Under the pieces are notes generated by a model, which saw nothing but the letters and a program-made list of their open reading frames with translations, made no database searches and was not told the DNA's origin. This document shows, one piece after another, positions 1-64,000 of a stretch of DNA of 64,000 nucleotides. The stretch comes from a virus. The stretch is taken from positions 32,001 through 96,000 of the IMG/VR virus record IMGVR_UViG_3300046804_003518; one strand, 5' to 3'. A program made the position numbers and the translations under genes. The first letter of the stretch is position 1. Every line of letters starts with the position of its first letter.

Positions 1-3000
1 GCTACAGGCACAATTGTTGGCTACGCAAACATTAGGGCAATCACCTACATTGATTCAAACTCAGCCAAAAAGGGCTCACATCTAGCTCAGTATAGACTAT
101 ACATCTTCAACTATAGACCAGTTGGCACCTACACATTCCAAGATGCAAGATCAGTTGTCTATAATAATGGTGTAAATGATTTAGCATTTGCCGACCTCGT
201 ATTAACAGGGGGCGTGCCAATTCTTGAAGAAAGTTCAGCCACTCCTCTATTGTTTAGCGTTAACGCTAAGGCTCTAAAGAACCTAAGAAACAGCAATAAT
301 GTTCTTGATACTAATTATTACTATACTGCAGCCAACACGACAGCTCAACTTCAGTCAACAGGTATCCTAACATTTGGTATTGGTGCATTGAAGGGTATTC
401 TTGGATTCACCGGTAGCTCAAATGCCGATGAATTAAAGGTTGATATTCATGTTGTTGATGCCAATGCTCAATGTGCTGCAGCCCTAGTTGGCACAACAGC
501 TGCTTCTGCCACAAACGTAATTACTGGTACAGGCACTCTATTTACTGAAGACTTTATTCCTGGTGAATGCATTAGATTCACAGGTCTACCTTCAGCCAAT
601 ACACATAGAATTGTATCAATCACTAATGCCACATCAATGGTAATTAATACTGCTGTAACAGTTACTGCAAACACATATACAAGAGTACACCTCAGAGGTT
701 CTGTAATTGCGCTGAACCCAGCTGCTGGCACCAAGAGAACAATGGTTGTCAACCCAGGTACTGAGACAGCCACAATTAACCTAGGTAATTCATATACTGG
801 CACAACAAATGTCGTTGTTAGATTCCAGGCTTTAAATAATGAAGCCAATACAATCAGTAAACAAATTAATAGAAACAGTGTTGTAATTATTAACACTGCA
901 AACAATGTTGCAGGAACAACAGGCCCATGGTTACTTGGTGTACCAGATGTGCTAAAGTTGAATGGTGTCTTTATTGGTTCTAACTCTTCAAACTTTGTTA
1001 CAGCAAATAGAGTTAGTGACTTTGTTCTTGATAATGGTCAAAGAGACACCCACTACGATCATGCCAAGATTTCATTGGCACCAAAAACATCATTTGGGTC
1101 ATTACCAAGTGGTACCCATCTACTTGTACAGTTTGATTGCTTTACAGCAAACGTATCAGGTGGTGAAGGATTCTTCTCTGTTGAGTCATATCAAGCAAAT
1201 GATACACCTAATGCCAATACCCAAACGGCACTAAGAACATATGAGATTCCAACATACACAACAACAGTAGCTAACACAACTGTTACATATGACTTGAGAG
1301 ATGTTATTGATTTTAGACCTTATAAGGCCAACACAGCTAATATTACAACATCATTCACTTCTGCTACAATTAATCCACCAGCCACAAATACATTTAACTC
1401 TAATACAACAGTATATAATCCATATCCTGGTTCATCATTAACAACAAACTTTACTTATTATCTTGGAAGAAAGGATAGATTAGTACTTACACCAGAAGGT
1501 GCATTTAAGGTAGAAGAGGGTCTACCAGGATTAAATCCAAGACTATCGCCAATGCTACCAGAAGTGTTAAATGTAGCAGAAGTAACAGTCCCTGCATATC
1601 CTTCACTATCTGATACAGAAAAATCAAATATCAGTAGAAGAGACAATTTCATTCAGATTGATATTCTAACAAATAAGCGCTTCACAATGCGTGACATTTC
1701 TGTTCTTGAAAAGAGAATTGAAAGATTAGAATACTACACAACTCTAAACATGCTTGAGAGCATTGCTCTCTCAACAATGATTGCTGATCAAAATGGCGAT
1801 CAAAGATTCCAGAATGGTTTCTTTGTTGATCCTTTCAATAGCCATGCATTTGGTAGAACAGAAGATCCTGGTTATAGAATTGCTATTGATGAGCAAAAGG
1901 GTCTACTAAGACCACTATTTGAGCCACAAGTTATTGAAATGGAATTTGATACAAATGCAGGTTCATATAGCAATGTCCAAGTAACTGGCAACATGGTTAC
2001 ACTTGCATATACACATGAAGTGTATATTGATCAGCCATATGCATCAGATCCAGTAAATGTTTCTGGCACACCAATTGCCTGGAAAGGAACAATTGATGTT
2101 AGACCAACTGTAAGAAATGATGTTGAATTCCTAGCAAGAGCTGCCTCAGTTGGTAGCACATCTAAGATTGCCCAGGCTTATGAAAATATGTCTACTGTTA
2201 CACCAGGCATCACGCAGTATGGTTGGTGGAGAGAGGGAATTCAGAATAATGATGACTATAATGTTAAGTCCAATGCAAATGATGCAAGAAATGCAACATC
2301 AATTGCAATTGAAACAAACAAGTCAATAACAACTCAGAGTGGCGAAAAGGTACAGACAGGTATTGTGTACCTATCAAAGGAAAGAGTTTATGCCTTCAAG
2401 GCAGTAGGCCTAAAGCCAAATACAATTCATTACCTATTCATTAATGATAACAACAACTCACAGTATGCAGCCCTAGGTGAACTAAGTTCAACACCAAATG
2501 CAGGTGACGAAACATTTGTTACTAGATCATCTCCATGGGGTACAGTTCTAGAAACAGACTCACGTGGTGAAATTATTGGTAAGTTTATTGTACCAGCCCT
2601 AGCATTAAAGTCAGGTACCCATAAGCTAACTCTAAGAAATAGAAATACATTAAACCGTGGTATTGATGAATCATTTGCTGATGCCTACTTTACAATTGAT
2701 ATCACTCTACAACAACCACCTATAGTTATTCAGCCAAACCCTCCAGGGCCACCAGACGCCAATACACCTGCAAATACTACATTACCTCCACCAGCTAATT
2801 CAACTACAAACACAGTTGTTACGCTGCCTGAGGCATTTGCAAGATTTACATATACTGGCGAAACTACAGTCACAGCTCAGCAAAATGCTAATGGGTACAT
2901 TGCAAATGGTACATTTACATTAACATTTACAGATGACAGCTTTGTTAAGAATGGAAGTATCACTGCTTATGAATGGAATTTCAATACTGGAGATTTCCCA

Positions 3001-4308
3001 GAAATTGGAATTCTAAATGTCAATACGACTGTAACTGGCGTTGGCCCACACACTGTAACATTTAGTACAGATAAGGCTGTTCAGGATGTTCTTGTCACAT
3101 TGACAATTACAGACTCTGCAGGCGAGAAGAAGAGAAATAGCCAACCAATTAGACTAACTAAGTTGGTCAAACCACCTATTGTTGTTCCTCCACCAGCAAC
3201 ACCTCCAACCGTACCAAACGTTGAGTTGACATTTGTCACATCAGAAGTCAACCAGGTGTCTGATCCATACATCTATAATTCCTGGAACGTGTTTGAGTTT
3301 AGAGACAGCTTCCACCGTGGGTTCAACACACCATATCTCAACCTAACATATGATACAGGAACATCTTTAGGTACTAACACCGTAGTCAAGGTTATTGCTA
3401 AGCCATCAGTTGACTATCAAGGCTATATTGGTTGGACTGTGACACCAGTATCTGCAACCTCACTAAGAACCTTTACCCAAGCAAACCTAACTCAAGTTTA
3501 TGTTGAGGCAGGTGGCTCAGGATATTCTAACAACGACACAATTAGATTCTCTAATGGTCAAGTTGATGCCTATGCAACAGTTATCACAGACGTGTATGGT
3601 TCAATTCGTTATGTTGAACTTGACACAATGGGTAACTTCTCTAACGGTGCTCCTGTAACCCAGCAAACATTTACAGCCAATAGCACTGTTTACAATAACT
3701 TCCCACTATCTGTATCAAGTACAAACACAAGCATTCTTGTTACAGTTAATGGCCTTGTCCAATCTCCAGGTGTCGATTACCAAGTAACTGGCGGTGGCTC
3801 AACTCTAAACTTTACAACCAACTTAAATTATCTTGTAAGTCCAGATATTGCAGTCGTATCGTATGATGTAACTGGTGTAACACCTGGTACTGGATTTAAG
3901 ACGCCTCAGCAAATTAAAGTACAGATTGCCAACACAACAGCTCCAGCAAATAGCACAAATGGTAACACATCAGGTGGTAGTGGTGCAGTATTGACGTTGG
4001 TACCTGGTGTCGTCTTCAATTCAACTCCAACAAATTCACCAAGATGTGCAAACGATTCGATTACTCTATACTCTAACACAGGACCAGATAGTGAAACAAT
4101 TGTACTTGTTAAGGCTGACTTCTATCTATCCAATGGTTATGCAAACTCAATTGGTAATACATCCCAGCACTTTACATTGAAGACAACATCAGCTGTTCCA
4201 ATTAATATTCCACCAATTAACGTTGGTAACTGGGGTGGCATAGGATTACCTGGAACTGGCGGTGGTTGGGTGAATGATGATTATATGAAGTACACAAAAG
4301 TAAAATAA
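1..4308 (+). CDS. Large virion structural protein, DUF4815/VrlC-like baseplate-associated family, N-terminal and central part; 5'-truncated by the window edge; carries a PKD-like domain and Pro-rich linkers
   Basis: Frame 1 is open from base 1 (ATGTIVGYANIRAITY...YRLYIFNY), so the GTG at 214 is not the true start. Motifs typical of T4-like DUF4815 proteins: FVLDNGQRDTHYDH, YDLRDVIDFRP, YYLGRKDRLVL, RFTMRDISVLEKRIERLEYYTTL, RFQNGFFVDPF. PKD-like F.D.S..G.I..Y.WNF...G...VTLTITDS at about 2827-3156. Confidence 0.8.
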   Translation, partial: ATGTIVGYANIRAITYIDSNSAKKGSHLAQYRLYIFNYRPVGTYTFQDARSVVYNNGVNDLAFADLVLTGGVPILEESSATPLLFSVNAKALKNLRNSNNVLDTNYYYTAANTTAQLQSTGILTFGIGALKGILGFTGSSNADELKVDIHVVDANAQCAAALVGTTAASATNVITGTGTLFTEDFIPGECIRFTGLPSANTHRIVSITNATSMVINTAVTVTANTYTRVHLRGSVIALNPAAGTKRTMVVNPGTETATINLGNSYTGTTNVVVRFQALNNEANTISKQINRNSVVIINTANNVAGTTGPWLLGVPDVLKLNGVFIGSNSSNFVTANRVSDFVLDNGQRDTHYDHAKISLAPKTSFGSLPSGTHLLVQFDCFTANVSGGEGFFSVESYQANDTPNANTQTALRTYEIPTYTTTVANTTVTYDLRDVIDFRPYKANTANITTSFTSATINPPATNTFNSNTTVYNPYPGSSLTTNFTYYLGRKDRLVLTPEGAFKVEEGLPGLNPRLSPMLPEVLNVAEVTVPAYPSLSDTEKSNISRRDNFIQIDILTNKRFTMRDISVLEKRIERLEYYTTLNMLESIALSTMIADQNGDQRFQNGFFVDPFNSHAFGRTEDPGYRIAIDEQKGLLRPLFEPQVIEMEFDTNAGSYSNVQVTGNMVTLAYTHEVYIDQPYASDPVNVSGTPIAWKGTIDVRPTVRNDVEFLARAASVGSTSKIAQAYENMSTVTPGITQYGWWREGIQNNDDYNVKSNANDARNATSIAIETNKSITTQSGEKVQTGIVYLSKERVYAFKAVGLKPNTIHYLFINDNNNSQYAALGELSSTPNAGDETFVTRSSPWGTVLETDSRGEIIGKFIVPALALKSGTHKLTLRNRNTLNRGIDESFADAYFTIDITLQQPPIVIQPNPPGPPDANTPANTTLPPPANSTTNTVVTLPEAFARFTYTGETTVTAQQNANGYIANGTFTLTFTDDSFVKNGSITAYEWNFNTGDFPEIGILNVNTTVTGVGPHTVTFSTDKAVQDVLVTLTITDSAGEKKRNSQPIRLTKLVKPPIVVPPPATPPTVPNVELTFVTSEVNQVSDPYIYNSWNVFEFRDSFHRGFNTPYLNLTYDTGTSLGTNTVVKVIAKPSVDYQGYIGWTVTPVSATSLRTFTQANLTQVYVEAGGSGYSNNDTIRFSNGQVDAYATVITDVYGSIRYVELDTMGNFSNGAPVTQQTFTANSTVYNNFPLSVSSTNTSILVTVNGLVQSPGVDYQVTGGGSTLNFTTNLNYLVSPDIAVVSYDVTGVTPGTGFKTPQQIKVQIANTTAPANSTNGNTSGGSGAVLTLVPGVVFNSTPTNSPRCANDSITLYSNTGPDSETIVLVKADFYLSNGYANSIGNTSQHFTLKTTSAVPINIPPINVGNWGGIGLPGTGGGWVNDDYMKYTKVK

Positions 4309-4321
4309 TTGAGGAACAGCA

Positions 4322-6031
4322 ATGACTGACGCAGTAAAGTATACAAGCCTTTCACAAACATTTAGAGTAACAGCTCCTCCTGGAGTTCCAGGTGTATATG
4401 TTTCTAAGCTTGGATTATTCTTTAGAAAGAAGTCTGATTCATTGGGTGTGCAAGCATTTTTAATGCAGGTTACTAACAACTTACCTGACCCTGATAAGGT
4501 TATTCCTAACTCACTGGTTACAGTTGATGTTGAAGATGTTGCAACATCAACAGATGGATCTTCTGAAACACAGTTTGTGTTTCCACAACTTGTTTATCTA
4601 AATGCTGGCGAGACATATGCATTTGGTATTAAGTCTATTGGTAGTTCTCCTGACTATGAAGTTTGGGTTGGCGAACTAGGCCAGAGAGACCTAGCTACAG
4701 ATAAACCAATTGGTTCAAACCCAGTTGTTGAGACTGCATACTTTGCTGGTAACAAACAGAAGTATGCTGACCTAATTAACCAAGATATTAAATTTAATCT
4801 TTATAGAGCTAAGTTTACTGCTACAAGTGGCACTGCGGCACTAAGAAATAATAATACAGAAATTATCTCATTCTATAATCTATCAAGCGTATCTGGGGCT
4901 GTAGACATTAGAGCTGGTGACCACGTTTATGCATGGTCTAATTCTTATGTTAATACAGCTGCCAATGCAGTTGTAACCAAACTAGATATGGTTAATAGCT
5001 TACTATATGTTAAGAACTCATCTGGTAACTTCACTTCCAATACAGATATTGTGTTTGTAAGAACAGGTGAAGAAGGTGATCCTACATCCAATAATTCAGG
5101 CATGCTTGGTATAGCGAGAATTGATAGCACTGCAAATAATGGTATTACAAAGTTTGCATATCATGGGATTGTTCCAAAGCTAGCCATTAATAAAATTCCA
5201 TTTACAGGCATCACATTAAGATATAAGGGTGCAAAATATAATGGTACAAAATACGTACAAGATGATGAAAAATTAATTGATAATAACATTGAATTAGAAT
5301 TTAGAGATAGAACAAGATATTGGTTGGGTGAAACAGACGAAAGAAATGCTGGTAATGAGTTTAGAACTGGTGTTACCCCATCTGGTAAGCCATGCACAAA
5401 CTCATCAATTATTATTGAAGCTTCAATGAATTCAGATAATGATTTTATTTCACCAGCGATTGATTTAACTCGTAACAATGTTATCCTGTTGCGTAACATT
5501 ATTAATGCAAATACAACTGACGAACATACTGTTAGTGGTGGCGCCGCCTCAAGATATATTTCTAAAATCATTACTCTTGAAGATGAGCAAGAAGCAGAAG
5601 ATCTTAGAATCTTTATTACTGCTAATAAGCCAGCCAACACAGAAATCCATGTTTACAGTAAAATATGGAGTGACTCTGACCCAGAACCATTTGATTCAAA
5701 GGTTTGGTCAAAGATGACATATGAAAATCCAGCAACTGTTAGAAATACAAATGCTCCAGATGAATTCTTAGAATATGTGTATTCATTTGCAAATTCAGCT
5801 ACACTAGCTGGCAATGCCCTAGCAGCATTCCAAGCCAACAACACAGTTCCTGTCTCTTATCTTGGCGCCAACTCAACTGGTGGTGTGACAGGTGGCCCTT
5901 CATATGGTGGTAGTGGATATAATAAGGTAATTAAGAAGTTTGCTGTTAAGTTAGTATTAACTTCTGACACAGGTCTTGAGTACATTTATCCTACAGTTAA
6001 CGATTTAAGAGTAATTGCTCTACAGATGTAA
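4322..6031 (+). CDS. Virion structural protein resembling the C-terminal region of DUF4815-type proteins
   Basis: SLSQTF...VSKLGLFFRKK...P....VYL..GE.YAF...YEVWVGELG...DIKFNLYRAKF and terminal YISKIITLE...EDLRIFIT...F.EY.Y...KFAVKLVL..P.VNDLRVIAL; RBS GAGG upstream. Confidence 0.75.
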   Translation: MTDAVKYTSLSQTFRVTAPPGVPGVYVSKLGLFFRKKSDSLGVQAFLMQVTNNLPDPDKVIPNSLVTVDVEDVATSTDGSSETQFVFPQLVYLNAGETYAFGIKSIGSSPDYEVWVGELGQRDLATDKPIGSNPVVETAYFAGNKQKYADLINQDIKFNLYRAKFTATSGTAALRNNNTEIISFYNLSSVSGAVDIRAGDHVYAWSNSYVNTAANAVVTKLDMVNSLLYVKNSSGNFTSNTDIVFVRTGEEGDPTSNNSGMLGIARIDSTANNGITKFAYHGIVPKLAINKIPFTGITLRYKGAKYNGTKYVQDDEKLIDNNIELEFRDRTRYWLGETDERNAGNEFRTGVTPSGKPCTNSSIIIEASMNSDNDFISPAIDLTRNNVILLRNIINANTTDEHTVSGGAASRYISKIITLEDEQEAEDLRIFITANKPANTEIHVYSKIWSDSDPEPFDSKVWSKMTYENPATVRNTNAPDEFLEYVYSFANSATLAGNALAAFQANNTVPVSYLGANSTGGVTGGPSYGGSGYNKVIKKFAVKLVLTSDTGLEYIYPTVNDLRVIALQM

Positions 6032-6032
6032 T

Positions 6033-6242
6033 ATGGAAAGAGATGTAATTTATAGAGTACAGGATAATCCTGACTACATAAGAGATATAGAAACAAATGC
6101 GGTGTTAAATACTAATACCGCTAAGTTAAGAGAATATAAACTTAGAAAGAAACAGAATAGAAAAATACAGGATTTACAAGATGAAGTTGCAGAATTAAAA
6201 CAACTTCTTAAAGCAGTCCTTGAGGAAAGAAAATGTCAGTAA
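6033..6242 (+). CDS. Small conserved T4-like hypothetical protein with C-terminal coiled coil
   Basis: True ATG at 6033, two bases after the upstream TAA. RV.DNPDYIRD..TNAVLNTN..L..YK..K pattern is typical of the small gene following DUF4815 genes. Confidence 0.65.
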   Translation: MERDVIYRVQDNPDYIRDIETNAVLNTNTAKLREYKLRKKQNRKIQDLQDEVAELKQLLKAVLEERKCQ

Positions 6243-7354
6243 CAATTAATTCAATTGATGCAAATTCAGATACATTTGCAAGTTGGGTTGCCATCACAAA
6301 TCAGATGGCACAAACTATTAGTAATTCTGTTGTTACAGCAAACACTTCAGAAGGTGTTACTGGCAACTCTACAGTCAATTTTAACTCCAAGTTGTGGGGT
6401 AAGTTTGCAGCCAACACTATTCTAGTTGGCAATACAATTACATCCAACGTCACAGGCGCTAATGTAGCCATTGAAGCTAATCTAGAACTTAAATCGGCAT
6501 TTAAACTATACACAGTTGGCGACTTGAGTGTCAAGGGTAATATTATTATCGACACAACAGCCAAACTAAGATTTGGTGATAGATCATCAACATATTCAGG
6601 AACAACTGGTTGGCTCAGAGCCAACTCTACTGGCTACGCTGCATTTGCAAACCTAGAGGTAAAGGGCACAGACTTAGATCCAGATGAGTTTGTACTAACA
6701 TCAAACATTGGTTATGCAAACTCAACAAATTCTACATACGATGTTATCTGCTATGATACATCAGCAAGCAAGTGGCTAAGAACAAGATTAACTCACTTAC
6801 TTTCACAAGAAATTGATGCATTAAAGTTGGGCACAGTTACAGCTAATGCAACAGCGGGCGAAGTAAGAGTAAATGCTAATACAAACTTTGGTGGTTCAAC
6901 ATCATCGCTTTTTGTTTCTAATACAGTAGCAAGAATTGGTGTTGGTGGTATTACAAGTCCACAGGCTCCACTTCATGTCCAGGGTGCTGTTTACGCAACT
7001 GGTGATATTACAGCATTTTACACATCAGATGCAAACCTAAAGAAAAACGTAACTCCAATTGCTAATGCATTGGAAAAGGTTCGTTGGTTAAAGGGTGTCC
7101 ATTTTGAATGGGACAAAGATAAGATTGCTGGCCTAGAGCATGTTGGTCCAAAACCAGATAAAGATATTGGTTTAATTGCCCAAGATGTTGAAAAAGTATT
7201 TCCTCAAGCAGTTACAGAAAGAAGCGATGGTTATAAGGCAGTAGATTATACCAAGCTGGTTCCTGTATTAATTGAGGCTGTGAAGGAGCTCAGCTATAGA
7301 ATTAATATTCTAGAAGCTGAGATGGAAGAAAAATACCGTAGCAGTAGTAGATAA
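6233..7354 (+). CDS. Tail fibre/spike with C-terminal intramolecular chaperone (peptidase S74) domain
   Basis: YTSDANLKKNV..I.NALEKV..LKGV.F.W...IGLIAQDVEKVFP.AV...VDY.KLVPVLIEAVKEL; the autocleavage Ser-Lys motif is intact. Confidence 0.88.
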   Translation: MSVTINSIDANSDTFASWVAITNQMAQTISNSVVTANTSEGVTGNSTVNFNSKLWGKFAANTILVGNTITSNVTGANVAIEANLELKSAFKLYTVGDLSVKGNIIIDTTAKLRFGDRSSTYSGTTGWLRANSTGYAAFANLEVKGTDLDPDEFVLTSNIGYANSTNSTYDVICYDTSASKWLRTRLTHLLSQEIDALKLGTVTANATAGEVRVNANTNFGGSTSSLFVSNTVARIGVGGITSPQAPLHVQGAVYATGDITAFYTSDANLKKNVTPIANALEKVRWLKGVHFEWDKDKIAGLEHVGPKPDKDIGLIAQDVEKVFPQAVTERSDGYKAVDYTKLVPVLIEAVKELSYRINILEAEMEEKYRSSSR

Positions 7355-7355
7355 G

Positions 7356-7682
7356 ATGGCAACAAAAGTTAACTTGGTTGTAGATCAAGGCGCAACATTC
7401 CAAACATCCGTTACCTTCAATGATGAAAATGGTAACACGATTAACTTTTCTACGTATTCCGGCGTTGCCCAAATGCGTAAGCATTATACATCTTCAAATT
7501 CTACATCTTTTTCTGTTAATATGACATCTAATGGTGTAATTACACTAGGGTTAACAGCCAATCAAACTGCAAATTTAACTGCTGGACGTTATGTTTATGA
7601 TCTCGAGGTCACTGATGCATCTAATCAAATCTCAAGATTGATTGAGGGTATAGTGACCGTAACTCCAAACGTAACAAGATAA
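7356..7682 (+). CDS. Conserved small virion/baseplate-fibre adaptor protein of T4-like phages
   Basis: MATKVNLVVDQGATF...AQMRKHY...ITLGLTA.QT..L.AGRYVYDLEV...RL.EG.V.VTP.VTR family pattern. Confidence 0.7.
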   Translation: MATKVNLVVDQGATFQTSVTFNDENGNTINFSTYSGVAQMRKHYTSSNSTSFSVNMTSNGVITLGLTANQTANLTAGRYVYDLEVTDASNQISRLIEGIVTVTPNVTR

Positions 7683-7685
7683 TTT

Positions 7686-7693
7686 TATAAATA
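7686..7693 (+). promoter_or_regulatory. T4-type late promoter
   Basis: Exact TATAAATA in the intergenic gap. Confidence 0.65.
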
Positions 7694-7697
7694 ACTT

Positions 7698-7979
7698 ATG
7701 GCAATTCTAAGTAAAGTTACAGTCAATCAGAACAAACTGGCAGCGGCTGTAACCGTTAAAAATGTCAGTGGCGGATTGCAACAAACTAATAAGGTAAATC
7801 CTATTAGTTTGATAGCATCTACCGGAGCTGGTGGTGCTGGCAGATTTGATGAGTTGCTTGATGTGACTGAAGGAACACCCGCCAATGGCGATGTTGTCGT
7901 ATATAATGCCGCAAATGATAAGTACGAGGTAAAAAGTTTAGGCAATACGTCAATAACGCTTGACGGGGGCACATTCTAA
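7698..7979 (+). CDS. Small fibre-associated virion protein
   Basis: LDELLDV...NGDVVVYNAANDKYE fibre-repeat-like segment; ends in LDGGTF; TAATG coupling to the next gene. Confidence 0.6.
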   Translation: MAILSKVTVNQNKLAAAVTVKNVSGGLQQTNKVNPISLIASTGAGGAGRFDELLDVTEGTPANGDVVVYNAANDKYEVKSLGNTSITLDGGTF

Positions 7980-10549
7980 TGGCAAATATAATCAAAATTA
8001 AAAGAAGTGCGGCAACAGCGGCACCAACAACACTAAACGAAGGCGAGTTAGCGTTTTCGTATCTATCAGGTAAACTATTCATAGGCAACAGCTCAGCTGT
8101 AATCCCTATCGGTGGTACCCACAATCCTGGCGTACTAACAGCTAACCAAGCCCTTGTTGCAAACGCTTCAAGCGCAATTGACAAAATTATTGTCGCCAAC
8201 TTACAACCAACATATATCTACGCCAATGGTGCATCTGGCACAGCTGGCCAAGTTCTTCTATCAAATTCAACCGGTGGTGTCTATTGGGGCACCGCTGCAT
8301 CTGATCTAGATTCTTTAACAGACGTTACACTATCATCTGTTGCCAATAATCAGTTACTTGTCTACGATAATACTGCCGGCCAATGGGAAAACCATTCAAT
8401 TTCTGGCAACGCAAATCAGACAAATGTTGCGTTCAATTCCCAAAATATTACAATCAGCCTAACGCCTTCAGTTAATGTAGATACATCGATTGCTGTTGGT
8501 GGCAATGTTATTATTAATGCCTCAGCATTGTTTATTGGTAACTCTACAGTTAATTCAGTCGTCAATGCTACCCACGTAACAACAAACACATTTAACATTG
8601 CTGGTGGTATTGCAGTTGGCTCAAATGTATCGATCAATACATCAACAATCTTTATTGGCAATTCAACTGTCAATACAACAATCCAAGCTGGTAATATTGC
8701 CCTACGTGGTACACAGCTAACAATTGGCAACACATTATTTGATGGTACATTAATTAGCGTTGGCAACTCCACAGTTAATACTGTTGTCAACTCAACATCT
8801 GTAACAACCAATATTCTTTATGCAACAAATGCTGAAATTTCATCATCAGCTAATGTTGGTGGTAACATTACAGCAAGAGCAAACGTAACGGTTAATGGTG
8901 CTCTAACAGTTGCCAACACAGCATCTCTTGGCAACACAACAGTTAGTCAGACATTAACAGTTGGCAACAGTACAGTTAACGTATCAATCAACGCAACATC
9001 AATTGCAGTTGGACCAAACGTAGCTGTAACCCAAAGTACAATTACCGTTGGCAACTCAACTGTTAATGCAGTTGTCAACTCAACATCTATTAATGTAGGC
9101 ACAACAGGTACAATTGTTGGCCATAGAGTACTTTCATCAAATATTACTCTACAGGCTCCAAACAATGGTAACTATGATGGTGAAAGATTCCGTCTATACG
9201 ACTTTGGAGATAGTAGAGTACACTATTCGATGGGTGTCGAGGGTGGCCACATTTGGACGGCTGTCGACAATTCATCTAACTCAATAGGCTTCAAGTGGTA
9301 CGGTAATACAGTCCTAGCTGCCCGCTTGGGTGGTACTGGTACTCTAGAGCTAAAGGGCGATTTATACACTGATGCAGTTGCCCACGTTAACTCAGCATTG
9401 TATGTTGGTAGCACATCAACAAATGTTACAATTAATTCAACATCTCTAGCAGTTGGTTCAAATGTAACTCTTGATACAGGTGTGTTGGTAATTGGCAACT
9501 CAACTGTCAATACGACAATCAACTCATCATCAATTAGTACTGGTGCTCTAAACATTGGCAATACAACCATTAATGGTTGGGCCAATGTCATTGGTGACTT
9601 TACTGCCCACTCCAATGTACAGCTAGGTAATAGCTTTGGTGTTGATGTAGTATCGTTCAAGGCAACAGTCAACACAGAAATCACACCATCCGCAAACAAC
9701 ACTCAGAAGTTGGGTCGTGCTGATCTGAGATGGGGTGAAGTAAACGCCAACAACGTACTAGCAACAAATGTTGCTATTGACTCAGTACTAACTGTAAATG
9801 GCAATACAAAACTTGGCGATGCTTCTTCCGACGTTGTATCGTTTATTGGTAAAGTTAATACCCATATTATTCCATCAGCCAACCTAACATACAGCTTAGG
9901 TAACAACACTCTATATTGGGCTGAAGTTCACACTGGTAATGTTCATGCTGATTATGGTTACTTTAACCAAGATGTTGCAATTTATGGTGACTTGACTGTA
10001 TCTGGCAATCTTGTCACTACAAATGTTCAGTCGGTAGTCATTTCTGATCCATTGATCTACCTAGCTGGTAACAACTACGCAGCTGACCTAGTTGATATTG
10101 GTTTTGTTGGTAACTACCATGTTGGCGGCGCAAACCTCCACACTGGTTTGTTTAGAGATGCATCTGTTGATCAATACTACTTGTTCAAGGGGCTAACCCA
10201 AGAGCTTGATGGCGTACTAACAGTTAATACGGCAGACCCAACATTTGCCATTGCTGATTTGAATGCATACTTGCTATCAGGTGCGTTGGTATCCAACGCT
10301 CTAGCAGTCACAATTACAGCCAACTCAACTGTCAATGTTAATATTACAGCCAACAGCTTATCCCTATCAACTGCCCTTGCAGTAGGTTCAGGTGGTACAG
10401 GCTTGTCAACTGTTACATCTAAGGGTGTTCTATATGGTAACACTACTGGCCCACTAGGTGTTACATCTGCTGGTACAGACGGTCAAGTACTTCAGGCCAA
10501 TGCATCTGGCTACCCAGTATTTGCGGATCTTGATGGTGGCACATTCTAA
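7979..10549 (+). CDS. Long tail fibre protein (gp36/gp37-like N-terminal anchor)
   Basis: N-terminus IKIKRS...P..L.EGELA resembles T4 gp37 IQFKRS...EGELAINL. Repeated (I/V)GNSTVN..(I/V)N.(S/T) strands and P.AN.TY.LG....W fibre motifs; ends in LDGGTF. Confidence 0.8.
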   Translation: MANIIKIKRSAATAAPTTLNEGELAFSYLSGKLFIGNSSAVIPIGGTHNPGVLTANQALVANASSAIDKIIVANLQPTYIYANGASGTAGQVLLSNSTGGVYWGTAASDLDSLTDVTLSSVANNQLLVYDNTAGQWENHSISGNANQTNVAFNSQNITISLTPSVNVDTSIAVGGNVIINASALFIGNSTVNSVVNATHVTTNTFNIAGGIAVGSNVSINTSTIFIGNSTVNTTIQAGNIALRGTQLTIGNTLFDGTLISVGNSTVNTVVNSTSVTTNILYATNAEISSSANVGGNITARANVTVNGALTVANTASLGNTTVSQTLTVGNSTVNVSINATSIAVGPNVAVTQSTITVGNSTVNAVVNSTSINVGTTGTIVGHRVLSSNITLQAPNNGNYDGERFRLYDFGDSRVHYSMGVEGGHIWTAVDNSSNSIGFKWYGNTVLAARLGGTGTLELKGDLYTDAVAHVNSALYVGSTSTNVTINSTSLAVGSNVTLDTGVLVIGNSTVNTTINSSSISTGALNIGNTTINGWANVIGDFTAHSNVQLGNSFGVDVVSFKATVNTEITPSANNTQKLGRADLRWGEVNANNVLATNVAIDSVLTVNGNTKLGDASSDVVSFIGKVNTHIIPSANLTYSLGNNTLYWAEVHTGNVHADYGYFNQDVAIYGDLTVSGNLVTTNVQSVVISDPLIYLAGNNYAADLVDIGFVGNYHVGGANLHTGLFRDASVDQYYLFKGLTQELDGVLTVNTADPTFAIADLNAYLLSGALVSNALAVTITANSTVNVNITANSLSLSTALAVGSGGTGLSTVTSKGVLYGNTTGPLGVTSAGTDGQVLQANASGYPVFADLDGGTF

Positions 10550-10558
10550 GAGGTTTAA

Positions 10559-10795
10559 ATGGAAAATAATGATTTGGTTGAAAAGGTATTCAACAATTAC
10601 AGAAATGCGTGGATAGAAGCTTCAAGTTTAAATATTGTACAAAAATCACAGTTAGAGATAGCAAACGAAAATATTAAGAAACTAGAAGAACAAATACAAG
10701 AACAAAACAATACTATTACGAAATTAAAGAATCAGATTGAAGCAATTAGGAACGTAAAGCCTGCTCAGCAAGCACCAAAACAAGAACAAAAGTAA
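10559..10795 (+). CDS. Small coiled-coil protein, possible fibre assembly chaperone
   Basis: Heptad-rich LEIANENIKKLEEQIQEQNNTITKLKNQIEAI; RBS GAGG. Confidence 0.55.
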   Translation: MENNDLVEKVFNNYRNAWIEASSLNIVQKSQLEIANENIKKLEEQIQEQNNTITKLKNQIEAIRNVKPAQQAPKQEQK

Positions 10796-10813
10796 GCTTC
10801 AAATCTCAACTGG

Positions 10814-10846
10814 GGCTACGTATAAATAGATACGTAGCCTTTTTTT
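10814..10846 (+). terminator. Intrinsic terminator whose loop contains a late promoter (TATAAATA 10821-10828)
   Basis: GGCTACGTA-taaataga-TACGTAGCC followed by T7. Confidence 0.85.
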
Positions 10847-10858
10847 ATAGGGTTTGAA

Positions 10859-13800
10859 ATGACCACCCCAACGACACCAGCCAATGCATTAGATGTATCC
10901 GACATTAGGGATGAAATTAACCCTGGTGATGGTTCTGGTATTCAACAAGATGTTGGGGCAAACGCTGTTGTCAGACAGCTGACAGGGTCCCTTGCAAAAT
11001 CTAAGCAGGGAACAGAGATCCTTTTTAGTGATCTGAGCAATAAGATTGGCTTCTCAGAAATTTATACAACATCGACAACAAATACCCAAGGCGGTATTGC
11101 AATTGTAGGAAGCCCAATAACAGCTGAGCTTACTCTGCAGGCTAACAGCGACATGTATGATCCATTGCTAACGTGGACATACACAATTGATAGCGGATCA
11201 GATAATATAACAGCTAGCGATATAACAGTAACAAAACCAAATAGTAAAACTGCTGTAATCAAACTTGCATCTGCAAGTGGCGCTAAGGTTGCTAACCTCA
11301 CAGTAACTGGCGTAATGACAGTTGATGGTCATACAGTCAATACATGTACTAAAAATATTAAGTTAACAGTTAATGCTGTCAACACAGCTTTCCAAGTTAT
11401 AGCTACTCCAAGCTTCACTATCAATTCAACTGGAGTTGCAGCACAGACAGCATTTGTTACAGTAACAGCAACATCAAATGCTTCATTGGCTGGAACAACA
11501 TATAGATTCACACCAACATATTTGTCAGGCACTGGACCAATTACACCTAGCTTTACGTTTAATGGCGTAATGCCAGGTATTGGTGATAGCGTATCGTTTG
11601 GTGTTACGGCGGCAACTCCATTAGTAAATGCTGTTGTATATTCGCTGTTATCAGAAATGATTAATGATGGTAAGGTTGTCGCGTCAAACACTTCTACCAT
11701 TGACATTAGAGCTCATTTTATTGATAGGCAGATTACATCTTTAACTCCAGCTGCTTTATCAAATAATCAATTCTCAAATTCTGCTAGTCAGTATTCAACA
11801 ATTGATATAACGGCTGTCCATAATTCTGTAGCACCAACATATGCTCAAGGCACGATCACATTTACTCTTGAAACAACTGGCGACACTGTCACTCAGCAAA
11901 CATTATCATCTAATAGTTCTGCTAAAGTAGAAAGAATCAGTCTCTATCACAATAAAGATACAGATGGGTTTGGCTTTAAGAAAGCAACTGTTGTAGTGCT
12001 AGCAACACTAAGAGCTTCTGATAATACAATTATGGATCAGAAGAGATCCGCTCCAATTACATTGAGAGCAGGCACCTACGGATTAACTCTCAATAAGCCT
12101 CCATCAAATACTCAGATTGGTTTTAGTGCCCAAACTGCAACCTCTATTGGTTCAGCCACATGGGGTGCTGGTAACTTTGCTTGGTCTATAAGACAATTTA
12201 ATGGAAGTGGTCCAGAGCTCACACAAGACAATCAGCCTAAAGCATCTACGATTAATATCAGAGCAACAACGCCATCTGGTAAGAATGCTACACAAACAAT
12301 TTCAAATACATGTAATTATGATTTGACAGCTACGTTATCCTATGATGGTATTACAATTGTTAATACAGTACTAAGTGACATTTTAATTAGTGCTCAGTCG
12401 CAAGCATATACTTATAGCATTTCAACTCCAGCTACCTCAAATGTACAGATGGAAGTAAGTGCTGTAGCAGAATCAAGAATTGTTATTAATGCTACCAAAT
12501 CCACAGGTACGATTACGTGGACAAAAAATAATACGAATGTAGGTATTGAAACAAATCCAACTTCTGCGCTAGTAGAGGTTGTATCACCAGTCGTTGGTGG
12601 TTCTAACACCCAAGATGTTGTGGTTACTGGTACACTATATGATGCAAGCTCGAGAGTAATTGAGGCATTATCTACCCCAACAATTACTCTTGATGCTGCC
12701 ACAACTAAATTGGCAATTAGTGGAGAAAATGTAACCAAGTCTTCAGACAACAAAACAGATACAGCCACTGGCATTTATGAAACAAGTGCAGTTGTTGGTA
12801 ATCATAAGTTTAGATTTCCTCCTACAAAACATGGTGGTAATGATTTACAGGTGGTATTAGAAAGTCCACAGAGAATGTCTATTACTGCTAGTGCAACACA
12901 AGCATCTAACTCTGGTAGTTATGAGCTCACTGCTGAAGTTAATTATAAGGGTGTTATAAGAACTGTTCAAAAAGATGTCACAGTTACAATTAATGCTCTT
13001 GCTCCATCATTAACAGTTACCAAATATCCATACACATATTCAGAATATATTACAATAGATAGTGATGTCTACGCATTCAGCGGCCAAGCAATTAATTATT
13101 TAATTGAGAATGGTGGATATGTTAATGGTGGAGTTGGAACAACAATATACAACACATTCAATGGTATTGACTTTGTTGCCACAACTGATTATCCAGGTTC
13201 AATCAATACTAATTTTACTATAACAAGAGTTGTCAATATTATTGATCCTAATGCAGTGGTTAATGGTCCATTCTACAATCAAGCAGCTAATACAAGCGCT
13301 GCACCAGCTGGATATCCAGCAACATCTGGTGGAAAGAAAAGAAGAGATAGAATTCAATCAACCCTTGGCACTCCACAGACACTTGTATATAATATTACAT
13401 ACGAATTGAGAGATCTTAATAATAATGTATTAATATCTAATACTGTAAGCGATAGTATTATTAGTCAACCACCATCAGATGGTAGTGCTAAGTTGTCCTC
13501 AGGAACTGCTGGTGGCAAATATTTTACATTTACACAAAGACCTAATGGCGCATATGGCTACCCTCAACCACACCCATCGCAAGTTACATATAACCAGAAT
13601 GTAGCATTCACAGCATCATATACAAGCACACAAACAATTCCATCTCCTGAGTTTGTCTTCAGTACCACTGGTGGTGTCTTATATGCCAATACTACAAATG
13701 GACAAGCCAACTTAGTTGGTCAGTCAATATATAATGACACTGGTCCAGAATTTAATTTTGCAATTCCGACAGTAACTAATCTTAATAATTCTGTAACTCT

Positions 13801-14569
13801 AAGTGCTCAGTTATCTTCAGGTGGTTATCTATTAGGTAAGCCTGCAACCCAAAATTATACCTTCAGCTTACCAATGCCACCAGGTAAATGTTATTACCTG
13901 CCAATATACAATTATGGTGTGAGACAGCAACACACAAGAGACCCATTTGGTTACAACAATGAGCAAGTTGATTACTCAAGAGTTCCTTCACAAGGAACTT
14001 TAGCTGGTCCAGAAACAAAATGGATTGGTACCCATGATGGTAGTAGAATTTATGAACAGTCCCAAAGACCTCTATATGCAGCAGACGGTACTAGATACTA
14101 TAGTAGCGAGTCGCATAGAACAACTCACCAATCAACTTATCCAAAAGAACTAAGATATCCAAGCAAGATAATCCCATCGGATTATTTTATGGTTCTTTCA
14201 TTTTCTGAAACAGGGTCAGCATATATTGGCCAGATATCTTTAATTGGTTCTGATAATAATGTGTATACTCTTGGTCCTAGCAATCTGTGGGCCTCAGGCA
14301 GCCAAAATGATACAAGCAGAGATAATGATGCATTTGAATGGTTCATATATACTTGGTCACCACCAGCTGGTGTAACATTTACATATGCATTCATTTCCAA
14401 TGTTGCAGGTGCGGTTGCTCCTCCTCCATTCAGCGCAACACCTCTTACGTTTACAGCAGTACAGCCAGGCAATGTTTTGGTTGGGCAAAATGTCAATCTA
14501 AATATTGGAACAGTATCTGGCGGATTAGTTGAAGAAGACTTTTACGTTGACCCAGGCGGAGTATTTTAA
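10859..14569 (+). CDS. Large adhesin/receptor-binding-like virion protein with tandem beta-sandwich domains
   Basis: N-terminal LDVSDIRDE...I.FSDL..K resembles fibre-tip attachment domains of monomeric adhesins. S/T/V-rich beta-strand repeats; Tyr/Trp-rich C-terminal region. Confidence 0.6.
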   Translation: MTTPTTPANALDVSDIRDEINPGDGSGIQQDVGANAVVRQLTGSLAKSKQGTEILFSDLSNKIGFSEIYTTSTTNTQGGIAIVGSPITAELTLQANSDMYDPLLTWTYTIDSGSDNITASDITVTKPNSKTAVIKLASASGAKVANLTVTGVMTVDGHTVNTCTKNIKLTVNAVNTAFQVIATPSFTINSTGVAAQTAFVTVTATSNASLAGTTYRFTPTYLSGTGPITPSFTFNGVMPGIGDSVSFGVTAATPLVNAVVYSLLSEMINDGKVVASNTSTIDIRAHFIDRQITSLTPAALSNNQFSNSASQYSTIDITAVHNSVAPTYAQGTITFTLETTGDTVTQQTLSSNSSAKVERISLYHNKDTDGFGFKKATVVVLATLRASDNTIMDQKRSAPITLRAGTYGLTLNKPPSNTQIGFSAQTATSIGSATWGAGNFAWSIRQFNGSGPELTQDNQPKASTINIRATTPSGKNATQTISNTCNYDLTATLSYDGITIVNTVLSDILISAQSQAYTYSISTPATSNVQMEVSAVAESRIVINATKSTGTITWTKNNTNVGIETNPTSALVEVVSPVVGGSNTQDVVVTGTLYDASSRVIEALSTPTITLDAATTKLAISGENVTKSSDNKTDTATGIYETSAVVGNHKFRFPPTKHGGNDLQVVLESPQRMSITASATQASNSGSYELTAEVNYKGVIRTVQKDVTVTINALAPSLTVTKYPYTYSEYITIDSDVYAFSGQAINYLIENGGYVNGGVGTTIYNTFNGIDFVATTDYPGSINTNFTITRVVNIIDPNAVVNGPFYNQAANTSAAPAGYPATSGGKKRRDRIQSTLGTPQTLVYNITYELRDLNNNVLISNTVSDSIISQPPSDGSAKLSSGTAGGKYFTFTQRPNGAYGYPQPHPSQVTYNQNVAFTASYTSTQTIPSPEFVFSTTGGVLYANTTNGQANLVGQSIYNDTGPEFNFAIPTVTNLNNSVTLSAQLSSGGYLLGKPATQNYTFSLPMPPGKCYYLPIYNYGVRQQHTRDPFGYNNEQVDYSRVPSQGTLAGPETKWIGTHDGSRIYEQSQRPLYAADGTRYYSSESHRTTHQSTYPKELRYPSKIIPSDYFMVLSFSETGSAYIGQISLIGSDNNVYTLGPSNLWASGSQNDTSRDNDAFEWFIYTWSPPAGVTFTYAFISNVAGAVAPPPFSATPLTFTAVQPGNVLVGQNVNLNIGTVSGGLVEEDFYVDPGGVF

Positions 14570-16983
14570 TGCCTTACAAATGGACATTGACAAGTGGCAA
14601 TTTGCCTCCTGGTCTTTCACTTCAAACTCTTAATAGTGGTAGAAGTGGATTTCTTGTTGGTAAGCCTACCCAGATTGGTACCTATAATTGGCGTTATACT
14701 ATAACAGACGACCAGTCACCAACTCCTGCTTCAACATATGCTGACTACGCAATGACTGTATCAGGATCATTAGTATTAACTGGTTACCTAGTTGATGATG
14801 GTGGTAGATTGCCACCAATGACAAAAAATGTATCTCTAGATGGTTCATTTTCTAATAGGCTACTTGTAACTGAGCTTGGCGCACATAGCAGTACATTTAG
14901 TGTTACAGTAATTGGTGGCACAAAACCATCATGGTTAACAATTAGTGTTACACCAACAGTCAATCAATTAGCCTATACTGGCAAATTTTGCTTTGCATCA
15001 ATTAACTTCACAGGTACACCAACCGAAGCGATTGCAACCCAGTTTACAATAAGAGTAACCTCCTCATCAGGTGCATTTCAAGATTTGCCTGTTTCAATTT
15101 CAGTGGGTAGTGTAACCACAACATCACCACAAGTTGATACGTTCTATACACTAACCGCCGACAAGACTCAAATATCAGAAGGTGAGTCAGTTACATTTAC
15201 ACTTGTAACTGCAAACTATAATGATGGGGATGTAATTCCTTGGCAAATAGAACCAGGTACAGGATTCACTACATCAGATGTTGTTGGTGGTCAGTTTAGT
15301 GGCAACTTTACTCTAACGACAGTTGTTGATCGTGTGCCAATCTTCCAATCAATTGGTGGTATACTAAGCGAATATCTTGTGGGATATCAAGAAACAAAAT
15401 ACCAGACAGCCAGCGTAACAGTCACTGCTAGTGCTGATGTTAGTACGGAAGGTATTGAATATTTTAGATTTAAATTGCCTACAATCATTCAGCAGGCTCC
15501 GCCAGGATCTATAACCTATGTTGATATTGGTGTAAAAGATACCTCCCAGGCCGTAGCTGTACCAACATATAGCCTGACTGCTTCACCAACATCAATACAA
15601 GAAGGTGATGTGTTTAGTGCTACACTAACTACAACAAATGTTCCACAGGGAACAAAATTTGCTTATAGGGTTACAGGAATAACATCAACTGATTTAGATG
15701 GTATGCCATTAACTGGTTACTTTACAGTTGGTGCAGATGGTACAAGTACAATTACCTTCTCCACTTTACCAAACGGTTACTATGATCCAAAGACAGCTGT
15801 AATTGCAATCAGCTCATTAAATCTATCAGCAAGAGTTGCAATCGCTGATGCAAACCCAACATACTCGCTATCTGCTTCGGCATCAGCAATTGCAGAGGGT
15901 AAATCAGTATCATTTAATTTAAGAACGACATCTGTTGCTGATGGTACAACATACAATTATAGTATTACAGGGGTATCTTCTGCTGATATTGATAAGCCAT
16001 TAACAGGAACTATTACAGTTAATAATAATAGTGGCGGTATTGTAGTTACAGCACTAAACGATTTAACTACGGAAGGTTTTGAAACAATGACCTTCTCATT
16101 GCCAACCTTGGGGCTAATATCCCAAGTTGTAATTAATGATACTTCTGTCACTCCAGCTCCAATTAATTATTACCTAACATTGACAAATTCAAATGGCATT
16201 AATATGTCATCAAGTTCTGAAATTACAGAAGGGGATTTGTTCTTTATAACTGTTGATGCGTCAGAGGCTGCAATAGGATCTGGTGTAAGATATTCAATTA
16301 GTGGATTACCACAAACAATGTGTAGTATTCCATTAACAGGCACGTGGACACTTTATGATCGCTACCTATCCTTCCTCAATGCTGAATATGTGTCAGCATT
16401 TTATTCAACAGGCGTAACAACAAGTAAGTCTGGTGAAACTAATACTCAAAGAGTTGTAACTGTTACGTTGACAGACCTAGGAATTAGCAATTCATTTAAG
16501 TTGAACAGCCCTATTGTAACAAATACACCTCCCCCATCTCCTCCAAGTGGCAATAAGACACCTTATAACCCACCACCAAAACCTACAACAAATCCATTAA
16601 CACTGTTTGCGTCAACGTCATTACCTAATGGAACTGTTAATGTTTATTATGATTCATCTGTGTATGTTTCCCACACAGGAGGTGTTGCACCTCTTACATG
16701 GGCCGTAACAAGTGGGTCATTACCAGTAGGAATGAGTGGTATTACAGAAAATGAAACAGATGAGGGTAGCTATTTCTACCTTGTTGGTGCGCCAACAACA
16801 GCTGGAACATCAACATTTACAATCACAGCAACAGACTCAGTAGGCGTTTCAAATACATTTGTTGGTTCAATAACTGTTGCTGCTTCCCAATCAGGAACAG
16901 GGGGTGTTGATCCTGGGTCTGGCGGTATTGTTGATAATGTAACTGATCCAGTTGATTTGTGGGAATTGTATCTCGGTGGATAA
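14569..16983 (+). CDS. Virion protein with putative Ig (He_PIG-like) and Calx-beta-like domains
   Basis: PY.W..TSG.LP.GL.L...G.PT..GTY at both ends; repeats of Y.L.A....I.EG..V.F.L.T.....GT...Y.I.G....D. Confidence 0.75.
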   Translation: MPYKWTLTSGNLPPGLSLQTLNSGRSGFLVGKPTQIGTYNWRYTITDDQSPTPASTYADYAMTVSGSLVLTGYLVDDGGRLPPMTKNVSLDGSFSNRLLVTELGAHSSTFSVTVIGGTKPSWLTISVTPTVNQLAYTGKFCFASINFTGTPTEAIATQFTIRVTSSSGAFQDLPVSISVGSVTTTSPQVDTFYTLTADKTQISEGESVTFTLVTANYNDGDVIPWQIEPGTGFTTSDVVGGQFSGNFTLTTVVDRVPIFQSIGGILSEYLVGYQETKYQTASVTVTASADVSTEGIEYFRFKLPTIIQQAPPGSITYVDIGVKDTSQAVAVPTYSLTASPTSIQEGDVFSATLTTTNVPQGTKFAYRVTGITSTDLDGMPLTGYFTVGADGTSTITFSTLPNGYYDPKTAVIAISSLNLSARVAIADANPTYSLSASASAIAEGKSVSFNLRTTSVADGTTYNYSITGVSSADIDKPLTGTITVNNNSGGIVVTALNDLTTEGFETMTFSLPTLGLISQVVINDTSVTPAPINYYLTLTNSNGINMSSSSEITEGDLFFITVDASEAAIGSGVRYSISGLPQTMCSIPLTGTWTLYDRYLSFLNAEYVSAFYSTGVTTSKSGETNTQRVVTVTLTDLGISNSFKLNSPIVTNTPPPSPPSGNKTPYNPPPKPTTNPLTLFASTSLPNGTVNVYYDSSVYVSHTGGVAPLTWAVTSGSLPVGMSGITENETDEGSYFYLVGAPTTAGTSTFTITATDSVGVSNTFVGSITVAASQSGTGGVDPGSGGIVDNVTDPVDLWELYLGG

Positions 16984-16989
16984 TAAATA
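16982..16989 (+). promoter_or_regulatory. Late promoter variant
   Basis: AATAAATA overlapping the stop codon, upstream of the fibre gene at 17054. Confidence 0.55.
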
Positions 16990-16995
16990 ACTGAA

Positions 16996-17035
16996 AGAGG
17001 TTATATAACCTCTACTATATCCCAGTATATACTGG
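16996..17035. repeat. Two perfect palindromes in the leader of the 17054 gene
   Basis: AGAGGTTATATAACCTCT (16996-17013) and CCAGTATATACTGG (17022-17035), both centred on ATAT. Confidence 0.85.
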
Positions 17036-17053
17036 CTAAAATTTGAGGGCCAC

Positions 17054-20000
17054 ATGGCAACAAAGTTTCAGATTAAAAGAACGTCTGTAGCTGGACGTAC
17101 GCCTAATACATCTAATCAGGCTAATTCATCCTATATTGCAGCTGGTGAGCTAGCTGTCAATCTTACGGACAAAAAGCTATATTCTTCTAATGGTACCTAT
17201 CATTTTGAGATTGGTGCCTTTGATGTACAGTTAGTTAATTCAACTTCTAACGTATCCACATACACACAAATTTCTACTCTTCAATTTGACGAAGATAGTG
17301 GGTTTGATGTAACAAATCCTTCCGCGGGCATTGCTAAGGTTGCAATGAACAGTACATTCAAGTACTGGCAAGTTGATGGTGTTACTAAGCTAACTGCAAC
17401 TGGTCTTGATACCGTAAACTTTATCGGTGGCAATAATGTTCTAATTACTGCCAATGGTGCCAATACACCTCAATCTATTGCCTTTGCAACTTCAATGACG
17501 CCAACATTTACAAGCGTCACGTTTGGCAATAGCACAGTTAACACAACAATCAATTCTTCTGCTATTGCAGTCACTAAAATTTTTGCAAACGGTTTTGTTG
17601 GCACAGCTGGTAAGGTACTGACTTCAAATGGCACAGGTGGCATCTATTGGAGTGATCCAACATCTGGTGGCGGTGGCGGTGGTGACCTTACAATTATTAG
17701 CGATACGTTTAATGGTAATGGATCTAACACACAATTTACTTTATCAGTTACAACACAAACCAATAAAACATTTGTTTACCTAAATGGTGTCCTACAAGCT
17801 CCAACAACAGATTACTCTGTTGCCAACAATATTCTAACATTTGCAACAGCTCCTCCAAGTGATAATGCTATTGAAGTAAGAACCTTTGACATTCCATCTG
17901 TTGCTGACTTGACAGTTACAAGCGACAACTTTACTGGCAATGGTTCCAATACCCAGTTCACACTTACAACATCATTATCATCAGACCAAACATCGTTAGT
18001 ATTTCTAAACGGTGTCGCTCAAGTACCAACAACAGATTATACAATATCTGGTAGTACTCTAACATTTACAGCTGCTCCAGCTAATGGTACCAATATCCAG
18101 GTTACTAGCTATACCGCTGAAGATATTGCTACAACAACGTATACTGGTAATGGATCTAACACACAATTTACACTTGGTACAACATCTACCACTTCTAAGA
18201 CAGTAGTTTCTCTCAACGGTGTTACTCAAACTCCTGTTGCTGACTATAGCGTTTCAGGTGCTATTCTAGTCTTTAGTGTTGCACCAGCCAACGGCGATAA
18301 GATCATTGCTAGATCAATCCCATCTACAGCATCGTCTACTGCTGGTAGTAACACTAATGTCCAATACAATAAGTCTGGGTCGCTTGGTGGCTCGGCTGGC
18401 TTTGTGTTTGATGAGACAACCAACAACGTCACGATTGCTAATACATTAACTGTACCTAACCTAAGAATTAGTGCCTCTAACCCTCCAGCCAACTCTACTG
18501 CCACTGGTACGACTGGTACTATTGCTTGGGATAGTAGCTACCTATATGTTGCCACTGGCACAAATACTTGGAAGAAGACACCAATTACTACTGATGGTGC
18601 TGGTGGCGGAGGTAGTGCCAATACTGCCGGCGCCAATACTGAAATTCAATTTAACGACAGTAATGCTCTTGGAGCTAATAGTAAGTTCACGTTTAATAAG
18701 GACACAACGACATTAGCAATTGGCTCAAACGTAACAGTCAATACAAGTACTATCTTTATTGGTAACAGTACAGTCAACACAACAATCACAGCCGGCAATG
18801 TTCATCTTCAAGGCACTCAGTTAACTGTTGGCAATGTTGTTATTACAGGATCGCAAATCACTGTTGGTAATAGTACTGTTAATACAGTAATTGGTGCCAA
18901 TTCGTTTGGTGTCGGAATGTTGAGGGATTCATTTACTGGTAATGGATCAAACACCCAATATACATTATCATCTACACCAACTGACGAAAGTCACACACTT
19001 GTATTTGTTGATAGAGTTATTCAAAGAGATGCTGATTATAATATATCTGGTACAACATTAACATTTACAGCAGCTCCTGATAACGGGTCAGAAATAGATG
19101 TTTATATTGCCCGAGCTGGAATAGCCACGTTGTCAGGCAATGGTTCTTCAATTACATCTGTTAATGCAGCTACAGTTGGTGGCAACACTGCTTCTACACT
19201 AAGATCATATTCAGATACAGTTGCTGCCACTGCTTTCTCTAATGCTGCTGCAAGAGCCGATTCAGCTTATTCTAATGCTGTAAGTTATGCAGACACCAAA
19301 GCAGCTACAGCTTATAGTAACGCCACAAGTTATGCTGATACAAAGGCAGCTACTGCCTATTCAAATGCAACCTCATACGCTGACACTAAGGCGGCCACAG
19401 CATTTTCTAACGCAGCCTCAAGAGCTGATAGTGCATATAGTAATGCAGTAAGTTATGCAGATACAAAGGCAGCAACAGCTTATAGCAATGCTACATCGTA
19501 CGCTGATACTAAAGCCTCGGCCGCTTACTCAAATGCGATTGCCTACTCGGGTAATGCGGCGGCCGCCTATACCAATGCAGTTGCATATGCTAACTCAACA
19601 TTCCTACCTCTTGCTGGTGGAACATTAAATGGTACACTGACATTTGGGAATAGCACTGTTAATACAGTAATTAATTCCACTTCTGTTGTTGTTACAAAGG
19701 TTGTTGCTAATAGTTCTGCTGGATCAGACGGACAAATACTAACGTCTAATGGAGCTGGTGTTTATTGGGCTAATGCAGCATCAACATCAAAGTATTCCAA
19801 TCAGTATTTACTCACTGGAACAACAACAAATGCTACAGAAACAGAAATATTCATTGATGGTGGAGCAACAAGAATACCAGTAGCAGTCAATAAGACAGTT
19901 TACTACACAATTGATTGTGTCTGTAGAAGAACAGACTCAACAGGTGACCACGGCGCGTTTTTTCTAAAGGGTGTTGCAACAAATGCAAGCGGAACAACAA

Positions 20001-20164
20001 CAGACGTTGGTTCTATTTACGAAGTTATTGTTACTAGGTCTGATGCTAACTTTGCAATTGACGCCAGAGCAAATAACGCAAGCGATTCAGTAAACATATT
20101 TGTTACCGGGGCAACAGGAAAGACTGTGTCCTGGAGTTGTGTCGTTACAACAATGGAAGTATAA
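17054..20164 (+). CDS. Tail fibre protein: gp37-like anchor, four ~60-aa beta-sandwich repeats, coiled-coil stalk, C-terminal head
   Basis: FQIKRT..AG..P...GELAVNL.D.KLYS anchor; four repeats of (F/Y).GNGSNTQ(F/Y)TL...V.L(N/D)GV.Q.P..DY...G..L.F..AP.NG..I; AYSNATSYADTKAAT repeats. Confidence 0.8.
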   Translation: MATKFQIKRTSVAGRTPNTSNQANSSYIAAGELAVNLTDKKLYSSNGTYHFEIGAFDVQLVNSTSNVSTYTQISTLQFDEDSGFDVTNPSAGIAKVAMNSTFKYWQVDGVTKLTATGLDTVNFIGGNNVLITANGANTPQSIAFATSMTPTFTSVTFGNSTVNTTINSSAIAVTKIFANGFVGTAGKVLTSNGTGGIYWSDPTSGGGGGGDLTIISDTFNGNGSNTQFTLSVTTQTNKTFVYLNGVLQAPTTDYSVANNILTFATAPPSDNAIEVRTFDIPSVADLTVTSDNFTGNGSNTQFTLTTSLSSDQTSLVFLNGVAQVPTTDYTISGSTLTFTAAPANGTNIQVTSYTAEDIATTTYTGNGSNTQFTLGTTSTTSKTVVSLNGVTQTPVADYSVSGAILVFSVAPANGDKIIARSIPSTASSTAGSNTNVQYNKSGSLGGSAGFVFDETTNNVTIANTLTVPNLRISASNPPANSTATGTTGTIAWDSSYLYVATGTNTWKKTPITTDGAGGGGSANTAGANTEIQFNDSNALGANSKFTFNKDTTTLAIGSNVTVNTSTIFIGNSTVNTTITAGNVHLQGTQLTVGNVVITGSQITVGNSTVNTVIGANSFGVGMLRDSFTGNGSNTQYTLSSTPTDESHTLVFVDRVIQRDADYNISGTTLTFTAAPDNGSEIDVYIARAGIATLSGNGSSITSVNAATVGGNTASTLRSYSDTVAATAFSNAAARADSAYSNAVSYADTKAATAYSNATSYADTKAATAYSNATSYADTKAATAFSNAASRADSAYSNAVSYADTKAATAYSNATSYADTKASAAYSNAIAYSGNAAAAYTNAVAYANSTFLPLAGGTLNGTLTFGNSTVNTVINSTSVVVTKVVANSSAGSDGQILTSNGAGVYWANAASTSKYSNQYLLTGTTTNATETEIFIDGGATRIPVAVNKTVYYTIDCVCRRTDSTGDHGAFFLKGVATNASGTTTDVGSIYEVIVTRSDANFAIDARANNASDSVNIFVTGATGKTVSWSCVVTTMEV
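19232..19594 (+). repeat. Coding tandem repeats of 15 aa (AYSNATSYADTKAAT) and 11 aa (AFSNAAARADS)
   Basis: Read directly from the translation; codons are diverged between copies. Confidence 0.9.
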
Positions 20165-20167
20165 CAA

Positions 20168-20635
20168 ATGCCAACAAGAACAAGAAGTATTTTAATTGAT
20201 AACACACTAGGTAAAATCTTTACCGGTGTTGCTAATTCTGGAACAACTGATGTTTCAAAGTTAATAGCTGGCACCAAAATACAAAACAAGGGGGTAAGTG
20301 CTCCATCTAAAAATAATATCGTTGCAGCCACCAATATTGGGGATGGTAAGGGTGTTTATTTTTCAGCAGATAGCCTGATTGTCCAAGTTGTTCTAAAAGC
20401 TAGTATAGCCCCCAAGGGGAGAGCGGCGCAAGTTAGATTGAAGAAAGGATCGGATGGTTATAGCAATTCAACAGTTATTGACACCTATTCGTTACCAGCT
20501 AACTCAGTTTCCGCTACAATAAATACTAACATAAGCATTTTGGCAGGCCAATCTGTATTTGCAGATGTTGTCCAAGGTGGTTCAACCACTCCTGGTCAGG
20601 GATTATCCATTGCATACAATTATTACTCAGGTTAA
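20168..20635 (+). CDS. Hypothetical virion protein, fibre cluster
   Basis: Clean ORF with a beta-rich C-terminus (VFADVVQ.GS..PG.GL.I.Y). Confidence 0.6.
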   Translation: MPTRTRSILIDNTLGKIFTGVANSGTTDVSKLIAGTKIQNKGVSAPSKNNIVAATNIGDGKGVYFSADSLIVQVVLKASIAPKGRAAQVRLKKGSDGYSNSTVIDTYSLPANSVSATINTNISILAGQSVFADVVQGGSTTPGQGLSIAYNYYSG

Positions 20636-20639
20636 TTAT

Positions 20640-20849
20640 ATGGAAGAAGTATCAAAATATTTTAATAATGCAACGTATTATAGCTTCAATGGGCCAAGAG
20701 TAGATTTTAATCAATTCATGGTCGATAACAACGCTAGCCATACAACTTTGGTTGTCATGGATACGATTTATTTTATAACAAACGTAGAAGATGTTAGTTT
20801 TCTACAAAGCGATCCAAGAGTAACTACCTTCAATGGTAGTGGGGGTTAA
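20640..20849 (+). CDS. Small hypothetical protein
   Basis: ATG at 20640 follows the upstream stop (MEEVSKYF...); the 20559 start in the ORF track overlaps the previous gene. Confidence 0.55.
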   Translation: MEEVSKYFNNATYYSFNGPRVDFNQFMVDNNASHTTLVVMDTIYFITNVEDVSFLQSDPRVTTFNGSGG

Positions 20850-20853
20850 TTAG

Positions 20854-21879
20854 ATGTACGCCAAGTTAGTTGTAGGTAATGCTAATATTCACCACGTTGG
20901 TGCAATGAGAGATATTGGTAGATTACTTGTATCGAGTAACCCTAGTACTGCAAACCTTTTATATTTTAGTAATACTTCAAGTGTTATAGTAAGTAATACA
21001 CCTGCAGGCTGGACGTATGTTGGAAGTAACGTGGCAAATGATCAGCCAACAATTAGTACCGAATCAGTAGCATCTCCTACAAGAACAACTGGTCATAGTC
21101 TTGTATTTTCTGCTCCTTGCTTAGATAATTCAAAGACAAAGTATCTAGTTTTGGGTAATTACGTTGGAAACGCAGTTTCAACAAATGCCTTTTCAATGAT
21201 GGCATGTTCATCATCAACTAACCTTGGTGTAATGACAAATAGAACCCCTGCTTCAAATACTGTAGGCACCTTGACGTCGCCCTCGCCCAGAATGATTCCA
21301 ACTATCTCAGGTACTGTAATTCACCTTTTAGCAACAGCCAGACATTGTACGCTAATTGTTGAAGGAATAGGATATCATGGATTATGGGAATCTTCTCAAA
21401 CTTCAGTCCATGATTTTTATAATGTTGCACCTTTCATAATAATTAATAATCCTAACAATAGCGCAACAGTTATTGAGACAATTACAACAGATGGTACTGC
21501 AATGCAACAACAAGGATATGCCGTCAATGTGACAAATCCTTCAACGGGTACTAATTACGGGGTTTACAACATATATTCTGGTTCAGCTCAAAATAAAGCT
21601 TACAACCAAAATAATTTATTCTGGGTATCAGGTAATGCTGTTAGAGAGAATACAATTGACTCAAGCGGCAACCCAAGATATCAGATTGATCCAGTATGGT
21701 ATAAAATGGGTGATATAAGCTTTCCTGCGTCATTTGTTACAGGAGTGTGCCCAATTTATTGGACAAAGGGAGGTATTGGCTCAACAGGTGATACAGTTAA
21801 TGTTAATGGTGATACCTATACTTTCTTTAACGCAGGAACATCTACCAACATGCCTGGGCTATTGATTAAGGTAGAGTAG
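20854..21879 (+). CDS. Hypothetical virion/fibre-tip protein
   Basis: 341-aa beta-rich ORF ending G.TGDTV.V.GDTY.FF, within the fibre operon. Confidence 0.55.
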   Translation: MYAKLVVGNANIHHVGAMRDIGRLLVSSNPSTANLLYFSNTSSVIVSNTPAGWTYVGSNVANDQPTISTESVASPTRTTGHSLVFSAPCLDNSKTKYLVLGNYVGNAVSTNAFSMMACSSSTNLGVMTNRTPASNTVGTLTSPSPRMIPTISGTVIHLLATARHCTLIVEGIGYHGLWESSQTSVHDFYNVAPFIIINNPNNSATVIETITTDGTAMQQQGYAVNVTNPSTGTNYGVYNIYSGSAQNKAYNQNNLFWVSGNAVRENTIDSSGNPRYQIDPVWYKMGDISFPASFVTGVCPIYWTKGGIGSTGDTVNVNGDTYTFFNAGTSTNMPGLLIKVE

Positions 21880-21880
21880 T

Positions 21881-22054
21881 ATGGCTGCATTACAATATAC
21901 TATAGTTCAGCAAGATATTACAAATTATGCCAATACAACTGTAGCAGCATTAGTTGGTCTTGTTGGTGGATATAATGTTAATAAAGAATTGCAGATTGCG
22001 TTAGATCCATTAATTGATAAATCGTTAGTTGCTCCAGAAGAAGCTTACACTTAG
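21881..22054 (+). CDS. Small hypothetical protein (57 aa, not in the ORF track)
   Basis: Manual translation MAALQYTIVQQDITNY...VAPEEAYT*; fills the gap between flanking genes. Confidence 0.55.
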   Translation: MAALQYTIVQQDITNYANTTVAALVGLVGGYNVNKELQIALDPLIDKSLVAPEEAYT

Positions 22055-22068
22055 TAGAGTATACAAAT

Positions 22069-22664
22069 ATGCCAGGCAAATTACAAGGTAGAGCAATATC
22101 TAATACGGCAAACGTAATCTTACAGTCTATCACTGTAGGTAACTCTACCTCTAACGCCACTGTAAATTCAACAGCGGTTGTTATTGGCAATGTCACAATT
22201 ACCGCCTCTCAGATTGCCGTTGGCAACTCAACAGTCAATGCTGTAATTAATAGCTCAGCTGTTACAGCAGCTGGCGGTGCAACATTTGGTGGCCACCTAA
22301 TGCCATCAGCCAATATCACCTACGATATTGGTAATTCTTCAATGCGCTGGAGAGATTTGTGGTTGTCTGGTACGACTATTAATCTTGGTGGTGCCACAAT
22401 TAAGACAGACACCGATACTGGTGCTGTTGCCATTATTCCTAAACCAACAACCGATACACCAGATCCACTTGCCGTAGTCATCTCGCCAGCTGGTGGTGTC
22501 ACTGCAGTACCAACAACTGGTGGTATGGTGCTTGTTGGGATGGCAATTATTTTGGTGGTGGTGGCTATCAAGATGCACCTTATTGGGTAGGTTCTGGCGG
22601 AGATTATTATGCTTATGGTGCCGCTTATGTTTGTTGGTACGACTCGAGCTTTGACACACTATGA
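22069..22664 (+). pseudogene. Fibre gene 5' half joined out of frame to the 3' end of a Gly/Tyr/Trp-rich adhesin-like gene
   Basis: Fibre motifs (GNSTVN, HLMPSANITYDIG..RWRDLWLSG.TI) run to about 22524 and the frame then turns into hydrophobic filler. The -1 frame reads YGACWDGNYFGGGGYQDAPYWVGSGGDYYAYGAAYVCWYDSSFDTL*, and its TGA overlaps the next ATG (ATGA 22661-22664). Confidence 0.65.
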
Positions 22665-22891
22665 ATATACAACTAAAACAAATGAAGCTATTTGTTAAGA
22701 AAATAGACAGCGAAAAATATAAAAGAACAATCACAGATTTACAAGGTAATTTAATCTGGGATGGTGGCGAGCAGTTTTACGTTTATCAAAATATGGTTAC
22801 TATGGATAAAGAAAGAATGAATAATCTTATTACACAAATGAAACAGCTACCATTCTGGAATATAGTAGAGGTAGAAAATGACTTTGCCTAA
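22661..22891 (+). CDS. Small hypothetical protein, possible fibre chaperone
   Basis: 76-aa ORF with ATGA overlap upstream. Confidence 0.5.
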   Translation: MNIQLKQMKLFVKKIDSEKYKRTITDLQGNLIWDGGEQFYVYQNMVTMDKERMNNLITQMKQLPFWNIVEVENDFA

Positions 22892-23042
22892 TAAAAAGTT
22901 TATTAACATGGATAAAAACTCAGACAATACCTGGTGGGTAGATGTTTTGGATACTTCTTTGGAGCACCCTAGAATGCTTCGTGAAGAATTTGATACAGAG
23001 GCAGAAGCCAGAGCCTATTACAACGAGTTAATGGATCAATAA
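22878..23042 (+). CDS. Small hypothetical protein (54 aa, not in the ORF track)
   Basis: MTLPNKKFINMDKNSDNTWWVDV...FDTEAEARAYYNELMDQ*; RBS GAGG at about 22868. Confidence 0.5.
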   Translation: MTLPNKKFINMDKNSDNTWWVDVLDTSLEHPRMLREEFDTEAEARAYYNELMDQ

Positions 23043-23050
23043 GTAGTTAA

Positions 23051-24151
23051 ATGGCAACAACAGCTAAAATCGCAAGGACGGATGTACCTGGTGAAGTACC
23101 AAATATATCCGACAGCTCAAATAGTTCATACATTGAACCAGGTGCATTGTTCATCAATGTCACTGATCAAAAGCTATACTCTTCAAATGGGTCAAACTAT
23201 TTTCAGATTAGTGGGTCTGGTGGTGGGTCTGCTAATGTTTCTGTCATTTCCCAAACATTCACTGGCAATGACACAAACACACAGTTTACACTATCCACTT
23301 CTGCCAATACATCTAGAACATTTATATTCTTAAATGGTGTTGCCCAGGTACCAACTACTGACTATTCTATAACCGGTACTACACTAACATTTGTTACTGC
23401 TCCTGCCAATACTGATACTATCCATGCCCATATTCTGGATATTAGTAACCCAAATGATGTGGAGTTTACATTTGATAATTTTGTTGGTAATGATACCAAT
23501 ACCCAGTTTACGCTTGGTTCATCTCTATCATCTAATGCGTATGCGTTAGTATTTCTAAACGGTGTTGCCCAGGTACCAACCAACGATTATGGTGTATCTG
23601 GCGCCAATCTAACATTCACTGTTGCACCAACATCAACAGATAACATTAACATTGTTGGTATTAATGCTGCCGATAACTTAATGGTGACAACATTTATTGG
23701 AGATGGCACAACAAAGAACTTCACTCTAACAGACCCATCTACAACAAATAAGACATTTGTTTATTTAAATGGTGTTGTCCAGAGGCCAACAACTGACTTT
23801 TTTGTGACAAATAAAACACTAACATTTATTACAGCGCCAGCAAATAACGACAAAATTACAGTAAGAACCTTTTTCTATAGACTAGATGCAAGCGGCACAA
23901 ACACGTTTGTCCAGTTTAATGATTCAAATGATATTAGTGGGTCACCAGGATTCACGTTTGATAAGACAACAAACAACGTATCAGTAGCTAATACTTTAAG
24001 TATTGGCCAGCTAAGATTTACGGCCTCAAACCCTCCTGCGACAGCTGTTGCTCCTGGAGTGGCAGGAACAATAACGTGGGATTCGACCTATATCTACGTT
24101 TGTGTTGCTACAAACACGTGGAAGAGGGTTCAGATAGCAACTTGGCCATAG
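23051..24151 (+). CDS. Short fibre protein, paralogue of the N-terminal half of the 17054 gene
   Basis: Same anchor (SSYI..G.L..N.TD.KLYSSNG), three beta-sandwich repeats, and SNPPA....G..GTI.WDS.Y.YV....NTWK at the C-terminus. Confidence 0.8.
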   Translation: MATTAKIARTDVPGEVPNISDSSNSSYIEPGALFINVTDQKLYSSNGSNYFQISGSGGGSANVSVISQTFTGNDTNTQFTLSTSANTSRTFIFLNGVAQVPTTDYSITGTTLTFVTAPANTDTIHAHILDISNPNDVEFTFDNFVGNDTNTQFTLGSSLSSNAYALVFLNGVAQVPTNDYGVSGANLTFTVAPTSTDNINIVGINAADNLMVTTFIGDGTTKNFTLTDPSTTNKTFVYLNGVVQRPTTDFFVTNKTLTFITAPANNDKITVRTFFYRLDASGTNTFVQFNDSNDISGSPGFTFDKTTNNVSVANTLSIGQLRFTASNPPATAVAPGVAGTITWDSTYIYVCVATNTWKRVQIATWP

Positions 24152-24161
24152 TTTAAAATAA

Positions 24162-24169
24162 CATAAATA
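24162..24169 (+). promoter_or_regulatory. Late promoter variant
   Basis: CATAAATA upstream of the 24210/24411 genes. Confidence 0.6.
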
Positions 24170-24209
24170 AACAAGACCCTTCAACCATTTTTAGTTAGGA
24201 TTAGACGGT

Positions 24210-24398
24210 ATGACAACTAAAATTAAACCATCTAACGTCGAAGAAGCTGTATATCCAGTCACTGCCAACAACGCAAATAACCTTGGCGGTACACCAGCTA
24301 ATCAACATTACACGGAAGCAAGAGTAACAATCACTGGTACAACCCCAACAAATGTGGGTGCAACATCTAACGGTCATATTTGGCTAGTTTACCAGTAA
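24210..24398 (+). CDS. 62-aa putative fibre-tip adaptor
   Basis: A.NA..LGG..A fibre motif and C-terminal TPT....SNGHIWLVY, similar to the P....GDIW..Y ends of fibres that carry a separate adhesin. Confidence 0.55.
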   Translation: MTTKIKPSNVEEAVYPVTANNANNLGGTPANQHYTEARVTITGTTPTNVGATSNGHIWLVYQ

Positions 24399-24410
24399 TA
24401 GGCTTATGTA

Positions 24411-27400
24411 ATGCCAGGTAAATTATTCTTTAATGACAACGGCACTCTGAGAGAAGCCGAAATTCTGAAAGTCAACGATGGCGGTATTCTACGTACCGTT
24501 AGGGATGCCTATGTTAATCAGAATGGTGTTCTAAGGCAAATTTACTCTGCTACAAAAGATACATCATACGAAACTTCTAGATCAACTGTATTTGAGACAG
24601 TCATTGTCACGACATTTGATACAACAATTTCAACAAATAGAAATACAACAACTGCTTTTGTGACGTTGTTTGAAACTGGCTATGATACAAGCAAGGCAAC
24701 TGCAACAAATAGAAACACTTCTACATCCAGAGCAACTGCCTACGCTACAACAAGAACAACTGCAACTGTATTTCAAACTTTAACCGTATTTGAAACAACA
24801 ATTGGTACTAATAGAGTAACATCAACCTCTAGGGCTACCACGACAAGTTTCCTCACTAACACTGTATTTGAAACAACTATCAATACAGCAAGAAATACTG
24901 CAACTTCTAGAGCTACCACAACAATATTTATTACAAACACTGTATTTGAAACAACTATCAATACAGCAAGAAATACTGCAACCTCAAAATCAACTGCAAC
25001 GGTATTTGACACCAATACAGTATTTGATACAACAATTAATACAGCAAGAAATACTGCAACAAGCAGAAGTACAGATTCTGTATTTGATACTGTAATTGGC
25101 ACAAATAGAACTACTCTATCTGTATTCAATACCGTTACGGCGTTTCAAACAACAACGGCGTTTGAAACTGCTTATGCTACAACCACAGTATTCAATACGA
25201 CAACTACGTTTGATACGGTAATTGATACTGCTCGTAATACAGCAACCACAAGATCTACAACCACTGCTTATGACACTGGGTATGATACAAGTAAGATAAC
25301 AAATACAGTATTCAATACTGGTACAATAAAAGATACCGTTATTGACACATCTAGATCTACTGCAACAAGTATAGCTACAACAACTGTCTTCCAGACGGCC
25401 TATGCTACAAGCAGAGCCACAGCAACTAGCAGATCTACAGATACTACAATTGATACATCTAGAGCTACAGCAACTAGCAGATCCACAGATACTACAATTG
25501 ATACATCTAGAGCAACGGCTACCTCTAGAGCAACTGACACAACAATTGTTACATCTAGGTTGACAGATACGTCTCAATCTACCACAACAACATTTAACAC
25601 AACAACGACGTTTGACACTGCTTACGCAACGACGACGACGTTTAATACTACAACTACGTTTGACACAGCATATGCTACGACAACAACGTTTAATACCACA
25701 ACTACGTTTGATACTATAATTGCAACAACAAGAGCAACAGACACTTCAAGATCAACCACTACTACGTTCCAAACAACGACAGTATTTCAAACAACTACTA
25801 CATTCCAAACAACAACTACGTTTAACACTATTACAACTTATATCACCTCTCTAGGTGGTAACACTGTATTCCAAACAACAACTACGTTTAATACTATTAC
25901 AACGTATATTACCACTCTTGTTGCTGGAACAACTAGAGCAACTGACACTTCAAGATCAACTACTACCACGTTCCAGACAACGACTGTATTTAATACAATC
26001 ACAACGTATATTACTACTCTTGTTAATGCAACTTCAAGAGCAACCGATACATCTAGAGCCACAACTACAACATTCCAGACTACAACTACATTTGGTACTA
26101 CGTTCTTCTTTAATACAAGTAAGGCAACAACATTCTACTTCAATACAACAACTACATTTGGTACTACGTTCTTCTTTAATACAAGTAAGGCAACTACGTT
26201 TTACTTCAACACATCTGTTATTACAACAACAACATTTATTACGTCAGCTGTTGGTCTTACAACGTTTATTACAACGGCTGTTGCTGGTACAAGTAAGGCA
26301 ACGACGTTCTACTTTAACACAACATACATCACAACAGCCGCTGCTGCAACCTCTAAGGCTACAACATTCTACTTTAACACAAGTGTTGGTGGTACTACAT
26401 ATTTCAGCTCAGGGTTCATAACAACATTCTACACAGTGATTGGTATAGCCTATTACAAATGGTGGTCAAACCAGTACTTTGGCAATACAACCAGAGCCAC
26501 ATCTGTAATTACATCCAAGGCTACAACATTCTACTTTGGCACAAGTGCTGGTGGTACTACCTACTTTAATACAACATTCTACTTTAATACAGTTAGAGGT
26601 ACCAGTGCTGGTGGTACTACTTTCTTCAACACTACCTTTTATTTCAATACGTCTAGAAACACGACGTTCTACTTTAACACAGCTAGAGCAACAACATCTA
26701 CCTTTATCACAACTCTAGGTGGTATCACAACATTCATTACAACTCTAGGTGGTACAACATCTAGAGCAACAGGTACTTCAGTTGGTGGTATTACTACATT
26801 TATTACAACATTGGGTGGTACAACATCTAGAGCAACAGATACGTCTAGAGCAACTACAACCACATTCCAAACAACAACAACGTTTAACACTACGTTCTTT
26901 TTTAATACAACTCTTGCTACAGCCACTTCTAGAGCAACAGATACGTCTAGAGCAACAACTACAACATTTCAGACAACAACTGCATTCAACACAACATTCT
27001 TCTTTAATACAACTCTAGCAACTGCAACTTCTAGAGCAACTGATACGTCTAGAGCAACTACGTTCTTCTTTAATACTACTTTGGCCACGGCAACAAGTAG
27101 AGCAACCGATACATCTAGAGTAACTGATACTTCTAGAGCTACTGACACATCTAGAGCTACAACAACAGTTTTCCAAACAACAACAACGTTTGAGACTGCC
27201 TATGCTACAAGCAGAGCTACCGCAACCAGCAGATCTACTGACACAACAATTAGCACATCTAGAGCTACTGCAACAAGTAGAGCAACAGATACAACAATTA
27301 GCACATCTAGAGCTACTGCAACAAGTAGAGCTACAACTACTGTCTTCCAGACAACAACAGCATTTAATACAGCTTATGCTACAACAACGGTATTTGATAC

Positions 27401-28370
27401 TACAACAACATTTGCTACTGCATATGCAACCACAACAATATTCAACACAACTACAACATTTGCTACTGCATATGCTACAACAACGGTATTCAATACAACG
27501 ACAACATTCGACACTGTAATTGATACAAACAAGTCAACTACTTCAGTATTCAATACAACCACAACATTTGCTACTGCCTACCAAACATCAGATGTTAAGT
27601 CAACTAACTTTGATACATCAACTGCCTATAACACTCTTGTTGGTACAAGCAAGTCAACAATATCAACATTTGATACATCTACTACATTTCAGACAGCTTA
27701 TGCAACAAATAGAGTTACTGCTACAGATAGATCAACCGACACTATAATTGGCACTTCTAGAGCAACTGAGACATCTAGAAATACAGCTACTGATAGAAAT
27801 ACCGTAACGGCATTTGAAACTGCATATGCTACAAACATTGCAACAACAACCGTATTTGATACATCAACAACATTTGAAACTTCTTATGCTACTGGTAGAA
27901 ACACATCAACCAACCGTTTAACGACATCGGTGTTTGATACATCAACAACATTTGAAACGACGTATGATACAAACTTTGATACACTAACCAACCGTTCAAC
28001 AACATCGGTATTTGATACATCAACAACATTTGAAACAACTTATAATACAAACTTTGATACACTTACAAGCCGCTCAACAACGTCTGTATTTGATACAACA
28101 ACATCATTTGAAACGACGTATGACACAAATATCCTTACATCAACTTCAAGAAATACAGTATCAACATTTGATACCGAGATTGTAACTGTATTTGATACTG
28201 TAACGGTATTCAATACAACAACATCTTACGACTCGCAATATGGCACAGACCGTGCAACAAGTAAGACAACAACTTCTGTGTTCAATACAGCCTATGCTAC
28301 AAATCGCAATACGGCATTCAACACATCACAAAACACAACATTCAATACAACTATCGAAACATACTTCTAA
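24411..28370 (+). CDS. 1319-aa Thr-rich filament protein: 50-aa attachment domain plus mirror-symmetric arms around an aromatic tip (predicted giant beta-hairpin)
   Basis: N-terminus LFFNDNG.LRE...KVNDGG..R.V..AYVNQNGV.RQIY, then T-x-(R/K/F/Y/I)-x and T-x-T-x-(R/K/F/Y/I)-x units; tip IAYYKWWSNQYFGN at 26445-26486. The function call is inference. Confidence 0.7.
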   Translation: MPGKLFFNDNGTLREAEILKVNDGGILRTVRDAYVNQNGVLRQIYSATKDTSYETSRSTVFETVIVTTFDTTISTNRNTTTAFVTLFETGYDTSKATATNRNTSTSRATAYATTRTTATVFQTLTVFETTIGTNRVTSTSRATTTSFLTNTVFETTINTARNTATSRATTTIFITNTVFETTINTARNTATSKSTATVFDTNTVFDTTINTARNTATSRSTDSVFDTVIGTNRTTLSVFNTVTAFQTTTAFETAYATTTVFNTTTTFDTVIDTARNTATTRSTTTAYDTGYDTSKITNTVFNTGTIKDTVIDTSRSTATSIATTTVFQTAYATSRATATSRSTDTTIDTSRATATSRSTDTTIDTSRATATSRATDTTIVTSRLTDTSQSTTTTFNTTTTFDTAYATTTTFNTTTTFDTAYATTTTFNTTTTFDTIIATTRATDTSRSTTTTFQTTTVFQTTTTFQTTTTFNTITTYITSLGGNTVFQTTTTFNTITTYITTLVAGTTRATDTSRSTTTTFQTTTVFNTITTYITTLVNATSRATDTSRATTTTFQTTTTFGTTFFFNTSKATTFYFNTTTTFGTTFFFNTSKATTFYFNTSVITTTTFITSAVGLTTFITTAVAGTSKATTFYFNTTYITTAAAATSKATTFYFNTSVGGTTYFSSGFITTFYTVIGIAYYKWWSNQYFGNTTRATSVITSKATTFYFGTSAGGTTYFNTTFYFNTVRGTSAGGTTFFNTTFYFNTSRNTTFYFNTARATTSTFITTLGGITTFITTLGGTTSRATGTSVGGITTFITTLGGTTSRATDTSRATTTTFQTTTTFNTTFFFNTTLATATSRATDTSRATTTTFQTTTAFNTTFFFNTTLATATSRATDTSRATTFFFNTTLATATSRATDTSRVTDTSRATDTSRATTTVFQTTTTFETAYATSRATATSRSTDTTISTSRATATSRATDTTISTSRATATSRATTTVFQTTTAFNTAYATTTVFDTTTTFATAYATTTIFNTTTTFATAYATTTVFNTTTTFDTVIDTNKSTTSVFNTTTTFATAYQTSDVKSTNFDTSTAYNTLVGTSKSTISTFDTSTTFQTAYATNRVTATDRSTDTIIGTSRATETSRNTATDRNTVTAFETAYATNIATTTVFDTSTTFETSYATGRNTSTNRLTTSVFDTSTTFETTYDTNFDTLTNRSTTSVFDTSTTFETTYNTNFDTLTSRSTTSVFDTTTSFETTYDTNILTSTSRNTVSTFDTEIVTVFDTVTVFNTTTSYDSQYGTDRATSKTTTSVFNTAYATNRNTAFNTSQNTTFNTTIETYF
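24561..28367 (+). repeat. Coding 4-/6-residue Thr repeat array with mirrored organisation
   Basis: Hand parse: 52 tetramers plus 70 hexamers = 628 aa in the N arm; the identical length series in reverse in the C arm (627 aa, last unit TYF). Confidence 0.9.
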
Positions 28371-28376
28371 ACGCAT

Positions 28377-28384
28377 TATAAATA
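28377..28384 (+). promoter_or_regulatory. T4-type late promoter
   Basis: Exact TATAAATA ahead of the three genes following the Thr-rich gene. Confidence 0.8.
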
Positions 28385-28403
28385 TTAGCATGTCCCAATT
28401 GAG

Positions 28404-28607
28404 GTGATTAACATGATTGATGAACCAAGAGTTAGTAATGAACAGCTTGATAAAAAGCTAGAGTCTTTTGTAGAGGTTGTTCTCCAAAAGATGATTGATC
28501 TCCATCAGGAAATCAAAACGCTAAAAAAGAAAGTCCACGACGCTGAAAAGAAGCTACAGGCCCTTGAACAAGGGTCAACGGAAGTAGACGAGCGTCTTGG
28601 CATTTAA
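28404..28607 (+). CDS. Small coiled-coil protein
   Basis: LHQEIKTLKKKVHDAEKKLQALEQ heptads; start is GTG 28404 or ATG 28413. Confidence 0.55.
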   Translation: MINMIDEPRVSNEQLDKKLESFVEVVLQKMIDLHQEIKTLKKKVHDAEKKLQALEQGSTEVDERLGI

Positions 28608-28621
28608 TAGGAAATTATATT

Positions 28622-29608
28622 ATGGTAGCTGAAGTTCCAGGTAAGGGTGGAAAGAATAAATTCTTTACTATGTCTTCAAATGAGTGGGTAAACGATGATG
28701 TAACCCATTTTATGAAGTCTGGTAATATACTAAGGTCTCCAATCAACGAGAGACTATCCGAAATAGCCAAGCACATTCCTAAGAATCCAAATGGATCCAA
28801 AATTGAGTATGATATCAATTATGGTAGTCCAAGTGGCACAATTGCTGGTTATAAATTTACGGATTTGTTAACTCAGATACTCTATCTTGCTCCATGTAAT
28901 ACCCAAATTGCAACAAAGAATATGATTGATTGCATTAGAAAGGGAGCAACTCCAGAAGGCCATAGAATTGTAGAGGCCCTAAGGGCAAATCTCACCGATA
29001 AGTATCTTTTAGACGAAGACCTTGATCTTGAATACGGCGATGTTAACGAATTAGTGCTCCTCCCAGGTACTAACCTTATAACAAAAGATGCTGTGGACTT
29101 TAAGAAGGTAGACGAACTCTATAATAATGGAGCTTGGGTTAAGCTCCATCCTATTACCGCTAAGGTTTGGCAAACTATGCTTGAAAAAAGATTCAAGGGT
29201 AGAGTTGTAAAAAACGAAGCATCAATGTATCCAATATTGAAGCGCTCAAAGAAGGTTTACTTCACCCTATCCTCTGAAACCGGATGTGCTGCCGTTCTTT
29301 TAGGTAAGGGAATTGGTCTTATTGATAATAAAGAAGCAAAGGTTGGTAAGACATTTGAAGCTGTTTATATGTCACTTGACAGAAGTGGCGTAAAGGATAA
29401 ACTAATTAATAAGTTTGCTGCCCTCATGTCCTACCCTGAATCAGGATTGATTAGCGTTCACCACGAAAATAAAGAAGAATGTATTCAAAGATTTTTTGAC
29501 AACATGAAGCAGCATAGACACGTTACGTTATCAAAGAAGCCTGGTGAAGAAGGGGATGATGTTATTGTAAAAGAGCTAGAACAACAGGGTGGATTGAAGC
29601 AACAATGA
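28622..29608 (+). CDS. Putative GT-B glycosyltransferase-like protein (capsule synthesis KpsS/KpsC-like C-terminal pattern)
   Basis: VLLPG...WVKLHP...LKRSKKVYFTLSSETGCAAVLLGK resembles the VKxHP...LI..A..V.T.NS.VG.EA.L.GK pattern. Remote similarity only. Confidence 0.45.
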   Translation: MVAEVPGKGGKNKFFTMSSNEWVNDDVTHFMKSGNILRSPINERLSEIAKHIPKNPNGSKIEYDINYGSPSGTIAGYKFTDLLTQILYLAPCNTQIATKNMIDCIRKGATPEGHRIVEALRANLTDKYLLDEDLDLEYGDVNELVLLPGTNLITKDAVDFKKVDELYNNGAWVKLHPITAKVWQTMLEKRFKGRVVKNEASMYPILKRSKKVYFTLSSETGCAAVLLGKGIGLIDNKEAKVGKTFEAVYMSLDRSGVKDKLINKFAALMSYPESGLISVHHENKEECIQRFFDNMKQHRHVTLSKKPGEEGDDVIVKELEQQGGLKQQ

Positions 29609-30498
29609 AAACTATATTAATTGCCCAACATCATGGTACGTTTTTTACCTTAAATTCTTTAAAAGAAAAAGGTATAACGGATGTAACTATTATTATTCCC
29701 GGTAGCCAAGTTAACAAGTACAATGATATGTACAATAATAACTCTAGCAATCCAGAATATAAGCCATTTGAAAAGTATGACAATTTGGTTTCTTCTTTCC
29801 TAAAGAAGAATAATCTCAATTACAAGGCCTATGTTGTAGAAGATTTTGATGTTAGGAACACATTAGTTTCAACACTAAAGGTTATTGCTGATTTGGGATA
29901 TCAAGAAATTGTAGCGTGCATTTTGAGTGGTACTGTTGTTAATAAAGACTATAGATCAACCGCCAAAGAAGCCTTAAACTTTAAGACATTTGGAATGTGT
30001 TATTCCAGAGTTTATCATGGCCACAATCAGCTCTCAATGTACCACATGCTTGGATTGCCTCAACATGATCCATCATTGGATTTAAACTTTTTTATTGTTG
30101 ACATGAGCAAAATTAAACTTTCTGACTTGCAGAAGGGAGACGGTGAGCTTTTATCTGAGTCTGTTAAGAAAAAGCAAGTAAACATTATTGGTAGAGAATA
30201 TAATGGAAAGGACGATGCGCTAATTGGTACTGCAATTTCTGCTCGCCAAACAATTGCCCACAATCTTAAAATCCAATCAGGTTACATTGTCAACTTATGG
30301 AATAAGTCGATCAAAGCAAATAGTCTATTGAAATCAGAAGAATTCTATGGCTACCCTTTGAATATATACAGCACTCTTGGGGCAAATCTTGACGGGTATC
30401 TACCAAAAAGTACGCTGGATAAGATCATCACGAATGGTAAAGAAACGGAAAAACTCACTAGCGGTCTTTATGAATGTCTGGATATAATTGATCTATAA
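29605..30498 (+). CDS. Hypothetical protein, possibly a degenerate GT-A fold
   Basis: Rossmann-like start (KTILIA...TLNSL...DVTIII) and a DLNFFIVDM segment reminiscent of GT8 FNSG-type strands; no clear DXD. The ORF itself is secure. Confidence 0.35.
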   Translation: MKTILIAQHHGTFFTLNSLKEKGITDVTIIIPGSQVNKYNDMYNNNSSNPEYKPFEKYDNLVSSFLKKNNLNYKAYVVEDFDVRNTLVSTLKVIADLGYQEIVACILSGTVVNKDYRSTAKEALNFKTFGMCYSRVYHGHNQLSMYHMLGLPQHDPSLDLNFFIVDMSKIKLSDLQKGDGELLSESVKKKQVNIIGREYNGKDDALIGTAISARQTIAHNLKIQSGYIVNLWNKSIKANSLLKSEEFYGYPLNIYSTLGANLDGYLPKSTLDKIITNGKETEKLTSGLYECLDIIDL

Positions 30499-30501
30499 AT
30501 A
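30494..30501 (+). promoter_or_regulatory. T4-type late promoter
   Basis: Exact TATAAATA upstream of gp13. Confidence 0.8.
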
Positions 30502-30533
30502 CATGTACAGAGTATTTTTAGAGGGTCAATCCC

Positions 30534-31274
30534 ATGGCAGTTCCAGCAACTAGATCTGAATTTAAAGAGTATTGCCTTCGTAAACTAGGTAAGCCAGTCA
30601 TTGAAATCAACGTTGATGATGATCAGGTTGAAGACCGTATTGACGAGGCGTTGAAATACTACTGGGATTATCATTTTGATGGGTCTGAGAAGACATATTA
30701 CAAACATCTAATTACAGCCTCAGATATTGCTAACAAATACATTACTCTACCAGAAAACATTATTGGTGTTGTTAAGCTATTCCCTGTTGGCCAAAGCTTA
30801 AACACAATGAATCTTTTCAACATCCGCTACCAGATTGCGTTAAATGATCTTTACACTCTAACAACGCAATCCATGATTCCATATGTCATGGCAATGCAGC
30901 ATATTCAATTCCTAGAAGAAATTTTAGTTGGCCAGAAGCCAGTCCGTTATAGCAGACACAAAGATAGATTGTTTATTGATATGGATTGGGGCCAGGCTGT
31001 TGAAGGTGAGTATTTTGTTGTGGAGGCGTACCAAGTAATAGATCCAGATACATTTACAGATGTTTGGGGCGATCGCTGGCTATCCCTCTACACAACTGCA
31101 CTTATTAAGTATCAATGGGGATCAAACCTAACTAAATTTACTGGTATGGTTCTTCCTGGTGGCGTTCAATTCAATGGTGAAAAAATCCAGGATGATGCCA
31201 AGGCTGAGATTGAGGCACTAGAGCAAGAAATGCAGACATCATATACATTACCAGCATACCATATGGTAGGATAA
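30534..31274 (+). CDS. gp13: Neck protein
   Basis: EYCLRKLGKPVIEINVDDDQVEDRIDEAL..YWDYHFDG...WGSNLTKF.G..LPGGV.FNG. Confidence 0.95.
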   Translation: MAVPATRSEFKEYCLRKLGKPVIEINVDDDQVEDRIDEALKYYWDYHFDGSEKTYYKHLITASDIANKYITLPENIIGVVKLFPVGQSLNTMNLFNIRYQIALNDLYTLTTQSMIPYVMAMQHIQFLEEILVGQKPVRYSRHKDRLFIDMDWGQAVEGEYFVVEAYQVIDPDTFTDVWGDRWLSLYTTALIKYQWGSNLTKFTGMVLPGGVQFNGEKIQDDAKAEIEALEQEMQTSYTLPAYHMVG

Positions 31275-31275
31275 C

Positions 31276-31944
31276 GTGGCTACCAACTTTTACTTTAATA
31301 ATTTTCAAAATAGCCAAGAACAAAACTTAATTGAAGATCTAGTAATAGAATCAATTAAGATCTATGGCCATGAGGTTTGGTATTGCCCAAGAACAGTTAC
31401 TGTTGAGGAGTCTATCTTCAAAGAAGACCAGCTAGCTGCCTTCAACAATGCCTACTCTATTGAAATGTATATTAAAAATGTTGAGGGCTTTGAGGGTGAG
31501 GGCGATTTCTTATCTAAGTTTGGTTTACAAATTAGAGACAGAATCACATTCACAGTTTCAAGAAGATCATTTACAGATGAAGTAACTGGTCTTACAAGAC
31601 CAAAGGAAGGAGATATGGTCTTCTTTCCATTAACCTCAAAGGGATATGTGGTGAGATTTGTTGAGCACGAGGCAATCTTTTATCAAATGGGTTCACTACA
31701 AACATTTGATCTCGTATGTGAATTGTTTGAGTTTAACCAGGAAACATTCAATACTGGCGTTGATATTATTGATGATACCTATAATGATCTAAGCTTTGCT
31801 ATGGCCAATAATACTCAGCAGGTTACCCAGTTCAATATTTCTACAATCGATAAGCAGGCTCAGAACGAAGAGTTTGAAACAAAGGGTAGCGATATTCTTG
31901 ACTTCACTGAAATCAATCCATTCTCAGAGGCTAATACCTACTAA
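31276..31944 (+). CDS. gp14: Neck protein / head closure
   Basis: EQNLIEDLVIESIKIYG...IEMY...EGFEGEGDFLSKFGL.IRD...P.EGD..FFP; GTG start. Confidence 0.95.
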   Translation: MATNFYFNNFQNSQEQNLIEDLVIESIKIYGHEVWYCPRTVTVEESIFKEDQLAAFNNAYSIEMYIKNVEGFEGEGDFLSKFGLQIRDRITFTVSRRSFTDEVTGLTRPKEGDMVFFPLTSKGYVVRFVEHEAIFYQMGSLQTFDLVCELFEFNQETFNTGVDIIDDTYNDLSFAMANNTQQVTQFNISTIDKQAQNEEFETKGSDILDFTEINPFSEANTY

Positions 31945-33060
31945 TGTTTGGCAACGAATTTTATCACGAGACAATTAGACGCTATGTCATCGTATTTGGT
32001 ACGATGTTTAATGATATGGTCGTCTGGAGAAAGAATGCCGCTGGTACTATCGTTAAGCGCATTAAGGTGCCTATTGCCTATGGACCTAGAGCAAAGTTTT
32101 TATCAAGAATTCAACAAGATCCAAATTTAACAAAACCAGATGCAATTAGCTTACCAAGAATGAGTTTCCAAATTACTGGATACAATTATGATGCGTCTAG
32201 AAAACTTTCAACTGCTAATCAAATCAAAACACCAGCTGATTCCGACAGGAAAAATTCATCCGTATATAACCCTGTCCCTTGGAACATAGATTTTGACTTG
32301 TCAATTTACGTTTTAAATGCTGAAGATGGTACGATGCTAATTGAGCAAATACTACCATACTTTACTCCAGAGTGGACAAATACTATTAAGCTTGTAGACG
32401 ATTTAGATCTTCGTATGGATGTCCCAGTTGTATTAAATACTATTACAACCGAAGACACATATGAGGATGCTTATGAAAATAGAAGAACTATTATTCATAC
32501 ATTAAATTTTACAATGAAGGGTTATGTGTTTGGTCCAGTTAAAGATAAGAATATTATTAATACAGCTCTAACAAGAACATTCGTTGCTCCTGGATTTGAA
32601 GCTGATATTGAAACTGCAAATAGTGGACCAAATGCAGTAATTGGTGTGGGAATAACAAACGCTGGCAGCGGCTATGTCAACAATCAGATTATTACATTCT
32701 CTAATGGTACAAGCAACAGCACTGCTAAGATTACTACAAACGCTACTGGCTCTATTACCAGCCTAGTAATACTAACTGGTGGTAACTTTGCAAATTCATC
32801 TATTATCAGAACTCAAGTTGCTAATACTACAACTACATCTAATGCAACAAACGGTAACACTTCTGCAGGTACTGGTGCAGTATTTAATGTAACGCTTGGC
32901 TCTGAACTATTCTACACAACTGTTACAGTAGCACCTGGATTGGATGCTAATGGTAATCCAACCACAAACGCTGAAATATCAATTGCCGCCAATAGTATTG
33001 CTGCTAACGATAATTGGGACTTTATCATTACAACAAATACGAACCCCAATTTTCCAGTAG

Positions 33061-33089
<29 letters not shown>
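31944..33089 (+). CDS. gp15: Tail terminator / sheath stabiliser with an added C-terminal beta-sandwich module
   Basis: FYHETIRRYVIVFGTMFN...IKVPIAYGP..KFL.R...LPRMSF...EQILPYF.PEW; extra ~95-aa GSGY module at about 32630-32903. Confidence 0.93.
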
Positions 33090-35164
<2,075 letters not shown>

Positions 35165-35183
35165 AACATGAACCCAGGGAATT

Positions 35184-35191
35184 TATAAATA
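35184..35191 (+). promoter_or_regulatory. T4-type late promoter
   Basis: Exact TATAAATA upstream of gp18. Confidence 0.85.
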
Positions 35192-35237
35192 ATTTCAGTA
35201 GCTTTATTCAATAGATTTGTCTACGAGGAGAATCACG

Positions 35238-37550
35238 ATGGCATTTCAAGTTAGCCCAGGCGTAAACGTAAGCGAAATCGACTTGACAACAGTGGTTCCT
35301 GCCGTATCCACCACAGAAGGTGGCATTGCAGGTACATTCCGCTGGGGTCCAGTAAACGAGCGCGTAAACATGTCTTCAGAAGTTGAACTAGTCAAAACAT
35401 TTGGTAAGCCAAGTGACGACAACTTCGAGACGTTCCATGTTGCATCTTCATTTCTAGCATATGGCAACCAGCTATATGTTGTTCGTGCTGCTGACGCAAA
35501 TGCATATAATGCATACGCAAACACATCAGCCGCCACAGACCTACAAGTTAAGAATCTAGATGACTACTTAACAAAGACAACAGGTTCCGGCCAAGGTGCA
35601 ATTTACCGCGCCAAGTGCCCAGGTTCAATTGGTAATTCACTAAAGGTTTCTATTTGCGACTCTGCAAATGCATACCAATCCAATTTAATGTCATCTGTTA
35701 ACAACAGCAACAACACACTAACATTTGCAGTGTCAGTTGGTGCAAACACAGGTACATTAACAGCAACACAAGCATCACAAAACGTAACAGCAATCACAGT
35801 ATCAGCTGGTGGTTCTGGTTACAACAATGCAGACGTTATTGTTCTTTCAAACGGTGCTGCAAACACAGGTAACTGCACAATTGTAACAAACTCAACTGGT
35901 GGTATTACATCAGTAACAGTTGTTGGTGGTGGTCAGTTCCCAAATACATCAGTAATTAGAGTACAAGTTGCTAACTCAACAGCAGGTGCCAACTCAACAA
36001 ATGGCAACACATCAGCTGGTGCAAGTGCTACATTCTCAATTACGCTTGGTTCAACAGCTGCTGCTAACTCATTAGCAAATACAGAACTAAACACACAGCT
36101 AGACCTAATTACAGTAGGCGACAAGCTAAAGGTTGGTTCACAGTATCTAAAGGTTACATCAGTTGGTGCTACATCAGGTGTCTCAAACGGTGTAGTAAGA
36201 GCAACGCTAAGCTTTGAAGACCTATACACAGGTTCAGCTGCTGTTAGCAAGTCAACAAACTCAACTTCAACAGAAGCAGTAACACGTTACTGGGAATTCT
36301 TTGATGTTGTTGATTCAGCTCCAGGTACATCAGCATATGTTTCAGAGCGTGGTGGTTCATCAGATGAACTACACGTTGTAATTGCTGACGAAGATGGTAT
36401 ATTCACTGGCGTCAAGAATACAATTCTTGAGAAGTGGGAAAGAGTATCAAGAGCAACTGATGCCAAGAGAGAAGGCGCCACAATCTACTATAAGGACGTT
36501 ATCAATAACGGTTCAGATTATGTTTGGTGGTTTAAGGACAATGGCTCAGCTGCTTCAAACACAGCAGTCAATATGTCATCAGCCGACGTCAACGCTAAGC
36601 CAACTACAAAGTCATTTGCGGGTGGTTCAGATGGTGGTGGCGAAGCAAACATTGCATTCTCTTACCTAGCTTCTGCATACGACAAGTTTGCTGCTGCTGA
36701 TGAAGTAGATGTTTCTCTACTTCTAACAGGTAAGGCAAGAGGCGGTACATACGGTGAGCAGCTAGCTAACTACCTAATTGACAATGTTGCAGAAGTTCGT
36801 AAGGACTGCGTAGTATTCGCATCCCCAGAAAGAGGCGATGTTGTTGGTATACAATCAGGCACACAAGCTGTCAATATTGTAGAGTTCAGAAATGCTCTAA
36901 GATCATCTTCATACGGTGTTCTAGATTCTGGCTACAAGTACACATACGATCGTTACAACGATGTATACCGCTTTGTACCACTAAATGGTGATACGGCTGG
37001 TCTATGTGTAAGAACTGACAATCTACGTGATCCATGGTGGTCACCAGCTGGCTTCAATAGAGGTCAGATTAAGAACATTGTCAAGCTAGCTTACAATCCA
37101 GATAAGGCTGACAGAGATACACTATACAAGGCAGGCGTCAATCCAGTGGTTACATTCCCTGGTCAGGGCACAGTGTTGTTTGGTGACAAGACTCTACTAG
37201 CTAAGCCATCAGCATTTGATAGAATCAACGTACGCAGATTGTTCATTGTCCTAGAGAAGGCAATTGCTACAGCTGCTAAGTTCACACTATTCGAGTTCAA
37301 CGATGACTTCACAAGAGCCCAGTTCCGTAACTTAGTAGAGCCATATCTACGTGAGATCCAAGGCCGTCGTGGTATCTATGACTTTAAAGTAGTCTGCGAT
37401 ACAACGAATAACACGGCTGAAGTAATTGATAGCAATCAGTTTGTTGGAGACATCTACATCAAGCCTGCTCGCTCAATTAACTTCATCCAGCTAAACTTCG
37501 TAGCAGTACGCACTGGTGTCGAGTTCAGCGAAGTTGTTGGCCAGTTCTAA
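35238..37550 (+). CDS. gp18: Tail sheath protein with an inserted beta-sandwich module
   Basis: MAFQVSPGV.VSEIDLT...F.WGP...PWWSPAGFNRG...GTVLFGDKT...FDRINVRRLF...IYIKPARSINFI.LNFVA; RBS GAGGAG. Confidence 0.97.
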   Translation: MAFQVSPGVNVSEIDLTTVVPAVSTTEGGIAGTFRWGPVNERVNMSSEVELVKTFGKPSDDNFETFHVASSFLAYGNQLYVVRAADANAYNAYANTSAATDLQVKNLDDYLTKTTGSGQGAIYRAKCPGSIGNSLKVSICDSANAYQSNLMSSVNNSNNTLTFAVSVGANTGTLTATQASQNVTAITVSAGGSGYNNADVIVLSNGAANTGNCTIVTNSTGGITSVTVVGGGQFPNTSVIRVQVANSTAGANSTNGNTSAGASATFSITLGSTAAANSLANTELNTQLDLITVGDKLKVGSQYLKVTSVGATSGVSNGVVRATLSFEDLYTGSAAVSKSTNSTSTEAVTRYWEFFDVVDSAPGTSAYVSERGGSSDELHVVIADEDGIFTGVKNTILEKWERVSRATDAKREGATIYYKDVINNGSDYVWWFKDNGSAASNTAVNMSSADVNAKPTTKSFAGGSDGGGEANIAFSYLASAYDKFAAADEVDVSLLLTGKARGGTYGEQLANYLIDNVAEVRKDCVVFASPERGDVVGIQSGTQAVNIVEFRNALRSSSYGVLDSGYKYTYDRYNDVYRFVPLNGDTAGLCVRTDNLRDPWWSPAGFNRGQIKNIVKLAYNPDKADRDTLYKAGVNPVVTFPGQGTVLFGDKTLLAKPSAFDRINVRRLFIVLEKAIATAAKFTLFEFNDDFTRAQFRNLVEPYLREIQGRRGIYDFKVVCDTTNNTAEVIDSNQFVGDIYIKPARSINFIQLNFVAVRTGVEFSEVVGQF

Positions 37551-37569
37551 TTGATAAGGAGAGACGTAA

Positions 37570-38106
37570 ATGGCATTCAATATTAACGAAATTAAGAGTC
37601 AGCTAGCACTTGGTGGTGCTCGCCCATCTCTTTTCCAAGTAAGACTTACAAATCCAGCAACGTCCGAAGCCGATGCAGTCGTACCATTCATGGTTAAGGC
37701 TGCCCAGATTCCAGCTTCAACAATTGCTCCGATTGAAGTCTTCTACTTTGGCCGACCAATTAAGTTGGCTGGCCAAAGAGTGTTTGATAACTGGACAGTC
37801 ACAGTTATCAACGATGAAGACTTTAAGGTCAGAAAGGCATTGGAGACATGGTCGTATAACATCAACTCATATTCAGGTAACATTCGCGAATTTCCAACAT
37901 CCGCACCATCTGAATATAAGTCACGTGCTGAAGTTATCCAATATAGCAAGACAGGTGAAGAACTACGCACATACGTCTTCGAAGGTCTATTCCCACTAGC
38001 AATCGGTCCAATCGAGCTATCATGGGAAAATGGTAACGCCATCGAAGAATTCCAGTGTGAGTTTGCTCTAGATTACTGGACAGTCCCAGAAGACGGTCAA
38101 GAGTAA
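37570..38106 (+). CDS. gp19: Tail tube protein
   Basis: GGARP.LFQV...KAAQIPAS......V...GR.IKLAG.R.F..WTVTVINDEDF..R. Confidence 0.95.
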   Translation: MAFNINEIKSQLALGGARPSLFQVRLTNPATSEADAVVPFMVKAAQIPASTIAPIEVFYFGRPIKLAGQRVFDNWTVTVINDEDFKVRKALETWSYNINSYSGNIREFPTSAPSEYKSRAEVIQYSKTGEELRTYVFEGLFPLAIGPIELSWENGNAIEEFQCEFALDYWTVPEDGQE

Positions 38107-38118
38107 TAAGGGTTTGGG

Positions 38119-38143
38119 AGGGCCGCTAAATATAAGCGGCCCT
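38119..38143 (+). promoter_or_regulatory. GC-rich hairpin whose arm and loop contain a late-promoter-like GCTAAATA (38125-38132)
   Basis: AGGGCCGCT-aaatata-AGCGGCCCT between gp19 and gp20; only a weak U-tract follows. Confidence 0.65.
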
Positions 38144-38170
38144 TCTACTCTTATCTAGAGGTTATATAAT

Positions 38171-39724
38171 ATGGAATTATTTGGCTTTACAATTAAACGA
38201 AAGGAAGAGGAACAGCCACAGATTGTGGCAGTCACTCAGCCTTCTTTCGTTCCTCCAGTAAATGACGATGGTGCCGTTATCGTATCAGGTGGCGGCGTTG
38301 TTGGTACTTATGTTGACCTAGAGGGTACAGCAAGAACCGAAGCTGAGCTAATCACAAGATATCGTCAGCTATCTCTCCAGCCAGAAATTGAAACTGCAGT
38401 AGAAGAAATTGTAGGTGAGATGATCTCCTATGATTCTAACCAAGAGCAGGTCAATATCAATCTTGACGATCTTGAGTTTTCAAAACAACTGAAAGACAAA
38501 ATTGTAGATGAGTTTGATGAAGTTAAGAAACTACTTGACTTCTCATCATCTGGTTTTGATATTATCAGAAGATGGTACATTGATGGTAGATTATACTATC
38601 ATGTAATTATTGATACAACAAACCCACAAGATGGTATTAAAGAGCTACGCTACATTGATCCAAGAAAGATTAGAAAGATCAGAGAGATCAAAAAAGACAA
38701 GAAGACAATTACTGTCCAAAATGAATACTACATGTACAATGATAAGGGGTTCCAGTCAAAGGAAGTCACATCATCTACAAATGGTTTAAGAATTGCCAAA
38801 GATTCAATTGTTCTAGTATCATCAGGTATACTAGACGAAAATAATTCATACGTTCTGTCATACCTTCATAAGGCTATTAAGCCTATGAACCAGTTACGTA
38901 TGTTGGAAGATGCTTCCGTTATCTATAGATTAACAAGAGCACCAGAAAGAAGAGTATTCTATATTGATGTTGGCAACCTTCCAAAGATGAAGGCAGAACA
39001 ATATCTTGCTGATATGATGCAGCGTCATAAGAATAGATTAGTCTATGATGCCACAACCGGTGAAGTCAGAGACGATAGAAAGTTTATGACAATGACAGAA
39101 GACTTCTGGATTCCTCGTCGTGAAGGTGGCAAGGGCACAGAAATCCAAACTCTGCCTCCAGGTGCAAATCTAGGTCAGATGGATGATGTTCTATACTTCC
39201 AGAAGAGATTGTATCAGTCGCTACATGTTCCTGTAACAAGACTAAATTCAGAACAAGGATTTAGCCTAGGTAGATCTGCAGAGATTACAAGAGAAGAACT
39301 AAGATTCTCAAAGTTTGTTGACCGCCTAAGAATGAAGTTCTCAGTGTTGTTTAAGGAAGCTCTTGGTAAGCAGCTAGTACTAAAGGGTATCGTTGCTCAA
39401 GAAGAACTACCTGAGATTATGTCAAAGGTCAAGTTTGACTATGTCCAAGATGGCTACTTCACAGAGTTGAAGGAAGCTGAGATTATTACAAACAGAGTCA
39501 ATACTGTAAAGAATATGGAAGATATGATTGGCGTTTACTACTCTCGCAACTTTGTTCGTAAGAAGGTTCTACGTCTATCAGACGATGATATTGAACAAAT
39601 GGAAGAAGAGAATGCTGAGGATCCAATCCTTCAGCAGCAGGCTCAGCAACAAGATGCTCAGCAAGAGATGGAACAGCAGCAAACCCAACTCCAGCAGCGT
39701 AAAGCTGATATGGAGCAGGTTTAA
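38171..39724 (+). CDS. gp20: Portal vertex protein
   Basis: MELFGF.I...LI.RYR.L...PE...A...IV...RWYIDGR.YYH...LHKAIKP.NQLRMLEDA.VIYR..RAPERR.FYIDVGNLPK.KAEQYL. Confidence 0.97.
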   Translation: MELFGFTIKRKEEEQPQIVAVTQPSFVPPVNDDGAVIVSGGGVVGTYVDLEGTARTEAELITRYRQLSLQPEIETAVEEIVGEMISYDSNQEQVNINLDDLEFSKQLKDKIVDEFDEVKKLLDFSSSGFDIIRRWYIDGRLYYHVIIDTTNPQDGIKELRYIDPRKIRKIREIKKDKKTITVQNEYYMYNDKGFQSKEVTSSTNGLRIAKDSIVLVSSGILDENNSYVLSYLHKAIKPMNQLRMLEDASVIYRLTRAPERRVFYIDVGNLPKMKAEQYLADMMQRHKNRLVYDATTGEVRDDRKFMTMTEDFWIPRREGGKGTEIQTLPPGANLGQMDDVLYFQKRLYQSLHVPVTRLNSEQGFSLGRSAEITREELRFSKFVDRLRMKFSVLFKEALGKQLVLKGIVAQEELPEIMSKVKFDYVQDGYFTELKEAEIITNRVNTVKNMEDMIGVYYSRNFVRKKVLRLSDDDIEQMEEENAEDPILQQQAQQQDAQQEMEQQQTQLQQRKADMEQV

Positions 39725-39735
39725 TTGAACAGATT

Positions 39736-39743
39736 GATAAATA
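39736..39743 (+). promoter_or_regulatory. Late promoter variant
   Basis: GATAAATA upstream of the prohead core genes. Confidence 0.7.
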
Positions 39744-39765
39744 ATTAGAATATTGGAGTTATTAT

Positions 39766-39990
39766 ATGTCAGAACAAGTAAGAGATATGATTGGTGCAGT
39801 TATCAACCAGGATGCAGCAGCATTCCTTGATAAGTTTGAAACTGCAATCAACACAAAGGTAGCAGCTAAGCTGGATGCAATGTATCCAGAGGTAGCTCAC
39901 GCAGTAATGAATCCACAGGCTGAAGCTTCAGAAGCTCCAGCCGAAACACCAGCTGAGCCAGCTAGTGCAGAAGCACCTGCTGCAGAATAA
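39766..39990 (+). CDS. gp67: Prohead core protein (gp67-like)
   Basis: Position after the portal; helical N-half (F...IN.KV..KL) and an acidic Ala/Glu/Pro tail. Confidence 0.65.
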   Translation: MSEQVRDMIGAVINQDAAAFLDKFETAINTKVAAKLDAMYPEVAHAVMNPQAEASEAPAETPAEPASAEAPAAE

Positions 39991-40002
39991 CAGAGGACAA
40001 TC

Positions 40003-41454
40003 ATGGCCACAATCCGCGAATCATTAAAAAAGCTAACAGAAGTTGCAAAGCCTGTTCCTGGTGATGAGCAGGAGTTTGTGGCTAAGCATGTTATTAAAAC
40101 ATTTGACCTACAAGGTAAGGATGCTATTCATAAGGACGAAACTCCATATGAAGCAATCCTAAAGAATGTAGCTGCAGTAAAGAGCCCATCTGAAAGAGCT
40201 GAAAAGCCTGGTGAGAACCATGGCCACAATAAGCCAGGCGAATCAGAGGCTGCCTACCATGTTCCAGAATCAAGAGAGCAAAAGATTGCAAAGCTTTCAA
40301 TGATGATGGAGGCAACAATTGACCCAAAAGAACAACAGCTAGCTGATGCATTAAAGAGTCTGCTAGCTGAAACATTTTCCCTTTACCTAAAGGCCCATCA
40401 CTACCACTGGAATGTAATGGGTCCAGACTTTGCTCAGTACCACGAATTCCTTGGTGAGCTATATGCAGAGGTTCATGGTGCAGTGGATATGATTGCCGAG
40501 AACATTAGAGTTCTTGGTGAACTTGCTCCAGGTAATCTTCGTACAATGGATTCAAGTCAATACACAGACCCACATTTAATGATTGTAGACCTAATGATGG
40601 ATAACGAGAAGGTTCTTCAATCATTAAAAGATTGCTACAAGCTAGCAGAGTCAATGGATAGACTTGGTATTTCTAATTTCCTACAAGATAGACTAACAGC
40701 ACACGAGAAACATCACTGGATGATGCAAGCAATTGCTGGCGTCAAAGGTGAGGAGCCAATGCAGGAAGCAAAGCAAGTCACTGGCGTTAAGATGCACTAT
40801 CATAACCCAAAGACTGGTGAGAAGTTCCATGAGATTCATTTCTCAGTTCCTGCTGCAGAGAAGTTTAGAAAGCAGCACGAGAAGGCTGGCTTTAAGTTAG
40901 TAAAGAAAGAAGCACAGTTTAGTGAGGCTGCAACTCCAGCTCAGCAAGCTGCTATTGCCATTGCCATGAAAAAGGCTGGCAAGAAGCCAAAGGGCATGAA
41001 GGAAGAGGCTGAACAAATTGATGAAATTAAGTTTAGTGATGTTCTTAAAGCTACTCATGGTAAGTCACCAGAAGAGAAGCAAGCAATTATTAAGCAGATG
41101 CGTGATCAAGAAAATGCATCAAAGCCTAAGGCTAAACCTCGTCCTCCTGAAAAAGTAGAACCAGGTCCAATTGGCAGCAGATTTGATGAAGAGAATAGAC
41201 CACTACTTCCAAGACAAAAAGAAATTGCTCGTGAACTTCTAAAGAAAGAAATGGAAGCTCGTAAGAAGCAACGCAATGACAACAGACAAGCTGGCACTCC
41301 AAAGATTACAGAATCTGAAGAGAGCAGAAGAGAAGAAAACGATAAGGAGCGCGAGGCAAGAGTAGCAACTCCAAGACCTCATACACCAAAAGGTGTTGAG
41401 GCAATGAGATATAGACTTCAGTCTGTTAAAAAGCAGATTATTGACAAAACATGA
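40003..41454 (+). CDS. Prohead-core/internal head polyprotein containing a Dps (ferritin-like) domain at about 40312-40767
   Basis: L...LAETFSLYLKAHHYHWNVMGPDF..YHEFL.ELY.....AVD.IAE.IR.LG...L.DRL..HEK..WM, flanked by MME/A and MQE/A; further [LIFM]-x-E sites separate charged modules. Confidence 0.8.
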   Translation: MATIRESLKKLTEVAKPVPGDEQEFVAKHVIKTFDLQGKDAIHKDETPYEAILKNVAAVKSPSERAEKPGENHGHNKPGESEAAYHVPESREQKIAKLSMMMEATIDPKEQQLADALKSLLAETFSLYLKAHHYHWNVMGPDFAQYHEFLGELYAEVHGAVDMIAENIRVLGELAPGNLRTMDSSQYTDPHLMIVDLMMDNEKVLQSLKDCYKLAESMDRLGISNFLQDRLTAHEKHHWMMQAIAGVKGEEPMQEAKQVTGVKMHYHNPKTGEKFHEIHFSVPAAEKFRKQHEKAGFKLVKKEAQFSEAATPAQQAAIAIAMKKAGKKPKGMKEEAEQIDEIKFSDVLKATHGKSPEEKQAIIKQMRDQENASKPKAKPRPPEKVEPGPIGSRFDEENRPLLPRQKEIARELLKKEMEARKKQRNDNRQAGTPKITESEESRREENDKEREARVATPRPHTPKGVEAMRYRLQSVKKQIIDKT

Positions 41455-41732
41455 AAAAGTTTTTAGATTATCTTAATGAAGAAGGTGAACTACAAGGAGG
41501 CTTGCATAGCAAGAATCCAGTAAAAGCAAGAAAGGCTGGTGGGCAGCTTAGAGCAGAAATGCGTAATAAGATTCCCGCCAGTGATGCAGAGAGATTAATT
41601 AGCAAGTATAGTAACCATCCTGCACTTGCTGCAAGTTTAAGACATGCAAAGGAAAAGTATCCTGAAGCTGACGTGAGACCAATATTAAAGACTCACATTA
41701 GACGAATGAAGATACCACATATGGGTGTATAA
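41451..41732 (+). CDS. Putative internal head protein with a capsid-targeting-like N-terminus
   Basis: MKKFLDYLNE/E resembles T4 IPII/IPIII MKTYQEFIAE/A; basic remainder. Confidence 0.6.
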   Translation: MKKFLDYLNEEGELQGGLHSKNPVKARKAGGQLRAEMRNKIPASDAERLISKYSNHPALAASLRHAKEKYPEADVRPILKTHIRRMKIPHMGV

Positions 41733-41734
41733 AC

Positions 41735-42001
41735 ATGGCAGACACAGTAAAGTTTTTAGCTTCTGAAATAACATTAACAAGTGCTAATACCGTTGGCTTA
41801 GCTAACATTGTTAGACTTGTTAATACAGACAACACAACAGCTTCAACCATTACACAGAAGAATGGTGGTTCAACAGTGGCTACATTTACACTTGGTACAA
41901 GGGATTCAGCCTTTGGTTGTATCTATGTAATGAAGACACCAGCCCATACACTAGAAGCATCAGGCGGTACAGTTAAAGCTGTATCAATAGCCTACTATTA
42001 A
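41735..42001 (+). CDS. Conserved small beta-rich protein upstream of the prohead protease
   Basis: A..VRLVN...T.T...G...V....K.P...L.A....V.AV.IAY pattern, position typical of T4-like aquatic phages. Confidence 0.6.
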   Translation: MADTVKFLASEITLTSANTVGLANIVRLVNTDNTTASTITQKNGGSTVATFTLGTRDSAFGCIYVMKTPAHTLEASGGTVKAVSIAYY

Positions 42002-42013
42002 AGGTAAACGACA

Positions 42014-42673
42014 ATGAAACTAATCTGCGAAGTATTAGAAGAAGTAAAGTTAATAACAGAAGAAAAGGAAGATGGCAAGAAGGACTTCTATATTGAAGGT
42101 GTCTTCATGCAGGCTGATATTCAAAATAGAAATGGCCGTATCTATCCAATGCCTGTTATGGAAAAAGAAGTTGGTCGCTACGTAAAAGAATACGTAAACA
42201 CTAAAAGAGCTTTTGGTGAACTTGGTCATCCAGAAGGTCCACAAATTAACTTAGACCGTGTATCTCACGTTATTACTGAGTTAAAGAGAGATGGATCAAA
42301 TATTGTTGGCCGTGCAAAGTTACTAGAGACACCAATGGGTAATATCGCTAAGAGTATTATTCAAGGTGGTGGTTCCCTAGGCGTATCTTCACGTGGTATG
42401 GGTTCATTGAAAGAAAAGAACGGCATTATGGAAGTGCAAGATGACTTCCTATTAGCCACAGCTGCTGATATTGTTGCTGACCCTTCAGCCCCTAATGCAT
42501 TTGTTAATGGCATTATGGAGGGTGTAGAGTGGGTCTGGGATAATGGTATCCTCAAACAGCATCAAATTGAGCAGTATAAGCAAGAGATTGAGAAGGCGGC
42601 AGCCAAACCAAATAAGCGTGCTCTTGAAGAAGCAATGCTTAGAACGTGGTCTGACTTCCTGTCAAAACTCTAA
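42014..42673 (+). CDS. gp21: Prohead core protease
   Basis: FYIEGVFMQADI.NRNGRIYP...RAFGELGHPEGP.INLDRVSH...GVSSRGMGSL...DIVADPSAP.AFV.GIME. Confidence 0.97.
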   Translation: MKLICEVLEEVKLITEEKEDGKKDFYIEGVFMQADIQNRNGRIYPMPVMEKEVGRYVKEYVNTKRAFGELGHPEGPQINLDRVSHVITELKRDGSNIVGRAKLLETPMGNIAKSIIQGGGSLGVSSRGMGSLKEKNGIMEVQDDFLLATAADIVADPSAPNAFVNGIMEGVEWVWDNGILKQHQIEQYKQEIEKAAAKPNKRALEEAMLRTWSDFLSKL

Positions 42674-42676
42674 TTT

Positions 42677-42684
42677 TATAAATA
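42677..42684 (+). promoter_or_regulatory. T4-type late promoter
   Basis: Exact TATAAATA upstream of gp22. Confidence 0.85.
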
Positions 42685-42724
42685 ATATTAACCAATTTAC
42701 GTAAAATTTTTGGGAGAAAATACA

Positions 42725-43585
42725 ATGTCAGATCTTCAAGAGTTTAAGGTTGACGCCGTCAACGCTGAAGTAGCCGATCCAGTTGCACCAGCTGGTGGCG
42801 AAGATAGCTCAAAGGCGTCTAAGAAGGGCAAGCCAGAAATGCCAATGGAAAAGCTAAAGGCCGTACAAGAGGACCTAGCTGCTCTATTTGACGGTTCTGA
42901 GCTAACTGAGGATTTCAGAGAAAAAGCAACAGTCATTTTTGAAGCTGCTATCAACGAGAAAGTATCTGGCGTTGTAGCATCTCTAGAAGAGCAATACGAA
43001 GCAAAGCTAACTGAAGAAGTAGCTGCTATTGAGGAAGCTCTTGTAGAAAAGATCGATAGCTACCTAGACTACGTGGTCGAACAGTGGGTAGAAGAGAACA
43101 AGCTAGCAATTGAAAGCGGTATTAAGGCCGAAGTAGTTGAGAGCTTCATGGAAGGACTAAAGGGTCTTTTCACAGAACATTATGTTGATGCTCCACAAGA
43201 GAAGCTAGACATCCTAGCCCAGGCACAGTCAGAAGTTGAAGAACTAAAGACAAAGTTGTCTGCATCAATCAATGAAAATATTGAACTATCTAAGAAGCTA
43301 GAAGCTGCAGAAGCAGAAAAGGTATTTTCTGAAGTATCAGAAGGCCTAGCTGCAACGCAGGTTGAGAAGCTTCGTACATTAGCAGAAGGCCTAGAGTATG
43401 CTGACGTTTCTTCATATAAGAAGAAGCTAGGCATGATCAAGGAATCCTACTTTGCTGCTAAGAAGGTAGAGTCAAATGCTCAGCAACAGCTAAATGAGGA
43501 AGTCGCTCCTGCTCCAGCAGAGAAGGTAGTTGATCCAGTCATGAATAAGTACGCTGCAGCGATTTCCCGTTCGGTCCAAAAGTAA
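42725..43585 (+). CDS. gp22: Prohead scaffolding protein
   Basis: LTEDF.EKA.VIFEAA...KID.YLDYVVE.W.EEN.LAIE.GIK.E..ESFM.GLK.LF.EHY; likely start ATG 42725. Confidence 0.95.
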   Translation: MSDLQEFKVDAVNAEVADPVAPAGGEDSSKASKKGKPEMPMEKLKAVQEDLAALFDGSELTEDFREKATVIFEAAINEKVSGVVASLEEQYEAKLTEEVAAIEEALVEKIDSYLDYVVEQWVEENKLAIESGIKAEVVESFMEGLKGLFTEHYVDAPQEKLDILAQAQSEVEELKTKLSASINENIELSKKLEAAEAEKVFSEVSEGLAATQVEKLRTLAEGLEYADVSSYKKKLGMIKESYFAAKKVESNAQQQLNEEVAPAPAEKVVDPVMNKYAAAISRSVQK

Positions 43586-43591
43586 CCAATT

Positions 43592-43599
43592 TATAAATA
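43592..43599 (+). promoter_or_regulatory. T4-type late promoter
   Basis: Exact TATAAATA upstream of gp23; RBS AAGGAG. Confidence 0.9.
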
Positions 43600-43627
43600 T
43601 TAGATAACCCCTAAAGGAGAGATAAAG

Positions 43628-44971
43628 ATGTTTTCTAACGAACAACTTCTAAAGAAGTGGCAGCCAGTTCTTGAGCACGCAGACCTTCCAGCAATTAAGG
43701 ATTCTCTACGTAAGTCAGTAACTGCTCAGCTACTAGAAAATACAGAGCGTTCAATGGCAGAAAACGGCGGTGGCGCACGTGCTCTATTGGAAGCTGGTAC
43801 ACACACACCAACTAACGCAACTGGCACAGCTGGTTTCGGTGATGGCGTTGCAAACTACGATCCAGTGCTAATCTCACTAGTTCGTCGTTCAATGCCAAAC
43901 CTAGTTGCTTATGACGTTTGCGGCGTTCAGCCAATGACAGGCCCAACAGGCTTGATCTTCGCAATGCGCAGCAAGTACAGCTCAGCAGCTAACTCAGCTA
44001 CAGAAGCATTCTACAACGAAGCTAACACAGCCTTCTCAACGATTGCACTAGGTAACTCAACAGTTAACCTACCAGGCTATCGTAACGTAGGTACAGTTCC
44101 TGGTACAGCAAACAACGCAGAGTCCAACACATATAACTGGGCCGGCGGTATGTCAACAAACCAGGCTGAAGCACTAGGTAACGCTTCAAACGCAGCTTTC
44201 GCAAACATGGCTTTCTCAATTGAGAAGGTTTCTGTTGAAGCAAAGAGCCGCGCATTGAAGGCAGAGTACACAATGGAACTAGCCCAAGATCTAAAGGCTA
44301 TCCATGGTCTAGATGCCGAAGCAGAGCTATCAAACATTCTACAGTCAGAAATCCTTGTAGAAATCAACCGCGAAGTTATCCGTACAATCAACGTAACAGC
44401 TAAGCGCGGTGCTAACTCAACAACATCAGCCGGTACATTCGACCTAGACGTCGACGCAAACGGCCGTTGGTCAGTTGAGAAGTTCAAGGGTCTAATGTTC
44501 CAAGTAGAACGCGAAGCTAACCAAATTGCCAAGGACACACGTCGTGGCAAGGGTAACATCATCCTATGTTCGTCAGATGTTGCATCTGCCCTACAAATGG
44601 CTGGTGTTCTAGACTACGCTCCTGCTCTAAACAGCAACGCTCTAAACGTTGACGACACAGGCAACACATTTGCTGGTGTTCTAAACGGTCGTATCAAGGT
44701 CTACATCGACCCATACGTAACAGACAACTACATGACAGTTGGCTATAAGGGCGCAAGCGCATTCGATGCTGGTATCTTCTACTGCCCATACGTTCCACTA
44801 CAGATGGTTCGTGCAGTCGGTGAAGATTCATTCCAGCCAAAGATTGGCTTCAAGACACGCTACGGCATGGTCGCAAATCCATTCGCAGAAGGTGCTGCAT
44901 ATGGCAATGGCGCTATGACAAAGGACGCAAACGTATACTACAGACGCGTTCTAGTAAGCAACCTACTATAA
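43628..44971 (+). CDS. gp23: Major capsid protein
   Basis: KWQPVL...DPVLISLVRR.MPNL.AYD.CGVQPMTGPTGLIFAMR...KSRALKAEYT.ELAQDLKAIHGLDAE.EL...FQPKIGFKTRYG. Confidence 0.99.
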   Translation: MFSNEQLLKKWQPVLEHADLPAIKDSLRKSVTAQLLENTERSMAENGGGARALLEAGTHTPTNATGTAGFGDGVANYDPVLISLVRRSMPNLVAYDVCGVQPMTGPTGLIFAMRSKYSSAANSATEAFYNEANTAFSTIALGNSTVNLPGYRNVGTVPGTANNAESNTYNWAGGMSTNQAEALGNASNAAFANMAFSIEKVSVEAKSRALKAEYTMELAQDLKAIHGLDAEAELSNILQSEILVEINREVIRTINVTAKRGANSTTSAGTFDLDVDANGRWSVEKFKGLMFQVEREANQIAKDTRRGKGNIILCSSDVASALQMAGVLDYAPALNSNALNVDDTGNTFAGVLNGRIKVYIDPYVTDNYMTVGYKGASAFDAGIFYCPYVPLQMVRAVGEDSFQPKIGFKTRYGMVANPFAEGAAYGNGAMTKDANVYYRRVLVSNLL

Positions 44972-44995
44972 TCCTTAACGGGAAAATAGAAAGAG

Positions 44996-45022
44996 AGGGC
45001 CGCGAAAGCGGCCCTTTTTTTT
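44996..45022 (+). terminator. Intrinsic terminator after gp23
   Basis: AGGGCCGC-GAAA-GCGGCCCT followed by a T-tract. Confidence 0.92.
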
Positions 45023-45026
45023 GCTT

Positions 45027-45034
45027 GATAAATA
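45027..45034 (+). promoter_or_regulatory. Late promoter variant
   Basis: GATAAATA directly after the terminator. Confidence 0.65.
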
Positions 45035-45039
45035 TTGGT

Positions 45040-45648
45040 ATGGAAATGCATTCATTCAAAACATATCTTAGTGAGCAAGCTGAGCTTGGTCTAACAGTGT
45101 TTGACCTTGACGAAACACTATTCCACACAAAAGCTAAGATTAAAGTAATGCATGGCAGTAAAGTAGTTCATACGTTAGATAATCAACAATACAATCATTA
45201 TAAACTTAAACAAGGTGAGTCGTTTGATTACGGTGAATTCAGAAGTGCTGATATATTTGAAAAGACTTCTACGCCAGTAGCAAAAATGATTGGTAAGGCA
45301 AAAGCAATTATTAACAATGCTTTTGCAAAGGGCTCAAGAGTTATTATATCAACAGCTAGAGCAGATTTTGATAATAAAGAAGTTTTTCTAAGAGCGTTAG
45401 ATGCTCATGGTATTGACACCAGTAAGATACACGTTGAGAGAGCTGGCAACCTAAAGCTGGGCTCTAGTGCTAAAAACAAAAAAGCTATATTTCGTAAGTA
45501 TCTAAGAAGTGGTCTATATAAAAGAATTAGATTCTTTGATGATGATGCAAACAATTTGACAAGTTTCAAATCTTTGCAAAAAGAATATCCACAAGTACTA
45601 TTCCAAGCATGGCATGTAGGTCCAGATGGTTCTGTAACAAAATACTGA
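45040..45648 (+). CDS. HAD-superfamily phosphatase with a capsid-targeting-like leader
   Basis: Motif I VFDLDETLF, motif II STAR, motif IV FFDDD; leader MHSFKTYLSE. Start at 45040 or 45046. Confidence 0.75.
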   Translation: MEMHSFKTYLSEQAELGLTVFDLDETLFHTKAKIKVMHGSKVVHTLDNQQYNHYKLKQGESFDYGEFRSADIFEKTSTPVAKMIGKAKAIINNAFAKGSRVIISTARADFDNKEVFLRALDAHGIDTSKIHVERAGNLKLGSSAKNKKAIFRKYLRSGLYKRIRFFDDDANNLTSFKSLQKEYPQVLFQAWHVGPDGSVTKY

Positions 45649-45656
45649 GGTGATTT

Positions 45657-45866
45657 ATGATTGAGAATGCTAGATTTATGACTAAGTTTGTTAAAGAAAA
45701 CAGAACAGCAGAGTTGTTTCAGCTTGATGATAGATCAGGCTACATTGTAAGAATGATTGAAAATCAAAAAATTAAAGAAGATAGAGTCATCAAGGGCAAG
45801 TCTATCTATTACATTAACGATACGTGTGAAAACTGGTGTGAAGGTATAATTGACCCATGGATCTAA
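45657..45866 (+). CDS. Small conserved hypothetical protein
   Basis: Ends GKS.YY..D..ENW..G, a pattern recurrent in T4-like phages; RBS GAGG. Confidence 0.6.
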   Translation: MIENARFMTKFVKENRTAELFQLDDRSGYIVRMIENQKIKEDRVIKGKSIYYINDTCENWCEGIIDPWI

Positions 45867-46879
45867 TTCCTATTGAAGTTGATAGCAGTGGATTTAAACG
45901 CCACGAGATGTTAAAACATTTAGTCCGACTTGATTTGGACTTAACAGGTCTATGCAATAGACAATGTTCATTTTGTCCTCGTAGTTTGGATGCTGACCCT
46001 TTGTATCCCAATATCAACAAGCAAATGTCAATGGAAACAATTGAGATTGTTATTAAAGAACTGCTATCAATAAATTTTAAAGGTTGGGTAGAGCTAGCCG
46101 GTAGAGGCGAAAGCACACTCCATAAAAAATTTGAAACTATTGTGGATATGTTAACTGCTGCTCCTAGACAGTGGAAAGTCAGACTAACAACAAATGGTTA
46201 TAAAATAGATGAGTGGTGGAACTCTTCGGTTGGAATGAAGTTAGATGAACTTATTCTTAATAGTTATGAATCTGAACAAGAGTATATTGATAGACAGCAA
46301 CAGTATGTTACCCTTCCTAGTGGAGGTTCAGTATATCACTACTATAAGCAAGATGGCTTTACTATTGACCAAATAAACAACATGCCCTCTTATAAAGAAA
46401 ACGGAAAGAATTGGAAACACGCCTTTAACAATAGAGCTGGTTATTTTAAAAACCAGGATAGAAGAAATGTTGAATTGGATTATACAAACTTGGTTACACT
46501 TCCTAATGGCAAGAAAATAAAAATTAGTGAGGCACCTTGTTGGCATCCAATGAGACAAATATTCATTGACTTTGACGGTAATTATCAGATGTGCTGTAAT
46601 GACTGGTTAAGTCAAATAAAAATTGGCAATGTTCACGAGAGATCATTAATTGATATGTACTTAAATGATCCTAAAATTAATAGAATAAGATGGAGATTGT
46701 TGAATAAAGATAGAACAACAATTTTGCCATGCGCCAAGTGTGATGATATCCAAGGGGCCACAACACAGGCAGTAGAGACTGTCACAAGATTCAAAAAGAG
46801 TAAAGCATATCAAGAACACGTTGTTCCATTAGCGAGACTTGGCAAGCAATTTGATTCAGATTTAATAAAGGGTATATGA
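45857..46879 (+). CDS. Radical SAM protein with SPASM/twitch domain
   Basis: CNRQCSFC; GRGESTLH; C.HP...IFID.DG...MCCND...IGNV...CAKCD. Confidence 0.88.
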   Translation: MDLIPIEVDSSGFKRHEMLKHLVRLDLDLTGLCNRQCSFCPRSLDADPLYPNINKQMSMETIEIVIKELLSINFKGWVELAGRGESTLHKKFETIVDMLTAAPRQWKVRLTTNGYKIDEWWNSSVGMKLDELILNSYESEQEYIDRQQQYVTLPSGGSVYHYYKQDGFTIDQINNMPSYKENGKNWKHAFNNRAGYFKNQDRRNVELDYTNLVTLPNGKKIKISEAPCWHPMRQIFIDFDGNYQMCCNDWLSQIKIGNVHERSLIDMYLNDPKINRIRWRLLNKDRTTILPCAKCDDIQGATTQAVETVTRFKKSKAYQEHVVPLARLGKQFDSDLIKGI

Positions 46880-47487
46880 TTCCTCTAGCACCTGGCAAAT
46901 ATGACCGACTCACTATGTTTAGTGATCCTTGGAAATTTTATGTAATGGATAACTTTTTACCATTCAATTTGTATAACAATATTTTAAATTTAAAAAATAA
47001 ACACAATCATTTTAGATTTATTGATCAATGGGAGAATGGAAGAGTAGAGTCTACTGAAACAACTGGATTTCCAAAAAAGCATTCAATATATCTTCACAAT
47101 AAGCCTGTATTAAAAGCAAGTATTGCTGATGTTGTTTGTGGTAATTTAGGTTCTTTACTTCCTAATAGTTATTTTGTTATACCAGATTTTGTTAGATGTG
47201 AACCAGGTTATGTTTATCCCCAACACAAAGATCATAAATTAAAATATATTTCTATTGTTGTATTTTTAGACCCATTGAAATCTTGTGGTACAATATTTAA
47301 CCACCAGTCAGAAAGATATGTTGTTGGTTGGAGACAAAATAGAGCCTTAGTGTTTAAAAATGATGAACATGGACCACATTCTTATGTAAATACAACAGAC
47401 ACATATAGGTATACGTTGAACATTTATATTACTACCGATAACGATGAACCATTCAAAGTAGTGAATGAACAAACAATAAATATTTAA
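46876..47487 (+). CDS. 2OG-Fe(II) oxygenase (prolyl-hydroxylase-like)
   Basis: YPQHKD...ISIVVFL...GT.F...W..NRALVF...H.Y...R..LNI. Confidence 0.75.
   Translation: MIPLAPGKYDRLTMFSDPWKFYVMDNFLPFNLYNNILNLKNKHNHFRFIDQWENGRVESTETTGFPKKHSIYLHNKPVLKASIADVVCGNLGSLLPNSYFVIPDFVRCEPGYVYPQHKDHKLKYISIVVFLDPLKSCGTIFNHQSERYVVGWRQNRALVFKNDEHGPHSYVNTTDTYRYTLNIYITTDNDEPFKVVNEQTINI
47475..47482 (+). promoter_or_regulatory. Late promoter variant
   Basis: AATAAATA upstream of gp3. Confidence 0.55.
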
Positions 47488-47503
47488 AACAAAGGTATTT
47501 TGT

Positions 47504-48004
47504 ATGTCAATCCAAAAAAGTTTTTTATCACCATTAGGTTATCAGCTAACAATTCAAAAGATACCAAATGCTGTGCTCAATGTGGTGTCGGTTAATATTC
47601 CAGGTATCACTGTTGAAGATGCAGAAATCTTAACACCATTCAAAAATATTAAGTATCCTGAAAAGGTTGTGTACAACGACTTTGTTGTTAGATTCAAAGT
47701 TGACGAAAATATGTCCAACTATAAAGAGATATTTGATTGGATGCATCTAATTGGTCGACCAGAACAATTCAGTCCTCCTAATACAAATGCTATCTACCCA
47801 AATGATATCTATAGTACCTATTCGTCTGATGGTACACTACTGATCCTCAACTCCGCTAACAAACCAAATATTGAGGTAAGATTCAGAGACCTATTCCCCG
47901 TAGTTCTTGGTGATATTGAATTCACATCTCAGGATACAGATGTTACCTACATTGAGGCAACAGCAACGTTTAGGTGTCTACTGTTTACCATTCACAATGT
48001 TTAG
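47504..48004 (+). CDS. gp3: Tail tube terminator / completion protein
   Basis: FLSP.GY...I.K.P......S.NIPGI...F.VRF.VDENM.NY.EI.DWM..IG...D.TL.ILNS.N.P...V.F.DLFP..L. Confidence 0.9.
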   Translation: MSIQKSFLSPLGYQLTIQKIPNAVLNVVSVNIPGITVEDAEILTPFKNIKYPEKVVYNDFVVRFKVDENMSNYKEIFDWMHLIGRPEQFSPPNTNAIYPNDIYSTYSSDGTLLILNSANKPNIEVRFRDLFPVVLGDIEFTSQDTDVTYIEATATFRCLLFTIHNV

Positions 48005-48012
48005 GGTATAAT
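47983..48012 (+). promoter_or_regulatory. Host sigma70-type (early/middle) promoter for uvsY-uvsW
   Basis: GTTTACC ... TATAAT (TTTACC-N17-TATAAT), similar to T4 early GTTTAC promoters. Confidence 0.65.
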
Positions 48013-48040
48013 ATACCTACCGTAGGGTAGGAAATATATT

Positions 48041-48475
48041 ATGAAGCTCGAAGAAATATTTGGTGAATGGGAGAAGGATAGCAAAGTTGACCGATCAGAA
48101 CTCGGCGACGTTGCATTGAACATTCCTAAGCTCCATCACAAGTACTTTAAACTATTCTCCCACGAACGTCTATTGCTAAGAAAGCTTGAGCAGGACATGA
48201 AGAAGTTGAAAAAGCTAAAGTGGGAGTACTACACGGGAGTTCTCGATCAAGAGACACTTGAGGAGATGAAGTGGGAACCGTTCCTACAAAAAATCCTGAA
48301 ACAAGACGTACCTACATATATTGATAGTGATTCAGATATTATTACTCTTAACCTAAGAATAGCTGTTCAGCAAGAAAAGATTGATGCATTAGAGTCAATC
48401 ATTAAGTCCATTATGAACTTAGGGTTCCAAGTTAAGAGTGCAATTGATTGGGAAAAGTTTAAGACAGGACAATGA
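48041..48475 (+). CDS. uvsY: Recombination mediator protein
   Basis: W..DS..D...L.......P.LH.KY...K.K.EYY.G...K.D...Y...D...I..R.FQVKSAIDW.KF..G. Confidence 0.92.
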   Translation: MKLEEIFGEWEKDSKVDRSELGDVALNIPKLHHKYFKLFSHERLLLRKLEQDMKKLKKLKWEYYTGVLDQETLEEMKWEPFLQKILKQDVPTYIDSDSDIITLNLRIAVQQEKIDALESIIKSIMNLGFQVKSAIDWEKFKTGQ

Positions 48476-49932
48476 CAGAAACACTAGTCGTCTCAAAATT
48501 TAATGATGTATATGTGACGGTTGATTGTGACGCTAGTGTTGCAATGGAGCTGAAGGACTACTTTACCTTTAAGGTTCCTGGTTATCGCTTCATGCCTGCC
48601 TACCGTAATAAGGTATGGTCAGGCGATATTCATCTATTCAATCCAATGAGCAAGAGAATATACTTTGGATTGATTCCCTATATCAACAAGTTTTGCGAAA
48701 CACGAAACTACAAACTTCAATTCCATGATAGCGTGGATGGCTTTGCTAGTATTGATGAACAGTCCGTTGTAGACTTTATCACTAATCTTAACTTACCATT
48801 TAAGCCAAGAGGCTATCAGCTTGAAGCCTTCATTCATGGTATAAGAACAAAAAGATCATTACTAGTCTCTCCCACTGCTTCTGGTAAGTCATTAATCATT
48901 TATATGATTACAAAGTGGTGGCAGCGAACAGATTTCAAAACTCTTATTATTGTTCCAACTATCTCTCTTGTTGAACAGATGAAGGGTGACTTTGTATCGT
49001 ATGGTGGCGATGAAAATGATATCCACACTATCATGTCTGGTAGGGAAAAGAATTCAGACAAGCCAATTGTCATATCTACCTGGCAATCAATTTATAAGAT
49101 GCCAAGACAATGGTATGAGCAGTTTGATGTTGTTATTGGAGATGAGGCCCACCAGTACAAGGCTAAGTCGTTAACATCCATCTTAGAGAAGATGACAAAG
49201 TGTCCCATTAGAATGGGATTCACTGGTACACTTGATGGCACACAAACACATAGACTAGTTTTAGAAGGTTTGTTTGGAGCAGTAAAGAAGGTAACAACTA
49301 CTGCTGAACTTATTGAACAAAAGCATCTGGCTGACTTTAAGATTCAGGCTATCGTACTCAAACATACAGATGCAAACAAAAAAGAATATAGTAGATGTGA
49401 GTATCACGATGAGATTGATTTCTTGGTTCGTAATGAATCAAGGAACAATTTTATATCTCAGCTATCCTTGCATCTAAAAGGTAACACTCTTATCCTTTAT
49501 CAATTTATAGAGAAGCATGGCAAGCCTCTACATAAGATGCTCATAGATCAAAACAAAGAGGATAGACATATTTTTTTTGTATCTGGAGAAGTAGAGGTAG
49601 AGGATAGAGAGCTTGTAAGAAAGATTACAGAGCAAGAGGACAATGCAATCATTGTAGCCTCTTACGGTACGTTCTCAACTGGTATAAATATTAGAAACCT
49701 ACACAATGTTGTGTTTGCTTCACCTACCAAGTCAAGAATCAGATCTCTCCAGTCAATTGGTAGAGCTCTAAGAAGAGGGGACAATAAGCAACAAGCAACA
49801 TTATATGATATCGCTGACGATCTTTCTTGGAAGAAGTCGAAGAATCATACCCTAAAGCATTTTATTGAGCGAGTGGGAATTTATACTAGTGAGAAGTTCG
49901 AATATAAAATCACGAGCTATCAGTTGAGGTAA
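48472..49932 (+). CDS. uvsW: DNA helicase
   Basis: FTF.VPGY.FMP.YR...W.G.I.LF; SPTASGKS; GDEAH; GFTGT; STGINI.NLHN..FASP.KS.IR.LQSIGR.LR. Confidence 0.97.
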   Translation: MTETLVVSKFNDVYVTVDCDASVAMELKDYFTFKVPGYRFMPAYRNKVWSGDIHLFNPMSKRIYFGLIPYINKFCETRNYKLQFHDSVDGFASIDEQSVVDFITNLNLPFKPRGYQLEAFIHGIRTKRSLLVSPTASGKSLIIYMITKWWQRTDFKTLIIVPTISLVEQMKGDFVSYGGDENDIHTIMSGREKNSDKPIVISTWQSIYKMPRQWYEQFDVVIGDEAHQYKAKSLTSILEKMTKCPIRMGFTGTLDGTQTHRLVLEGLFGAVKKVTTTAELIEQKHLADFKIQAIVLKHTDANKKEYSRCEYHDEIDFLVRNESRNNFISQLSLHLKGNTLILYQFIEKHGKPLHKMLIDQNKEDRHIFFVSGEVEVEDRELVRKITEQEDNAIIVASYGTFSTGINIRNLHNVVFASPTKSRIRSLQSIGRALRRGDNKQQATLYDIADDLSWKKSKNHTLKHFIERVGIYTSEKFEYKITSYQLR

Positions 49933-49935
49933 GTT

Positions 49936-50352
49936 ATGGCAGCATTCATTCTTGTCAAACTGAGCGATGATGACTCTTTCATTATTGGGGAGCTTCACAA
50001 CGAAACAGAAGATGATGTTGTGATGAAGTATCCTGTTACTGTTAGGTTAAGAACAACAGTTAACCAAACAACAAATGTTACTACTTCTAAACTAATGCCA
50101 TTTTCTGAGAACAATATTGTAGCACTAAAGAAAAGCTCAATCATTGCTTTCTCAAAGCCTAATGAGCGTATTATTAAATACTATCTGAAATTTATTGAGA
50201 GATTCCAACAGATACTAGATGAAGATCTAGAAAAGGACATCTGTGGTCTCCAAGACGACTATAACGATAGTCCTCTTGGTATTGAAATAGATGATGAAGA
50301 TGATGTAGAGGGTCTAACAATTATGGCAGGTTCTACACCTGTCTTGCACTAA
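49936..50352 (+). CDS. Conserved hypothetical (Sm-like) protein between uvsW and gp55
   Basis: ILVKL...D.IIGE...V.M..P pattern and syntenic position. Confidence 0.6.
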   Translation: MAAFILVKLSDDDSFIIGELHNETEDDVVMKYPVTVRLRTTVNQTTNVTTSKLMPFSENNIVALKKSSIIAFSKPNERIIKYYLKFIERFQQILDEDLEKDICGLQDDYNDSPLGIEIDDEDDVEGLTIMAGSTPVLH

Positions 50353-50378
50353 TAATATATCTGACCCCCACAAAGGTG

Positions 50379-50407
50379 ATTATACAGAGTAGAACACAAA
50401 AAGTCAA
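50379..50407 (-). promoter_or_regulatory. Consensus sigma70 promoter on the antisense strand
   Basis: Reverse complement reads TTGACT-N17-TATAAT. Confidence 0.65.
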
Positions 50408-50410
50408 CGG

Positions 50411-50439
50411 TTGAACTAACTATCTAATTGTGTTATTAT
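50411..50439 (+). promoter_or_regulatory. Sigma70-type promoter for gp55-47-46
   Basis: TTGAAC-N17-TATTAT with an extended -10 TG. Confidence 0.65.
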
Positions 50440-50465
50440 ATTTAAATGTTTGAAAAGGATTTGTA

Positions 50466-51035
50466 ATGAGCGAAGTTAAAGATAAGGCTAACCACTACGT
50501 TAGTAACGATGAATTTTATAAGGCTATCGTAGAATTTAGAAAGAAAGTTCTAGCTGCAGAAGCGCAGGGACTACCAAAACCTGTGATCCCACATTACATC
50601 GGCGATTGTTTGATCAAGATTGCTAATAAACTTTCCTATAGCCCTAACTTTATCAACTACACATTCCGCGATGAAATGATTGCGGATGGTTTGGAAAACT
50701 GTATTAACTATTTCCATAACTTTGACCCCGATAAGTCTACTAACCCTTTCTCTTACTTTACACAGATCATCTACTTTGCTTTTCTTCGCCGTATCCAGAA
50801 GGAGAAGAAGTATATGTATGTAAAGCATAAGGTCACCCAGCAAAAAATGATTAGCCATGAACTAATGAACATTCAAGAGCTAGATGAGCTTGGTGAGTTC
50901 GATATTGAGATTACTGACTATACATCCAACGACTATATGGATAACTTCATTGAGCAGTTTGAAGCAAGTGCTCTAAAGAAGAAGACCGAAAGGCAAGCTA
51001 AGAAAGGCCTTGAGAAGTTAATTAAGGAAGACTAA
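50466..51035 (+). CDS. gp55: Late-transcription sigma factor
   Basis: HYV.N.EF..AI...YIG.C..KIA.KLS..PNF.NYT.RDEMI.DG.ENC..Y..NFDP.KS.NPF.YFTQI.YFAFLRRI.KEKK. Confidence 0.97.
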   Translation: MSEVKDKANHYVSNDEFYKAIVEFRKKVLAAEAQGLPKPVIPHYIGDCLIKIANKLSYSPNFINYTFRDEMIADGLENCINYFHNFDPDKSTNPFSYFTQIIYFAFLRRIQKEKKYMYVKHKVTQQKMISHELMNIQELDELGEFDIEITDYTSNDYMDNFIEQFEASALKKKTERQAKKGLEKLIKED

Positions 51036-51038
51036 ATT

Positions 51039-52118
51039 ATGAAGATCGCTTTGATCACTGATACGCACTTTGGTGGGCGTGGTGACTCTCCTATATTCTC
51101 TGAGTACCTTGGTAGGTTTTATAAAGAGGTATTCTTTCCATACCTTTATGAAAATTATATCACCGACATTATCCACCTTGGTGATATTGTAGACCGTCGC
51201 AAGTATATCAGCTACCTTTCTCTGAGAAAGTTTAAGGAGCAGTTCATTAAGCCTGTCATCGACAAGAACCTCAACCTTCATGTCATTATTGGTAACCACG
51301 ACACATTCTATAAGAACACTAATGATGTAAACTGCATGACTGAGTTGTTTGGTACTAACAAACCAAAGAACATCAACTGGTATACAGAAGCAACAGAAGT
51401 AGAGTTTGGTAGTACAAACATTTTGTTTGTTCCTTGGATGTGTAGTGAGAACTTTGAACAAACAGTTGAAAGAATAGCCGACACAAGTGCCCAGGTGTGC
51501 TTTGGTCATCTTGAGCTTGCAGGCTTTGAGATGCAGAAGGGTACAATCATTGATCATGGTTATGATGCTAAACTTTTTAAGAAGTTTGATATTGTTCTCT
51601 CTGGCCACTATCATCATAGATCAACAAAGGGCAATGTAACCTATCTTGGTTGCCCATATGAGATTGTCTGGTCTGACTATGATGACCCTAAGGGCTTCCA
51701 TGTCTTTGATACAGAGACAAGAGAGATTGAGTTTGTACCAAATCCGTTACTACTTTTTGAAAAGCACTACTACGATGACCTTGGTAAAGAAAGAGATGAT
51801 GTTGTCCTTGATGACTACTCCCACCTCAAAGGTAAGTTTGTAAAGGTTGTTGTAAAGAATAAGAATAACCCGTATTGGTTTGATAGTGTCATCGATAGAA
51901 TTGAGAGAGCTGGTGTAGCAGACCTTCAAGTAGTTGAAGATCATTTACATCTTGACTTAGAAGAAGATTCAAGTATAATATCCGACGCTGAGGACACTCT
52001 AACAATCATTAGAAAGTTCTCCGACCAATACATTAGTAATAAAGACAATGTACCAAAGCTGAATAAGCTTCTTGGTGATTTGTACATTGAAGCAATGGAA
52101 CTACAGACTAAGCAATGA
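51039..52118 (+). CDS. gp47: Recombination endonuclease subunit (Mre11/SbcD-like)
   Basis: DTHFG, GDIVDRRK, GNHD, GHLE, SGHYH metallophosphoesterase motifs. Confidence 0.96.
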   Translation: MKIALITDTHFGGRGDSPIFSEYLGRFYKEVFFPYLYENYITDIIHLGDIVDRRKYISYLSLRKFKEQFIKPVIDKNLNLHVIIGNHDTFYKNTNDVNCMTELFGTNKPKNINWYTEATEVEFGSTNILFVPWMCSENFEQTVERIADTSAQVCFGHLELAGFEMQKGTIIDHGYDAKLFKKFDIVLSGHYHHRSTKGNVTYLGCPYEIVWSDYDDPKGFHVFDTETREIEFVPNPLLLFEKHYYDDLGKERDDVVLDDYSHLKGKFVKVVVKNKNNPYWFDSVIDRIERAGVADLQVVEDHLHLDLEEDSSIISDAEDTLTIIRKFSDQYISNKDNVPKLNKLLGDLYIEAMELQTKQ

Positions 52119-53827
52119 TACTCTTTAAGAAAGTTAAGTGGAAGAACTTTCTCTCTACTGGTAATAACTTTACCGAGATTGATCTTACCAAGCATAAATC
52201 AACATTGATTGTAGGTACGAATGGTTCTGGTAAGTCAACCATTCTTGATGCCATCTCGTTTGCCCTCTATAATAAACCATTCAGAAAGATCAATAAGCCA
52301 CAGCTTGTTAACTCTATCAATGGTAAAGAACTCTGCGTAGAGCTGGAGTTTGTTGTAGGTAGTGCAAACTATAAAATTGTTAGGGGGATTAAGCCAAACA
52401 GGTTTGAGATCTATAAGAATGATGTTCTTCTCAATCAGGATGCTGATAGTAAAGACTATCAAGAGGTTGTAGAAAAGCAGATCATTAAAATGAACCATAG
52501 AACATTCTCACAGGTAGTTGTTCTAGGTTCTTCTACCTATGTCCCATTCATGCAACTCTCTGCAGCAAGTAGAAGAGAGGTCATTGAAGACTTGCTTGAC
52601 ATCCAAGTCTTTACTACAATGAATACTTTGCTAAAGAGTAAAGTGGCAAGCAATCAAGATGAGCTCAAGCAAGCAAAGTATGATAGTGATCTTATCGATG
52701 AGAAGATCAACATTCAGAACAGCTATATCGATTCTCTAAACAAAGATGTTCAGAATAAGATTGAAGAAAACAAAGTAAAGATCAAGCAGACTCAATCTGA
52801 GATTGATGTTCTTGGTGTTGATGCTGCCACAAAGAATGGTACTATTGATAATAAGCTAAAGCAAACTGCTAACCTCGATAAGCTAACCAAGAGAATGGAA
52901 AAGTCACTTGTCTTGAAAGAGAAGACAGTGGATAGAATCTCTAAGTTGAATAAAGAGATTAAGTTCTTCCACGACAACGATGATTGTCCAACTTGTAAGC
53001 AAGGTATCCAACATGACTTCAAGAGTGAGGCAATTAATTCCAAGCAGACTCAGGTTGCTGAGATTCAAGAGAACCTAACTCTACTTGAACAGGATTATAA
53101 TAACACAGTTAGTGAGATTAATAGGATCAATGTAATCCAAAAAGAGATTCAAACAATCCAGCACGAGCTTGCTAAGATTCAAGCTGAGATCTCTTCTAAG
53201 AAGAAGTTTATTGACTACCTACAAAATGAGATTGATGCTCTTGAGGGTAACACTGCTAATGTTGATGCAGAAAAGGCAAAGCTAAAGGAACTAAAGAAAC
53301 AAAAGCAGGAAGCTGAAGACAAGAAGCAAAGGCTACTTGAGGATTACGAAATCCTCCAAGCTGCTTCTGCTCTATTGAAGGATGGTGGTATTAAGACTAG
53401 AATCCTTCGTCAGTATATTCCTATCATTAATAAGCTGATCAACAAGTACTTGGCTGCCATGGACTTCTTTGTCCAGTTTGAAATTGATGAACAATTTAAC
53501 GAGACTATTAAGTCTAGATTCAGAGATGAGTTTAGTTACAATTCATTCTCTGAAGGTGAGAAGATGAGAATCAACTTAGCTGTTCTCTTTACATGGAGAG
53601 CAATTGCTAAGATGAGAAATAGTGCTGCTACTAATCTTCTGATCATGGATGAGGTGTTTGATAGTTCTCTAGATAGTTCTGGTACAGATGAGTTCTTGAA
53701 GATCATTCAGACTCTCACTGCTGATACTAACACATTCATTATTAGCCATAAGACAGATCAGCTATTTGATAAGTTCCATAATGTTATTAAATTTGAGAAG
53801 ACAAAAAACTTTTCAAGGATTGTGTAA
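52115..53827 (+). CDS. gp46: Recombination endonuclease ATPase subunit (Rad50/SbcC-like)
   Basis: G.NGSGKST; zinc hook CPTC; FSEGEK signature; MDEVFD Walker B. Confidence 0.97.
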   Translation: MILFKKVKWKNFLSTGNNFTEIDLTKHKSTLIVGTNGSGKSTILDAISFALYNKPFRKINKPQLVNSINGKELCVELEFVVGSANYKIVRGIKPNRFEIYKNDVLLNQDADSKDYQEVVEKQIIKMNHRTFSQVVVLGSSTYVPFMQLSAASRREVIEDLLDIQVFTTMNTLLKSKVASNQDELKQAKYDSDLIDEKINIQNSYIDSLNKDVQNKIEENKVKIKQTQSEIDVLGVDAATKNGTIDNKLKQTANLDKLTKRMEKSLVLKEKTVDRISKLNKEIKFFHDNDDCPTCKQGIQHDFKSEAINSKQTQVAEIQENLTLLEQDYNNTVSEINRINVIQKEIQTIQHELAKIQAEISSKKKFIDYLQNEIDALEGNTANVDAEKAKLKELKKQKQEAEDKKQRLLEDYEILQAASALLKDGGIKTRILRQYIPIINKLINKYLAAMDFFVQFEIDEQFNETIKSRFRDEFSYNSFSEGEKMRINLAVLFTWRAIAKMRNSAATNLLIMDEVFDSSLDSSGTDEFLKIIQTLTADTNTFIISHKTDQLFDKFHNVIKFEKTKNFSRIV

Positions 53828-54378
53828 TGTGGATCAAGCAAGTATTCAATAAACAGTGGACTGATAGTGTCCATAAGTTAGCTGAAAAATATACAGATCA
53901 GCAAGGGGATTATGAGATTGTCTCTTTAAAGGACCCAACTAAAAAAGAAAAGAAGACAGAAAATTATTTAATGAGGGCAATCCCAACAGCTAAAGAAAGA
54001 CAGCTAGCTGATTTTGTAAAAGATACTGCGTTCAAAGCTAATTGTGAAATGTATGGATTCAATGTCTGGTTTGAAACAGATTCAATTCAATATACAACAT
54101 ATAAATCAGATACAAATATGGAATTTCCTCTCCACACAGACTCCGTGTGGTTTGGCAAGCCTGTCGTTCATAAGCTAACAATTGTAATTGGGTTAACAGA
54201 CAAGGATGAGTATACAGGGGGAGAATTTGTTATTGGGGGTCGAGCAGAAACAAGTATTAAGTTAACAGCTGGCCAAGCAATTGTTTTTCCTTCTATTATG
54301 TGGCATGGCGTAAAACCAGTGTTGACGGGAACCAGACAAACATTAGTGGCCTGGTATAAAGGCCCAAGGTGGATGTAA
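53827..54378 (+). CDS. 2OG-Fe(II) oxygenase (PKHD/P4H type)
   Basis: LHTD...KLT.VI.L...Y.GGEF...GQAIVFPS.MWHGV.PV..G.R..LV.W..GP.W. Confidence 0.88.
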   Translation: MWIKQVFNKQWTDSVHKLAEKYTDQQGDYEIVSLKDPTKKEKKTENYLMRAIPTAKERQLADFVKDTAFKANCEMYGFNVWFETDSIQYTTYKSDTNMEFPLHTDSVWFGKPVVHKLTIVIGLTDKDEYTGGEFVIGGRAETSIKLTAGQAIVFPSIMWHGVKPVLTGTRQTLVAWYKGPRWM

Positions 54379-54379
54379 C

Positions 54380-54946
54380 ATGCTGCCAAAAATTATAGTA
54401 CGTCCAAACTTCTTTCCTGCATGGTGGTGTGATAACATAAACAACCACATGACCAATAATGTTCCACTAAGTGGGTTTGGAAAGAAGGGTGTTAGAAGGT
54501 GTGATGTAAGATTACTAACACCCAACATGAAGCCATATCAAGGTGTGTTTAATTCTATCATGGACTTTGCTAAGGCAAATATTGAGAACCTTGGTATTGA
54601 CATTGATTACAAGATTGATGGACCAATCCAACATATCACTTATAAAACTGGCCATCATGTAGGATGGCATGATGATACAATGAACTACAACATGGCTCTA
54701 AACAATCCTTTGTATAGCGACTTAAAAACCGATAGAAAGGTATCATTGACTGTCATGCTATCTGACCCTACAGATTACACTGGAGGCAATTTTGTGTTTG
54801 AAAAAGGTTACCCTTTAAACACAAAGGTTGAGGGTAAAGGTACCGTTGCAATGTTTACATCATACACACCTCACATGGTTACTGAAATTACATCTGGTGT
54901 GAGGAATATATTGTTTGTGTTTATAACTGGTCCTACATGGAGATAG
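54380..54946 (+). CDS. 2OG-Fe(II) oxygenase (tandem paralogue)
   Basis: WHDD...RKVSLTV.LSDP..Y.GG.F...F.SY.PH.VT..TSG.R..L..F.TGP.WR. Confidence 0.88.
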   Translation: MLPKIIVRPNFFPAWWCDNINNHMTNNVPLSGFGKKGVRRCDVRLLTPNMKPYQGVFNSIMDFAKANIENLGIDIDYKIDGPIQHITYKTGHHVGWHDDTMNYNMALNNPLYSDLKTDRKVSLTVMLSDPTDYTGGNFVFEKGYPLNTKVEGKGTVAMFTSYTPHMVTEITSGVRNILFVFITGPTWR

Positions 54947-54989
54947 TTGAAAAAATCTACTAGTTGATGTATACTTACAATTATAAATA
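54947..54989 (+). promoter_or_regulatory. Tandem sigma70 promoter and late promoter ahead of the deazaguanine cluster
   Basis: TTGAAA(54947)-N17-TATACT(54970), followed by TATAAATA (54982-54989). Confidence 0.6.
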
Positions 54990-55011
54990 TGTTTAATTTG
55001 AGGCTTCTGTA

Positions 55012-55932
55012 ATGCAAAAAGAATATCATTATTCTGAGATCTTCTATTCTGTTCAAGGTGAAGGTCGATACACTGGTATACCAACTGCTTGGTTAAGATA
55101 CTTCCTCTGTAATCTCCAGTGTGATGGGTTTGGTCAGAAAGATCCAACTGACCCTAAGACATATAAACTTCCTTATAAAGAAATGAACGTCGACTTCATT
55201 AAGAGAGTTGAAGACCTTCCTGTATGGAAGTATGGTTGCGATTCTTCCTACTCTTGGGCAAAGAAGTTTAAGCACTTAATGCATAAGGGTACTCCTGAGT
55301 ATATTGCTAACCAAATTCTTGGTTACATTAGAACAGAACACAATACAGAGGCAAGATTTGATCATCCATCAGGTCAGCCTATTCATATGTGCTTTACAGG
55401 TGGTGAGCCTTTAATGAAGCACGCTCAGGATTGTACTGTTGGAGTTCTAGATTACTTTGATAGTATTAAGAATAGTCCTAAATTTGTTACATTCGAGACT
55501 AATGCTACACAAGCTCTGAAGCCAGAGTTTAGTAACTTTATGACTAACTGGAGAGAGATGGGTAGAGAGATTTTCATTTCATCTTCCCCTAAGCTCTGGA
55601 CTACTTCCGGCGAAACAAACAAGGATGCTATCATTCCTGAGGTATTAGCTGAGTATCATTCTCTTTCTAAAGGCCATGGACAGATTAAGTATGTTGTCAA
55701 TGGCAAGAAAGAAACATGGGATGAAGTTGAACACGTAACGAACGAGTTTAGAAAGGCTGGAGTTACATTCCCTGTTTGGATTATGCCAGTTGGTGCCACA
55801 GAAGAAGGCCAGACAGGTGAGCTAGAAGGTTACATGAGTGCTGGTGCTATTGCTGAAGAAGCCTTTAAGAGGGGCTATAATGTATCGGCAAGAGTCCATG
55901 TGTATTTGTGGGGTAACACAATTGGAGTCTAA
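55012..55932 (+). CDS. queE: 7-carboxy-7-deazaguanine synthase (radical SAM)
   Basis: YSEIFYSVQGEG..TG.P...LR...CN..C...CDS.YSW; TGGEP; FETN; SSSPKL; RVH..LWG. Confidence 0.9.
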   Translation: MQKEYHYSEIFYSVQGEGRYTGIPTAWLRYFLCNLQCDGFGQKDPTDPKTYKLPYKEMNVDFIKRVEDLPVWKYGCDSSYSWAKKFKHLMHKGTPEYIANQILGYIRTEHNTEARFDHPSGQPIHMCFTGGEPLMKHAQDCTVGVLDYFDSIKNSPKFVTFETNATQALKPEFSNFMTNWREMGREIFISSSPKLWTTSGETNKDAIIPEVLAEYHSLSKGHGQIKYVVNGKKETWDEVEHVTNEFRKAGVTFPVWIMPVGATEEGQTGELEGYMSAGAIAEEAFKRGYNVSARVHVYLWGNTIGV

Positions 55933-56467
55933 TTTTGAGCAGTTAGAAATCCTCAGTAGGGAGGATATAGAATATCTTAAACAAATGTATGAGAGATATC
56001 CCAAACAATTTTGGACTAGGGATTTCAATTTGTTTAATTTATATAAGTGTGACATACCAAGACAAATGAATGCTCAAGATTTGGATTTTATGAGGATGGT
56101 CTCTAATAAAATTAAACATCATGTTGAGTTTAAGAATGATGCAGCACATTACTTTTTAAAGTATGTTCCTAATTCCTTCACAGTTGTTCATGTAGATAAT
56201 CCTCAAAGAATTAAAAGAACAGCAGTAACACTAATAGATGCTTCACCAGATTTAGTTGGTGGTGATGTTGTTTTACTTAGAGATATTGCAAAGAGTGAAT
56301 TGGTTTCAGGTCCACTCCGTCCTGAATCACCAGTACCAAATGTTAAAGTTCCGATTGTGGTTAAGTCCAAACTAGGCTCAACTCTAATATACAATTACAA
56401 TGTTAAGCATGGGGTTAGTAAAGTTGAACAGGGATATCGTTTAGTTCTTATATCATGGTTTAATTAA
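55922..56467 (+). CDS. 2OG-Fe(II) oxygenase embedded in the que cluster
   Basis: VHVD...TAVTLI...L.GGD..L...GSTLIY...KHGVSKV..G.R.VLI.WF; start uncertain (TTG 55922 or ATG 55985). Confidence 0.75.
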   Translation: MESNFEQLEILSREDIEYLKQMYERYPKQFWTRDFNLFNLYKCDIPRQMNAQDLDFMRMVSNKIKHHVEFKNDAAHYFLKYVPNSFTVVHVDNPQRIKRTAVTLIDASPDLVGGDVVLLRDIAKSELVSGPLRPESPVPNVKVPIVVKSKLGSTLIYNYNVKHGVSKVEQGYRLVLISWFN

Positions 56468-56468
56468 T

Positions 56469-56930
56469 ATGAAGAAAATTAAGTATACAAAAAAGCAATT
56501 TGATAATGACATTGAAGTTCTTGTCAAGAAAATCAAGAAGTCAAAAATAAACTTTAGTTACATTGTGGCACTATCAAGGGGCGGATTGATCCCTGGTGTT
56601 GTACTATCCCACAAGCTAAATTTAAAGTTAGTTCCAATTAATTGGTCCCTAAGAGACCATGGAGAAAAGGAATCCAATCTTTGGATTCCAGAAGATATTG
56701 GTAATGGTAACAATGTCCTCGTTGTCGATGATATAATTGATAGCGGTGAGGCTATTAAGACGTTGCTAGAAGATTGGAATTTATCAGCATGTGATAAGCT
56801 CGATTATAGTAGAGTGTTTGTCGCCTCCTTGATTTATAACAAGGATCAGAGTATAGTGCCTGAGTTTTATGGCACAAAAATTTCAAGAAAGAAGACTCCA
56901 GAATGGTTTGAGTTCTGGTGGGAGGTTTAA
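56469..56930 (+). CDS. Type I phosphoribosyltransferase (Gpt/xanthine-guanine PRT-like)
   Basis: IVALSRGGLIPG..LSH; PRPP loop VLVVDDIIDSG; W..F.WE end. Confidence 0.88.
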   Translation: MKKIKYTKKQFDNDIEVLVKKIKKSKINFSYIVALSRGGLIPGVVLSHKLNLKLVPINWSLRDHGEKESNLWIPEDIGNGNNVLVVDDIIDSGEAIKTLLEDWNLSACDKLDYSRVFVASLIYNKDQSIVPEFYGTKISRKKTPEWFEFWWEV

Positions 56931-57395
56931 ATGGTAAGTAATTTTTATTCGACGAAAAGGATTGGACCAATCTCCACTGGTCATCGTCAATGGAGAGACA
57001 ATGGCCATTGTAGATGGGCCCATGGTTATGGCCGATATGTTAAGCTGACATTTGGATGCAGCACATTAGATGATAAAATGTGGTGTATGGATTTTGGTGA
57101 TCTTCGTTGGGTTAAGAAGTGGCTAGAAGAGCAGTGGGACCATAGAATGCTTATTGCCTCTGATGATCCTCTACTTCCTGAGTGGGAAAGAATGCATGCG
57201 CTTGATGGTATTAACATTAACGTAATGGATGTTACAAAGGGTCATGGTCCTGGTATTGAGGGTTCATGTAAGTTTGTATTTGATAACATAAATCCTAAAG
57301 TTCAAGAGTTGACTGAAGGCCGTGTTTGGGTGGATACTATCGAGATCTTCGAACACGAATTCAATTCAGCTATCTACATTAACCCTGAGGTGTAA
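56931..57395 (+). CDS. queD: 6-carboxy-5,6,7,8-tetrahydropterin synthase
   Basis: GHRQW....HC...HGY...F...LD...W.MDFG.L...K..LE...DH..L...EG...FV...EHE.NSA. Confidence 0.88.
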   Translation: MVSNFYSTKRIGPISTGHRQWRDNGHCRWAHGYGRYVKLTFGCSTLDDKMWCMDFGDLRWVKKWLEEQWDHRMLIASDDPLLPEWERMHALDGININVMDVTKGHGPGIEGSCKFVFDNINPKVQELTEGRVWVDTIEIFEHEFNSAIYINPEV

Positions 57396-57397
57396 AA

Positions 57398-58345
57398 ATG
57401 GGTATTGATTACTCCAGCAAGATGCCAGATCTTGTATTTAATTATGATGACAAGTTTTATTGTGAGGAGTTACCTGACCCTCAAGTTAATCCAGTTCTAC
57501 CTGGCGCAAGAGTTCCTCTCCGTAAGGTAGGTATTGCTCCAGTTGACCTTCCTATCATGGTCAAGCGCCGTGATGGTAACACACAGCAGTTGCAGGCAGA
57601 AGCCAGCCTTTATTGCTCTTTGGATGACCCTAATGCTAAGGGATTGAATCTTTCGAGACTCTATCTCATCATGCATAATAAGATCAAAGACCACCTTTCG
57701 ATCGATGGCATCCAAGGAGCATTAAAGGAGCTTGCTGAGAAGCAAAATAGTAAGAATGCCTATTGTAAGCTTCGCTTCAAGTATCCTTGGACACAAGAGG
57801 CTCTTCGTTCTCGTAGAGACGAAAATCCAGAAGAAAAGCTTCGTGGTCATATTGCCTATAAGGTTGAACTAGAAGGTCAGTATCGTAGTGGAGAGTATAA
57901 GTTCTTCATTACTATTGATTATGTCTATAGTTCAACTTGTCCGTGTTCGTTTGAGTTGGCCTATGATGCACGCACTCATAGGCAAGCTGCTGCTAATGCT
58001 CATAGCCAGAGATCTATTCTAAAGGTCAAGGTTGAGTTTGACCCAAGTAAGATCATTTGGTTTGAGGACATTGTAGAACTTTGCAGAAAGCATATTCCAA
58101 CCGAAGTTCAGATTGTTGTTAAGAGACGAGATGAACAAGCGTTTGCCGAACTAAATGGTGCCAACCTGTTGTTCTCTGAAGACGTTTGCCGTATCATGTA
58201 CGCTGCGTTGGACGAATGGTATGACAAGGGTCGTATTAAGGACTTCTCTCTAGCTGTATCGCATGAAGAGAGTTTACATCCTTGGAATGCTATTGCGGTC
58301 ACTTCTAAGTTCAATCCTAGTGAGGTTCCTGGATGTCTGGTCTAA
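57398..58345 (+). CDS. folE2: GTP cyclohydrolase I, type IB
   Basis: KVGI....LP...Y.SL....AKG.N.SRL; YSSTCPCS.EL; AHSQRS; FAELNG.NL.FSED; HEESLH. Confidence 0.9.
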   Translation: MGIDYSSKMPDLVFNYDDKFYCEELPDPQVNPVLPGARVPLRKVGIAPVDLPIMVKRRDGNTQQLQAEASLYCSLDDPNAKGLNLSRLYLIMHNKIKDHLSIDGIQGALKELAEKQNSKNAYCKLRFKYPWTQEALRSRRDENPEEKLRGHIAYKVELEGQYRSGEYKFFITIDYVYSSTCPCSFELAYDARTHRQAAANAHSQRSILKVKVEFDPSKIIWFEDIVELCRKHIPTEVQIVVKRRDEQAFAELNGANLLFSEDVCRIMYAALDEWYDKGRIKDFSLAVSHEESLHPWNAIAVTSKFNPSEVPGCLV

Positions 58346-58725
58346 AAGATCCGTACGATTATCGCTTCCGTGGCGTTTATGGTGTCTACAATGATGCTGG
58401 AGAACTAATGTATGTTGGTTCAACATCTCTAGGTCTAAAGGTTTTGGAAGAGAACCATAGGAAGGCTAGAGAGAAGGGTTATGACATGACTAAATTTAGG
58501 ACTCTTCTTGAACTTGAAGAAAATAAGTCATGGAATTTTGTATGGTTAATTAAGCCATACAACTGCCAGCAACCACATATTGAGTTTGCCGAACAAACTC
58601 TCATTGAAGCAATGAATCCAAAGCACAATGTTGACAAGACACCATACAAGTCATCAATCTGCTACGACAGATATGCTGATGTTTTACAAGTGTATGGTGA
58701 AGAGTTGGAGTACTTAAATGATTAA
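58333..58725 (+). CDS. Single-domain GIY-YIG nuclease
   Basis: GVYGVYN...YVGST.....L...HR; IE..EQ.LI...P..N; only 130 aa. Confidence 0.7.
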   Translation: MSGLKDPYDYRFRGVYGVYNDAGELMYVGSTSLGLKVLEENHRKAREKGYDMTKFRTLLELEENKSWNFVWLIKPYNCQQPHIEFAEQTLIEAMNPKHNVDKTPYKSSICYDRYADVLQVYGEELEYLND

Positions 58726-59107
58726 GAAAAAGATTTGGGTCACGTTCCAGAAGGAAGGCATCCATTGCTATCCTGCTGCTGCAACAGATGAGAAGCTAAA
58801 GGATGTTGCATTCCTAGCCAATCCCCATAGACATATGTTCCACTTTAAGGTATATCTTGAAGTGTTCCATGATGATAGAGATGTTGAGTTTATCTTGTTG
58901 AAGCGAGAGCTCGAAGGTCTATATGGAAATGGAACATTGAAGCTTGACTTTATGTCTTGTGAGATGATTGCAGATGAACTTCTTGCATATCTAAAGAACC
59001 AATACCCAGGTCGTGATGCAACCATTATTGTGAGTGAAGATAATGAGAATGGTTGTGAGCTTGTTTATGAGCGATACATTCCTGTTCAATCAATGAAGGA
59101 TGAATAA
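58718..59107 (+). CDS. Second QueD-like T-fold protein (candidate DpdL-type CDG decarboxylase)
   Basis: EGIH....PHRHMFHFKV...VEF..LKR.L...SCEMIA..L...VSED.ENG parallels QueD HxH/DF..LK/T.E.LA/V.E but lacks the C-x3-HG catalytic pattern seen in the QueD upstream. Confidence 0.6.
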   Translation: MIKKKIWVTFQKEGIHCYPAAATDEKLKDVAFLANPHRHMFHFKVYLEVFHDDRDVEFILLKRELEGLYGNGTLKLDFMSCEMIADELLAYLKNQYPGRDATIIVSEDNENGCELVYERYIPVQSMKDE

Positions 59108-59590
59108 TTAAACTAACAGCTTATTTCCTTTTTGAAGATTCTCTTGTGAAGTAAGTATTTGGAGGTTCCATGGCACGTGAAGTCCGCATACATCAGGATG
59201 ACGAAGGGGTATAATGTGATCAACGTGATGGTCTTTAGGACAAGAATTGTATATAGCGCGGATGTCCTCCTTAAAGAATTGGCTAATTGGTTGTCGAGCT
59301 GCCTTCCTTCGCATAGAAGAGTCGTAATTATTCCATTTACGGCCAGCTTCAGATGCTCGCCATTTCTTCCCCGACTCTCTAAATGTTTCTTTGAGATTAT
59401 CGTATGAATAATAGTCACCGTATTTTGTTCGCTGTAAGTGCGAGTGGTCTTTTGACCACTCTATGTAGGACTTCTTATGTTTTTCATAATTACGTTTCCA
59501 ATAGTCTGGGTCAGACTTCTTTTTCTTCAAGCGCCATTCTTTAAGATATGCTAAACGCTTTTCACGTTCTTCCAATGTTTCTTTTTTCAT
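59108..59590 (-). mobile_element. Free-standing HNH endonuclease, putative homing endonuclease
   Basis: HHVDHIIPL....VCGLHVPWNLQIL...ENL.K.N; basic N-terminus; the only minus-strand gene, with no spacer at its 3' end. Confidence 0.8.
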
Positions 59591-59591
59591 G

Positions 59592-59620
59592 TTGAATCAA
59601 CAGATGATTTGTGATATAAT
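59592..59620 (+). promoter_or_regulatory. Sigma70-type promoter for the 59666 operon
   Basis: TTGAAT-N17-TATAAT with an extended -10 (TGA-TATAAT). Confidence 0.7.
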
Positions 59621-59628
59621 TATTTATG
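59621..59628 (-). promoter_or_regulatory. Late promoter for the HNH gene
   Basis: Reverse complement CATAAATA, about 30 nt upstream of the HNH start codon. Confidence 0.55.
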
Positions 59629-59665
59629 AAATCATGTATTTTGCCACATTTGTAGGAGACAAGTA

Positions 59666-60520
59666 ATGGTAAATTTTGCTCATATAGCCCCCATAGACTT
59701 CCTTGGATTAGTCAAGGATAGACCAGCCCACTTAACACTTGCTCATCTTGTTGATACAAGTAATGAGTATACAGAGTTTTATAGAGCTCAAAACAACAGT
59801 CTCAACATTATGGACAATAGTGCATTTGAGATGTATAAGCAAGGTAAGCCAATGCTAACTCCAATGAAGGTATTGGAGATGGCAACCATCATCAAGGCTG
59901 ACTATGTTGTGATGTCTGACTATCCAGGAGAGCATTCTTCTAAAACTATCCAAGCTGCTATCGATCTTGCCCCATTGTTTAAAGGTCAGGGGTTTGGTAC
60001 ATTCTTTGTACCTCAATCTAAGATTGGTGATATTGAGGACTTAATTAGTGCCTTTGATTGGGCATCAACATCTAAGCATGTTGACTACATTGGTGTATCC
60101 ATTCTTGGTGTACCCAATGCATATAGTGTAGAGAAGGGTAATAAGCTTCAGCGCTTTGTTGCTCGCTTTATGTTCATGCAAGAGTTATATGACCGTGGCA
60201 TTCTTCAGCGTATTCGAAGAAACAAAAAGAAGATCCACTTCTTAGGTATGGTTGATGGTCCAAATGAAATTAAGTTGATGGAACCATATAGAGACTATAT
60301 CGACACATGGGACAGTAGTGCTGGTGTATGGCTAGGATTGAATGGTGGAACATTTGATGGTAGTCCAACTGGTATCATTGATGGTAAGTTTGAACTAGAA
60401 GTAGACTTCGATCTCAAACAATCTCAAGTCTCCATTGACAATTACAAGCTAGCCAAGTATAATATGGACTACATTGATAGCATTGTAACCAAATATTTAA
60501 ATGATGATGCAGGATATTAA
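59666..60520 (+). CDS. TGT-fold protein, candidate DpdA-type deazaguanine DNA transglycosylase
   Basis: IMDNSAFE (compare TGT/DpdA LDSGAF), VVMSDY, KIHFLGM, DTWDSS (compare H.LG and S.DSS); adjacent to the que genes. Confidence 0.62.
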   Translation: MVNFAHIAPIDFLGLVKDRPAHLTLAHLVDTSNEYTEFYRAQNNSLNIMDNSAFEMYKQGKPMLTPMKVLEMATIIKADYVVMSDYPGEHSSKTIQAAIDLAPLFKGQGFGTFFVPQSKIGDIEDLISAFDWASTSKHVDYIGVSILGVPNAYSVEKGNKLQRFVARFMFMQELYDRGILQRIRRNKKKIHFLGMVDGPNEIKLMEPYRDYIDTWDSSAGVWLGLNGGTFDGSPTGIIDGKFELEVDFDLKQSQVSIDNYKLAKYNMDYIDSIVTKYLNDDAGY

Positions 60521-60521
60521 T

Positions 60522-60806
60522 ATGGCAGAAGTGAAGTATAGATTTAGAGAAGATAAGGTCTTGATTGAGGCCTTAAAGTATATTAACGGAACCTATCAGC
60601 AGCATTATGTTGGTAAGGAGGAAGTCCAGACGATTGATGTTTGGAATTCATTAGGTAGTGTTGATACTACTGCAAGAGATACTGCTATTAAGTATCTAAT
60701 GAGATATGGTAAGAAGGATGGATACAATAAGAAGGATTTGCTCAAGGCTATCCATTACATTGTTCTTCTTTACCACTTTACCCAAGCAGAGGAGCCAAAA
60801 GAATGA
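60522..60806 (+). CDS. DUF3310-like protein (T7 gp1.7 nucleotide-kinase-like)
   Basis: HY......Q.ID...AIKYL.RYGKKDG...DL.KA.HY; ATG 60522 with AGGA RBS. Confidence 0.7.
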   Translation: MAEVKYRFREDKVLIEALKYINGTYQQHYVGKEEVQTIDVWNSLGSVDTTARDTAIKYLMRYGKKDGYNKKDLLKAIHYIVLLYHFTQAEEPKE

Positions 60807-61297
60807 TGATTCATATTATGGGTGAGCATGATTCTAAGCTCACAAATGTCCAACCAGGTGATGTTCAACCTAATGCTGTTGACCTAAGGCTTGGTAAAGT
60901 TTTTAGAATTCTCCCCAATGTGTGTACTCTATCTGAAAAACAGAAGGGCCACAGAGGTTCTGTCGAGCTACAACCAGACGATCAAGGATTCTGGCATCTT
61001 GAGCCAGGTACGTATGAAGTCGTGATGGAGAACATTATCGAAGTGGGTCAGGGTGAAGCTGGATGGGTTATTACTCGTTCAACTCTAAACCGTAACGGTA
61101 TCTTCCTAACTTCTGGTCTATATGATTCTGGCTATCATGGCGTAATGGCTGGCGCAATGCATGTACATTGTGGACCATTTAGTATCCAAAAAGGAACTAG
61201 AGTAGGCCAATTTTTATTATTCAAGGCTGAGAGCTTACATAAATATGATGGTAGTTATGGCTTGAATAAAGAGCATGATAAAAAGTATGGTGTATGA
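60803..61297 (+). CDS. dCTP deaminase / trimeric dUTPase family protein
   Basis: QPNAVDLRL, L.PG.Y, RSTL.RNG, ..SG.YD.GY.G. Confidence 0.82.
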   Translation: MMIHIMGEHDSKLTNVQPGDVQPNAVDLRLGKVFRILPNVCTLSEKQKGHRGSVELQPDDQGFWHLEPGTYEVVMENIIEVGQGEAGWVITRSTLNRNGIFLTSGLYDSGYHGVMAGAMHVHCGPFSIQKGTRVGQFLLFKAESLHKYDGSYGLNKEHDKKYGV

Positions 61298-61796
61298 TTT
61301 GATTGACCACAAGAGTGCAATCTTAGAGCAGGAGTTGCCTCTTTTTGATTTTGAAAATCCTCCTGTCGATCCAATGGAGCTTGCCAAGAATCTTCTTGAG
61401 ACAATGCGTCACCACAAGGGGATCGGGCTATCAGCTAATCAAGTAGGACTTCCATATAGAGTGTTCATTATGGAAGGTGAACCTGCATTTGCGTGTTTTA
61501 ACCCAAAGATTGTTGATGTTTCAGAGGAAGTTGTTTCTCTCGTAGAAGGATGTTTATCATACCCAGGTGTTGCTGTTCCTGTGAAGAGACCAGCTCACAT
61601 TCGTGTTCGCTTTTCAGCACCAGATGGTAATACAATGACGAGAAAGTTTACTGGCATGACAGCTAGAATATTCTTACATGAGTATGACCATCTCCAGGGA
61701 ACAAATTTTCTTCAGAAGATGCACCCTGTACATAAAGAAAAAGCTTTAAGACAGCTAAAGAAATATACACGTTATTTGAAAAACCAACAGAGGTAA
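61275..61796 (+). CDS. def: Peptide deformylase
   Basis: GIGLSANQVG, EGCLS, HEYDHL; start at 61275 or 61287. Confidence 0.95.
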   Translation: MIKSMVYDLIDHKSAILEQELPLFDFENPPVDPMELAKNLLETMRHHKGIGLSANQVGLPYRVFIMEGEPAFACFNPKIVDVSEEVVSLVEGCLSYPGVAVPVKRPAHIRVRFSAPDGNTMTRKFTGMTARIFLHEYDHLQGTNFLQKMHPVHKEKALRQLKKYTRYLKNQQR

Positions 61797-61801
61797 TTGT
61801 A

Positions 61802-62107
61802 ATGAATATTAAAATTGTTAAGTTAGTAAACGGTGACGAGATCATTTGCGATCTTGAAGAGACCAAGACAAAGTTGAAGTTGAAGAAGCCTTTGCTTCTC
61901 GCCTTCCAGGAAAACCGCTTGGTATTTGTTCCATTCATGCAGTATACAACTGCAATGGAAGGATTTGAACTTCTACCAACAAGCGTATTGTTTGTAACTG
62001 ATCCAGTTGATTCTCTAATCAATGACTATCAGATGGCCACAAGCCAGATCTTAACTCCACCACAGGCTGCGGGTGGCAAGAAGAGTCTCCTTCGCGCAGT
62101 GGAGTAA
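61802..62107 (+). CDS. Conserved Sm-like hypothetical protein of T4-like phages
   Basis: IKIVKL.NG.EII...LKKP...F.P.M pattern. Confidence 0.6.
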   Translation: MNIKIVKLVNGDEIICDLEETKTKLKLKKPLLLAFQENRLVFVPFMQYTTAMEGFELLPTSVLFVTDPVDSLINDYQMATSQILTPPQAAGGKKSLLRAVE

Positions 62108-62113
62108 TATCTA

Positions 62114-63076
62114 ATGGAAATTAAAATTGAAATCGAGGAGCTACGAAAGAGATCCCTCTTTGTAGCAACTCCAATGTACGGTGGCCAGTGTCATGGTAAC
62201 TATACTCGCTCAATGTGCGACCTAACAGCACTTTGTGTAAAGTATGGTATCAATATGAAGGTCTACTACCTATTCAATGAGTCGCTAATCACCAGAGCAC
62301 GTAACTACTGTGCCGATGAGTTTATGAGAAGCGATTTCACCCATATGATGTTTATTGACTCCGATATCGGATTTGATCCAAACGATGTTATTACATTGTT
62401 GGCTCTTCAGTCCGATGAATCACCATATGACATCATTGGTGGTCCATATCCCAAGAAGTGCATCTCTTGGGAAAAGGTTAAGCAAGCTGTTGATAAGGGT
62501 GTTGCTGATGAAAATCCAAACGCTCTTGATCAGTTTGTCGGTGACTATGTTTTCAATCCTGTTATCGCTAAGGAAGGCCCAACTCAGATTAAGTTGAGTG
62601 AGCCAGCTGAGGTACTAGAGATTGGTACTGGCTTCATGATGATTCGTAAAAACACATTCAGGAAGTTCCGGGAAACATTCCCATATCAGTCATATAAGCC
62701 AGACCATGTTCGTACAGAACACTTTGATGGTTCAAGAGAGATCTTTGCTTTCTTCGATACACCAATTGATGGCAAGAGAATGTACATGGGTGCTGAGCTA
62801 AAGGCATACTTGGAAGCTAATCCAAACGCAACACCTGATGATATTGTTAAGTTTGTTGATGATCCAAACAACACTGTATTAAGACAGTACTCGAAGAGAT
62901 ATCTCTCTGAAGACTACATGTTCTGTCAGTGGGTTCGTAACATGGGCTTGAAGGTTTGGTTGTGTCCTTGGATGCAGTTGAACCATACTGGTTCTTATAC
63001 GTTTGGTGGTAGCCTAGCTGCTCTAGCGTCTGTTGGTGCAGCGGCGACAGCCGACATTTCGAAAATTAAAAAGTAA
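62114..63076 (+). CDS. GT-A fold glycosyltransferase
   Basis: VATPMYGG; ESLITRARN; THMMFIDSDIGF (DXD); GTGFMMI; YLSEDY.FC; L.H.G. Confidence 0.82.
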   Translation: MEIKIEIEELRKRSLFVATPMYGGQCHGNYTRSMCDLTALCVKYGINMKVYYLFNESLITRARNYCADEFMRSDFTHMMFIDSDIGFDPNDVITLLALQSDESPYDIIGGPYPKKCISWEKVKQAVDKGVADENPNALDQFVGDYVFNPVIAKEGPTQIKLSEPAEVLEIGTGFMMIRKNTFRKFRETFPYQSYKPDHVRTEHFDGSREIFAFFDTPIDGKRMYMGAELKAYLEANPNATPDDIVKFVDDPNNTVLRQYSKRYLSEDYMFCQWVRNMGLKVWLCPWMQLNHTGSYTFGGSLAALASVGAAATADISKIKK

Positions 63077-63093
63077 TTTGAGGTAATTATATT

Positions 63094-63369
63094 ATGGCAT
63101 TTGATAAGCAAAAGGTGAAGGCAGTCCTTGTTGAAGTTTCCAATTCAATGACACGCATTGATGCAGAAAAGGAATTCATTAAGGATGCAATTGATGCTGC
63201 ATCTAAGATCCATGAAATTCCTAAGAAGACCCTCAACAAGATGGCAAAGGTATTCCACAAGAATAACTATGCCCAAGAGTTATCTTCAATTGAAGAGTTT
63301 ACTACAATGTATGAGAACATTGTAGGTAATGTATCGATGGTAGAACACGAGCGTCGCCATCGGGAATAA
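63094..63369 (+). CDS. dsbA: Double-stranded DNA-binding protein / late transcription regulator
   Basis: E.S.....I....E.IKD....A....I..K.LN.MA...HK.N......E....Y..I resembles T4 DsbA. Confidence 0.75.
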   Translation: MAFDKQKVKAVLVEVSNSMTRIDAEKEFIKDAIDAASKIHEIPKKTLNKMAKVFHKNNYAQELSSIEEFTTMYENIVGNVSMVEHERRHRE

Positions 63370-64000
63370 TGAAGAATAACTTAGTTATCTATACTCCTAG
63401 AACTGGTAGTACATTCTTAACGGAAATATTAGCTGCTAGTACTGGAACTGTTAATCTAAACGAGTCTATTGTAGATAGTTGTGTTTCAGCTTTTAATAGA
63501 CAAGAAGTTTTTAGCAATCCGTACTATGCAGCCTACCGACCAAGTTTACAAGCATTAATTAATAAAGAATTTTCTGAGGGGGGTACCCGTAGCTTTAAAC
63601 CATATGCTGATGCTAAACAGCTTAGAATTAATTTGTTAAAGCAGACAAGTATGTGGACAGTAAAAGAAACATCATCACCCTTTCAAAATAATTTTGAATT
63701 TGTTAAGTACTGTTGTAATTCTGATGATGTAAATGTGTATATGGTTTACAGGAAGGATATTGTCTCACAATTCATTTCCTTTATACACATGGTCAACAAC
63801 AAATCAATATTCACCCAGAGTGATATTGGTAACTCAGAATTAAAGCCTGGTAACATTACAGATAGAACAATAGCAGCAAAGACTCCAGTGTTTGTTGATA
63901 TGTTAGTCTACTGGAGACTTCTTTATGAAATGTTTAAGGACAAGGTAACGCTAGTTAACTATGAAGATGTAATCAAGACGATGGACTTCTCATCTCTTGG
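63369..64000 (+). CDS. PAPS-dependent sulfotransferase-like protein, 3'-truncated by the window edge (not in the ORF track)
   Basis: Manual translation MKNNLVIYTPRTGSTFL (5'-PSB loop)...VYMVYRKDIVSQFIS (3'-PB)...LVNYED; TAATG coupling with dsbA. Confidence 0.72.
   Translation, partial: MKNNLVIYTPRTGSTFLTEILAASTGTVNLNESIVDSCVSAFNRQEVFSNPYYAAYRPSLQALINKEFSEGGTRSFKPYADAKQLRINLLKQTSMWTVKETSSPFQNNFEFVKYCCNSDDVNVYMVYRKDIVSQFISFIHMVNNKSIFTQSDIGNSELKPGNITDRTIAAKTPVFVDMLVYWRLLYEMFKDKVTLVNYEDVIKTMDFSSL

Follow-up and report, generated by a model that had tools for sequence, protein, structure and literature searches.

A 1319-aa protein encoded in the genome of an uncultured T4-like phage (P0001; ORF at 24411-28370) is made of two halves that mirror one another residue by residue, and we put at roughly three in four the probability that it is a virion fibre whose shaft is formed by fold-back of its own chain. 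Judged from its sequence, the chain almost certainly doubles back to give a two-stranded fibre that is very long and thin. Coordinates refer to the window, the whole 64,000-nucleotide stretch of DNA that was analysed, and all features described lie on its + strand. The protein is 37% Thr, with a single Pro (residue 2), no His and no Cys, and its basic residues comprise 62 Arg and 14 Lys. Searches of the whole protein against Pfam and PHROGs returned no match, the arms were matched by no model in either collection, and phmmer against all PDB chains, including gp37 and other fibre chains, gave no match at E ≤ 1.

Pairing of the two arms

All antiparallel registers of P0001 were scanned without any unit parse, and the scan gave a single peak at i+j = 1368 (residue i opposite residue 1368-i), with 181 T:T pairs versus about 125-133 in the next-best register and 124 large:large pairs versus about 88. 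The register runs without an indel across 635 residues per arm, dividing the chain into an N arm (aa 49-683; 24555-26459) and a C arm (aa 685-1319; 26463-28367) whose end faces residue 49 at the boundary with the N-terminal head. Its centre (1368/2 = 684) is W684, within a turn region at about aa 681-687 (YYKWWSN; 26451-26471). A sequence-only reading of this DNA had placed the fold-back point in a 14-residue tip at 26445-26486, which does contain the centre, now fixed at W684.

The pairs follow a simple rule. On the odd face, rich in Thr, the 317 pairs include 166 T:T, 74 basic:aromatic, 45 aliphatic:aromatic and 4 aromatic:aromatic, with no basic:basic and no aliphatic:aliphatic pair; the earlier observation that no basic residue faces another therefore stands, as do all 74 basic:aromatic pairs. 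Every N-arm position on this face that is not Thr or Ser lies opposite a C-arm position that is also neither (139/139), and the C arm has one more such position. Charge is segregated between the faces, with the 76 basic residues all odd (none even) and the acidic residues 68 even and one odd, so that the even face carries small, polar and nearly all acidic residues (68 of 69). Specific identities also recur in the true register (R:F 61, I:Y 19, I:F 4, R:Y 1; Fisher p = 4e-14), although, because the arms hold tandem repeats, many pairs are non-independent and within-protein p-values such as this are inflated.

The mirror match between the halves is real and far beyond chance. Shuffling the unit order gave 160±5.5 matching pairs (maximum 183) versus 308 observed, and re-dealing partners gave 57±5 complementary pairs (maximum 76) versus 119 observed; the code is satisfied at 48.5% of positions in the antiparallel register versus 28-30% in the best parallel one. 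The mirrored order of four- and six-residue units in the two arms thus holds, and a recount of the N arm gave the same 52 tetramers and 70 hexamers, which add up to 628 residues. Two other elements of the sequence-only reading were revised. It had the chain consist only of T-x-Z-x and T-x-T-x-Z-x units, a description that no strict parse satisfies; 199 of the 245 units conform to it, and the others are variants such as TTFYFN, TSAGG or S for T. It had also paired tetramers mostly as R:Y, which is one unit out of register: because unit lengths are mirrored, Z of N-unit k faces Z of C-unit k+1 rather than k, and the real register has a single R:Y pair. Because units of four and six residues follow one another irregularly, the code can be satisfied in a single register only and would thus act as a register lock, akin to base pairing in an RNA stem. 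A search for a DNA-level inverted repeat at the fibre gene found none.

Matched arrays and the distal shaft

Five DNA tandem arrays on one arm, with periods of 78, 48, 48, 102 and 66 nt, sit exactly opposite arrays of the same period on the other. The N-arm array of period 78 nt (24823-25087, about three copies) faces a C-arm array of equal period at 27841-28129, the register mapping aa 138-217 onto aa 1151-1230 (27861-28100). Two arrays of period 48 nt follow within 25413-25715 (25413-25558 and 25584-25715), opposite 27330-27508 and 27213-27335, with register-computed partners at 27363-27509 and 27207-27338. Further along, within 25868-26213, an array with a period of 102 nt (25868-26093) and one with a period of 66 nt (26082-26213) are placed by the register opposite C-arm arrays of the same periods at 26821-27061 and 26718-26842, respectively. 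Repeat periods along this one chain are consequently 16, 22, 26 and 34 aa, and growth of the shaft has probably proceeded by duplications that required a match on both arms. The two 16-aa cassettes of the 48-nt arrays are also complementary to one another, and an alternative local hairpin of aa 313-381 with 387-455 scored 62.

An aromatic-rich distal zone was identified at about aa 560-810 (26088-26840) from its even-face aromatics and overall aromatic content, which rises from 9-10% in mid-shaft to 19-26% near the tip and is kept in the close relatives L015-L018. Here, FYF and FFF triplets lie opposite GG, AG or VG triplets, giving F:G and Y:G pairs, and 20 of the 21 even-face aromatics were assigned to this zone (positions aa 566-886, with one further at aa 1318). 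What is conserved distally in relatives is this zone, at about 120-150 residues per arm; the turn loop itself is variable. The Trp/Tyr receptor-binding tip proposed earlier is therefore doubtful, as the loops of the closest relatives (FKGQP, YKGIP and SPY; 3-5 residues) hold no aromatic cluster.

Relatives of the shaft

A mirror-coded hairpin shaft, defined by one gap-free antiparallel register, T:T rungs, one aromatic per non-T pair, absence of basic:basic pairs and equal arms, was found in P0001, in a second protein of the same genome (P0021, arms of 453 residues), in proteins fused to gp7 and in 24 relatives with the same head; we found no published family of Thr-rich, mirror-coded hairpin shafts. 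The 24 distinct, complete head-plus-hairpin relatives range from 662 to 1425 aa, all with equal arms and zero basic:basic pairs. Their fold-back centre tracks protein length (r = 0.998), bearing out the expectation that arm lengths would co-vary in homologues, and the register sum (S) minus length is constant within subgroups, being 47-49 in that of P0001 at any total length. In every relative the register closes right at the boundary with the head, and its centre is occupied either by a short loop or by a tip domain inserted there.

The Thr-hairpin shaft is also fused to the C-terminus of gp7 orthologues (PMC5349666), of which 19 were compared, including one in the cultured Stenotrophomonas phage DLP6. 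Across these, 70% of T-face cells obeyed the code at the true register versus 13-46% with the partner slid, the aromatic swapped arms in 17 column pairs, and coordinated I:Y to R:F changes were observed. As the pattern is quasi-periodic, slides of ±4 still gave 45-46% valid cells and 8-12 swapped pairs. For a subset of eight orthologues the corresponding values were 79% versus 14-50%, and of 2033 aligned cells, 1786 were partnered in the register of the individual protein as well, with S ranging from 1606 to 2079. The gp7-type wedge domain (PF23786/phrog_17744, about 530 aa, N-terminal) is absent from P0001, whose head is 48 aa, and is encoded in the same genome by a separate 665-aa protein (phrog_17744, E = 1e-143), so P0001 and the gp7-fused proteins have only the Thr-hairpin module in common. 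Across relatives, the shaft is joined to the gp7 baseplate-wedge domain, a DUF4183-like domain or an N-D-x-G-x-x-R head, suggesting a portable module.

Antiparallel pairing of the halves, in a single fixed register and by a residue-pairing rule, is supported at the level of sequence by the internal statistics together with arm-length covariation, compensatory changes and matched tandem arrays. The same data bear on two other explanations. The first is that the arms are a low-complexity, mucin-like or disordered Thr spacer, possibly O-glycosylated, or a beta-solenoid, with the mirror a by-product of repeat evolution. The high Thr content, the failure of Pfam and PHROG models to match the arms, the low confidence of structure predictors and sub-threshold hints of a KpsC/KpsS-like glycosyltransferase in the conserved neighbour p328 would all fit such a spacer; repeat evolution alone, however, cannot yield a reversed, complementary unit order on a distant segment, nor hold the arms equal in 24 relatives, and we give this explanation almost no credence. 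Mucin-type regions are rich in Pro, Thr and Ser, whereas the arms hold no Pro, and a disordered region of that kind was rejected on the single Pro of the protein, its strict two-residue parity and its charge segregation. A T-x-T beta-solenoid of the insect antifreeze or ice-nucleation type was likewise rejected, since the 4/6 unit order is irregular, parity is unbroken, the periods vary along one chain with no constant coil length, and reversed complementarity would be unexplained. Glycosylation is compatible with a ribbon and hence no alternative to it.

The second explanation is pairing in trans, in which an N arm would zip to the C arm of a different molecule and the product would be a domain-swapped dimer, a longer filament or a mesh. 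The code alone reads the same whether the partner arm belongs to its own chain or to another, and the mutually complementary cassettes could mispair, but closure of the register at the head boundary, with a loop or tip domain at the centre in every relative, is what a hairpin predicts. Intramolecular pairing would also be favoured kinetically and entropically, and the gp7-fused forms are anchored at one end, with the C-terminus returning to that anchor, making exchange between molecules very improbable.

Putative anchor domain and gene neighbourhood

The N-terminal head (aa 1-48; 24411-24554) consists of three 14-residue repeats with an N-D-x-G-x-x-R core, the N, D, G and R of which are invariant in all three in the alignment. 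Residues 3-48 match positions 3-48 of the phrog_13729 profile (E = 5.9e-8), and the remainder of that profile, a globular domain, is replaced in P0001 by the hairpin. Elsewhere, this head stands in front of small globular domains of unrelated kinds (in other phage proteins) or of Thr hairpins (at about 40 IMG/VR loci). It occurs once in the genome of P0001, and one protein that bears it is encoded two genes downstream of a head-tail adaptor gene. The head appears to be a modular anchor domain.

The fibre gene lies within a late structural module, with tail-fibre-like genes upstream and gp13/14/15 neck and sheath-stabiliser genes downstream, and belongs to a conserved cassette of a small upstream ORF (p62), the fibre gene and a 328-aa protein (p328). 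The 62-aa p62 (24210-24398) ends in NGHIWLVYQ; family searches with it returned no match, and tblastn placed homologues directly ahead of the hairpin gene, at 94-95% identity in close relatives and at 32-73% in several that are distant. Just past the fibre stop codon is a T4-type late-promoter motif (TATAAATA; 28377-28384), one of nine matches in the window, all on the + strand, a count that is non-significant alone (11 of 100 shuffles reach nine). It is followed by a 67-aa, coiled-coil-like ORF (cc67; 28404-28607), which has only weak coiled-coil family matches and is conserved in L015-L018. The downstream partner p328 (28622-29608) matches phrog_26179 (E = 7e-74), and nearly every locus of sufficient extent carries a homologue 150-200 nt past the hairpin gene, on its downstream side, even where identity is as low as 25-30%. 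Its metagenomic clusters number at least 177, none of them named. The p328 of the window had no match in Pfam; PF05159 (Capsule_synth, KpsC/KpsS-like glycosyltransferase) was matched, below threshold, by 2 of 18 homologues (best E = 0.093) and by 14% of the members of one related Atlas cluster, and a p328 profile search against PDB sequences found no relative.

Proposed architecture

In the model that we propose, the 48-residue head would anchor P0001 to the particle, and the chain would run out for 635 residues, turn at about Y681-N687 and return for 635 in exact antiparallel register, leaving both termini at the base of the fibre. The arms would most likely make up a single, uninterrupted antiparallel beta ribbon of two strands, with one face bearing Thr:Thr rungs and, every four or six residues, one aromatic opposite Arg/Lys or Ile/Leu/Val/Ala, and the other bearing small, polar and acidic residues; near the tip, FYF triplets would face Gly-rich triplets. 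Such a fibre would be about 200 nm long (635 x 3.3 Å). It would be attached near the neck or baseplate, and its context suggests that the aromatic-rich distal part may make long-range contact with the host.

For the continuous beta-hairpin of the sequence-only reading, antiparallel pairing in a fixed register was upheld, and the beta geometry is consistent with the data. Compatible features include parity unbroken over 1270 residues, Pro-free arms, a composition rich in T/F/I/V/Y and the aromatic:Gly pairs. Two AlphaFold2 models place long strands at mirrored positions, at sums of 629-631 versus the predicted 631, but at low confidence (pLDDT 42 and 35).

Phage fibres are nearly always trimers, and three folded-back chains might instead bundle into a six-stranded trimeric fibre with the Thr, aromatic and Arg face inward. 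The uniformity of one face (T, F, Y, I, R), with acidic and most polar residues opposite, is what would be expected if that face were buried, and Arg sharing a face with Phe and Thr also fits a buried core; the head has exactly three repeats, which could equally be a pseudo-trimer within one chain. Against a bundle, burial would extend to 62 Arg and 14 Lys, the lack of His leaves no HxH metal sites, and no sequence relative exists among solved structures. Moreover, the same shaft is carried on the C-terminus of gp7 orthologues, and T4 gp7 is present in one copy per wedge; for this reason we incline to one hairpin per chain, with no requirement to trimerise, and regard the bundle as rather unlikely, even though an out-and-back trimer does exist in the T4 gp37 needle (PMC6957217).

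On balance, we favour the view that the single-chain shaft of P0001 represents a previously undescribed architecture, a two-stranded beta ribbon of hundreds of rungs that is portable and tunable in length. Its register would probably be set by a digital pairing code of Thr:Thr, aromatic:basic, aromatic:aliphatic and aromatic-triplet:Gly-triplet pairs, and it would plausibly evolve as an RNA stem does, by compensatory substitution and by duplications that match between the arms. On the same footing, it would be a fibre shaft of many T4-like phages known only from uncultured material and of at least one phage in culture, DLP6. The long fibres known otherwise are built from coiled coils, collagen-like helices, triple beta-helices or spirals, and tandem domains. 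If correct, the fold-back ribbon would be a new way of building a long protein fibre, a self-complementary beta zipper with its register written in a simple pair code, and would offer a natural, evolvable rule set for designing beta ribbons of chosen length. It would also be a rare protein case of stem-like covariation legible from one sequence, and would account for widespread 'low-complexity' giant genes of marine T4-like phages that annotation pipelines leave blank. The idea is open to direct test in DLP6, a cultured phage whose gp7 orthologue bears the module.

Comparison with known systems

We found no comparable fold-back design in the literature or among solved structures, and to our knowledge there is no precedent for a free ribbon of two strands that reaches about 200 nm and has solvent on both faces. 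Several known systems share individual features with the proposed fibre. The tip of the T4 long tail fibre, the gp37 needle (domains D10-D11; PDB 2XGF), is likewise a phage fibre chain that runs out to a distal tip and back, as the register and covariation suggest for P0001, and is an elongated beta structure with its receptor-contacting end at the turn. However, it has about 100 residues per arm versus 635 in P0001, lacks both a Thr ladder and an aromatic:basic register code, and has no detectable sequence similarity to P0001. Its domain D10 comprises residues 811-881 plus 1010-1026, and the needle is an obligate trimer with seven iron atoms bound by His (PMC6957217), at His-x-His sites along the trimer axis, in contrast to the absence of His from P0001.

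T4 fibritin (wac), the neck whisker, resembles P0001 as a long thin fibre with a short N-terminal anchor domain, and its gene similarly lies between tail-fibre/baseplate genes and the neck genes gp13/14, but fibritin forms a parallel coiled coil of three chains, with a foldon at the C-terminus, and has no sequence or family match to P0001. The central sheet of Borrelia OspA and its engineered extensions demonstrate that a beta sheet can be stable with both faces exposed to solvent, through cross-strand side-chain pairs, though such single-layer sheets have three strands, a few tens of residues and globular caps, compared with two strands and hundreds of rungs in P0001. Larson et al. are said to have described, in PNAS in 2010, a streptococcal antigen I/II stalk formed within a single chain by antiparallel pairing of N- and C-terminal repeat regions. 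Like the proposed fibre, these adhesins have a functional domain at the far end, both termini at the base and repeat regions of matched length, but they are bacterial surface proteins in whose stalk, about 50 nm long, an alpha helix and a polyproline-II helix, rather than two beta strands, wind around each other, and they have no residue-by-residue code of this kind. Finally, the antiparallel coiled-coil arms of SMC/Rad50, although alpha-helical, held by heptad packing rather than strand pairing, and of another family and function, are formed by a single chain folded back so that far-apart N- and C-terminal segments pair over about 50 nm, and, as proposed for P0001, their arm lengths must co-vary and the functional element sits at the apex.

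Composition and mirrored arms of a probable fibre protein

The open reading frame at 24411-28370 (+ strand) encodes P0001, a threonine-rich, probable fibre protein of 1319 residues that includes 488 Thr (37%), 119 Phe, 66 Arg and 45 Tyr, two Trp and a single Pro (residue 2), with no His or Cys. After a 48-residue head, threonine occupies alternate positions over ~1270 residues. The sequence-only reading had described this body as built from tetramers (T-x-Z-x) and hexamers (T-x-T-x-Z-x) alone, with the units of an N arm repeated in reverse order along a C arm. Taken literally, that grammar gave no strict parse of the protein, although a penalised parse resolved 245 units, nearly all of them 4 or 6 residues long; the literal parse was replaced by this one and by register scans that require no parse. 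The earlier N-arm count was reproduced (52 tetramers and 70 hexamers, 628 residues), and the C-arm string of unit lengths was the N-arm string reversed. When unit order was shuffled, either across the entire body or within the C arm alone, the mirror match expected by chance was 160±5.5 (maximum 183), compared with 308 observed. The overall observation of mirrored, coded arms was confirmed.

Pairing code and fold-back register

Independently of any parse, every antiparallel register, in which residue i lies opposite residue j with i+j=S, was scored. A single outstanding peak was found at S=1368, with 181 T:T pairs (at most 133 at other registers) and 124 large:large pairs (at most 88), and this register runs without an indel across 635 residues per arm. 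At S=1368 the odd positions (the T face) form 317 pairs, which include 166 T:T, 74 basic:aromatic, 45 aliphatic:aromatic and 4 aromatic:aromatic pairs, while basic:basic and aliphatic:aliphatic pairs are both absent. Counted arm by arm, all 139 N-arm positions that are not Thr or Ser face C-arm positions that are likewise not Thr or Ser. Charge is also segregated by face (76 basic residues on the odd face and none on the even; 68 acidic residues on the even face and one on the odd), which indicates that the two-residue parity never slips. When the mirror was retained and partners were redealt, 57±5 complementary pairs were expected (maximum 76), and 119 were observed. Because the 4/6 spacing is irregular, any other register clashes (14-50% valid at slides in a subset of eight gp7-fused orthologues, described below), suggesting that the code fixes the register.

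Exact mirroring of unit lengths combined with a constant register places the Z residue of N-arm unit k opposite that of C-arm unit k+1. The R:Y tetramer pairs reported earlier arose from matching unit k with unit k and are therefore an artefact; the in-register pairs are R:F (61), I:Y (19), F:G (9), K:F (8), I:F (4) and R:Y (1). Two other accounts of the symmetry were considered and rejected. Parallel pairing of the arms fits the rule at 28-30% of positions at its best offset, compared with 48.5% for the antiparallel arrangement, and an origin in a DNA-level inverted repeat is at odds with the coding DNA, which contains no long inverted repeat, so that the symmetry exists at the protein level only.

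Tandem arrays in the N arm have periods of 78, 48, 48, 102 and 66 nt and, when mapped through i+j=1368, each faces, in exact alignment, a C-arm array of equal period, indicating that expansions were matched on both arms. Within the N arm, residues 313-455 (25350-25780) comprise three TSRATATSRSTDTTID-type cassettes followed by three complements of the TTTTFNTTTTFDTAYA type, and the C arm holds a mirrored version of this arrangement. This segment could instead fold locally into a hairpin of its own (score 62, versus 602 for the global hairpin), which could bear on folding order or misfolding.

Conservation among head-type relatives

With the head as query, IMG/VR yielded 52 loci, and at ~40 of these the encoded head leads into a protein with 35-40% Thr. 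All 24 distinct complete proteins (662-1425 aa) show a single dominant fold-back register without gaps, none contains a basic:basic pair, and the arms are equal in all, spanning about 305 to 635 residues. The fold-back centre follows protein length (r = 0.998), bearing out the proposed covariation of arm lengths. The difference between S and length is 15-17 in 20 of the 24, 47-48 in two close relatives of the fibre protein (itself at 49) and -7 in two relatives with a C-terminal extension.

In the distant relatives (L019-L057; S minus length 15-17), the C arm exceeds the N arm by ~32 residues, and the proteins end with a conserved non-repeat tail of ~45 aa (F-D-T-E-V ... W-D-G-S-x-W-S-E) that would sit at the base beside the head. 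Other residue types make up ~30% of their T-face pairs, suggesting that the code has dialects. In the two closest relatives (L015 and L016), the last ~55 aa of the fibre gene product extend past the hairpin and include T-D-S-G-A-G-T-M, a motif also repeated towards the C-terminus of a 2035-aa protein of the window's genome and may represent a shared docking or turn motif.

The head itself matches the N-terminus of phrog_13729 and precedes unrelated small domains in other phages. For example, a 175-aa protein (L012:2730-3257) carries a triple N-D-N-G-T-L-R head and a small globular C-terminal domain. Its gene lies, on a short contig, two genes downstream of one for an SU10-type head-tail adaptor, a gene order that hints at docking of the head near the neck.

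A gp7-fused family and a second hairpin protein

In a second family, a hairpin shaft of the same type is fused to a baseplate-wedge domain of ~530 aa, and the gene occupies the gp7 position, after gp53, gp5, gp25 and gp6. One member, AAY80_265, belongs to a cultured phage (Stenotrophomonas phage DLP6) and was listed by the authors of the DLP6 paper only as gp7 (PMC5349666). When 19 orthologues were aligned blind to pairing, the invariant columns proved to be T-face threonines, and the code was obeyed by 70% of T-face cells at the true register versus 13-46% with the partner column slid. An aromatic changes arms in 17 column pairs, with coordinated I:Y to R:F changes. In a subset of eight orthologues, 1786 of 2033 aligned cells were likewise paired in the individual register of each protein despite S values spanning 1606-2079, which implies that indels in one arm were matched in the other. 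In one member (P0002), the N arm is interrupted by a globular insertion of ~115 aa, past which the C arm should keep pairing, judging by its length.

The window's genome, a 188-kb virus record rated complete, encodes a separate gp7-like wedge protein of 665 aa, directly followed by the 2035-aa Thr-rich protein (L010:2789-8896, equivalent to G000:C1:22288-28395, upstream of the window). The latter contains a gap-free hairpin with arms at 63-515 and 594-1046 (453 residues per arm) and a 78-residue tip insert. A weaker second hairpin pairs 1049-1275 with 1276-1502, and the last ~500 residues hold ~7 copies of a T-F-Q-T-D-S-G-A/K-G-T-L motif.

Genomic context

The fibre gene lies within a late structural module, with DUF4183-repeat tail-fibre-like proteins upstream and gp13, gp14, gp15, terminase and sheath genes downstream. 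The terminase shares ~54% identity with its counterparts in T4-like cyanophages. The two tail-fibre-like proteins (17054-20164 and 23051-24151) carry DUF4183-type repeats (N-G-V-x-Q ... D-Y ... L-T-F), and a unit of this type is also found at the start of the 2035-aa protein and at the end of the gp7-like protein. The reading frame directly preceding the fibre gene, p62 (24210-24398), encodes 62 aa ending in NGHIWLVYQ and had no family match. Homologues of p62 often occupy this position at other loci, in close and several distant relatives alike. A late-promoter-like CATAAATA, with one mismatch, precedes p62 at 24162-24169. Nine TATAAATA motifs occur in the window (e.g. 28377, 30494, 35184), all on the + strand, and both sites examined (28377 and 30494) lie just before genes; the set is consistent with T4-type late promoters, though the count alone is not significant.

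Immediately downstream is p328 (phrog_26179; 328 aa, 28622-29608), and at almost every related locus, close or distant, one of its homologues follows the hairpin gene; neighbours other than p328 and p62 are not conserved across these loci. The p328 family is unnamed and abundant in marine metagenomes, and a K-x-H-P-I-T motif and S-E-x-G are among its invariant residues. A glycosyltransferase identity for p328 and a 297-aa downstream protein was not established: p328 gave only sub-threshold hints of Capsule_synth (KpsC/KpsS-like fold), and the 297-aa protein had no family, its Atlas matches falling below the reliable range. p328 may serve as an assembly factor or as an enzyme that modifies Thr.

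Structure prediction and searches

AlphaFold2 predictions for residues 558-810 as a single sequence (mean pLDDT 41.8) and for a DLP6-like hairpin with the 19-row alignment (mean pLDDT 34.8) were of too low confidence to be used as models. DSSP strands were nonetheless mirrored in both runs. In the DLP6-like hairpin, strands at 64-82, 109-137, 153-171 and 228-241 were matched by strands at 549-567, 492-520, 458-476 and 390-403, respectively, with sums of 629-631 versus the 631 predicted by the register; these predicted strands are consistent with the register but are no proof of it. A complex prediction of the head and first 82 N-arm residues with the last 82 residues scored 0.00 and, run without controls, speaks neither for nor against binding.

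Searches of the whole fibre protein against Pfam, PHROGs and PDB sequences returned no matches, and cultured phages gave nothing useful when searched with the region by megablast or with the head by tblastn. An exhaustive phmmer search of residues 1-1200 against 1.84 billion representatives gave only 12 matches, mostly to the head, the scores probably being held down by composition. No description of such a fibre was found in the literature search, and the tail-fibre atlas paper mentions neither a hairpin nor a threonine class.

Proposed architecture of the fibre

The pairing rule and its conservation suggest that the chain would form an intramolecular two-stranded antiparallel ribbon. The earlier interpretation holds in part: its fold-back pairing is strongly supported by the register, the null models and conservation, while the geometry, length, oligomeric state and function of the fibre are inferred and its claim of a receptor-binding tip is weak. 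Continuous strands would fit the unbroken parity, the absence of proline beyond residue 2 and the high-beta-propensity residues, and, as all pairs on one face of such a ribbon share a hydrogen-bonding class, it would also fit a code carried wholly on one face. With 635 rungs at ~3.3 Å per residue, the ribbon could reach roughly 200 nm. As both termini lie at the head, the head would anchor the fibre and the turn would be distal.

The Trp/Tyr receptor-binding tip suggested previously appears doubtful, as the tip loop varies even among close relatives (YYKWWSN here; FKGQP, YKGIP and SPY elsewhere). The conserved distal feature is instead an aromatic-rich zone: 20 of the 21 even-face aromatics fall within residues 566-886 (the other is at 1318), and FYF and FFF triplets near the tip face GG, AG or VG triplets. 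Cross-strand aromatic:Gly pairing stabilises antiparallel sheets ('aromatic rescue of glycine').

Fusion of the shaft to gp7, which is present as one copy per wedge in T4, argues for a single hairpin, but the uniformity of the T/aromatic/Arg face would equally allow a trimer with that face buried as its core.

In our searches, no described protein family or fibre architecture was found that would accommodate the hairpin fibre. Fold-back stalks are known in antigen I/II adhesins and in SMC/Rad50 arms, where they are built with helices. The T4 gp37 needle comes closest as a precedent: it is a trimer of out-and-back chains in which His residues bind seven iron atoms (PMC6957217). The fibre protein differs from it in its lack of His, in sharing no sequence similarity and in having arms six times longer.
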